Below, piece by piece: positions 1 to 32,738 of a DNA stretch of 32,738 nt. Position 1 is the first letter of the stretch. Every line of letters starts with the position of its first letter. Origin of the DNA: an uncultured Thermotogae bacterium (GTDB lineage: Bacteria; Bipolaricaulota; Bipolaricaulia; M55B111); contig CAZRDU010000004.1 of NCBI GenBank assembly GCA_964599005.1, forward strand, positions 1 to 32,738, written 5' to 3'. A model generated the notes under the pieces. The model made no database searches. It saw only the letters and a program-made list of their open reading frames with translations, and had not been told where the DNA came from. Both the position numbers and the translations under genes were made by a program.

Positions 1-1412
1 CTCTCCATACTTTCTCTGGTCATCTCGCCCCATGACCCGCTCTTCCGGAAGAAGTCAATTAGACCTTTTAGTCGCCATAAAGCGTGAAGTTGTCTGTAGC
101 CGAAGTTTTCCAGAAAAGCCATCCCGAGCAATTTAACCCGGTCAAACGGGTTTTTATAGCGTTTGAGTGTAAATTCTTCCAGCAACAGGGAGGACACTGA
201 GAGCAAAATGCCGTAGAGCAGGGCAAGCGATATAAACAAGAGGGCGAACGGTAAATTTATCCACCCCAGGAAGAACGAGACGAGGAAAACCGCGTATCCA
301 CTTATCTCGACGACCGGACCCAGAAGCTCAAATAAGAAGAAAAACGGCAGCCCCAGGAGACCGATTGAACCGTATTTTGGATTCCCGATCATTTTCCAGT
401 TATAGGTCAGGGCCTCGGCCAGCCCCCTCTGCCAGCGGTTTCTCTGTCTGGAAAGAACCTTCATCGATGACGGTACCTGGGTCCAGCATACGGGATCAGG
501 TATGAAAGAGATAGTATAATCTTCTCCTTTTTCCCTTAGATATTTATGTAACCTGACTACCAGGTCCATGTCTTCCCCTACCGTATCGGTACGATAGCCC
601 CCGATTTGTCGGACGATATCGGTTTTAAATAGTCCAAAGGCACCGGAAATAATTGGCAGGCTATTTATCCTGCTCCATCCGGTTCTGCCGAATAAAAAGG
701 CGCGAATATATTCCATTACCTGAATTAACGGGAGTAGCTTGCCTGGTGTTCTGGCTTCTTTGACCTCGGAGCCCTCGATCCGACAGCCGTTTGCAACTCT
801 CACTATCCCACCGATACCGACGACATTTGTTTCCCTCGTCATGTACGGCTCAACCAGGCGGTACAGCGATTCTTTTTCTACCAGACTGTCGGCATCTATC
901 GCAAGGAAGAGGTCTGATCGCGAGTAGTTCAAGCCCGCGTTCAAAGCGTCGGCTTTTCCGCCGTTCTCCTTATCCACAACTAAAAGCCTTTCATCCGATA
1001 CGGATTTGTAAACCCCTTTGACTTTCTCGCATTCCACCGTTTCTTCAACTTCTCTGGCAACCGGGATCAGTTTAAACTTTTCCTTGATCTCTTTTAACGT
1101 TTCATCACTGGAGCCGTCATTGACAACGATAAGTTCCAGGTTCGGGTAGTCCAGTTCCTGAAGTGATGATAAGCTGGAGCTAATAGTCTGTTCTTCGTTG
1201 TAAGCGGGGACCAAAATAGCGACTTCCGGAGCCAGTTCGCAGGTTTCTTCCTGGCAAATTGTCACCCTTCTTCTTTTTAGATGGAACCGAAGTTCGAACC
1301 CGGATAGGGCAAGGAGGATCATGTACCCGGTATTTATGGAAAAGAAATAGAGAAGAACGAGGGAATTATAAAATAGGACGAAACCAAAAAGTATATCGTT
1401 TGAAATATTCAT
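1..1412 (-). CDS. Processive family-2 glycosyltransferase (PgaC/IcaA/cellulose-synthase-like), 3' end runs off the window
   Basis: Not in ORF track because there is no stop in the window. Manual translation from ATG at 1412: MNISNDILFGFVLFYNSLVLLYFFSINTGY...ILVPAYNEE...VVNDGSSD...ENGGKADALNAG...IDADS...GEDMDL...QRNRWQRG...ENFGYRQ...WGEMTR. Shows the D,D,D,QxxRW signature with N- and C-terminal hydrophobic segments. Confidence 0.92.
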   Translation of the reverse strand, partial: MNISNDILFGFVLFYNSLVLLYFFSINTGYMILLALSGFELRFHLKRRRVTICQEETCELAPEVAILVPAYNEEQTISSSLSSLQELDYPNLELIVVNDGSSDETLKEIKEKFKLIPVAREVEETVECEKVKGVYKSVSDERLLVVDKENGGKADALNAGLNYSRSDLFLAIDADSLVEKESLYRLVEPYMTRETNVVGIGGIVRVANGCRIEGSEVKEARTPGKLLPLIQVMEYIRAFLFGRTGWSRINSLPIISGAFGLFKTDIVRQIGGYRTDTVGEDMDLVVRLHKYLREKGEDYTISFIPDPVCWTQVPSSMKVLSRQRNRWQRGLAEALTYNWKMIGNPKYGSIGLLGLPFFFLFELLGPVVEISGYAVFLVSFFLGWINLPFALLFISLALLYGILLSVSSLLLEEFTLKRYKNPFDRVKLLGMAFLENFGYRQLHALWRLKGLIDFFRKSGSWGEMTRESME

Positions 1413-1415
1413 AAA

Positions 1416-2456
1416 TTATCGCTGATATGACTCGAAAATTGCCTCTCGAGCCAGCTCCCTGTTGTCGCTCCAGTGATCTCCGATAACCTCTCTTCCTTCC
1501 TCGCCGAAGTAGGTAAGTGACTGAAAAGCAGCCAGGCGAGTCAGAAAATCTTCGTCTTCCGCGAGTTTCCCCAGAACCCTTAAAGAACCCCCTCCCGTTA
1601 TTTTCCTTAAGCTCTTCGCTGTCGCCTCTCGCACTGCGGGGTTTTCGTCCTCGCTGGTCCGTTCCAAAACCGGAATTGATTGTTTTTCTCCAATTTTTCC
1701 CAGTGATTCCGTCGCTTTTGTTCGGACGGAGACTTTTTCATCAACTGCTAGTCTTTTTAATACGGGTATAAACGATACTTTGTTTGGTTGGCCCATTAGA
1801 ACTGCTCCGCATCTTCTGAATCTTCTCTTTTCCGAATTTACCAGAGGTTCAATAAATCGCATCCCGGGTTTTAAATAAAGCAACTTTATCACCAAAAAAG
1901 AGTCCAGTTCTTCCCTGAAGCTCTCGAAAAGTTTGACCGGATCCAGTTTGGGGGCTTTTTTGAGCCGAGACAGGGAGTCCAGGGCAACTAATCTTACTTC
2001 GTGGCTTGAATCGTAAAGCAAGGATTTCAATTTATTTTGAAAGCCAGAAGCGGGGAACCCTTTTAACCTGTTAAGTGCCTGCCCCCTCTTCCACCAGGTG
2101 TTGCTGGAGAGCTCGGAGAGATCTCTGTCATAGTAGCCGAAAGAGCGGTAAAGTTCTAGCTTTGAATCCGGGGATAAGCCGGTTAGTCTTAATTCTTCAA
2201 CCAGGTCATCTCCCTGGCCGGCGTGGAGTTCCCTGTTCCCCAGTATTTCTTTAGGATTCGAGCCCTGCCGGTATTTCCGGATAACTTTTTGCCAGCCAAG
2301 TCTTTTTTTCTTTAGCTTTCTCCGCTGGTTTACATGAAAGAGGGTTACCAGGACGTAAAAAACTGTCATAAAAAACAGTAAACTGGCCAGTGCGATTACC
2401 AGGGGGACCACGAAGGGTTCGATCCCTTTCTGGAAATTTTGTAAAAGTTCTATCAT
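1416..2456 (-). CDS. Membrane-anchored HEAT-repeat protein
   Basis: N-terminal TM helix, then HEAT-like repeats (DSSHEVRLVALDSL, DEKVSVRTKATESLG, DENPAVREATAKSL, DEDFLTRLAAFQSL). Stop lies 3 nt before the GT2 start. Confidence 0.85.
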   Translation of the reverse strand: MIELLQNFQKGIEPFVVPLVIALASLLFFMTVFYVLVTLFHVNQRRKLKKKRLGWQKVIRKYRQGSNPKEILGNRELHAGQGDDLVEELRLTGLSPDSKLELYRSFGYYDRDLSELSSNTWWKRGQALNRLKGFPASGFQNKLKSLLYDSSHEVRLVALDSLSRLKKAPKLDPVKLFESFREELDSFLVIKLLYLKPGMRFIEPLVNSEKRRFRRCGAVLMGQPNKVSFIPVLKRLAVDEKVSVRTKATESLGKIGEKQSIPVLERTSEDENPAVREATAKSLRKITGGGSLRVLGKLAEDEDFLTRLAAFQSLTYFGEEGREVIGDHWSDNRELAREAIFESYQR

Positions 2457-2506
2457 GGAGAGGTGTTACCTCAGTCTTATTAGTCCACCAGTATATGGTA
2501 GTCGGG

Positions 2507-2983
2507 TTATTCCAGGTCCAGTTTTTGTAATTCTTCTTTTAAGATTTCGTAGTGTTCTCTTTCGCTTGCAGCGAGAAAGCCAAGGGTTCTTCGGACTTCT
2601 TTTTCTTCAAACCGCTCCATCAAGTTCTGGTAAAACTTTTCGGATTCTTTTTCCGAAGTCATAGCGGTCTGAAATAACTTTTCAAGGGTTACCCCTTCGT
2701 CTATCTCGACCGGATTCGAAAGCCCGGAGCTTTCGGGTAAGCTGATTTTGTCCTGGGGGTAGAAATCTTCGATTATGGACCAGAATTCCTCTTCGTGATT
2801 TTCTTCCTGTGAGACCAAGCTTTCTACCTTTTCCCGGGTCTTTTCGGGAAGGTCTCGGTCAAGCAAATTGCGATAGATTTCGGCCGCCTCGATTTCCGCC
2901 CTTACTGCAACGCCGAGTAGTTCCTGCAGAGTGTCTTCTTCATCGGAACTGTTTCCTCTGGATGGTTTGTTCTGATTTTTCAC
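2507..2983 (-). CDS. Ferritin-like/rubrerythrin-family protein (no rubredoxin domain)
   Basis: Paired E...ExxH motifs (AEIEAAEIY...QEENH; SEKESEKFY...SEREH). GTG start with AAGGAGG SD on the minus strand at 2992-2998. Confidence 0.85.
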   Translation of the reverse strand: MKNQNKPSRGNSSDEEDTLQELLGVAVRAEIEAAEIYRNLLDRDLPEKTREKVESLVSQEENHEEEFWSIIEDFYPQDKISLPESSGLSNPVEIDEGVTLEKLFQTAMTSEKESEKFYQNLMERFEEKEVRRTLGFLAASEREHYEILKEELQKLDLE

Positions 2984-3219
2984 GGATTCGCCTCCTTACT
3001 TTTCAAGCTGATTTCCACCAACCCTTTATATCTTATCTCAAGTTACGATGCCAGTAAACAATTTTTTCCAATTTCCACGATTTAAACCGAAAAAGTTTAA
3101 TGTATTCGCGGATATTCCGGTCCCGAATTAGTATTCTGGAGAGCAGAGGTTTGATTGTTTAAACTATTTGTAAAGACGGAGGGGTGTCCCTCAAGGGTTA
3201 TTAAAAATCGGGACTGGAG

Positions 3220-4020
3220 ATGAAAAAGGAAAGGTTTCGAGAAATAGATTTAGTAAGGGGCTTAGCGGTAACGGGAATGGTTTTCTATCACGTTCTATTT
3301 GACCTCGCTGCGTTGGGATATCTGGATCTGGCAATAAATACTGGCCCTATGAAATTATTTGCTGAAGTCACCGCGGCGACTTTTTTCATAGTTGTGGGGA
3401 TCTCCCTCTATATCAGTTTTTCTCGTGCCAAAAAAGGAACTAACGCTGGACTTGAACTCTTTCGAAAATACTTTTTTAGGGGGGCGAAACTGTTGCTCTG
3501 GGGGGGAATCGTAACCGGTGTTACGTATCTCCTCTACCCCGAGTTCGCGGTTATTTTCGGAGCATTACAGTTCATCGGGGTTTCAGTTATACTTGCCTAT
3601 TTGTTACTTGAATCCCTTCAGCGGTTGAGGCTGGTTTTCCGCTATGCCTTGCTCGGGCTGTTTGCAGTGATCCCATTTATCGTTGCCGGCCCAATTCAAG
3701 CACTTGGAACGTCTCACCGGTTTTTGCTCTGGCTGGGGGTGACTCCGCCCGGGTTTCAGTCGCTCGATTACTTCCCGGTACTGCCCTGGTTTGGTTTTGT
3801 CAGCGGTGGACTGATCCTGGGCGAATTAATTTATCCTGAAGGCGAAAGGAGATTTGGTAAGTGGGCGTTGCACAACAGCCTGGTCGAATTCCTTGGAAGG
3901 AATTCGCTGATCATCTATTTTTTTCACCAACCTCTAATCTATCTCGGGGTTTTCCTCTTCGCGTTCTCAACCGGTCAAGTGGATCTTCAGAATATCACTT
4001 TCCTTGGCTCAATTCGCTGA
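3220..4020 (+). CDS. DUF1624 / heparan-alpha-glucosaminide N-acetyltransferase-like membrane acyltransferase
   Basis: RFREIDLVRGLAV..MVFYH, DYFPVLPWFG and LGRNSLIIYFFHQP motifs; multiple TM segments. Confidence 0.85.
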   Translation: MKKERFREIDLVRGLAVTGMVFYHVLFDLAALGYLDLAINTGPMKLFAEVTAATFFIVVGISLYISFSRAKKGTNAGLELFRKYFFRGAKLLLWGGIVTGVTYLLYPEFAVIFGALQFIGVSVILAYLLLESLQRLRLVFRYALLGLFAVIPFIVAGPIQALGTSHRFLLWLGVTPPGFQSLDYFPVLPWFGFVSGGLILGELIYPEGERRFGKWALHNSLVEFLGRNSLIIYFFHQPLIYLGVFLFAFSTGQVDLQNITFLGSIR

Positions 4021-4123
4021 CCCCTGTAAGAGTCCTGAGTCATAACCGCACGAGATTCTTAACTTTTGCGGTAAACTCACAACCGGACGAGTTGTAAGCA
4101 CTGAACCCGGTTATTAAATCCTG

Positions 4124-5269
4124 CTAGCCCATCTGTAGCGCCCCTTGCCTCAGTTCTCCACGATCAATTCTCTTCGGGTCATAGTAATCCAGAGGCAGGT
4201 CGGTCTTACCGTTGACGATTAGTTCAGCCAGGCCCTGGCCGACGGCAGGTGCCATCATGTAACCATGTCCGCTGAAACCGGCTGCCAGGTAGTAACCAGG
4301 AATTCTGTACTCCCCCAGAAGAGGATTTCCGTCCGGAGACATGGCGTAGTATCCGGCCCAGTGTCTCAGTATTCGGGCTTTCTTTAAAGCCGGGGCGATG
4401 GAACCGAAGGCTCGGCTGACTCTCTTTTCGAAATTCGGCGTCTCCGTCATGTCGAAGGTTGGCGGTTCGTCCTCGGGGGTGGCTACGCCGCCGATGATTC
4501 CTCCCCTTTCGGTCTGAGTCAGATAGGCATCTTCGTGTTTCATCGATATCACCATCGGCTCTATCAAACCCTCCTGAAACGGTTCGGTTATGATCGCCTG
4601 GTGGCGGTAAGGTTCTATGGGAACCTCCAGGCCGATCATCTCACTTATTTCCCCGGCCCAGCCCCCGGCAGCATTTATCAATATCTCCGTTCTAAAAGAG
4701 TTATCAGAGGTCTTGACGATCTTCTCACTTCCGTCCTGCTTCAAGTCGATTTCCGTTACCTTAGTGCCCTCCCGGAGATCAACCGGTCCGTTACGGAAGA
4801 ATTGCTTGAAAGACGTCACCACTTCGAACGGGTGGGCTTTTCCGTCCTCGGGGTTGTAACTCGCCCCTCTCAAGTTACGAGTATCAATCAAAGGGCAAAT
4901 TTCCCCGGCTTCCTCGGGCGAGATGAGATCAGTCGGTACTCCGAGTGAGTTCTGGAGCTCCTTCATCTTTCTGTACTGATCCACCTCTTCTTCGGTGTGA
5001 TGCAGGTAAAGGTAGCCAGTTTGGCGGAAGTTGAACCCGAGCTCATTCGCCAGGCTTCTCCAGCTGGATTCAGCTTGCTTCATCATCCGAATTGTCGGTT
5101 CGTCCGAAAATTGTGCCCTGATGCCGGTGCCGCATCTGCCGGTGGAGCCGCTTCCTACGTAGTCTTTTTCAAGAACTGTAAGGTTTTTTAGGCCCCGCTT
5201 ATCAAGGTAATAAGCTATAGCCAGCCCCGTGGATCCCCCGCCGATTATTATTGCCTCTCTATCTATCAT
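4124..5269 (-). CDS. FAD-dependent DAO-family oxidoreductase; dye-linked L-proline dehydrogenase / sarcosine oxidase beta-subunit-like
   Basis: IIGGGSTG dinucleotide motif, GSTGRCGTGIR, WAGYYAMSPDGNP, GFSGHGYMMAPAVG. Start moved to ATG 5269 (MIDREA), overlapping the upstream stop. Confidence 0.88.
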   Translation of the reverse strand: MIDREAIIIGGGSTGLAIAYYLDKRGLKNLTVLEKDYVGSGSTGRCGTGIRAQFSDEPTIRMMKQAESSWRSLANELGFNFRQTGYLYLHHTEEEVDQYRKMKELQNSLGVPTDLISPEEAGEICPLIDTRNLRGASYNPEDGKAHPFEVVTSFKQFFRNGPVDLREGTKVTEIDLKQDGSEKIVKTSDNSFRTEILINAAGGWAGEISEMIGLEVPIEPYRHQAIITEPFQEGLIEPMVISMKHEDAYLTQTERGGIIGGVATPEDEPPTFDMTETPNFEKRVSRAFGSIAPALKKARILRHWAGYYAMSPDGNPLLGEYRIPGYYLAAGFSGHGYMMAPAVGQGLAELIVNGKTDLPLDYYDPKRIDRGELRQGALQMG

Positions 5270-5555
5270 TGTTTTTCCCCCTCTCCCCCGCGGCATATTT
5301 TATCGGTACAGGGATAATCGGGGCACGTTCTCGCGGTAAAGGTATATCCTCCAGTGACCTGTCGGTTTCCGCTGCCAGAATCCTCCGAACCAGCGGCATA
5401 CAGGTCCTGCCCCCGCAGGTTCCGGTCCCGACCATCGTTTTTCGTTTGAGAAGCTCCAGGGTATCGTAACCCTCGGTAACCGCTCTTTTAATATCGGATT
5501 CGGTGACATCCCGGCAACGGCAGATTATCGTTTCTTCATTATTATCTCTGTTCAT
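5259..5555 (-). CDS. BFD-like [2Fe-2S] protein (dehydrogenase small subunit)
   Basis: ICRCRDVT...GTGTCGGRTC cysteine pattern; overlaps both neighbours. Confidence 0.88.
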   Translation of the reverse strand: MNRDNNEETIICRCRDVTESDIKRAVTEGYDTLELLKRKTMVGTGTCGGRTCMPLVRRILAAETDRSLEDIPLPRERAPIIPVPIKYAAGERGKNNDR

Positions 5556-6024
5556 CTTTCCTCCGAATATTCCTTACTTCATTTACGTGCTCTTCCGGGA
5601 CATGGACGGTCACGCTAGGTGTATCCCCCGCGGACTCTTTTTTGTTTTTTGCCGCTTTGACGGGAACTTTCGTTAACGTTTCCCCTCTTCGGTTTAAAGC
5701 GGATACGGTTTCTCCGACTTCCGGAAGGGGAAATTCGTAGGGTAAAGTGAGTTCGGCCCCTTCCTCCGGAGACCTATCGACCGTGAATATAGCTAGCCCC
5801 GGACATACTTCCAGGCAAATACCGCAACCGCTACATTTGTCGTAATCGACCTCCGGGATCCCGTTGATTCTTTCCATTTCTATGGCTCCGGCCGGGCAGT
5901 TTTCTCTGCAGGGGTTGCAGGGTATCTCCTCCGGACACTCGATTATCGGAACTGGGCCATTTTCAGTCACTTTTTTCGCGGGGAGTTGAACCTCTTCCTT
6001 TTTTAAATAGCCTCTGGTTTTCAT
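5542..6024 (-). CDS. 4Fe-4S dicluster ferredoxin subunit
   Basis: ECPEEIPCNPCRENCP and CSGCGICLEVCP. Start at ATG 6024 in an ATGA overlap with the upstream stop. Confidence 0.88.
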   Translation of the reverse strand: MKTRGYLKKEEVQLPAKKVTENGPVPIIECPEEIPCNPCRENCPAGAIEMERINGIPEVDYDKCSGCGICLEVCPGLAIFTVDRSPEEGAELTLPYEFPLPEVGETVSALNRRGETLTKVPVKAAKNKKESAGDTPSVTVHVPEEHVNEVRNIRRKDEQR

Positions 6025-7436
6025 ATTCTCACCTTCCGGAGACCGCGGCGGAGGTCCTCGCAATCAGGACCCGCCCGAAGTGCTTTTAACCGGTTTCGTG
6101 AATCTCCGATAATCTCCTTTTCATTACTCCCGCCGAATCCAAGGTTTAATGCCGCGTCCGCTCCGGCGATCGAACCTTCCAGCATAGCGGCCGTGGCTTC
6201 CTCGATTCCGGCGGCGTCCCCGGCGGCGTAAATATCAGCTTCGCTGGTTTTCATTGCGTTATCCCTTAAAGGTACATGGCCACCCAGCTCCTGGACGTAT
6301 TCCAGTTCACACCCGGCATGAGCCAGGAGTTTGTAACTCGGAGAAAGGCCGACGGCCAGGGCGACCGTGTCTACGTTATACTCTTTCCTCGTAGATGGTA
6401 GCTCATTTCCCGACTCGTCGATTTTTACTATACTTGCCTTTTTCACTTTGTCTTCTCCTTTTACATTTAATACTTTGTGTTCGGTTAGAATAGGCACGCC
6501 AAACCTGCTTATCTTGGCGGCGTGGACGAAATAGCCGCCGATTTGTGGTGCTACTTCAACTACGGCCTCCACGTCGACATCAGCCTGGAGAAGCTGATAG
6601 GTCACGATCAAACCGACATTGCCAGCTCCAACCATCAAAACCCTGTCGCCGGGCTTGATTCCGTAGACGTTCATCATGGTTTGAATGCCTCCGGCACCGT
6701 AGACTCCCGGCAGGTCGTTGCCGGGGAAGCCAATCATATCTTCATTGGCGCCGGTACTCATTATGATCTTTTTTGGATTTATTTTGAAGAATTTTTCTCG
6801 ATTTTTATATAGACCAACGGTGTCGTCGTATATCCCAACGGAGCTGGTCTCCGTCATTATTTCGATTTCTTCGGTTTCTTTTACCTGCCTTACTAGCTTA
6901 TCACAAATTTCCGTTCCTCTGGTTCCGGCTTCCTGTTCGCTGGAGCCAAAGAACTTGTGGGTCTGTTTGATAAGTTGACCCCCGAGAAACGGGTTTTCAT
7001 CGACTATCGCGACCTCGGCACCGGCATTCGCGGCAATAAGTGCCGCCTTTAACCCGGCCGGACCGCCGCCAATTACGAGAACGTCAGTTGTTTCCGTTTT
7101 TATCGCTTTCGGAGTAAGCCTATCCGAATTGTCTTTTAGCCCGGGCAAACCGGTCTGTTTCTTTACTTTCATCCCTTCCCGGACTGCCGTGATACAGGTT
7201 CTTACATTGGGTACTCCGTCTACTGTCATCAAACAGGAAGAACATTTTCCGATGGCACAGAATAATCCGCGAGGCCTTTCTTCTTCTCCGCTTTTTCTCA
7301 ATTCTGTAACGCCGTGATTGTGTAGAGCTGCCGCAATGGTTTCGCCTTTTCTGGCCGTGACTTTTTCCCCTTCATAGGTAAAGGTAACCGTTTCCCGTTC
7401 CTTGAAGGAGAGAATTGGATGGTTTTTAACCCTCAT
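6021..7436 (-). CDS. FAD/NAD(P)-binding oxidoreductase with N-terminal [2Fe-2S] domain; proline dehydrogenase / sarcosine oxidase alpha-subunit-like
   Basis: GLFCAIGKCSSCLMTVDG...C, VIGGGPAGL, GGQLIKQTHKFFG, VGAGNVG, YAAGD. Confidence 0.9.
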   Translation of the reverse strand: MRVKNHPILSFKERETVTFTYEGEKVTARKGETIAAALHNHGVTELRKSGEEERPRGLFCAIGKCSSCLMTVDGVPNVRTCITAVREGMKVKKQTGLPGLKDNSDRLTPKAIKTETTDVLVIGGGPAGLKAALIAANAGAEVAIVDENPFLGGQLIKQTHKFFGSSEQEAGTRGTEICDKLVRQVKETEEIEIMTETSSVGIYDDTVGLYKNREKFFKINPKKIIMSTGANEDMIGFPGNDLPGVYGAGGIQTMMNVYGIKPGDRVLMVGAGNVGLIVTYQLLQADVDVEAVVEVAPQIGGYFVHAAKISRFGVPILTEHKVLNVKGEDKVKKASIVKIDESGNELPSTRKEYNVDTVALAVGLSPSYKLLAHAGCELEYVQELGGHVPLRDNAMKTSEADIYAAGDAAGIEEATAAMLEGSIAGADAALNLGFGGSNEKEIIGDSRNRLKALRAGPDCEDLRRGLRKVRI

Positions 7437-7698
7437 TTTACCCCCCCGGTATCAGGAAATCAGGTCTCCTGACCCTGTAGATATATAATTTTACCCCTCC
7501 GATACTGCTTGAGCTTAATCTGAACTGCATGCAATTATGCTAGAGGTATTTGCCAGCCTTTTCAAATTACGGTATGTTTTATTTCGTAGGAACCAGCTAG
7601 GACAAAGTACGGACAATTAAAGCAAGTTTTGTATTAAGTTTCGCGTTGTTAAGAAAAGTTGTTGCCACTTATATATTCTGATATCAGGGGGTGCCAGC

Positions 7699-8811
7699 GT
7701 GATTAATCCATTGAAGGATAGTGTTTATAGAGAGAGAATCACGGAACGAGAAGAGGATATTAGAGGCGCTTATTTCCGCGATCAAACGGCGATAATCCAC
7801 TCTCTTCCTTTCCGCCGGCTGAAAAACAAGACGCAGGTTTTCTTTGCCCCGGAAAACGATCATATTTGCACGAGAATAGAGCACGTTCTACATGTTTCGA
7901 CAATTTCTGCCACGATCTGTAAAGGGCTCGGGCTGGACGTAGAGCTTGCCCAGGCCATCGCTCTCGGTCACGATCTGGGTCATGCCCCTTTCGGTCATTC
8001 GGGCGAAAAAATACTGGACCGGCTCAATCAGAACAATGGCGGTTTCGTCCACGAGTTGCACGGCCTGCGGATAGTCGATCAACTTTCAAGATATGGTAAA
8101 GGGTTGAACCTTACCTATGCTGTCAGGGATGGAATTGTCTCCCATTACGGTGAAGAGTTTACTCAATCAATCGAACCCTCCGGAGACAAGAAGAAGCTCT
8201 CTCAACTGGATGAAAGGGGAACCGCCCCGACGACGTACGAAGGGTGCGTGGTCAGGATGTCGGATAAGATTGCCTATTTCGGTCGAGATATAGAAGACGC
8301 GATAAAGGCGGAATTGATAGAAGAAGAGGATATTCCGAATAACGTAAGGGGTGAACTCGGGACGAAGAACGGGGAAATCATCGACGTTTTCGTAAAAGAC
8401 CTGATATCGTGGTCAAAGAAGAACGACAGGATAGGGTTTTCCCAGAAGAGGTTCGAATTAATGCAGGACCTGAAGCAATTTAACTATTCCCGGATTTACG
8501 GTCACCAGAGATTGCAGCAATACTCTCAGCATGCAGAAGTTATTTTGAGTATTCTCTTCGAACACCTTCTTGGCTTGATGGAAGAATTTGGCAGGGATTA
8601 CGCAAGATACATGGAAAGTGATATTCCACTTGACAGGAGGTTTGGTGATTATTTACTCGGACTGGATGACTTTTACGGCGTGGAAGAGCCGTTTAACCCG
8701 CAACAAATAGCGCTTGATTACATTGCAGGAATGACCGATAAGTATTCACTGAAAGCCGCAAAAGAAGTGATATTTCCGGAACCGATAAAATTTGATCACG
8801 TTACGGATTAA
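7699..8811 (+). CDS. dgt: HD-domain deoxyguanosinetriphosphate triphosphohydrolase (dGTPase)
   Basis: RDQTAIIHSLPFRRLKNKTQVF, TRIEH, GHDLGHAPFGHSGE, DKIAY, DYIAGMTD. Confidence 0.9.
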   Translation: MINPLKDSVYRERITEREEDIRGAYFRDQTAIIHSLPFRRLKNKTQVFFAPENDHICTRIEHVLHVSTISATICKGLGLDVELAQAIALGHDLGHAPFGHSGEKILDRLNQNNGGFVHELHGLRIVDQLSRYGKGLNLTYAVRDGIVSHYGEEFTQSIEPSGDKKKLSQLDERGTAPTTYEGCVVRMSDKIAYFGRDIEDAIKAELIEEEDIPNNVRGELGTKNGEIIDVFVKDLISWSKKNDRIGFSQKRFELMQDLKQFNYSRIYGHQRLQQYSQHAEVILSILFEHLLGLMEEFGRDYARYMESDIPLDRRFGDYLLGLDDFYGVEEPFNPQQIALDYIAGMTDKYSLKAAKEVIFPEPIKFDHVTD

Positions 8812-8814
8812 ATT

Positions 8815-9300
8815 CTAGAAGGTTAATCCAAGACCTACCCCAGCTCTGAGTTCCTCCATGTTGCCCGAAAAGTCAAATTTCCCCGACGAGTGGACGTCGA
8901 TTGCGAATGGGTACAGGTTCAATTGCAAGCCTATCTTGCTCCAGGCTGCGGAATCCGATATGGAAAAAGACGGAGCACTGGTGTTTAGAGTCATTGCGGG
9001 GCTGGCACCGAAATAAAGGCTGAGGGTACCATTGTTGACGTCAAAAGACCCCATCCTGAGGTCCATAAGAAAATAACTATATAGATTTGTATCGCTCGAA
9101 TTTGACGAGTGAGGGACCGATCCGCCCAGTTCCAATTTAAAGAGACCACCGGTTCTTAGAAACCCTCCGTACCAGAGTGTATCGTCCGTCAGGTTCTTTT
9201 CGAGCGTTCCTCCCAGGGTTGTCCCGGCGAAGCTTGAAAAGGTGAAAACCGATATTGAAACAAGTAGAACGAGCAAAACAAGAGACGATTTAAGCTTCAT
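8815..9300 (-). CDS. Exported protein, probable small outer-membrane beta-barrel
   Basis: Signal peptide (MKLKSSLVLLVLLVSISVFTFSSFA), alternating Gly/aromatic strands, C-terminal AGVGLGLTF. GGAGG SD on the minus strand at about 9305-9310. Confidence 0.6.
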   Translation of the reverse strand: MKLKSSLVLLVLLVSISVFTFSSFAGTTLGGTLEKNLTDDTLWYGGFLRTGGLFKLELGGSVPHSSNSSDTNLYSYFLMDLRMGSFDVNNGTLSLYFGASPAMTLNTSAPSFSISDSAAWSKIGLQLNLYPFAIDVHSSGKFDFSGNMEELRAGVGLGLTF

Positions 9301-9477
9301 TTTTCCTCCCTGTTGCTTTGATTTAAGTTTTCCTTGGATTGAAATTTAAGCTTGCGAAATTGCCGATAATTAATATGGCAGAACTGTCAGCGCAAATCGG
9401 TAAATTATCTATTTTTTAACCGCGGAGTAAAAGGACGCGTGGGAGGAAAATAAGTTATATCTGGAAAATCTATTTTG

Positions 9478-10443
9478 TTAGCCCCGTTTGTCGAGAAAGT
9501 TTCTTACCTCGGTCCGGGACGGGAAAGAGGAAGTAGCGCCGTAATCCGTAGTTGTTAGTGCTCCCGTGGCGTTCCCGAACTTGAGGGCCTCTGTCAGGTT
9601 GGTCTGGTCTATTTTTGTCAGATCATCAGTGAATTCTAGTAGTTTCGAATAAAACCCGGCAAGGAACCCGTCTCCGGCGCCGGTAGTATCCTTTACATTT
9701 ACTTTGTGTCCGGCTATTTTTCTTGTCTGGCCTTTATAGGTAAATCTGCAGCCCCGGTCTCCCATAGTGACCACGACCAAATCCGGCCCCAGTTCCGTTA
9801 GCCGTTTTATTCCGGCGTCCAGTTCCGTTAGCCCGGTGAAAAATTCGACTTCCTCTTCGCTTAGCTTGATAACTTCAACGCGTTCCAGGAGGTCAAGTAC
9901 CATATTCTGCAATTCTTCGGGTTTGTCCCATAAGTCCAGGCGAACGTTGGGGTCCATGCTGACAATCAAATCATGATCTCTGGCACAGGATATGGATCGA
10001 AGAGTTGCAGCGCGAGATTCTTCTTTAGTTAGAGACAATGAACCAAAGTGGAGGATTTTTGCCTCGTTTATATAGCCCTCGTCGATTTCCCCGGGTCTCA
10101 GCAGTTCGTCCGCTCCGGGATCTCGATAGAAAATGAAATCCCTTTCACCTTCTTCCGTCAGTGAAACAAAGGCGAGAGTGGTATTGGCATTATCAGTTTT
10201 GTATAAATGGTCGACGTTTACCCCCTCCCTTTCCATCCTGGCCTCGAGAAATTGCCCGAAACTATCCCTACCGACCTTGCCGATAAAACCGGGATTTCTG
10301 TCCAGCTGAGCCAGACCTATAGCTACGTTTGCCGGAGCCCCGCCAAAGCGTTTGTAAAAGCCGGGAACATTCGCCAGCGATTGGCCGGATTCCGTCGGTA
10401 CGAAATCGATTAGGGCCTCTCCTAAAGTGATAATGTCAATCAT
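9478..10443 (-). CDS. PfkB-family carbohydrate kinase (fructokinase-like)
   Basis: LGEALIDF, GGAPANVAIG, DPNVR, DTTGAGDGF. Confidence 0.92.
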   Translation of the reverse strand: MIDIITLGEALIDFVPTESGQSLANVPGFYKRFGGAPANVAIGLAQLDRNPGFIGKVGRDSFGQFLEARMEREGVNVDHLYKTDNANTTLAFVSLTEEGERDFIFYRDPGADELLRPGEIDEGYINEAKILHFGSLSLTKEESRAATLRSISCARDHDLIVSMDPNVRLDLWDKPEELQNMVLDLLERVEVIKLSEEEVEFFTGLTELDAGIKRLTELGPDLVVVTMGDRGCRFTYKGQTRKIAGHKVNVKDTTGAGDGFLAGFYSKLLEFTDDLTKIDQTNLTEALKFGNATGALTTTDYGATSSFPSRTEVRNFLDKRG

Positions 10444-10577
10444 ATTGGAATGATTATACCGGATATAAATCGAATTTAAACTTTCGCTCGATTAATAACT
10501 AGCTAAGAGTACTTCCTGCGCCCTGGCAAAGCTGAAATATTTACTTTTGTATCCTGAGGCGATAACATTAAAGGACT

Positions 10578-11231
10578 ATGAATATCAAATTGATTTCTTT
10601 TGACGCGGACGGCACTATCGTTAAGGATAGCTACGTCGATAAATTTTGGTTTCAGGAGTTGCCCGAACTATACGCCAGTAAAGAAGGGATTGACTTCCCC
10701 GAAGCCCGGGAAACTTTGACTGCTTATTACGATGAAATTGGAGATGAAGATATTAGGTGGTACCAGCCTGATTACTGGTTTGATAGACTGGGGCTGGATG
10801 AAGATCCGGGTGAAGTTATCGAGAGAATTCAGATTCCGGAAAACGTTGATCTTTACCGAGATGCCCTCGATATTATCGACGAGTTATACGGCGATTACGG
10901 ATTGATAGTTACTTCGAATGCTCCCAGAGTATTTCTAGAATACGCCCTGAGAGAAATTGAAGACCGTTTTCTGAAAATATATTCCTGTGTGACAGATTTT
11001 GGAGAAGTTAAAAAACACTCCGGAGTTTACGAGGAAGTCGCAAACAGGGTAGAAGTCAAGACGGAGAGAATGGTTCACGTCGGAGACCACTGGAGGTTTG
11101 ATTATCAGGTGCCCCGGGAACTGGGTATAACCACTTTCTATATTGACAGAGACGGGGCCAGGAGCGATGAGGACGAGAACGTCTTGACCGACCTTAGAGA
11201 GATTCGAGGGAGTCTTGAGGGACTGGGTTAG
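10578..11231 (+). CDS. HAD-superfamily hydrolase
   Basis: SFDADGT (motif I), VTSN (II), K (III), HVGD...D (IV). Confidence 0.9.
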   Translation: MNIKLISFDADGTIVKDSYVDKFWFQELPELYASKEGIDFPEARETLTAYYDEIGDEDIRWYQPDYWFDRLGLDEDPGEVIERIQIPENVDLYRDALDIIDELYGDYGLIVTSNAPRVFLEYALREIEDRFLKIYSCVTDFGEVKKHSGVYEEVANRVEVKTERMVHVGDHWRFDYQVPRELGITTFYIDRDGARSDEDENVLTDLREIRGSLEGLG

Positions 11232-11563
11232 GATTATCGGTTTTTCTATTCTCTTTCAATATCAATTGCCTTTAGCTAGATCTTGACACCGGGTACCCGC
11301 CGGACAATCGTACCTGCGGGTTGGGGCTCGCCAAAAAGACAAAGCAGGTTCCGAATCCGGCTCTTCTTTTGTAAAATCCCAAAGTTTTTTGGTTAAACTG
11401 TTTTTTTATAACCCCGTCCCTCTCTTAGGTGGGGTTCTTGACTGTTATACTATCAAGATAAGAAGATCCCACTTTGGCCTAGAAGTTACCGGCTTACACG
11501 GGGAATACGTTCGCGAAAGTTGACAGTTGTTACTGTTAACGGGCCCAGCTAAAATTTACCGTT

Positions 11564-12487
11564 ATGAGTAAAAGAAAAAACTCTCGACTTTACCTGAGTA
11601 TGTTTCCTTTTATCGTGCTGCTGGCTCTGGTCAGTACTGGCCGGGCTCTTTATAACATCAATGCCACGATTAACGGGCAGGTTTACAACACCCCCGGCGG
11701 CGAAGTCGGTAAGTTAACCCCGGCTGACTGGGGTTTACCGTATGAAGACGTTTCTTTCAAAACAAGTGACGATTTGACCGTACGAGGGTGGTTTGTCGAC
11801 AGGGAAGGGGCTGACCGAGTGATAGTTCTTGCCCCGGGACGGGGGACGAATAGATGGGATATTTTGCAGGACGCACCGGTTAGGTACCTTTACGAACAGG
11901 GTTTCGATATACTTCTTTTCGACCCTCGCAGTACGGGGGAAAGCGATGGCACACGGTACGGGTTTGGTTATTTCGAAAGCGAGGATATAATTCACGCCGT
12001 TAAATTTCTCAAGGAAGAAAAGGGCGAAGGTGCCGTGGGTGTCTGGGGAGGGTCGGCTGGAGCCTCGGCTGCGATAATCGCGGCCCTGGATTCTTCAGAG
12101 ATAGATGCTGTAGTTGCAGATAGTCCCTATGCTAACCTGAAAATGGCCGCTTCTAGTTATGGAAAAAAGAAGGAGGATAAGCTCATCCAGGTATTTTTCC
12201 CTTTCTACATGGGTGTTGCCCGGTTTACTTTGAATTTTGACGTTTACGCTAAAACAAATCTGCTACAGAGGATTAAGGATTTAGAAACCCCGGTTTTTTT
12301 GATCCATGGAATGGAAGACAGGGCTCTCGAGCCCAGCAACTCCCAGCTTCTTTACGAAAATGCGGGAGGACCGAGAAGGTTGTGGCTGGTGGAAGGCGCC
12401 TGGCATGTTGGAGCCCATGAAATTTACCCGGAGAAATACCAGGAAAGGGTAGCTTCTTTTTTTGAAAGTTACGTGAGAAATAGTTAG
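11564..12487 (+). CDS. Membrane-anchored/exported alpha/beta hydrolase
   Basis: N-terminal hydrophobic helix; WGGSAGA nucleophile elbow, IHGMED and GAWH triad residues. Confidence 0.88.
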   Translation: MSKRKNSRLYLSMFPFIVLLALVSTGRALYNINATINGQVYNTPGGEVGKLTPADWGLPYEDVSFKTSDDLTVRGWFVDREGADRVIVLAPGRGTNRWDILQDAPVRYLYEQGFDILLFDPRSTGESDGTRYGFGYFESEDIIHAVKFLKEEKGEGAVGVWGGSAGASAAIIAALDSSEIDAVVADSPYANLKMAASSYGKKKEDKLIQVFFPFYMGVARFTLNFDVYAKTNLLQRIKDLETPVFLIHGMEDRALEPSNSQLLYENAGGPRRLWLVEGAWHVGAHEIYPEKYQERVASFFESYVRNS

Positions 12488-12508
12488 CAGTTTGAGTGAT
12501 ACACTACT

Positions 12509-13597
12509 ATGAAATTAGAAAAGATTAAGATAAAGAATTTCAGAAACCTTGATGAAACCACCGTAGACCCGGATGACAGGTTAAACTTAATCTTTGGCCC
12601 AAACGGTTCGGGGAAAACAAATTTCTGCGAAGCAATTCACTTCGTCTCGACAGGGGATAACATAAAGGGAACTCGACAGAGAGAACTGATTAACTGGAAC
12701 GCAGACCATACTCTAATCCAACTGGAGATAGCCAGCGAGGATCAGCTTACAGTCTATTTGCAAAAGGGGGAAGCGAAGGAAATACGGATTAATTCCAAGA
12801 AGAAAAGTCAATCCGAGTTAAGCGATCTTTTCCCAACCCATACTTTTATCCCGGAGGACCTTTATATATCCAAGGGGTCTCCGAAAAAAAGAAGGACGTT
12901 GGTAAACCGACATCTCGGTCAACTCGATACCGACTACGATAACCTCCTAACTCAATACAATTCGGAACTAAAAAAGAAAAACACCCTTTTAAAGAAGAAC
13001 GAGTTAAATGAAGAGTTTCTCCAGGTCCTCGAAGAAAGGCTGGTGGATCTTGGGGCCGAAATAATTCAGAAGCGAGCTAGTTATCTGAAAGAACTGAACG
13101 AGCGCCTGCCAGAAGTTTATGGCCGATTCGTTCGAAATGGCGCGAGACTTTCTCTGAATTACGTCGATGAAATTTTGATGAAAGGTTCGGGGGAGGATCT
13201 GGTCGAATACCTTTCCGATAGAATCGAGGAAAACCGGCAGAAGGAACTGGAGCAGGAAACCACTGTAGTCGGTCCCCATAGAGACAAATTTGAATACCGA
13301 CTGGAGGGGAAAAACCTGAGAAAGTACGGTTCTCAGGGGGAACTCCGGACCGCCGTGATTGCCACCTACCTGTCATATCTCAAGTTGTACGAAGAAAGAT
13401 ACGAAGAGTGGCCGGTTTTAATTCTCGATGACATTTTGAGCGAGCTGGATCGGAAGCGCGGGGAACGGTTACTGGAAAATCTTCCGGAAGGACCACAAAT
13501 TTTTATGACAACGGCTACGAGAAATCCCTCCTTTAAGAAGTTAACCGGTGAGTTTAGCGTATTGAGGATTACTGGAGGGAGTGTCGAAGAAAAATGA
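12509..13597 (+). CDS. recF: DNA replication/repair protein RecF
   Basis: NFRN, GPNGSGKTN Walker A, GPHRD, GSQGE signature, LILDDILSELD. Confidence 0.95.
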   Translation: MKLEKIKIKNFRNLDETTVDPDDRLNLIFGPNGSGKTNFCEAIHFVSTGDNIKGTRQRELINWNADHTLIQLEIASEDQLTVYLQKGEAKEIRINSKKKSQSELSDLFPTHTFIPEDLYISKGSPKKRRTLVNRHLGQLDTDYDNLLTQYNSELKKKNTLLKKNELNEEFLQVLEERLVDLGAEIIQKRASYLKELNERLPEVYGRFVRNGARLSLNYVDEILMKGSGEDLVEYLSDRIEENRQKELEQETTVVGPHRDKFEYRLEGKNLRKYGSQGELRTAVIATYLSYLKLYEERYEEWPVLILDDILSELDRKRGERLLENLPEGPQIFMTTATRNPSFKKLTGEFSVLRITGGSVEEK

Positions 13598-14160
13598 GTC
13601 TGAGCCGGAGCGTCATCGCGGAACTTTTCAAAAAGAACAACCTCCTCGATGAATTCAAAGAGCAGGAGCCTGTATTTGTCTGGACGGAAGTAGCCGGTGA
13701 ACTTGGCAAGATTACCCGGCCCAAAAAAGTAAAGGGGAATAGTCTTGTTCTGGAAGTTCCTTCTGCGGCTGCGAAACAGGAACTTTCTTTTCTAGAGGAT
13801 GATTTTCTAAAGAAGCTGAACGAAAACCTCTCCTATAATCGAATAGAAAAACTCAAGTTCCAGCTGGGAGAGTTCAGGGATGAATCTCGAGACGATCCTC
13901 CGGAGTTTAACCCGGACTCCGTAAAACTATCCGAGGAAGAGTTAAAGAAGATAAATAGCGCCGTCGCGGATGCCGATCTGGGAAGTGCTACCGGGGATAG
14001 CTTGAGGCAATTGCTTATCACACAGCAGAAAAAAAGAAAAATCCGTCTCGCAAACGGATGGCAGGAATGCCCTGCCTGTGGAGGCGTTTTCTCCGATCAA
14101 CGGTGTCCCTATTGTGGCTTTCCCCACGGCGAAGTTGATACTCCCCGGTCAAATCGGTAA
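13594..14160 (+). CDS. dciA: DUF721/DciA-family protein with C-terminal zinc ribbon
   Basis: W.EVAG...L.V.S.A..QEL pattern, CPACGG...CPYC, ATGA overlap with recF (usual DUF721 context). Confidence 0.78.
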   Translation: MSLSRSVIAELFKKNNLLDEFKEQEPVFVWTEVAGELGKITRPKKVKGNSLVLEVPSAAAKQELSFLEDDFLKKLNENLSYNRIEKLKFQLGEFRDESRDDPPEFNPDSVKLSEEELKKINSAVADADLGSATGDSLRQLLITQQKKRKIRLANGWQECPACGGVFSDQRCPYCGFPHGEVDTPRSNR

Positions 14161-14171
14161 ACTTCTACAAT

Positions 14172-14750
14172 ATGTCATATAAACATAAACGTAATTCCGA
14201 ACAGGATTCAGGTATAGAGAGCACGACAATAATTGCAATCAGGTCTCCTGATGAGGGTAAATCCGTAGTTGCGTCGGATGGACAGGCCACGATGGAAGAT
14301 ACGGTAATAAAAAACAATACAAATAAAGTCCGCAAGCTCTATGATGGTCAGGTCCTTGCTGGTTTTGCCGGTTCTACCGCGGACGCGATGACGCTGTTCG
14401 ATAAATTTGAGGGTAAACTGGAACAATACGCGGGAAAATTAGAGAGAGCCGCAGTTGAGCTTACTAAGGAATGGCGTACGGACAAGATATTAAGGAAGCT
14501 GGAGGCATTGATGGTAGTGGTAAACCGGGATTCCCTGTTGTTAATTTCGGGAGCGGGTGATGTGCTGAGGCCTGACCACAACGTGATCGGCATTGGGTCC
14601 GGGGGGTCTTACGCCCTCTCGGCGGCAAGGGCTCTTATGAGAAATTCCCGGTTGACTCCCGTAGAAATTGCCAGAGAATCATTGATTATAACGTCATCGA
14701 TAGATATTTACACGAATGACCAGCTTTCGGTTGAAACGATCGAGTGGTAG
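14172..14750 (+). CDS. hslV: ATP-dependent protease peptidase subunit HslV (ClpQ)
   Basis: TTIIAIR, DGQAT, GFAGSTADA, WRTDKILRKLEA, IGSGGSYA. Confidence 0.96.
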   Translation: MSYKHKRNSEQDSGIESTTIIAIRSPDEGKSVVASDGQATMEDTVIKNNTNKVRKLYDGQVLAGFAGSTADAMTLFDKFEGKLEQYAGKLERAAVELTKEWRTDKILRKLEALMVVVNRDSLLLISGAGDVLRPDHNVIGIGSGGSYALSAARALMRNSRLTPVEIARESLIITSSIDIYTNDQLSVETIEW

Positions 14751-14764
14751 GCAGGGTGAGAGAT

Positions 14765-16135
14765 ATGGCAAACTTACCGAGGATATTTGATTCGGAGAAA
14801 GAAGAATTGACTCCGCAACAGATAGTAAATAGACTGGACGAATACATTATTGGTCAGGATAAGGCCAAGAGATCAGTTGCAATAGCTCTTCGGAACCGCG
14901 TTCGCAGGCAGAAGGTTGAGGGGGACATCAAAGACGAGATAAAGCCAAAAAATATTCTTATGATTGGCCCTACCGGCGTCGGTAAGACTGAAATCTCGCG
15001 CCGTCTGGCTAAAACTGCCCGGGCCCCTTTCTTAAAGGTGGAAGCCACTAAATTTACGGAAGTCGGTTACATGGGCAGAGATGTCGAATCCATGATCAGG
15101 GACCTCGTCAGTCGGGGAGTAGAGATGGTCAGGGAAAGCGAAATAGAAAACGTCGAAGAAGAAGCCGAAGAGATGGTCCAGGAGAGAATACTTGATAAGC
15201 TTCTTCCGGCCGAGGAAGCCAAAGAAGAACGGGCAGATAGTCTGGAGCGGACACGGGAAAAGCTAAAGCGCAAGTTACAGCAGGGCGACCTTGACGATCG
15301 TTACATCGAAGTTTCCGTTCAACAGAGCAGTTCGCCGCAGGTGGAGGTTTTTTCCAACCAGGGTATGGATCAGATGGGAATCGATATGGGGGACATGCTT
15401 GGTAATATCCTGCCGTCGAAATCCGAGACGAAGAGAGTAAAGATAAAAGAAGCAAGAGATCTTCTTTTTGACGAGGAAGTGGATAAACTTCTGAATGAAC
15501 AGGAGATCAAACGCAGGGGGAAACGACTTGCCGAGGAGTCCGGAATTATTTTCCTGGATGAAATAGACAAGATCGCAGGTGACGAGCCGGGACAGTCCGG
15601 CGGTAGTGGCCCTGGAGTTTCCAGGCAGGGAGTCCAGCGAGATATCCTTCCTTTGCTCGAAGGGTCCACGGTAAGGAGCAAGAAAGGGACGATAAATACG
15701 GAAAACATTCTGTTTATCACCGCGGGAGCTTTTAACGTCTCCAGCCCTTCCGACCTGATACCGGAGTTACAGGGAAGGTTGCCAATACGTGTTGAGCTGG
15801 ATAGTTTGGGGGTTGAAGAGTTTAAGCGTATCTTAACGGAACCGAAAGATTCCCTGGTAAAACAGTATACTGCGCTACTGGGTGTCGAGGATCTGGAAAT
15901 GCAGTTTACCGAAGGTGCGATAGACGAAATTGCCCGGGCTTCGGCACGGTTAAACGAAACCACTGAAAACATAGGTGCCAGACGACTGGAGACCGTGATG
16001 GAAAAGCTAATGGAAGAACTGTCTTTTGATGCTCCGTCCATGGATTCGGGTGTCCAGGAAATAGACAGGAGTTACGTTAAGGATAAGCTGGAAAAAATAA
16101 TTGAAGATCGAGATCTGTCCCGTTATATTCTCTAA
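14765..16135 (+). CDS. hslU: ATP-dependent protease ATPase subunit HslU (ClpY)
   Basis: IIGQDKAK, GPTGVGKTE, IFLDEIDK, ELQGRLPIRVEL, NIGARRL, DLSRYIL C-terminus. ATG 14765 preferred to GTG 14744. Confidence 0.97.
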   Translation: MANLPRIFDSEKEELTPQQIVNRLDEYIIGQDKAKRSVAIALRNRVRRQKVEGDIKDEIKPKNILMIGPTGVGKTEISRRLAKTARAPFLKVEATKFTEVGYMGRDVESMIRDLVSRGVEMVRESEIENVEEEAEEMVQERILDKLLPAEEAKEERADSLERTREKLKRKLQQGDLDDRYIEVSVQQSSSPQVEVFSNQGMDQMGIDMGDMLGNILPSKSETKRVKIKEARDLLFDEEVDKLLNEQEIKRRGKRLAEESGIIFLDEIDKIAGDEPGQSGGSGPGVSRQGVQRDILPLLEGSTVRSKKGTINTENILFITAGAFNVSSPSDLIPELQGRLPIRVELDSLGVEEFKRILTEPKDSLVKQYTALLGVEDLEMQFTEGAIDEIARASARLNETTENIGARRLETVMEKLMEELSFDAPSMDSGVQEIDRSYVKDKLEKIIEDRDLSRYIL

Positions 16136-16281
16136 CACTATTTAGCCTGCTCTGCTGTAATACGGTGCATGGTAATCCTGAAGCAATATCGTTTATTTTC
16201 AGAGAATCATATTAGTCATTAAAAGTAAGCATCTGGTGAAGAATTGTTAAAAACAGCTCGAGAAATTTCCAATTATCAGGG

Positions 16282-18216
16282 GTGAATCAAATGAAATTAA
16301 CTCTTCCGGATGGAGACGAACTGGAAGTTGAGGAAGGAACCAGTGTGATAGATATTGCGTACGACATAGGCCAGGGTCTCGGCGATGCTACGGTGGGGGC
16401 CACGCTCGATGGGGAGTTGCTGGATCTGAGAGACGAGATACGCCGGGAAGGGGAATTTGAAATCATAACGATCGATTCACCCCAGGCGAAGGAAGTTCTC
16501 AGGCATACAGCATCTCACGTTATGGCTCAGGCGGTAAAACGCCTTTACGATGACGTAAAGCTGGCTATTGGTCCGGCGATTGACGAAGGCTTCTATTATG
16601 ATTTTGACCTGCCGGAAACCCTGTCGGAAGACGACTTCGATGAAATAAAAGGCGAGATGAGAGAAATAATCGAGGAAGGCTACGAAATAGAGAGATTCTC
16701 CCTCAGTGCCGACGAAGCAAGGGAGTTCCTTTCCGACAGAGACGAGGATTATAAGCTCGAACTGCTTGATGAGTTCGTCTCGGAAGGTGCCGAAGAAGTC
16801 TCCTTCTATCGCCAGGATGGCTTTACGGACCTCTGTGAGGGGCCACATCTCCGTAGTACCGATCAGTTACAGCACTTCGAACTGATGGATGTAGCCGGAG
16901 CTTACTGGCGTGGTGACGAAGACAACGTAATGTTGCAGCGTGTTTACGGTACAGCTTTTCCGGATCAGAAGGAACTGGAAGAGTACGTGGAAAGGCAGGA
17001 AGAAGCAAAAGAACGTGATCACCGAAAAATTGGGCCGGAGCTTGATTTATTCACTTTTCATCCCGAGGTCGGACCCGGTCTGGTTTACTGGCATCCAAAA
17101 GGGACCGAAACGTTGAACGTAATAAAAGAATTCTGGCGCTCAAAACACAGGGAAGCGGATTACGAGTTCGTTTCTACTCCACATATTGGAAAAAGCGATC
17201 TCTGGGAAAAGAGCGGCCACCTTGATTACTTTCGCGAGGATATGTTTCCTCCAATGAAGGAGAGTAATCAGGAATACTTCCTGAAACCGATGAACTGTCC
17301 CTTTCATATCCAGATATACCAGAGTCGAACCAGAAGTTATCGGGACCTGCCGCTTCGCTGGGCAGAGCTGGGAACAGTCTACCGCCATGAACGTTCCGGA
17401 GTTCTTCACGGCCTGCTCCGAGCCCGTGGGTTTACCCAGGATGATGCCCATATTATAGCTACTCCGGAACAGGTTAAGGAAGAAGTTTCCGGGGTTCTGG
17501 ATCTGACATTCGATATTATTTCCGCGTTTGGTTTCGATGATTACAAAGTAGCGCTGTCCACCAGGCCGGATAAATCGGTTGGTGAGGAAGAAAAATGGGA
17601 TAAGGCAACAGAAGCCCTGCGGGAATCGATTACGGATAGAGGGCTGGATTACGAGGTAGAAAAAGGTGAAGGAGCTTTTTACGGTCCTAAAATCGATGTT
17701 CATCTGGAAGATGCGCTCGGCAGACTCTGGCAAACAACTACTGTCCAGTTTGACTTCAACCTGCCGGAAAGGTTTGATATGACTTATATGGGCGCGGACG
17801 GAAGAGAGCACAGGCCTTATATGATCCACAGGGCGCTGCTTGGGACGCTGGAGCGGTTCTTTGGTATTTTAATTGAACATTACAAGGGTGCTTTCCCTGT
17901 CTGGCTGTCACCAGTTCAGGCCGCCGTGCTCCCTGTAACGGAAGAAAATAACGAGTACGCAGAAAAGGTCGCAGATCGGATAGAAGAAGCTGGTATTAGG
18001 TCCAGCGCCTGGACCGACCACGATGAAAACCTTTCTCGGCAGATACACGAAGCTCAAAAAGAAAAAATCCCCTATATGTTGATAGTCGGAGACGATGAAG
18101 AGGAATCAGGGGAGGTTTCGCTCAGGCTCCGGAGCGAAGAGGACCTTGGGCCCAGGCCACTTGACGAATTCATCGAGTTTGCCGGGGAAAAGATAGATAA
18201 GAAGGAGTTGCTTTAA
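16282..18216 (+). CDS. thrS: Threonyl-tRNA synthetase
   Basis: TGS domain (TLPDG), HTASH/DLCEGPH editing domain, RDHRKIG, KPMNCP, FYGPKID. True start may be ATG 16291. Confidence 0.98.
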   Translation: MNQMKLTLPDGDELEVEEGTSVIDIAYDIGQGLGDATVGATLDGELLDLRDEIRREGEFEIITIDSPQAKEVLRHTASHVMAQAVKRLYDDVKLAIGPAIDEGFYYDFDLPETLSEDDFDEIKGEMREIIEEGYEIERFSLSADEAREFLSDRDEDYKLELLDEFVSEGAEEVSFYRQDGFTDLCEGPHLRSTDQLQHFELMDVAGAYWRGDEDNVMLQRVYGTAFPDQKELEEYVERQEEAKERDHRKIGPELDLFTFHPEVGPGLVYWHPKGTETLNVIKEFWRSKHREADYEFVSTPHIGKSDLWEKSGHLDYFREDMFPPMKESNQEYFLKPMNCPFHIQIYQSRTRSYRDLPLRWAELGTVYRHERSGVLHGLLRARGFTQDDAHIIATPEQVKEEVSGVLDLTFDIISAFGFDDYKVALSTRPDKSVGEEEKWDKATEALRESITDRGLDYEVEKGEGAFYGPKIDVHLEDALGRLWQTTTVQFDFNLPERFDMTYMGADGREHRPYMIHRALLGTLERFFGILIEHYKGAFPVWLSPVQAAVLPVTEENNEYAEKVADRIEEAGIRSSAWTDHDENLSRQIHEAQKEKIPYMLIVGDDEEESGEVSLRLRSEEDLGPRPLDEFIEFAGEKIDKKELL

Positions 18217-18232
18217 TTTAGCAGAATATACA

Positions 18233-18269
18233 GGGACCCCCAGAACGAATCCTGGGGGCCCGTTTTTTT
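18233..18269 (+). terminator. Intrinsic terminator after thrS
   Basis: GGG(A)CCCCCAG / CTGGGGGCCC stem with an 8-nt loop, followed by G and T7. Confidence 0.85.
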
Positions 18270-18359
18270 AATGGATTATCGGTTCTTGCTTGAATCCGCA
18301 GAAGTAATAGTGCTCGGTTCGCTTCCAGTTTCGCGGAGAACCGGAGGAACTGCCTGAAA

Positions 18360-19544
18360 TTAGAGCAGTTCGTTTCTTAAATCCTCTTTTTTGTCTCTCT
18401 TCTCCCAGGGTAAGTCCAGCTCCTCCCGACCGAAGTGTCCGTAAGCTGCAAGTGGTGTATAAATCGGTCTCTGTAGTTTAAAGTGGTCTATAATCGCTCC
18501 CGGTCGCATGTCGAATACTTTATCTACGGCCTCGACTATTTCCGAATCGTCGTAATCACTGGTTCCAAATGTATCTATAGTTACTGCCAGAGGATTTGCC
18601 TTTCCTATCGTATAAGAGATCTGTACTTCGCACTCCTCGCTTATTTCTGCCGCTACGACGTTCTTTGCGATATAGCGAGCCATGTAAGATCCGGATCTGT
18701 CGACCTTGGTCGGATCCTTTCCCGAGTAGGCTCCGCCACCGTGGCTTCCATAACCGCCATAGGTATCGACTATTATCTTTCTCCCGGTCATTCCTGTATC
18801 TGCAGGTGGACCGCCCCTGATAAATTTGCCGGAAGAATTGACGAATACCTCCGTATCCCCATCTAACCATCGTCCGAGTACCGGCCTTACGATCTTTTTC
18901 AACAATTGCTCTTTTAACTCAGTTTCATCTATTTCGGGGTCGTGTTGTGCTGCAAGTATCACCGTATCCGCTCTGAGCGGCTCCCCTTCCTCGTATTCGA
19001 TCGTTACCTGTGACTTGCCGTCCGGTCGGAGGTGAGGTACTTTGTCTTTTTTTCTGGCTTCTGTTAATTTTTTTGTCAGTCTGTGAGAAAGAGTGATCGG
19101 TAGAGGCATCAGGGTTTTAGTTTCCCTGCAGGCATAACCGTAAACTATACCCTGATCACCGGCCCCCAGCTCATCGTAGTCGTTTTTCTCTTTGTTCGAG
19201 TCCCTAATTTCCTTTGCCCGACTAACACCCTCCGATATATCGGGCGATTGCTCGTCTATACTGGTTAATATGGCACAGTCGTCACCGTTGAAACCGTATT
19301 TATTATCGTCGTAGCCAACTCCCAGTACAGTATTTCTGGCTACTGTTGGTATGTCTACATACGTGTCAGTGGTTATTTCTCCCCCTACCAGGACCAGGCC
19401 GGTAGTTACAAAGGTCTCGCAGGCAACTCTTCCCTCGGGATCGTCCTCCAGTACTTTGTCAAGTACGGCGTCCGATATTCTGTCTGCTACTTTGTCGGGA
19501 TGTCCTTCCGTTACTGATTCTGAAGTAAAATATCTTCCTTTCAT
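18360..19544 (-). CDS. metK: S-adenosylmethionine synthetase
   Basis: FTSESVTEGHPDK, GAGDQG, GRKIIVDTYGG, GGGAYSGKD. Confidence 0.98.
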   Translation of the reverse strand: MKGRYFTSESVTEGHPDKVADRISDAVLDKVLEDDPEGRVACETFVTTGLVLVGGEITTDTYVDIPTVARNTVLGVGYDDNKYGFNGDDCAILTSIDEQSPDISEGVSRAKEIRDSNKEKNDYDELGAGDQGIVYGYACRETKTLMPLPITLSHRLTKKLTEARKKDKVPHLRPDGKSQVTIEYEEGEPLRADTVILAAQHDPEIDETELKEQLLKKIVRPVLGRWLDGDTEVFVNSSGKFIRGGPPADTGMTGRKIIVDTYGGYGSHGGGAYSGKDPTKVDRSGSYMARYIAKNVVAAEISEECEVQISYTIGKANPLAVTIDTFGTSDYDDSEIVEAVDKVFDMRPGAIIDHFKLQRPIYTPLAAYGHFGREELDLPWEKRDKKEDLRNELL

Positions 19545-19687
19545 TATTTCACCCTTTTGGACGAAAATAGTGGCTAAGTGTAAAAAACTGAAGACTTTAA
19601 GTCAACAAAATCAACTTTCAAATAAAAAGTCATTTTTATAAGTCCAGGAAAGGCTCTGGCCGGTAGAAAGTGGTAGTAAGCGAGCGA

Positions 19688-19728
19688 TTGAATGACGATA
19701 TATTTCTGGTATAATGTGAATATATTCA
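19688..19728 (+). promoter_or_regulatory. Sigma70-type promoter for the mttB-BCCT unit with adjacent palindromic operator candidate
   Basis: TTGAAT (19688-93), 16 bp, TGG-TATAAT (extended -10; hexamer 19710-15), then perfect palindrome TGAATATATTCA (19717-28). Confidence 0.6.
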
Positions 19729-19854
19729 TAAAGTATGCCGAGCAGAACACGGTAATAGACAATCGAATGATATATTAGTTTGACCGGAAAAGTTGTGTCA
19801 AGTAAATCAGTTAATGTGCCAGCAGTTTTATAGCTCGGTAAAAAGGAGGGTACT

Positions 19855-21273
19855 ATGATAGAACAAAATTTTCTTACACGAGATTTGCTGTCCGAAGAAG
19901 AAATCAATTTAATCCATAAAACTTCGATGGAGATCTTTGAAGAGACTGGCGTAGAGGTCCACAATGAGGAAGCAAGAGAAGTCTTCTCGGAAAACGGAGC
20001 CCGGGTAGAAGGGGAAAAGGTCTTCCTCTCGGCCGACATAGTAGAAGAACACCTGGAGAAGGTACCTTCTTCTTTTACACTTCACGCGAGAAACCCCGAA
20101 AACAACGTAGAAGTCGGTGGTGACAGTGGAGTTCTGGCTCCCGGGTACGGTGCTCCATGGGTAACTGATATGGAAGGTAACAACAGGGATGCTACCTATG
20201 AAGATTACGAGAACTTTACCAAGCTCGCGTCAGCCAGCGATAACCTGGACGTTCTTGGAGGAGTGCTGGTAGAGCCGACTGATCTTGCCGACGAGGAAAG
20301 ACACGTCAGGATGATGTATGCTGGAGCAAAGTACTCTGATAAACCGCTAATGGGAAGCGCACTCGGGAAGAAAAAGGCCAGGGAAGCAATACAGATGGCA
20401 AGCATACTTATGGGGGAAGACGAAATTATCTGTGACCGTCCAGTTGTTATTACCCTGATAAACACGACGAGCCCGCTGGGTTACGACAACCGGATGCTCG
20501 AGGCATTGATGGAGCATGCACGGTTTAACCAACCGACTGTGATAGCTTCCCTTATCATGGCCGGGTCGACCGGTCCAATCACTGTAGCAGGAACTATTAC
20601 TCTGCAGAACGTGGAGGTACTGACAGGTGTCGTTTTATCGCAGATGGTAAACCCGGGAACTCCTGTCGTCTACGGTTCAGCCTCTACTATAGTGGACCTG
20701 AACACGGGAGATCTTGCCGTGGGTAGCCCCGAATACGCCAAATTTATCGGTGCTACGGCACAGCTGGCGCGCCATTACGACGTCCCTTGTCGGGGTGGAG
20801 GTTCGATAACTGATTCACTGCGCACGGACGGCCAGGCGGGCTACGAGTCCATGATGACTTTTGACGCATCTATGAGTCATGGTATGGACTTCGTCCTGCA
20901 TTCGGCAGGGTTGCTTAAAAACTACATGGCCATGTCGTACGAGAAGTTCGTTATGGACGACGAAATTCTCGACATGGTTAATAACTACCAGAAAGGACTC
21001 GAAGTAAACGAGGAAACCGTGGCAAAAAAGGCAATCCAGAACGTGGGGCACTCGGGCCACTATCTCAAGGAGCCTTCGACTATCCAGCACATGAAGGATT
21101 TCCGGAAGCCCGCACTGAGTAACCGAAAGGGTTTCGATTCCGACGAAGGACTAAAAACCACGATGGAACGGGCGCACGAACGCTGTGAGTCCATTCTGAA
21201 TGACTTTGAAGCACCACCACTTGATCCGGAGATCGACGAGAAATTGCAGGATTACATGGACAGGGTTACTTAA
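19855..21273 (+). CDS. mttB: Pyrrolysine-free MttB-superfamily quaternary-amine:corrinoid methyltransferase (MtgB-like)
   Basis: IHKTSMEIFEETGV, PSSFTLHARNPENN, GSTGPITVAG, GSPE, DGQAGYES, SYEKFVMDDE. Uninterrupted ORF with no internal TAG; AAGGAGG SD. Confidence 0.9.
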   Translation: MIEQNFLTRDLLSEEEINLIHKTSMEIFEETGVEVHNEEAREVFSENGARVEGEKVFLSADIVEEHLEKVPSSFTLHARNPENNVEVGGDSGVLAPGYGAPWVTDMEGNNRDATYEDYENFTKLASASDNLDVLGGVLVEPTDLADEERHVRMMYAGAKYSDKPLMGSALGKKKAREAIQMASILMGEDEIICDRPVVITLINTTSPLGYDNRMLEALMEHARFNQPTVIASLIMAGSTGPITVAGTITLQNVEVLTGVVLSQMVNPGTPVVYGSASTIVDLNTGDLAVGSPEYAKFIGATAQLARHYDVPCRGGGSITDSLRTDGQAGYESMMTFDASMSHGMDFVLHSAGLLKNYMAMSYEKFVMDDEILDMVNNYQKGLEVNEETVAKKAIQNVGHSGHYLKEPSTIQHMKDFRKPALSNRKGFDSDEGLKTTMERAHERCESILNDFEAPPLDPEIDEKLQDYMDRVT

Positions 21274-21439
21274 GATCATTTCCTTCGGCACCAAAATAGA
21301 ATAAATTTGTCTCTGTATTCACCTTGGGCTAAGCTAGGTGTCTGGTGGTGGGGTGAATCATAGCTCGCACTTCGATTAACCAGATCGAATACTTTTCTCA
21401 TTATTTAAACCGATACTTTAGAAAACTAAGGAGGTTTTC

Positions 21440-22969
21440 ATGTCCAATTCGGTTAATAATGAAAGATCTTACGATCCCTATATTTTTTGGATTTCGGCAA
21501 TATTAATCTCGCTATTTGTTCTCTGGTCGATCGTATTTCCGACGAACATGGAGAATGTAATCAACAAGGTATTTAGCTGGATGACCCAATCGTGGGCCTG
21601 GCTGTGGCTACTGACTGCTTTCCTGCTGGTTGGGGGAGCGTTTATCATGCTGGTTACCGATTACGGAAAAATGAAACTGGGAAAACCGGATGATGAACCG
21701 GAAATATCAAAGTTCTCCTGGTTCTCCATGTTATTTGGAGCGGCAATTGCCGCGGGAATAGTATTCTGGGGTCCTGCAGAGCCGGCCTACCATTTCATGA
21801 GCCCTCCTCCTTTCTTTGGTGGTGAGGCGATGACGGATGCGGCTGCCAATCACGCAATGACCACTTCGTTCTTTCACTGGGGTTTAAGTGCCTGGGCAAT
21901 TTACGTCATGCTGACGATTCCCCTTGCTCACGCCTGCTATACAAAAGACCTTCCCTTTAGACTCTCCAGTGCATTTTACTACGTAATTGGCGATCGCGTC
22001 AGGGGATTCTGGGGCAAAGTCATTGACGTAATTGGCGTGTTCGCCACGGTCGGCGGGTTGTCCACTACTACGGGCCTGATAGCGCTCCAGTTCTCTTCGG
22101 GACTTAAATACCACTACGGGATGGAGCTGCCGCAATACGGGATATATCTGATAATAGGTGCCCTGACCGCGATATTTACGATAGCTGTCTATACCGGGGT
22201 CCAGAAAGGGATAAAGCTTATCGGGGATATAAATATGTGGCTCTTTATAGCGGTATTCTTCTTTGTGTTTGTCTTTGGCCCGACGCTTTTCTTCCTGAAC
22301 TTAACCACTAATTCCATCGGGCAATATATTTTGAACTTTATTCCGATGAGTCTATTTACCGGGGGCGCGGCGGCGAGCGCAGGGGCAATGGACTGGCTCG
22401 GCAGCTGGACCATATTCTACTGGGCCTGGTGGATTGCCTGGGCTCCGTTTGTGGCACTATTTATCGCCCGAATTTCCAAAGGTAGAACGATTCGAGAGAC
22501 AATTGCCGCTACTCTGTTGCTTCCTACCCTTGCAGACTTCCTCTGGTACGGGGTCGTAGGTGGAGCAGGAATAAGTTTTGATATCACGGGAGTCGTACAG
22601 GAGCACGGGGTGGAAAGTGCAGTATTTGCTACTATCCAGCACCTCCCGCTCACCCCGGTGCTGGCGATAGCTATTCTATTCTTGATTGCCGGCTTCTTCC
22701 TGACGAGTGCAAACGGGGCCGCGATGGCGCTGTGTATGTTCGTTTCCGGAAAAGAGGAACCGAGCAAACACATACGAGTTTTCTGGGGGGTGGCTCTGGG
22801 TGTGATCGGAGCTATTCTGGCAGGGACTGGTAGCCTCGAAGTTATCCAGACCGCTTCGATTGCGACGGCCTTTCCCCTTATGTTCTTGCTCATTGCATTG
22901 CTTTTCGGCACTTTCAGAGGACTTGGACGGTACAGGGAAAATGAGCTGGAGGGTGAAGTTGGTAACTAG
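21440..22969 (+). CDS. BCCT-family betaine/carnitine/choline transporter
   Basis: LGKPDDEPE...SWFSMLF, FFHWGLSAWAIY, WTIFYWAWWIAWAPFVALFIARISKGRTIRE; about 12 TM segments. Confidence 0.95.
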   Translation: MSNSVNNERSYDPYIFWISAILISLFVLWSIVFPTNMENVINKVFSWMTQSWAWLWLLTAFLLVGGAFIMLVTDYGKMKLGKPDDEPEISKFSWFSMLFGAAIAAGIVFWGPAEPAYHFMSPPPFFGGEAMTDAAANHAMTTSFFHWGLSAWAIYVMLTIPLAHACYTKDLPFRLSSAFYYVIGDRVRGFWGKVIDVIGVFATVGGLSTTTGLIALQFSSGLKYHYGMELPQYGIYLIIGALTAIFTIAVYTGVQKGIKLIGDINMWLFIAVFFFVFVFGPTLFFLNLTTNSIGQYILNFIPMSLFTGGAAASAGAMDWLGSWTIFYWAWWIAWAPFVALFIARISKGRTIRETIAATLLLPTLADFLWYGVVGGAGISFDITGVVQEHGVESAVFATIQHLPLTPVLAIAILFLIAGFFLTSANGAAMALCMFVSGKEEPSKHIRVFWGVALGVIGAILAGTGSLEVIQTASIATAFPLMFLLIALLFGTFRGLGRYRENELEGEVGN

Positions 22970-23004
22970 ATAACCTAATAATTTTTCCGATAATGAACAA
23001 ACTG

Positions 23005-23037
23005 AAGCCCCCAATCGAATTCGGTTGGGGGCTTTTT
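23005..23037 (+). terminator. Intrinsic terminator after the BCCT gene
   Basis: AAGCCCCCAATCG / CGGTTGGGGGCTT stem running into a T5 tract. Confidence 0.88.
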
Positions 23038-23215
23038 CATTGGCAACGACGAAATAAACCTGACGTTATTGGTGAAGTGTAACCCGTCCCATTGGTAAAA
23101 AAAGCGTTTCCAACCTTAGGGACTTCTCGTCAAAAGCACCACACCTCTGTACAGAGATAATTGACTGCGGGCGGTTTAAGGGCATAAGAGTAGAAAATTA
23201 TATTGAATAAACCTC

Positions 23216-23244
23216 TTGACAGGCCGAAGAGCTTCAGTTAACAT
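23216..23244 (+). promoter_or_regulatory. Sigma70-type promoter of the thr leader/operon
   Basis: TTGACA (23216-21), 17 bp, TAACAT (23239-44), with AT-rich upstream sequence. Confidence 0.7.
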
Positions 23245-23282
23245 AATTTAAATCAAATTTCATTAGAGGAAGAGGAATGTCC

Positions 23283-23414
23283 ATGAAAACAGAAAAAAAC
23301 TTCAAAATTCAAAATTCGGGCAGGCAAATGTTATCTTTTCTGCCCAGTACCTCTTCCGTATCCAGCCACACGACGTCCAGCATGATGACGGGAGGGAACC
23401 TCTCCCTCCAATAG
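23283..23414 (+). CDS. Putative attenuation leader peptide (43 aa, Ser/Thr/Met-rich) upstream of thrC
   Basis: MKTEKNFKIQNSGRQMLSFLPSTSSVSSHTTSSMMTGGNLSLQ*. Tandem AGAGGA-AGAGGA SD at 23265-76; alternative in-frame ATG at 23277. Codons 22-36 contain 7 Ser, 4 Thr and 2 Met out of 15. Below the ORF-track length cutoff. Confidence 0.65.
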   Translation: MKTEKNFKIQNSGRQMLSFLPSTSSVSSHTTSSMMTGGNLSLQ

Positions 23415-23533
23415 CTCTACTCTAACCAGATTTTCTCTCAATTATTTTCGTTAATTTCATTTCGTTATTAGTTATCGTTTCTTCAGGATTTTAATTTCAA
23501 AAAACGGGATTCCTGATATTTAGGAGGTTTTTC

Positions 23534-24589
23534 ATGGAGTGGAAAGGTGTTCTCGATCGGTACTTCGAATATTTACCAATTGAAAGTCGAGAGAATATCG
23601 TCAGTTTGACCGAAGGAAATACGCCATTAATAAGGGCGAAAAACATCGAAGAAAAGCTGGAAGACGATCTGGAGGTATATCTAAAGTACGAGGGTGCGAA
23701 CCCTACTGCGTCCTTCAAGGACCGGGGTATGACAGTGGCCGTATCAAAAGCGGTAGAAAAAGGTGAAAAGGCAGTAATTTGTGCCTCGACAGGCAATACG
23801 TCGGCCTCAGCTGCAGCGTTTGCGGCCAGGTCTGGCCTGGAAGCTATTGTCGTTATTCCGGAAGGAAAGATTGCTTTTGGGAAGCTTTCTCAGGCCATGA
23901 TGCATGGCGCAACGGTTGTCCAGATTGAGGGGAACTTTGACGAGGCGCTGGAGCTAGTTCTGGAGATTTCCGAAAACTATCCAGTAACCCTGGTAAATTC
24001 GCTCAACCCTAACAGGATCGAGGGGCAAAAAACCGCATCTTTTGAAATATCTGACTTTCTCGGTCGGGCCCCGGATTATCACCTCCTGCCCGTTGGCAAT
24101 GCAGGCAATATTACCGCTTACTGGAAGGGGTACAAAGAATACTACGAGTCGGGACAGACCGAGGTGTTGCCAAAGATGACGGGCTTTCAGGCAGCGGGGG
24201 CTTCGCCGATAGTCGACGGAAGGAAAGTTGAGAACCCGGAAACCGTGGCGACTGCCATTCGGATAGGGAACCCTGCCAGCTGGGAAAAAGCTGAGAACGC
24301 CCGGGACGAGTCCGGTGGAATGATAGGAAAGGCGAGCGACGAAGAGCTCATAGAGGCATATCAAGCCCTGGCAAGTAGAGAGGGTGTTTTCTGTGAACCG
24401 GCTTCCGCAGCTTCCATAGCGGGATTGTTCCAGATGGACGGAACGGGTTATTTCGACCAGGGTAGTGTCCTGACATGTACATTAACCGGACACGGGCTAA
24501 AGGATCCAGATATAGCTATTGAATCCAGCGAGGAACCGGTAACTGTCAAAAACGACGTCGATGAAGTACTGGAGGTCTCCGGTTTATGA
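23534..24589 (+). CDS. thrC: Threonine synthase
   Basis: EGNTPL, KYEGANPTASFKDRG (PLP lysine), CASTGNTSAS, PVGNAGN, EPASAAS, TGHGLKD. AGGAGG SD. Confidence 0.97.
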   Translation: MEWKGVLDRYFEYLPIESRENIVSLTEGNTPLIRAKNIEEKLEDDLEVYLKYEGANPTASFKDRGMTVAVSKAVEKGEKAVICASTGNTSASAAAFAARSGLEAIVVIPEGKIAFGKLSQAMMHGATVVQIEGNFDEALELVLEISENYPVTLVNSLNPNRIEGQKTASFEISDFLGRAPDYHLLPVGNAGNITAYWKGYKEYYESGQTEVLPKMTGFQAAGASPIVDGRKVENPETVATAIRIGNPASWEKAENARDESGGMIGKASDEELIEAYQALASREGVFCEPASAASIAGLFQMDGTGYFDQGSVLTCTLTGHGLKDPDIAIESSEEPVTVKNDVDEVLEVSGL

Positions 24590-25773
24590 AGTACGTAATC
24601 GTTCAGGGTGACGGGATGGCCGATCGCCCTCAAAAAGAACTTTCCGGAAGAACCCCGCTGGAGGCGGCTAATACCCCGAATATGGACACGATTGCTTCTG
24701 CCGGAGCCCTAGGAACTGTTAATACAATCCCTGGCGATTTGCCACCGGGAAGTTCGGTGGGGAACATGAGTTTAATGGGTCTAAATCCGAAAAAATATTA
24801 TACCGGTCGCGCCCCCCTGGAGGCTAAGGGCCTCGGAGTAGATGTGGGTGAAAAAGATATCGCTTTTCGGTGCAATCTCGTGCGATTTGGCGAGAACGGA
24901 AGCGGAAGGATCATGAAAGACTATAGCGGCGGGCATCCATCACAGGAGAGCGCCCGTCGTTATATCCAATCTGTAAACGAAGAGCTTGGTGGGGAAAAAT
25001 TTAATTTCTATCCCGGGGTAAGTTATCGAAATTTGCTGATCTGGCAGGACGGGAGAGAGAAAATAAACCACGAAGAGATTTCGCTTACCCCTCCACACGA
25101 TATTACCGGAGAGTCCCTGGAACGGTATCTCCCACGGGGACCGGGAAGTAAAGTTCTGCTGGAACTCCAGAATCAGGCAACTGATTTACTGAGGGGAAGT
25201 GAGGGGCCGTTAAACGGTGTTTGGTTCTGGGGGGCCGGGGTTAAGCCGGAGATCCCGACATTCCGGAGTCGTTACGGACTTCAGGGCCACGTTATCAGCG
25301 CTGTGGACCTTATAAATGGACTCGGTGCCTACTCTGGTCTTTCACCGGTAGATGTGGAAGGTGCCACCGGGTTAATTGATACAAACTACGAGGGAAAGGT
25401 AGATGCTGTCCAGGATAACCTTGAAGAGGATTCTTTGGTTTATCTTCATATAGAGGCTCCGGACGAAGCAGCTCATGCGGGTGATCTCGAGCAAAAAATC
25501 GAGGCTATTGAGAGAATTGACCGAAGGATACTTGCCCCACTTCTTGAGTTTCTTCGGGAAGAAAATGGAGTTCGGCTTCTGCTGGTAACCGACCATATTA
25601 CGGGGGTAGAGTCGAAAACGCACGAGCGCGGTCCGGTCCCTTTTGCGGTATTCGAAAATCCCGACTCAAGAGTCGAGCATCAGAGTATTTTTTCTGAAAA
25701 ATCTGCAGCCGGAACTGGAAAGGATTTTCCCGGCGGTCAAGAACTTATTGATTTCTTTCTAACCGAGGGGTGA
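24586..25773 (+). CDS. apgM: ApgM-family metalloenzyme (cofactor-independent phosphoglycerate mutase fold), proposed alternative homoserine kinase
   Basis: GDGMAD, TPLEAANTPNMD, PGS (phospho-Ser), YTGRAPLEA, HIEAPDEAAH, TDH. Sits between thrC and hom, the context of the TIGR02535 proposed homoserine kinase family. Confidence 0.85.
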   Translation: MKYVIVQGDGMADRPQKELSGRTPLEAANTPNMDTIASAGALGTVNTIPGDLPPGSSVGNMSLMGLNPKKYYTGRAPLEAKGLGVDVGEKDIAFRCNLVRFGENGSGRIMKDYSGGHPSQESARRYIQSVNEELGGEKFNFYPGVSYRNLLIWQDGREKINHEEISLTPPHDITGESLERYLPRGPGSKVLLELQNQATDLLRGSEGPLNGVWFWGAGVKPEIPTFRSRYGLQGHVISAVDLINGLGAYSGLSPVDVEGATGLIDTNYEGKVDAVQDNLEEDSLVYLHIEAPDEAAHAGDLEQKIEAIERIDRRILAPLLEFLREENGVRLLLVTDHITGVESKTHERGPVPFAVFENPDSRVEHQSIFSEKSAAGTGKDFPGGQELIDFFLTEG

Positions 25774-25774
25774 A

Positions 25775-26875
25775 GTGATGATAAACTGTGTAGAAATTAC
25801 GGGAACACCACTGGTCCAGATAGGACTGGGTACTGTCGGACTGGAACTAATTAAGCTGGTAGAGCGCTGGAACGAATCGGCAGAGGAAGGTGCCGGGTTG
25901 AAGTACGTTGGTCTGGCTGACAGCAGCGGGTTTAGCCTTAATGAAGACGGCTTCAACACCAGCGAACTTGAGAAAGTCCGGGATGATAAGCTAGCCGGAA
26001 AAAAACTCTCTCAAATAAGCAAAAACCGCGTTAAAGAGGGCTCAGAAGCACTCGAATCGGTATTTGAAGGTTTCGATCGTGGCGTGTTAATTGACGTCAC
26101 GGACGCCAGTTCTTTGAGCAAGTTCTACCGCAAAGGGTTCGAACACGATTGGTCGGTCGTAGTCGCGAATAAGATCCCTTTGACTGAAATCACTCCGGAA
26201 GAGTTTAAGGAGTTTAAGGAAGATGGGATAGGCTATGAAGCAACAGTGGGTGCCGGTTTGCCCGTCATTTCTACGTTAAAACAGCTTCAGCGTCAGGGCG
26301 ACAGGGTTAAAGAAATTGGTGCTATTTTGAGCGGTTCACTCAGTTATATTCTCTCGGCAATAGAAGACGGCCAGGTCCTGTCGGAAGCTGTACTGGGTGC
26401 CAAGGAGAAAGGGTTTACCGAACCAAATCCCGTGGAGGATCTGGTTGGAAACGACGTAGTCAGGAAAGGTCTGATACTGGCTCGGAGTCTAGGGATGAAC
26501 CTGTCAGTAGCGGATGTGGATGTGAACCCGCTGGTTCCGCTACCGGAAAAGGACTTCTCCGATCAGGAACTTAAGCAAAAATTGGCCGAATTCGACGAGG
26601 ACTTTCGCGCAAAGGCTAAATCCGCCGAAAAAGCCGGAAATCGTCTGAGGTATCTGGCGCGGGTAAATAAAGATGGGGTAAAAGTAGGGCTGGAGGAACT
26701 GGATTCCGAATCGCCGCTTGCCGGAGGTTCAGGTACTTCGAACGTAATTCAGTTCAAGTCAGATAATTACGTCGAACCGCCGCTGGTAATTCAGGGACCG
26801 GGCGCCGGTCCGGCGGTGACTGCCGGGGGCGTTTTGTCAGAAATTAACGCTTTTTCTGGATGTAGACTGCAATAG
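25775..26875 (+). CDS. hom: Homoserine dehydrogenase (no ACT domain)
   Basis: IGLGTVG, VVANK, YEATVGAGLPVI, GFTEPNPVEDLVGND, GPGAGPAVTAGGV. Exact start uncertain (GTG 25775 or ATG 25778). Confidence 0.93.
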   Translation: MMINCVEITGTPLVQIGLGTVGLELIKLVERWNESAEEGAGLKYVGLADSSGFSLNEDGFNTSELEKVRDDKLAGKKLSQISKNRVKEGSEALESVFEGFDRGVLIDVTDASSLSKFYRKGFEHDWSVVVANKIPLTEITPEEFKEFKEDGIGYEATVGAGLPVISTLKQLQRQGDRVKEIGAILSGSLSYILSAIEDGQVLSEAVLGAKEKGFTEPNPVEDLVGNDVVRKGLILARSLGMNLSVADVDVNPLVPLPEKDFSDQELKQKLAEFDEDFRAKAKSAEKAGNRLRYLARVNKDGVKVGLEELDSESPLAGGSGTSNVIQFKSDNYVEPPLVIQGPGAGPAVTAGGVLSEINAFSGCRLQ

Positions 26876-27183
26876 AGGAGTTGTGATGAGGTCATTATTT
26901 GAGCGAGCTTTTTCTTTCCCGTTCGATAAAACCGCAGGCGATTTCCCCGGCGTGGAAATCGCTGCTTCGATCTCAGCCTCGCTCCCCAGCGCACAAATGA
27001 GTTGCGGCGCTCGGGAGAAGGTAGAAAGCCTTGAGTACGCGCAGTAATTTACTGGAACGGAGGCCATTGATCGGGTCCAAGCAACTGTTCTCATTTGAGC
27101 GCTGGTTCCATGCCCGCTCGGCTTCCGATGTGATTTTCCTGAACGGGAAGAAAAATCTCGCTTTCGCTAGAACCTCAGCTCTT
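26876..27183. other. Unclassified ~300-nt highly base-paired intergenic element (structured ncRNA/cis-regulator or MITE-like)
   Basis: 26902-26924 pairs with 27141-27162 (21 bp); 26934-26965 forms a 12-bp hairpin; 26986-27005 pairs with 27081-27105; 26887-92 pairs with 27172-77. Confidence 0.6.
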
Positions 27184-27306
27184 AAAAGAGTGAAGTATAA
27201 AAGCGGTTTGGAATAATTTTGTTAATTTGGATCACTAAATTTTTAGAAAACAGTTTAGAATTATGTTTCAAAAATATTAATGCCAAAGAAATTTTCGGGA
27301 GGAAAC

Positions 27307-28317
27307 ATGAGTGATTACTGTGTCGGAATCATCGGTGCACTTGGAGCTGTCGGTGAGCAGATGAGGGATATCCTCGCGGATAGTTCGATAGATATCGGGG
27401 AAGTAAAGATGTTTGAACGACCGGAACTCGAAGGAGAGACCGCAATGTTTGACGGGGTAGAGATACCCTGTGAGGTCGCCACTGAGGACAACCTGGCGGA
27501 GTGCGACCTTGCCACTATGTCAGCCGGTTCGGCTGCCTCGGAAAAGCTTGCTCCTCTTGCAGCTGACGCGGGATGCGTTATAGTCGACAACTCAAGTCAG
27601 TGGCGGATGGATCCTCAGGTGCCGCTGGTCGTCCCCGAGGTTAATCCGGAAGATCTCGACTGGCACGAGGGAATCGTGGCAAATCCGAACTGTTCTACGA
27701 TCCAGATGGTAATGGCTTTGAAACCAATTCACGATGAGTACGTTATACAAAGGGTCGTGGTCTCTACATATCAGGCCGTCTCTGGCTCGGGTGTCGATGC
27801 GATAGAAGAGCTTAAGGAGCAGACGGAAAGTATAGTAAAGGGGGAAGAACCGGAAGCCAGTGTCTATCCTCATCGGATAGCCTTTAACGCTTTGCCGCAT
27901 ATAGACGTCTTTCAGGAGAACGATTATACGAAAGAAGAGATGAAGATGGTAAACGAAACAGAGAAAATTATCAGTGAAGATATCGCGGTTAGTCCCACCG
28001 CGGTACGGTTACCTATCTACCGTTCTCACGCCGAGTCAATCAACATCGAAACGGAAAAATCACTTGATCCAGAGGGCGTCAAAAGACTGATGGAAGAGGC
28101 TCCTGGAGTGAGGTTACAGGATGATCCGAAGAACGAAGAATACCCTCTACCAGTTCAGGCAGAAGGAAAAGACGAGGTCTTCGTTGGCAGAATAAGGCGT
28201 GACCCTACAGTGGATAACGGGATGAACTTCTGGGTGGTAGCTGACAACTTAAGGAAGGGCGCGGCACTGAATACTGTACAGATAGCTGAAAGTCTCGTTG
28301 AGAGAGATCTAGTCTAA
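27307..28317 (+). CDS. asd: Aspartate-semialdehyde dehydrogenase
   Basis: GALGAVG, DNSSQWRMDPQVPLVVPEVN, ANPNCST, STYQAVSGSG, DNLRKGAALN. ATG 27307 follows GGAGG. Confidence 0.97.
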   Translation: MSDYCVGIIGALGAVGEQMRDILADSSIDIGEVKMFERPELEGETAMFDGVEIPCEVATEDNLAECDLATMSAGSAASEKLAPLAADAGCVIVDNSSQWRMDPQVPLVVPEVNPEDLDWHEGIVANPNCSTIQMVMALKPIHDEYVIQRVVVSTYQAVSGSGVDAIEELKEQTESIVKGEEPEASVYPHRIAFNALPHIDVFQENDYTKEEMKMVNETEKIISEDIAVSPTAVRLPIYRSHAESINIETEKSLDPEGVKRLMEEAPGVRLQDDPKNEEYPLPVQAEGKDEVFVGRIRRDPTVDNGMNFWVVADNLRKGAALNTVQIAESLVERDLV

Positions 28318-28342
28318 ATCTTGTAGCGTGGAGGTGGTTGCA

Positions 28343-29494
28343 ATGTCCAGAGTCGTGAAAAAGTTTGGAGGAACTTCACTTGCAGGCCAGGATAAGATAG
28401 AATATGCCGTTGAAGAAGTCGTTCGTGATCTGGAAAAGGATAAAGAGGTTACCGTCGTGGTATCGGCGATGGGTGCGGCGGGAGATCCCTACGCCACCGA
28501 CACGTTAATTGATCTCCTCAGTGATGTTTCACCTGAAATAGACTCACGGAAGCAGGACCTTATGATGTCCTGTGGCGAGATAATATCGGCTTCTTTATTT
28601 GCCCATTATCTCGACCGCGAAGGTTACCCCGCAGTTCCGATGACGGGATATTCAGCTGGTATTTATACTGACGGTAATTTTGGTAACGCGCAGGTAATAG
28701 ACGTGGATACTGCCAGAATCAATCAGCATACCATGGAGGGAAAACCCGTGGTGCTGGCAGGGTTTCAGGGCAGGACTGTTGATGGAGAACTCACCACTCT
28801 GGGAAGAGGGGGGAGCGATACCACGGCTCTGGTGGTAGGGGAAAAGCTGGGGGCGGATATTGTAGAAATTTATACGGATGTTCCGGGGGTAGGGGTAACT
28901 GAGCCCGATATAGTCGACCAGCCGCGCTATTTTTCGACCATTTCGAGAAGATCACTTCTTCATCTGGCTGAGAACGGAGCCGAGGTAATCCATCCGCCAG
29001 CAGTCACCAGAGCTCGGGAATCCGGTACCCCGATTGTGATAAAGTCCACCTGGAACAGGAGTAATGAAACGATAGTCGAAGGAGATTCCGTTGTTCCGGA
29101 TCATCCGGTAGGGATAGCCGTGCAGCACGATTATACAATGCTTGAAGGGGATAGCAAAAAAATCAACAGGGATCAAACACTTGCCAGTAGAGCGGAAGAA
29201 GTATTTTACGTTGACGGCGAGAGAAGCATAGCTCTTGTCCCTGATGAGAACACGCCCCAGAAGAACGGCTACAGGAGACGTGAAGGGGTGAGTCTCGTTA
29301 CCATGGTCGTGACGGATCCCGCTCTGACGGTTAAGGCGAGGCAGAAAATTCTTAATTCTCTTCCAGGCGAGAGTTTTTTGGAAAAATTCTTTACCGATTA
29401 TGGATTGAAGTTCGTCGTAAGCAAAGAAGAACATGAATCCTTAATTAGGAGTATATACGACGTGTTTTACGAAGCCGCTGTTCCGGTCCAGTAA
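28343..29494 (+). CDS. dapG: Aspartate kinase, DapG (aspartokinase I)-like
   Basis: KFGGTS, VVVSAMG..GDPYATDTL, SCGE, TTLGRGGSDTTA, YTDV. ATG 28343 follows GGAGGTG. Confidence 0.88.
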   Translation: MSRVVKKFGGTSLAGQDKIEYAVEEVVRDLEKDKEVTVVVSAMGAAGDPYATDTLIDLLSDVSPEIDSRKQDLMMSCGEIISASLFAHYLDREGYPAVPMTGYSAGIYTDGNFGNAQVIDVDTARINQHTMEGKPVVLAGFQGRTVDGELTTLGRGGSDTTALVVGEKLGADIVEIYTDVPGVGVTEPDIVDQPRYFSTISRRSLLHLAENGAEVIHPPAVTRARESGTPIVIKSTWNRSNETIVEGDSVVPDHPVGIAVQHDYTMLEGDSKKINRDQTLASRAEEVFYVDGERSIALVPDENTPQKNGYRRREGVSLVTMVVTDPALTVKARQKILNSLPGESFLEKFFTDYGLKFVVSKEEHESLIRSIYDVFYEAAVPVQ

Positions 29495-29853
29495 GCTGTT
29501 TTTTATTCCGGGCGTTCGACAAAGACAAAAGTTTCGTTCTGGGAACGACGAAATTTCTGACGGAATTAGCCCGGGAGCTGGTGCTTAAGTAACTCTTAAG
29601 TTTTCCAGTTGTTCAATTTTTATTAAGAAATTCACCCGGCGCCAGTACCAATCCTTCGGGCGTGGGGCCTGATTAAACCTTTAGCCTGCAAATCCAAGAT
29701 GGGATAGCACCTGAAAGGCCTCTTAAATATCTATTTTTTTCAGCCCCTACCTGCTTTTAACCCCCCAGGATGTCAATAATACCGCGCGATCTTGAGCTTG
29801 ACTGGGCAAACTCCGGCTTTCTCTATGGATTTTCAAAAAACTCCCCAATAAAT

Positions 29854-29881
29854 TAGACAAGCAGGCGCAAGTTGATATAAT
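29854..29881 (+). promoter_or_regulatory. Sigma70-type promoter for aminotransferase-pckA
   Basis: TAGACA (29854-59), 16 bp, TGA-TATAAT (extended -10; hexamer 29876-81). Confidence 0.6.
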
Positions 29882-29929
29882 TTTTCGGGAAGAAAAAAAT
29901 CATTGAATTTCCGAGGGGGAGAAAAACAG

Positions 29930-31027
29930 ATGAATTCCAAAGAGGGGACTATAAACTTCAATCGTGGTATCCCTGCGCCAGAAGCAATTCCTGTTGGTGC
30001 TGCAAAAGAAGCTGCGTCGGCGATATTCGAAGGTGATGGAAAAACCGTACTCGAGTATAGTGACTCGAGCGGTTATCCTCCGCTGAGAAGGAAAATTGCG
30101 GAGGGCTATGAAGGGGTCACCGCCGATGGGGTTCTTTTGAGTAACGGGTCATTACAGCTACTTGATCTGATTGCCCGCTTTTACCTGGGAGGCGAAAAGG
30201 TAGTAGTTGTAGAAAGACCGACGTATGACCGAGCAATAACGATATTTGAAAGAGCGGGGGCGGAAGTTAAGGGGGTTGATCTCGAAGGAGACGGGGTAAA
30301 AGTAGAAGAACTGGCAAACACCTTTGAGAAACATCGACCCGAATTATATTACACAATTCCGGACTTTCAGAACCCCACCGGTGCCACAACTACGACGAAA
30401 AAGAGAAAGGAAGTCGCCGGGCTGTTAGATGAGTACGACGTAAAAGCCGTCGAAGATTCTCCCTACCGGAGATTGCGTTATGCCGGCGAAACCAGACCTT
30501 CTTTAAGAAGCTTGAACCCGGAGTCGGTCATCCAGACATCGTCTTTTAGCAAGTTAGTTAGCCCGGGAGTGAGAGTTGGCTGGCTCGTGGCTAATTCTTC
30601 CCTGGCGAATAAGATATCTACTTTCGCCGAAGATACATATATCTCGCCAAATATTCTGGGTCAGGGTATAGTTACCCGGTTGATTAAAAATGGGTGGCTG
30701 GAAGAGAACATTGAGAGGCTCAAATCCCTTTACCGTCCAAGGCTTGAAGCAACTCTGGAGAACCTAGAAAGGCATTTTCCGGAAGCAAATTGGGTGGAAG
30801 CCGAAGGTGGCTTTTTCGTGGGGGTCTGGCTCCCTGATGGCGAACGGAGCGATCTATTTTACGAAAAGGCACGATCGAGGGGGTTGGCTCTGACGTCACC
30901 CGGAGGTTTTTTCCCGGATAAAGGAGGTGGAAGCTTTCTAAGGCTACCTTTTCCCGCGTTAAACCCGAGGGAGATAGAAAGCGGAATCAAGAGGATAGCT
31001 GAGGTGTGGAAAGACATCAATAGTTAA
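29930..31027 (+). CDS. PLP-dependent class I/II aminotransferase (LysN/ARO8-like)
   Basis: FNRGIP, GYPPLR, YTIPDFQNPTG, EDSPY, SFSKLVSPGVRVGW, GGFF. ATG 29930 follows GAGGGGGAG. Confidence 0.9.
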   Translation: MNSKEGTINFNRGIPAPEAIPVGAAKEAASAIFEGDGKTVLEYSDSSGYPPLRRKIAEGYEGVTADGVLLSNGSLQLLDLIARFYLGGEKVVVVERPTYDRAITIFERAGAEVKGVDLEGDGVKVEELANTFEKHRPELYYTIPDFQNPTGATTTTKKRKEVAGLLDEYDVKAVEDSPYRRLRYAGETRPSLRSLNPESVIQTSSFSKLVSPGVRVGWLVANSSLANKISTFAEDTYISPNILGQGIVTRLIKNGWLEENIERLKSLYRPRLEATLENLERHFPEANWVEAEGGFFVGVWLPDGERSDLFYEKARSRGLALTSPGGFFPDKGGGSFLRLPFPALNPREIESGIKRIAEVWKDINS

Positions 31028-31040
31028 AAAAGGAGGGGTT

Positions 31041-32684
31041 ATGAATTTACGGAAAAAAATTGATCGGAGTTTAAAAAACCATTCTAACGTAACAAGGAAT
31101 CCCTGCCGGGGGGATCTCGTAGAAGAAGCGGTGAACAGGGGAGAGGCTTTTGTCAGTAAGAACGGAGCTCTGGCTACCTGGACACCACCGGAATCCACGG
31201 GAAGAAGTCCGAAAGATACTCTGATAGTGCAGCGTGAGGAAAGTAGAAAAAAAATTGATTGGAGCTCTCCAAACAACATACCGCTGGACCCTGAAACATT
31301 TCAGCTCGTGTTTGAAGACGCGTTAAGTCTAATGGCGGATAAGAAGAACTTATTTCAAACGAACCGGGTCATCGGAGCGGATCCGGCCTACGCATTACCT
31401 ACAAGAACAATTACCAGTCGCGCGCTTACTTCCTTGTTCACTTTAAATATGTTTAGGCCCATTCCCGAAGATGTCGAAAGAAGTACATTCGCTAATTCCC
31501 CGTTTAATTTACTGGTATTCCCCTATGATAAATTGAACAGTGATAAATACGAAGGCAGGCTCAGGCAACTGGAAGACGGAGGCACCACGGATATGATCGT
31601 TGCCATGGACTTTGACCGTTTTCTCGGGGTGGTAATAGGCTCTGCTTACCTGGGGACAGTGAAAAAGTTAATGTTTACGGTTATGAACTATCTTCTGCCC
31701 GACGAAGACGTCCTACCGCTCCATTGCTCGGCAAATGAGGACGAAAAAGGTAATTCCGCGTTATTGCTCGGGCTTTCCGGCACCGGAAAAACTACCCTGT
31801 CTGCTGATCCTGACCGGGCACTTCTCGGGGATGACGAACACGGCTGGGGGAATCGTGGAATAGCCAATTTCGAAAACGGCTGTTATGCCAAACTAATAGA
31901 TCTACAGAAGGACGAAGAACCGGAAATCTGGGAAGCTATTATGCATGAAGAGGATTACCGGAAACACGGTGCGATAGTGGAAAACGCACTTATGTACCCT
32001 AATGGCGAATTTGACTTTTTTGACAGCAGGCTAACACCGAACTCGAGGGGGTCATATCCACTTGACTACCTTACAAATATCAAGAAGTCTTCAGTTGCTG
32101 ATCATCCCGAAACGATACTGTTTTTGACAGCTGATGCCAACGGGGTAATTCCTCCGATCTCCAAACTTGACCCTAATCAGGCAATGCTCTGGTTTCTCAT
32201 GGGGTATACGAGCAAAATCCCGGGAACTGAAACTGGTTTAACCCAACCAAAGTCGGTTTTCTCCCGTTTTTTTGGACAGCCTTTTATGCCAAGGAATCCC
32301 GACGTGTATTCCGAAATGCTGGGGGGAAAAATGAAAAAACACGGCACGGACGTCTATCTAATAAATACGGGCTGGACCGGTGGCCCTTACGGGGAAGGGG
32401 AAAGAATAGATCTGGGATATACCCGGGCGATGGTTGATGCTGCCCTGAATGGCGATCTCGCTGATATTGATTATGATGAAGGTGAATATTTTCAATTATC
32501 CAGACCTGTTAGCTGTCCCGGGGTACCGAATGAATTATTGAATCCCCGTAATACATGGGAGGACGAGGAGGCTTTCAAGTCCAGGGCCGAGAAACTCGTT
32601 CATGAGTTTTCGGAGTATTTTGAAGAACACTACGGAGAGAAAGACATCAAAGAAGAAGTCGTGGAAGAGTGTCCGGTTAAATAA
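31041..32684 (+). CDS. pckA: Phosphoenolpyruvate carboxykinase (ATP)
   Basis: TGRSPKD, LHCSAN, GLSGTGKTTLS, GDDEHGW, NFENGCYAK, YLINTGWTGG. Confidence 0.97.
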   Translation: MNLRKKIDRSLKNHSNVTRNPCRGDLVEEAVNRGEAFVSKNGALATWTPPESTGRSPKDTLIVQREESRKKIDWSSPNNIPLDPETFQLVFEDALSLMADKKNLFQTNRVIGADPAYALPTRTITSRALTSLFTLNMFRPIPEDVERSTFANSPFNLLVFPYDKLNSDKYEGRLRQLEDGGTTDMIVAMDFDRFLGVVIGSAYLGTVKKLMFTVMNYLLPDEDVLPLHCSANEDEKGNSALLLGLSGTGKTTLSADPDRALLGDDEHGWGNRGIANFENGCYAKLIDLQKDEEPEIWEAIMHEEDYRKHGAIVENALMYPNGEFDFFDSRLTPNSRGSYPLDYLTNIKKSSVADHPETILFLTADANGVIPPISKLDPNQAMLWFLMGYTSKIPGTETGLTQPKSVFSRFFGQPFMPRNPDVYSEMLGGKMKKHGTDVYLINTGWTGGPYGEGERIDLGYTRAMVDAALNGDLADIDYDEGEYFQLSRPVSCPGVPNELLNPRNTWEDEEAFKSRAEKLVHEFSEYFEEHYGEKDIKEEVVEECPVK

Positions 32685-32738
32685 CGAGAAAGATTAATTT
32701 TACATTGAACTGTGAATCCGGTAACAATATTATTGACG

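Follow-up and report, generated by a model that had tools for sequence, protein, structure and literature searches.

Layout of the thr operon leader

Genes for threonine biosynthesis in the window, by which we mean the whole stretch of DNA that was analysed (32,738 nt), are preceded by a short upstream open reading frame (uORF) with a Shine-Dalgarno sequence (SD) of its own. The uORF stop ends at 23414 and the thrC ATG starts at 23534, leaving 119 nt between them. The promoter, the SD, the 43-codon uORF and the 15-nt near-tandem unit that a sequence-only reading had described were all found at the positions it gave. The features of the locus, with the downstream genes named from Pfam and NCBIfam, are as follows:

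23216..23244, + strand: sigma-70-type promoter, TTGACA / 17-nt spacer / TAACAT (hexamers at 23216-21 and 23239-44)
23268..23275, + strand: box A, GGAAGAGG, the uORF SD and 5' arm of helix A:B, near-invariant in 16 aligned leaders
23283..23414, + strand: leader uORF of 43 codons (ORF translation), MKTEKNFKIQNSGRQMLSFLPSTSSVSSHTTSSMMTGGNLSLQ, with a TAG stop at 23412-14
23350..23357, + strand: box B, CCTCTTCC, anti-SD-like, the 3' arm of helix A:B, lying on the frozen codons T23-S24-S25
23361..23390, + strand: two 15-nt (5-codon) units ending in control codons, from the codon alignment
23390..23409, + strand: hairpin C:D, GGGAGGG (23390-96) with CCCTCC (23404-09), from the RNAalifold consensus
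23415..23520, + strand: G-poor, pyrimidine-rich spacer with a semi-conserved motif, CTCTAACC, at 23420-27
23522..23527, + strand: box E, the thrC SD AGGAGG, 6 nt 5' of the thrC ATG, from the sequence
23534..24589, + strand: thrC (TIGR00260, 310 bits)
24586..25773, + strand: proposed apgM-type homoserine kinase (TIGR02535, 446.3 bits, exactly its cut-off)
25775..26875, + strand: hom (homoserine dehydrogenase models of Pfam and NCBIfam)
27280..28317, after a 404-nt gap: asd (NF011456, 452.6 bits)

On the 5' side lie genes for an MttB-family methyltransferase and a BCCT transporter, and a canonical hairpin-plus-U terminator ends the transporter gene. The promoter at 23216..23244 matched 10 of the 12 consensus positions in a consensus scan. 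Because two promoter-like sites were seen in the 900 nt scanned and 1.3 were expected from shuffles, this match taken alone is weak. Orthologues keep both hexamers as well as a GTAAATC motif just 3' of the -10 hexamer, and transcription would start at about 23250-52. A purine run further downstream, AGAGGAAGAGGAA, includes GGAAGAGG, which ends 7 nt 5' of the uORF ATG (23283).

Codons 22-36 of the uORF read STSSVSSHTTSSMMT, with Ser, Thr or Met at 13 of the 15 positions. The two 15-nt units in this region, TCCAGCCACACGACG (23361-75) and TCCAGCATGATGACG (23376-90), have 11 of 15 bases in common and end in the control codons ACG ACG (T30 T31, 23370-75) and ATG ATG ACG (M34 M35 T36, 23382-90), respectively. 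The final Thr codon overlaps hairpin C:D by one base, the G of this ACG being the first base of the arm.

A tRNA-Thr(CGU) gene is present. The enzymes needed for Met synthesis from homoserine are found in the family, with PF01053 above its cut-off in 16 of 19 genomes and PF02574 likewise in 16 of 19; of these two, the window's own genome, which is 71% complete, has PF02574 only.

Distribution of the leader

Inspection of the regions upstream of thrC in related genomes, as had been proposed earlier, revealed a conserved uORF with an SD and an ATG at 17 of 17 loci, all of them from one Bipolaricaulota (Acetothermia) family. The host group consists of uncultured salt-loving bacteria. The set comprises 17 distinct leaders, including one from a metagenome contig (L129), and each stands directly upstream of thrC. 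Of the other genomes in the genus, 12 of 14 contained leader DNA, as did one of three from a sister genus; it was not found in 22 genomes representing other families in the class. The 14 ThrC loci read from other families of Bipolaricaulota had different neighbours, and a leader of this kind was not found there.

Scans with ThrC of the genome collection and of metagenomes yielded one new close locus only, that on L129. The other matches from these scans were at most 68% identical and came from other phyla. After 10 of 154 such loci were dropped for having less than 200 nt upstream, the remaining 144 were scanned; none had a uORF with at least four Thr in seven residues, and the three that passed a looser Thr-plus-Met filter did not resemble this leader.

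The leader is single-copy in the window's own genome by nhmmer. One weak hit in the family that was considered as a second copy, G014 C147, lies inside a membrane-protein gene on the opposite strand and was rejected as a chance match. Four further variants of the peptide were present in the protein database; a search with the single sequence gave no matches, and none of the peptide searches gave a match outside the clade. The uORF had been called unannotated, a description that needs qualifying, given that homologous small ORFs do stand as 'hypothetical protein' in three NCBI MAG records. A crude scan for leader peptides on other operons of this genome returned 29 candidates, none of them convincing, and a literature search found no amino-acid attenuator of Bipolaricaulota. 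Judged by this comparison of sequences, the uORF is a real, conserved and lineage-specific leader in front of the thr operon.

The reading frame is kept

The frame of the uORF is open in all 17 leaders. Stops are present in the +1 frame of 17 and in the +2 frame of 16 of them, and when the bases were shuffled, the frame stayed open in about 15% of trials per locus. Furthermore, five spacings between the ATG and the last Thr codon occur (78, 96, 99, 105 and 108 nt), all of them multiples of 3. The earlier view of the uORF as the leader of the thr operon is thus borne out at each of the 17 loci, where it is kept open and in frame.

Not all of the peptide is kept. Its N-terminal two thirds diverge freely, even among near-identical strains. 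Four DNA sequencing runs compared with the stretch gave strain variants only, and no RNA run covering it turned up. Among the DNA-run variants, one near-identical strain has seven differences within the uORF, all of which lie in 23309-23343, with 23344-23414 unchanged. Beyond Gly-Gly, the frame in which the tail is read varies from locus to locus. Given the divergence of the N-terminal part and the differing tail frames, conservation is confined to a core of about 16 codons and does not extend to the whole peptide. Taken together, the pattern of change indicates that the uORF is most likely a translated leader peptide.

We also considered whether the element might act as RNA or as the target of a protein, such that the boxes and a repeated (A/U)GACGG sequence would form a structure or a regulator site. 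Translation would then be a side effect, or else yield a small protein with a function of its own. Boxes A to D are conserved at the nucleotide level, third codon positions included, and several loci have two copies of AUGACGG at an interval of 15 nt, as such an element would have it. However, 17 of 17 loci retain the frame together with its start codon and SD spacing, length changes come in multiples of 3, no Rfam family matched, and the element is single-copy in the genome and found upstream of thrC only. In addition, the lack of conservation in both the N-terminal two thirds and the C-terminal tail argues against a small functional protein. We consider this explanation very unlikely.

Thr and Met are kept in the core and Ser is not

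To count residues by column, we used the 14 loci with standard spacing, leaving out G018, G011 and G010. The consensus of the core is (T/S/F)-S-S-V-S-I-x-(T/M)-(T/M)-(S/A)-(S/T)-(S/H)-M-T-G-G, in which M-T-G-G is near-invariant. Position 0 is Thr in 14 of 14 loci and is always encoded by ACG, while position -1 is Met in 12, Ser in one and Thr in one. At position -5, we observed Thr in eight loci, Met in four, Lys in one and Asn in one; position -6 is Thr in 12 and Met in two. The variants in the protein database add more T-to-M and T-to-S swaps among close relatives. The exchange of Thr and Met at positions -6 and -5 would fit a Thr-plus-Met sensor.

Across the whole set, Thr is kept at 17 of 17 loci and Met at 16 of 17, and every leader has at least two Thr after box B. 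When the cores after box B (about 11 codons) of the 17 loci were pooled, Thr made up 55/198 codons (28%, versus 5.1% in the genome), Met 23/198 (11.6% versus 2.0%) and Ser 47/198 (24% versus 6.8%), counts in which box B was set too early in three loci so that their cores came out longer. The arrangement of the Thr codons varies. Leaders of the window's genus (genus 1) have just two to four, scattered through the core, the sister-genus leader reads TSSTTTTTTGG, with six consecutive Thr codons, and in G018 the core motif is replaced by a plain Thr run.

Ser behaves differently. The two frozen Ser codons (TCT in 14/14, and TCC or TCT in 14/14) are fixed at the nucleotide level, because they are part of the anti-SD-like box (CCUCUUCC) that pairs with the uORF's own SD. 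The remaining Ser positions (-4, -3 and -2) are Ala, Thr, His or Gly in one clade, and no Ser follows box B in four of the 17 leaders or in the sister genus. Since Ser is missing from these four cores and the sister genus has its six consecutive Thr, the residues that are kept are Thr and, nearly as consistently, Met. Moreover, the N-terminal part of the peptide is also Ser-rich (45/307), and the sequence running from box B into the spacer is rich in C and poor in G, a composition that favours Ser, Thr, Pro and Leu codons. Given the pairing of the pyrimidine box and this composition, the Ser richness of the window's leader is best explained as a by-product of both rather than as a sign of Ser sensing.

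It could still be argued that Ser codons are sensed as well, making the leader a triple sensor of Ser, Thr and Met. The enrichment of Ser in the core would agree with this, as would the Ser at position -9, which is kept in 10 of 14 loci with four different codons (TCC, TCG, TCT and TCA). However, both invariant Ser codons lie frozen inside box B, the other positions tolerate replacement as described above, the Ser richness of the N-terminal part points to composition rather than sensing, and Ser is not a product of the thr operon. We therefore regard a triple sensor as highly improbable. Thus, of the Ser/Thr/Met sensor proposed from the sequence alone, the Thr and Met parts stood, with interchange of the two residues at two positions, and the 'serine-dominated' part did not. 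As far as comparison can tell, this is a real leader peptide of unusual build that is not serine-dominated in any functional sense, and the sensed residues would be Thr and probably Met.

Like the Ser at -9, the Val at -10 (GTA, GTT or GTC) and the Ile at -8 (ATT or ATC) are kept through synonymous changes. Thus, Val/Ser/Ile at -10 to -8 appear to be under constraint at the amino-acid level.

Conserved pairings in the leader RNA

The locus contains three purine boxes, A (the uORF SD), C (the 5' arm of the hairpin) and E (the thrC SD). Their pyrimidine partners are box B inside the uORF, box D, which is the 3' arm of the hairpin, and the CU tracts of the G-poor spacer. Box B is the exact complement of the uORF SD, and the RNAalifold consensus consists of helices A:B and C:D, with no conserved alternative helix found. 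In the alignment, 97.1% of the cells of these two helices are paired, versus 66-78% when the partners were slid by one to three columns. Helix A:B has 96% of its cells paired, with two pairs changed on both sides, and helix C:D has 98.8%; covariation is thin, with both sides changed in just two pairs and four cells, and the majority of pairs show no variation at all. Four loci have variant C:D arms, GGGGC/GCCCC and GGGG/CCCC. Partition-function folds of the individual leaders predicted A:B in 13 of 17 and C:D in 16 of 17. A possible B:C pairing, read from the sequence, has 6 bp only, two of them G-U. We rejected an inner hairpin in the N-terminal part (23318-45), which is broken in a close strain and hence not conserved.

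Rfam covariance models gave no matches at the gathering score in the whole window, and neither Thr_leader (RF00506) nor T-box (RF00230) was among the 15 matches at E ≤10 in 23000-23600. Because no Rfam family matches, the leader appears to be neither a thrL nor a T-box, in agreement with the earlier suggestion that it differs from both. A scan of 22800-23700 found no terminator-like sites, and the spacers of the orthologues were also read and folded. What follows hairpin C:D is AAUAGCUCUAC rather than a U tract.

Accessibility of the thrC SD and a proposed mechanism

Folding predicts that the thrC SD is buried, with a median unpaired probability of 0.06 across the 17 orthologues versus 0.38 for 191 other GGAGG-led genes of the genome (Mann-Whitney p = 5e-8, with the orthologues not being independent, though their spacers cannot be aligned). 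Because the spacers are not alignable, burial of the thrC SD would be a kept property and not a kept sequence. Among the 17 loci, a conserved pairing partner of this SD was not found, and the predicted partners vary by locus. In the sister genus, the Thr-codon run itself is predicted to pair with the thrC SD with a probability of 0.99; the other 16 of the 17 loci have no pairing between control codons and this SD.

We then asked how a ribosome on the uORF might change this accessibility. With A and C masked together, E was predicted to be harder to open, by 1 kcal/mol or more, in nine of the 17 loci. Masking B lowered the predicted opening cost by at least 1 kcal/mol in six loci and raised it in two, and in nine the change was less than 1 kcal/mol. 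A ribosome footprint placed over box B increased the predicted accessibility of the thrC SD by at least 0.15 in four loci and by less in four others, and at the sister-genus locus the footprint scan gave its response at the Thr run instead.

These observations suggest a terminator-less leader that senses hunger for Thr, and probably also for Met, and controls thrC, the proposed homoserine kinase gene and hom through occlusion of the thrC ribosome binding site and/or protection from Rho. We give this reading a probability of roughly 0.45. In the resting RNA, A:B would close the start of the uORF, C:D would be paired, and E would be buried in the pyrimidines of the spacer. If charged tRNA-Thr (or tRNA-Met) were short, a ribosome loaded during transcription would stall on the (T/M)T units between B and C, keeping B, and then C, off their partners. 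A freed purine box would then compete for the spacer pyrimidines, and the thrC SD would open; translation of thrC would in turn shield the transcript from Rho acting on the spacer, where C exceeds G. With ample Thr, the ribosome would reach the stop just past the hairpin and leave, so that A:B and C:D could re-form and thrC would stay low. An intrinsic terminator would have no part in the switch. The output step, whether occlusion of the thrC ribosome binding site, Rho or both, is deduced from modelling.

Several observations count against the hunger-sensing reading. The output model is inconsistent across loci with respect to masking, the footprint and the partners of E. A stall at the most conserved Thr, beside the hairpin, would mask C and free the anti-SD-like box D, which is the wrong direction. 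In addition, the Thr codons of genus 1 are few (two to four) and scattered, the kept Val/Ser/Ile at -10 to -8 go unexplained, and the covariation in the helices is thin. Sequestration of the uORF SD counts here as well, since it would suit a one-shot, co-transcriptional decision better than steady-state translational sampling.

The Thr that abuts the hairpin and the kept Val-Ser-Ile leave room for a mechanism based on arrest by the nascent peptide. Such a peptide, of the TnaC or SpeFL type, would have SSVSI..(T/M)T...MTGG in the exit tunnel and would stall at a high level of a metabolite, e.g., free threonine; the stall would mask C and free the anti-SD-like box D, and D would then close the thrC SD or expose a Rho site, so that the operon would be repressed. 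This is the only reading in which a stall beside the hairpin has the right sign, and it would account for both the Val, Ser and Ile kept through synonymous changes and the near-invariant M-T-G-G. On the other hand, with the tail after Gly-Gly in different frames, only about 16 residues could matter, G018 has a plain Thr run in place of the motif, and the peptide searches found no homologue of known arrest peptides and no matches outside the clade. Like a triple sensor, an arrest peptide seems to us highly improbable.

A bolder claim would be that the leader is of an undescribed kind, either a terminator-less dual sensor of Thr and Met or a nascent SSVSI..TT..MTGG that arrests the ribosome in response to free threonine. 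In the dual-sensor version, two five-codon units, each ending in (Thr/Met)-Thr, would lie between the anti-SD box and the hairpin, and pairing partners would be handed along three SD-like and three anti-SD-like boxes. We consider it quite unlikely that either version is correct.

Composition of the spacer and Rho

Pooled over the 17 loci, the spacers contain 11.6% G, 19.7% C and 42% T, and an equal skew is seen in only 1.9% of the 375 upstream regions taken from this genome. A 78-nt segment in which C minus G amounts to 12 to 21 is present at all 17 loci; a value of 16 is reached by 2% of genome windows only. The exception in composition is G012b, whose 233-nt spacer carries an inserted GC-rich piece and has 22% G. 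Going by composition, the spacer is rut-like and would suit a Rho loading site. The rho gene is present in the window's own genome (PF07497, 108 bits). We rejected the motif CTCTAACC as a boxA, since it does not match the boxA-like sequence of the genus's rRNA leaders, GGTCTTTGACAGG.

It is conceivable that the same Thr/Met stalling sensor works mainly through Rho-dependent premature termination, with Rho loading from box B through the spacer. A stalled ribosome would shorten or split the loading site, or delay Rho until thrC is under translation, and helix A:B would restrict the uORF to one pioneering ribosome, leaving the site bare when Thr is plentiful. The presence of rho, the skewed segment in all 17 leaders and the low G content of the spacer are consistent with this arrangement, as is the result of the terminator scan (none found in 22800-23700), and sequestration of the uORF SD would fit a single co-transcriptional round. 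Terminator-less Cys leaders with poly-pyrimidine spacers have been interpreted likewise, as far as the account in PMC1262725 goes.

However, the most skewed segment starts at or just before the 3' arm of the hairpin in 11 of the 17 loci. A ribosome stalled on the Thr/Met codons would not reach that far, so the idea of simple occlusion of the Rho site fails. Furthermore, the composition is T-rich more than strongly C-rich, G012b departs from it in both length and G content, and the motif after the stop is not the boxA of the genus. Overall, Rho-dependent termination as the main output strikes us as unlikely.

Comparison with known systems

The leader shares three properties with thrL (RF00506). 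It is a short uORF directly upstream of Thr-biosynthesis genes, it is enriched in codons for Thr and for a second, metabolically linked amino acid, and its conserved RNA pairings overlap the uORF. Unlike thrL, it has no Rfam match, and a terminator hairpin with a U tract was not found at the locus. The second amino acid is Met here and Ile in thrL, and the control codons in genus 1 are few and scattered. Other differences from thrL concern the layout of the RNA: the uORF passes through the hairpin rather than stopping before it, its SD pairs with the body of the uORF, and a 119-nt G-poor spacer precedes thrC.

Precedents for a leader peptide that works without a terminator come from actinobacteria. 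The mycobacterial poly-Cys leader Ms5788A is described as a translational attenuator in which the downstream SD is sequestered and a stalled ribosome is proposed to free it (10.1101/834739), and the actinobacterial LEU element and terminator-less Cys leaders are further precedents, to the extent that they are set out in PMC1262725. Going by these descriptions, the thr leader resembles Ms5788A and the LEU element in being terminator-less and in the predicted sequestration of the thrC SD, and in the sister genus the Thr-codon run itself is predicted to pair with that SD. By the same descriptions, it differs in that the control codons are unpaired with the thrC SD in 16 of 17 loci and sequestration would be by variable tracts of the spacer. 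It is also not leaderless, and it has in addition a conserved SD:anti-SD helix and a conserved hairpin.

In tnaC and mgtL, a ribosome stalled on the uORF leads to translation of the next gene and thereby to protection from Rho. The same chain is described for toiL-topAI of E. coli, where a stall on the uORF changes the RNA at the next ribosome binding site, and the ensuing translation protects from Rho (PMC12121999). The chain of events that we propose for the hunger-sensing leader would be similar, within what that account covers. Unlike it, those three systems sense antibiotics, free Trp, or Pro/Mg and control non-biosynthetic genes, again as the toiL-topAI account presents its part; here, codon content and gene context point to the supply of Thr and Met, and the action of Rho is inferred.

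Implications

What is known of leader-peptide attenuation comes mostly from Proteobacteria, Firmicutes and Actinobacteria, and Bipolaricaulota is, to our knowledge, a phylum without cultured members. The composition of this leader carries a more general caution, namely that an amino-acid bias in a leader can stem from RNA pairing and base composition and not from sensing. If instead the nascent peptide were to arrest the ribosome in response to free threonine, it would be the first arrest peptide of a biosynthetic operon to sense a metabolite. If the hunger-sensing reading is true, the leader described here would be a candidate amino-acid attenuator in Bipolaricaulota. It would add to the small set of leaders without a terminator, for which the coupling of stalling to output is still being worked out, and the interchange of Thr and Met codons suggests that the homoserine branch may be under joint control by both of its end products.

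Sequence elements of the leader and of the rRNA operon

Comparison of the orthologous leaders revealed that GTAAATC, following the -10 hexamer, is common to most of them. This motif is an A+T-rich discriminator and coincides with, or is close to, the predicted start of transcription.

23245-23253: GTAAATC motif, TTTAAATC in the window, directly 3' of the -10 hexamer

One locus, L016 (G012:C57), has an exceptional spacer between the leader and thrC, 233 nt in length vs 68-120 nt in the other loci. Within this spacer is a GC-rich insert (22% G), which makes the locus an exception to the low G content shared by the other 16. Two leader-thrC loci apiece are present in the bins G012 and G006, and because of this duplication these bins may be mixtures of strains.

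In a genome of the same genus, the rRNA leader 5' of the 16S rRNA at L216 (G004:C55) contains a boxA-like GGTCTTTGACAGG. The 3' end of the 16S rRNA of another genome, G007, reads GGATCACCTCCTTT. A tRNA gene lies directly ahead of the rRNA promoter region at L216.

Genes of the threonine operon and of methionine synthesis

24586-25773: apgM-type metalloenzyme gene
26876-27279: hom-asd intergenic gap, 404 nt, with short ORFs only

The product of the apgM-type gene scores 446.3 bits with TIGR02535 ('proposed homoserine kinase'), which equals the cut-off of that model, and 451.7 bits with a phosphoglycerate mutase model. Given the position of the gene in the operon, between thrC and hom, a role as homoserine kinase is favored. 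Downstream, asd may have its own promoter or leader within the hom-asd gap.

In the whole genome to which the window belongs (71% complete), there was no match to MetA (PF04204) or MetE (PF01717), and nothing above the cut-off for Cys_Met_Meta_PP. Across the family, PF01053 was found above the cut-off in 16 of 19 genomes.

Genes upstream of the leader

19855-22969: MttB-family methyltransferase (PF06253, 516 bits) and BCCT transporter (PF02028, 523 bits)

These two genes, the second encoding a betaine/carnitine/choline transporter, are situated just 5' of the leader and the thr operon. Their pairing suggests that a quaternary amine, for example glycine betaine, is used in a hypersaline organism.

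Follow-up and report, generated by a model that had tools for sequence, protein, structure and literature searches.

The structured segment between the genes for homoserine dehydrogenase (hom) and aspartate-semialdehyde dehydrogenase (asd), located at positions 26901-27164 of the window (i.e. the whole stretch of 32,738 nucleotides analysed here), is a diverged copy of a lineage-restricted, structured extragenic repeat, the A element, that probably spread as non-autonomous mobile DNA. A preliminary description of this DNA had offered three readings, namely a novel structured RNA, a cis-regulator of asd and aspartokinase, and a non-autonomous mobile element with inverted ends of ~22 bp. The last of these is the best supported, although it is not proven. 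A elements are confined to two of three sampled genera of one Bipolaricaulota family of hypersaline habitats, and the window likewise comes from a member of the Bipolaricaulota, its hom having its best named relatives in Candidatus Bipolaricaulia and Acetothermia MAGs (52-55% identity). Among the DNA runs that contain about half of the words sampled from the stretch are hypersaline-lake and brine metagenomes; no RNA run is listed as containing it.

Upstream of the element, the gene for a PALP enzyme (23534-24589) is followed, with an overlap of 4 nt, by a phosphoglycerate-mutase-like gene of the cofactor-independent family PF10143 (24586-25773) and by hom (25775-26875, plus strand; Pfam Homoserine_dh, E 6.8e-43). 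For genes of the PF10143 type, a role as substitute homoserine kinases of threonine operons has been proposed. Downstream lie asd (27308-28317, plus strand; ORF and Pfam), whose likely ATG start at 27308 stands behind GGGAGG and whose longest ORF starts at 27280, and a gene of the amino-acid kinase family (28328-29494, plus strand; AA_kinase, E 4.4e-42), the aspartokinase of the preliminary description. ORFs and Pfam matches thus bear out the names given earlier to all three flanking genes. The element had also been said to start right at the hom stop; the hom frame ends at 26875, and the element begins 11-26 nt past the stop codon. The AT-rich sequence reported to follow it is present as a spacer of 143 nt 5' of asd (27165-27307, plus strand), which lies outside the repeat and whose asd-proximal ~130 nt are conserved in G009 (L104), the nearest relative at the hom-asd locus. 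A simple scan revealed no promoter-like site in 26700-27400 and no terminator-like site after the A element.

The copy at hom-asd is a long form of 264 bases with an expanded second hairpin, as defined by a covariance model and BLAST; the model (R1) matches 26900-27164 on the minus strand of the window with 109.4 bits (E 1.5e-27). The element is enclosed by the closing stem P1, whose 5' arm (26902-26924; inverted repeats I1 and I2) pairs with its 3' arm (27141-27162) in runs of 6, 8 and 7 pairs, interrupted by one mismatch and one bulge; the repeat finder aligned 26902-26919 with 27145-27162 and 26910-26936 with 27129-27155. Inside P1 follow the junction GATAAAACC (26925-26933), which is conserved in the printed family copies and by per-column conservation, and the conserved hairpin 1 (26934-26965; inverted repeat I6), in which GCAGGCGATTTCC and GGAAATCGCTGC flank a loop and which has the core GCGATTTCC/GGAAATCGC at 26938-26962 (26938-26949 with 26951-26962 in the repeat finder). 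The second conserved junction (26966-26985) is one base short of the family consensus, reading GCTTCGATCTCAGCC here and GCTTCCGATCTCGGCC in the family, and metagenome contigs have an extra C behind 26967 relative to the window. Hairpin 2 (26986-27105; inverted repeat I3) is variable and consists of a 16-bp stem (26986-27001/27090-27105), the arms of which are 94% complementary, and an 88-nt interior that has no second copy in the relatives' loci compared or in the window's own genome. The third conserved junction (TTCCATGCCCGCTCGGCTTCCGATGTGATTTTCCT; 27106-27140), which is the second conserved BLAST module (query positions 249-287), leads to the 3' arm of P1. Finally, an outer TGAGGT (26887-26892) pairs with ACCTCA (27172-27177) in the minimum-free-energy folds of both strands; this pairing is specific to the window's copy and absent from the family consensus.

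All pairings of the preliminary description, i.e. the long-range ones, the outer TGAGGT/ACCTCA, the hairpin at 26938-26962 and the small CAGTA/TACTG and AAGG/CCTT hairpins, were recovered where it had placed them, and the fold is better than that of dinucleotide-shuffled controls on both strands. On the plus strand the 308-nt stretch folds with -121.1 kcal/mol, compared with -98.6 +/- 4.45 kcal/mol in 100 shuffles (z -5.06), none of which was as good; on the minus strand z is -4.50. The view that the structure belongs to no known RNA family (tmRNA, RNase P and SRP included) also holds at the level of Rfam 15, which gave no match at gathering score in the whole window, HEARO and the known ribozymes and riboswitches being among the families searched. 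At E <= 10, region 26700-27350 returned only three chance-level matches (E 4-8), and a tRNA was the sole match at E <= 0.1 among 11 related loci, with none for A copies or for those of a second repeat, B (see below). A coding reading was rejected, as none of the small ORFs that overlap the element (85 aa on the minus strand, 54 and 61 aa on the plus strand) has a Pfam match and the frame across the conserved core varies from copy to copy. No ORF of at least 90 aa spans the element in 53 of 55 copies.

The element is not restricted to this locus. A BLAST search of 40 relatives with 26860-27200 as query gave matches in 18 of 41 genomes, including 17 of the 18 other genomes of the same family and every one of the 14 genomes of the genus, whereas none of the 22 genomes from seven other families of the class was positive. 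A single genome gave up to 28 matches; G002, G003, G008 and G012 are rich in copies, and G000, G005 and G009 are poor in them. Many copies are located at contig ends, i.e. the repeats break assemblies, which is relevant to anyone binning such genomes. The similarity is concentrated in two blocks, 26919-26988 and 27108-27146, which are up to 97% identical between species and are spaced by ~20 to ~300 nt. The covariance model, built from five 168-nt short forms, was positive for 16 of the family's 19 genomes (14 of 14 in genus g1, 1 of 1 in g3 and 0 of 3 in g2) and, in a sample of the phylum, for 11 of 151 genomes, all of which belong to this family, with 0 of 137 in other families. In four metagenomes the core reaches a summed contig depth roughly 13-190 times as high as its flanks. 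The 12 A loci on metagenome contigs all lie in ordinary gene contexts; viral contigs contained no exact match to a 32-nt core pattern, and plasmids and phages gave no blastn match. A limited full-text search returned, among its top results, no paper on repeats of Bipolaricaulota or Acetothermia, which leaves room for the existence of one.

The anatomy of the family was drawn from 55 copies (54 distinct), which are 120-430 nt long. A unit consists, in this order, of the closing stem (16-24 bp), the junction that follows it, hairpin 1, an unpaired conserved stretch, hairpin 2 and a second conserved stretch ending in TTTTCCTGAA, after which the other arm of the closing stem completes the element. 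The sequence of the closing stem changes from copy to copy, but its pairing stays. In short forms, such as the 168-nt copy at L119:701-868, hairpin 2 is reduced to a stem of ~8-10 bp with a loop of 3-4 nt, and the middle between CTCGGCCTC direct repeats is missing; other copies have inserts of 90-300 nt at this position, including a whole B element.

The helices covary strongly. In the covariation alignment 95.8% of the cells are in standard pairs, compared with 82.5% in shuffles, and 39 of 63 pairs show changes on both sides, values that were reached in none of 500 shuffles but that overstate independence, since the structure went into the fitting of the alignment and the copies are related to each other. 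When the partners are slid by 1-3 columns, pairing falls to 32-49%. All 18 pairs of P1 (helix 1) keep pairing in the family, 17 of them with both-sided changes, and such changes occur in 9 of the 19 pairs of hairpin 1 (helix 5), where GCGATTTCC is replaced by, e.g., GTGAATTCC or GTAATCCCC, each with the matching partner. While the helices vary, the junction strands hardly do, most of their positions being at least 95% invariant in 46 cores. At a site in a hydrogenase operon the core is on average 92% identical in eight species, whereas the coding DNA on either side is 74-77% identical; the arms of the stem, although still paired, reach only 65% there. Moreover, the identity of the 46 full cores is the same within genomes (0.876; 82 pairs) as between genomes (0.871; 953 pairs), which argues against homogenisation within genomes and for a constraint on the sequence.

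The genes next to A copies are unrelated to each other and of ordinary housekeeping kinds: gatB, thymidine kinase, recD2, lexA/dinB, lptF/G, genes for a PLP enzyme and a radical-SAM enzyme, two transketolase subunits, MTHFR, moaC, and the gene for the [NiFe]-hydrogenase large subunit with a ferredoxin-like gene. Relative to the orientation of the model, 21 upstream neighbours share the strand of the element and 17 lie on the opposite one; for downstream neighbours the numbers are 14 and 29, respectively. These figures, in which orthologous copies are counted more than once, give no clear rule. In the hydrogenase operon, an A element lies between the [NiFe] large-subunit gene and the 4Fe-4S (ferredoxin-like) gene in at least nine species and one metagenome contig (L002:1445-1616, i.e. 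G000 C9:14768-14939 in the window's genome; L004, L119, L123, L128, L133, L137, L138, L015, L121 and L209), and in some species the element is flipped relative to the genes.

Many A copies are accompanied, 25-60 nt downstream and on the same strand, by the second structured repeat, B, a unit of ~190-320 nt in which a separate closing stem, likewise covarying, is combined with a variable hairpin and conserved unpaired stretches, again with no match in Rfam. Copies are found, e.g., at G000 C71:89-158, L125:900-1220, L127:870-1100 and, on the minus strand, L025 near 6377-6563. B also occurs in a contig of a named Candidatus Acetothermia MAG. In some long A copies B forms the interior, sitting at the tip of hairpin 2. 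A 9-nt motif, CCTATCGGA, is present in the tail of B and, on the opposite strand, in the core of A. The arrays are arranged as B-A-B or as REP-A-B-REP, and the presence of REP hairpins beside A and B makes them mosaics of several motifs. Genes for RAYT-like Y1 transposases (178 and 248 aa) were observed in L200:600-2500 (G012) and L201:1-1100 (G002). They lie amid many REP hairpins in both orientations, whose loop and flanks are conserved and whose stems vary, and the REP hairpins of these loci also adjoin A and B arrays.

Two further features of the arrays were noticed. One subfamily of A has an extra shell, an imperfect inverted repeat of ~40 nt ending in ATAGTGTAG...CTACACTAT, in which the core is found in either orientation (L159, L161, L162 and L145 vs. 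L165, L172 and L147). In addition, long hairpins of the form CCAGC(A/G)C...G(C/T)GCTGG serve as variable arm of both A and B and also occur alone; examples are 26986-27105 in the window, the hairpin of B (e.g. L125), G000 C58:150-240 and L171. The REP hairpins of the genus have a similar CCAGCAG start on one strand. Judged by these sequences, A, B and the REP hairpins possibly have a recognition motif in common.

How might such elements have spread? We envisage that the A family would have been dispersed as MITE-like (or BOX-, bcr1- or BIME-like) DNA, with the enzyme supplied in trans. The properties expected from the preliminary description were found in part: the element is multi-copy and intergenic and has inverted ends of 16-24 bp, whereas the target duplications that, together with many copies, had been named as the mark of a MITE were not seen, and no partner was found. 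Inverted arms of 16-29 bp are present in 48 of 50 copies examined, being cut by a bulge in ungapped extension in the other two. The stem is the least conserved part and has no fixed terminal motif, the reverse of usual transposon ends. Beside the stem ends of 50 copies (five were skipped by a motif filter) there is no consistent direct repeat indicative of a target-site duplication, and a comparison of flank with flank gave no general signal of direct repeats either; some subfamilies have conserved sequence beyond the stem, and the true outer ends are therefore uncertain.

The search for a partner enzyme covered three transposase families (PF07282, PF13358 and Y1_Tnp). None of ~30 arrays examined adjoins a transposase gene, and TnpB-type (PF07282) and DDE_3 (PF13358) genes were found in none of five copy-rich genomes. 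A RAYT-like Y1 gene is present in 2 of 14 genomes of the genus and does not track the A copy number; as the genomes are 70-90% complete, these counts do not establish absence of a partner. The RAYT-like genes are flanked by REP hairpins of 25-35 nt with a different sequence and not by A elements. A REP/REPIN mobilised by RAYT was accordingly rejected as the class of A, which is a three-helix unit and differs from the RAYT-flanking repeats. Since neither target duplications nor a transposase partner were found, we infer mobility rather than observe it.

Many copies occupy the same sites in several species. A comparison of the window's genome with the sequences on either side of 54 copies gave 12 two-sided matches, the intergenic part of which is too diverged to place the ends. 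The G011/G001 pair could not be aligned across the site, two G002 copies met only filled or broken sites in five relatives, and none of the metagenome contigs over 26300-27800 bridges a clean empty site. These contigs contain two variants of the hom-asd copy. In one, from a hypersaline-lake run, 26897-27092 is deleted with a 6-base ambiguity at the joint, and in the other 26991-27100 is replaced by a 14-nt sequence that closes a short hairpin.

In relatives, the hom-asd junction is mostly empty. Of the 18 other genomes of the family, 14 yielded an asd gene (15 loci recovered), with hom just upstream at 11 loci, and only one of these 11 junctions, that of G013, contains an A element; the other 10 consist of ~30-200 nt without it. 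In the fetched stretch, G013 hom is 79% identical to that of the window over 61 C-terminal residues, compared with ~52% for the others, and the G013 copy has a related closing stem and a B-type interior. In G009, whose contig starts ~215 nt before asd, the sequence further upstream of asd does not match the element. The hom-asd spacer of G011 (L106:1300-1500) is a different, GC-rich sequence of ~200 nt that matches neither the A BLAST query nor the model.

The hom-asd copy would have arrived in the common ancestor of G000, the window's genome, and G013, and would now be decaying. According to a profile search, the window's copy is the only full one in G000 (71% complete). It has a one-base deletion and several core substitutions and scores 109 bits, compared with ~190 for the best copies. 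In addition, G000 contains a 5'-truncated copy at the hydrogenase site (C9:14814-14896), weak remnants at C22:6983-7044 and C28:17679-17749, where G009 and G002 have full copies, and, at the start of contig C71, one fragment of B. Immediately past the hom stop, ahead of the element, there is an RBS-like site with an ATG that resembles the real asd start (26876-26900 vs. 27295-27325); in G013 (L111) the sequence after the hom stop is GGAGGTTAGTATGA and the asd start GGAGGTAAGTATGA. This site may be a duplicated asd start that was made on the element's arrival, and it is not general among other copies. Being positioned between two genes on the same strand, the hom-asd copy is probably transcribed with them; it would be no sensor for the aspartate pathway, and the most that its long stem could provide is a generic site of mRNA processing or stability.

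The strongest alternative takes the A core, and probably B as well, as a multi-copy functional structured RNA under purifying selection, of which the hom-asd copy is a degenerating example; the module could be protein-binding or catalytic, or could provide a signal for mRNA processing. The core is more conserved than its flanking genes and its helices covary, which keeps the structured-RNA reading alive at the level of the family; at this locus, the novel RNA of the preliminary description is no single-copy RNA gene. The architecture of invariant junction strands and variable helices is RNA-like, the copies within a genome show no extra similarity, and they lie inside operons, where transcription would reach them. 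The minus strand of the window gave 113 G.U and 21 A.C pairs and the plus strand 89 and 30, i.e. the excess of G.U is stronger on the minus strand, but each count was made on the structure predicted for that strand, so that the lean towards the minus strand is weak evidence. Against this stand the occurrence of the element in either orientation relative to its neighbours, even at one shared site, its confinement to one bacterial family and its truncation or decay in G000 without visible replacement. Moreover, the arms of palindromes can stay complementary through mutational template switching, which could also have kept the stem paired. We thus regard a selected, multi-copy RNA as doubtful.

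In a more specific form of this idea, the A core and B would represent undescribed classes of functional structured RNA, i.e. a small ribozyme or a protein-recognition module, which could ride on, or be, a mobile unit. Purifying selection on the junction nucleotides would account both for a core that is more conserved than neighbouring genes and for the equal similarity of copies within and between genomes; nonetheless, we consider new RNA classes unlikely. Taken together, a family-wide function of the core, be it as RNA or as a protein-binding site, is possible, but it is clearly less probable than spread as mobile DNA.

The element could also act at the level of DNA, as a BIME-like architectural unit in which the core would be a protein-binding site and the stem a cruciform, with nucleoid proteins, gyrase or a recombinase as possible binders. 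The mosaic arrays with REP hairpins and B in intergenic DNA, the indifference to orientation and the motif that the B tail and the A core have in common on opposite strands are in line with this idea, and the BIMEs of E. coli, which bind IHF, gyrase and Pol I as summarised in PMC3184786, provide a precedent for protein binding. However, the covariation of three helices exceeds what a duplex protein-binding site needs, and we judge this role improbable.

Least credible of all, and hardly worth maintaining, is control of asd and aspartokinase by a riboswitch or attenuator that responds to a metabolite of the aspartate family: it would account for the position between hom and asd and for a fold well above shuffled controls, but the lack of the element at 10 of 11 junctions and more than 50 related elements beside unrelated genes refute a dedicated regulator, asd keeps its own conserved AT-rich upstream region in common with G009, where the sequence further upstream has no match to the element, and there is neither a terminator-like site past the element nor an Rfam match. 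The cis-regulator of the preliminary description, and with it the single copy conserved before asd and aspartokinase by which it was to be recognised, must therefore be given up.

A tempting false lead is removed, as the structure is not a new riboswitch of the aspartate pathway, nor should hairpins of this kind beside other operons of the same genomes be taken for gene-specific regulators. In an uncultured, salt-loving lineage, structured repeats of at least three kinds are combined in mosaic arrays, and one of them has a core that is conserved more strictly than the adjacent enzymes at shared operon sites and yet occurs in either orientation. If this constraint comes from an RNA or protein partner, the repeats would be new functional modules; if it comes from a mobilising enzyme, that enzyme would recognise a structure rather than fixed ends.

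Several known repeat systems resemble the A family in part. Like Correia elements (CREE/NEMIS) and ERIC-type MITEs, A is small, has no ORF, forms a long stem from inverted ends and often lies in operons. Correia and ERIC-type MITEs have fixed terminal inverted repeats and target duplications, whereas the ends of A are its most variable part and no duplication was found. The middle of BOX elements consists of a variable number of boxB units; that of A is a variable-length hairpin or a nested second element, and A also differs from BOX in sequence and host phylum. Following the description in PMC3184786, BOX from Streptococcus pneumoniae is MITE-like, 67-637 bp long, transcribed and thought to be mobilised in trans, and A is like it in being modular, with paired conserved end modules, a variable middle, a wide length range, intergenic location and multiple copies. 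Of the features that go with the general definition of MITEs as given in PMC3184786, A has the small size, the lack of a transposase gene, the inverted ends and the many dispersed copies, and the hom-asd site, filled in two genomes and empty at 10 junctions, adds a difference in presence and absence.

The bcr1 repeat of the Bacillus cereus group (Klevan et al. 2007 in PMC3184786) is a dispersed intergenic repeat of ~155 bp that is transcribed and in which compensatory base-pair changes keep a cruciform-like structure. Compared by description, A elements are likewise dispersed and intergenic, with a structure kept by paired changes. Unlike A, bcr1 is described in PMC3184786 as having flanking 5-bp direct repeats and positions that are not conserved between strains, whereas no direct repeats were found at A copies and many of their positions are common to several species. 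A REP is a GC-rich palindrome of 20-40 nt, in contrast to A with its 120-430 nt, three helices and conserved unpaired strands; nevertheless, the genus combines REP hairpins with a RAYT-like Y1 gene, as in the REP/BIME mosaics with RAYT outlined in PMC3184786. Taken together, in its modular and nested behaviour the A family resembles, by analogy and as far as these systems are portrayed in PMC3184786, the BOX, BIME and bcr1 repeats.
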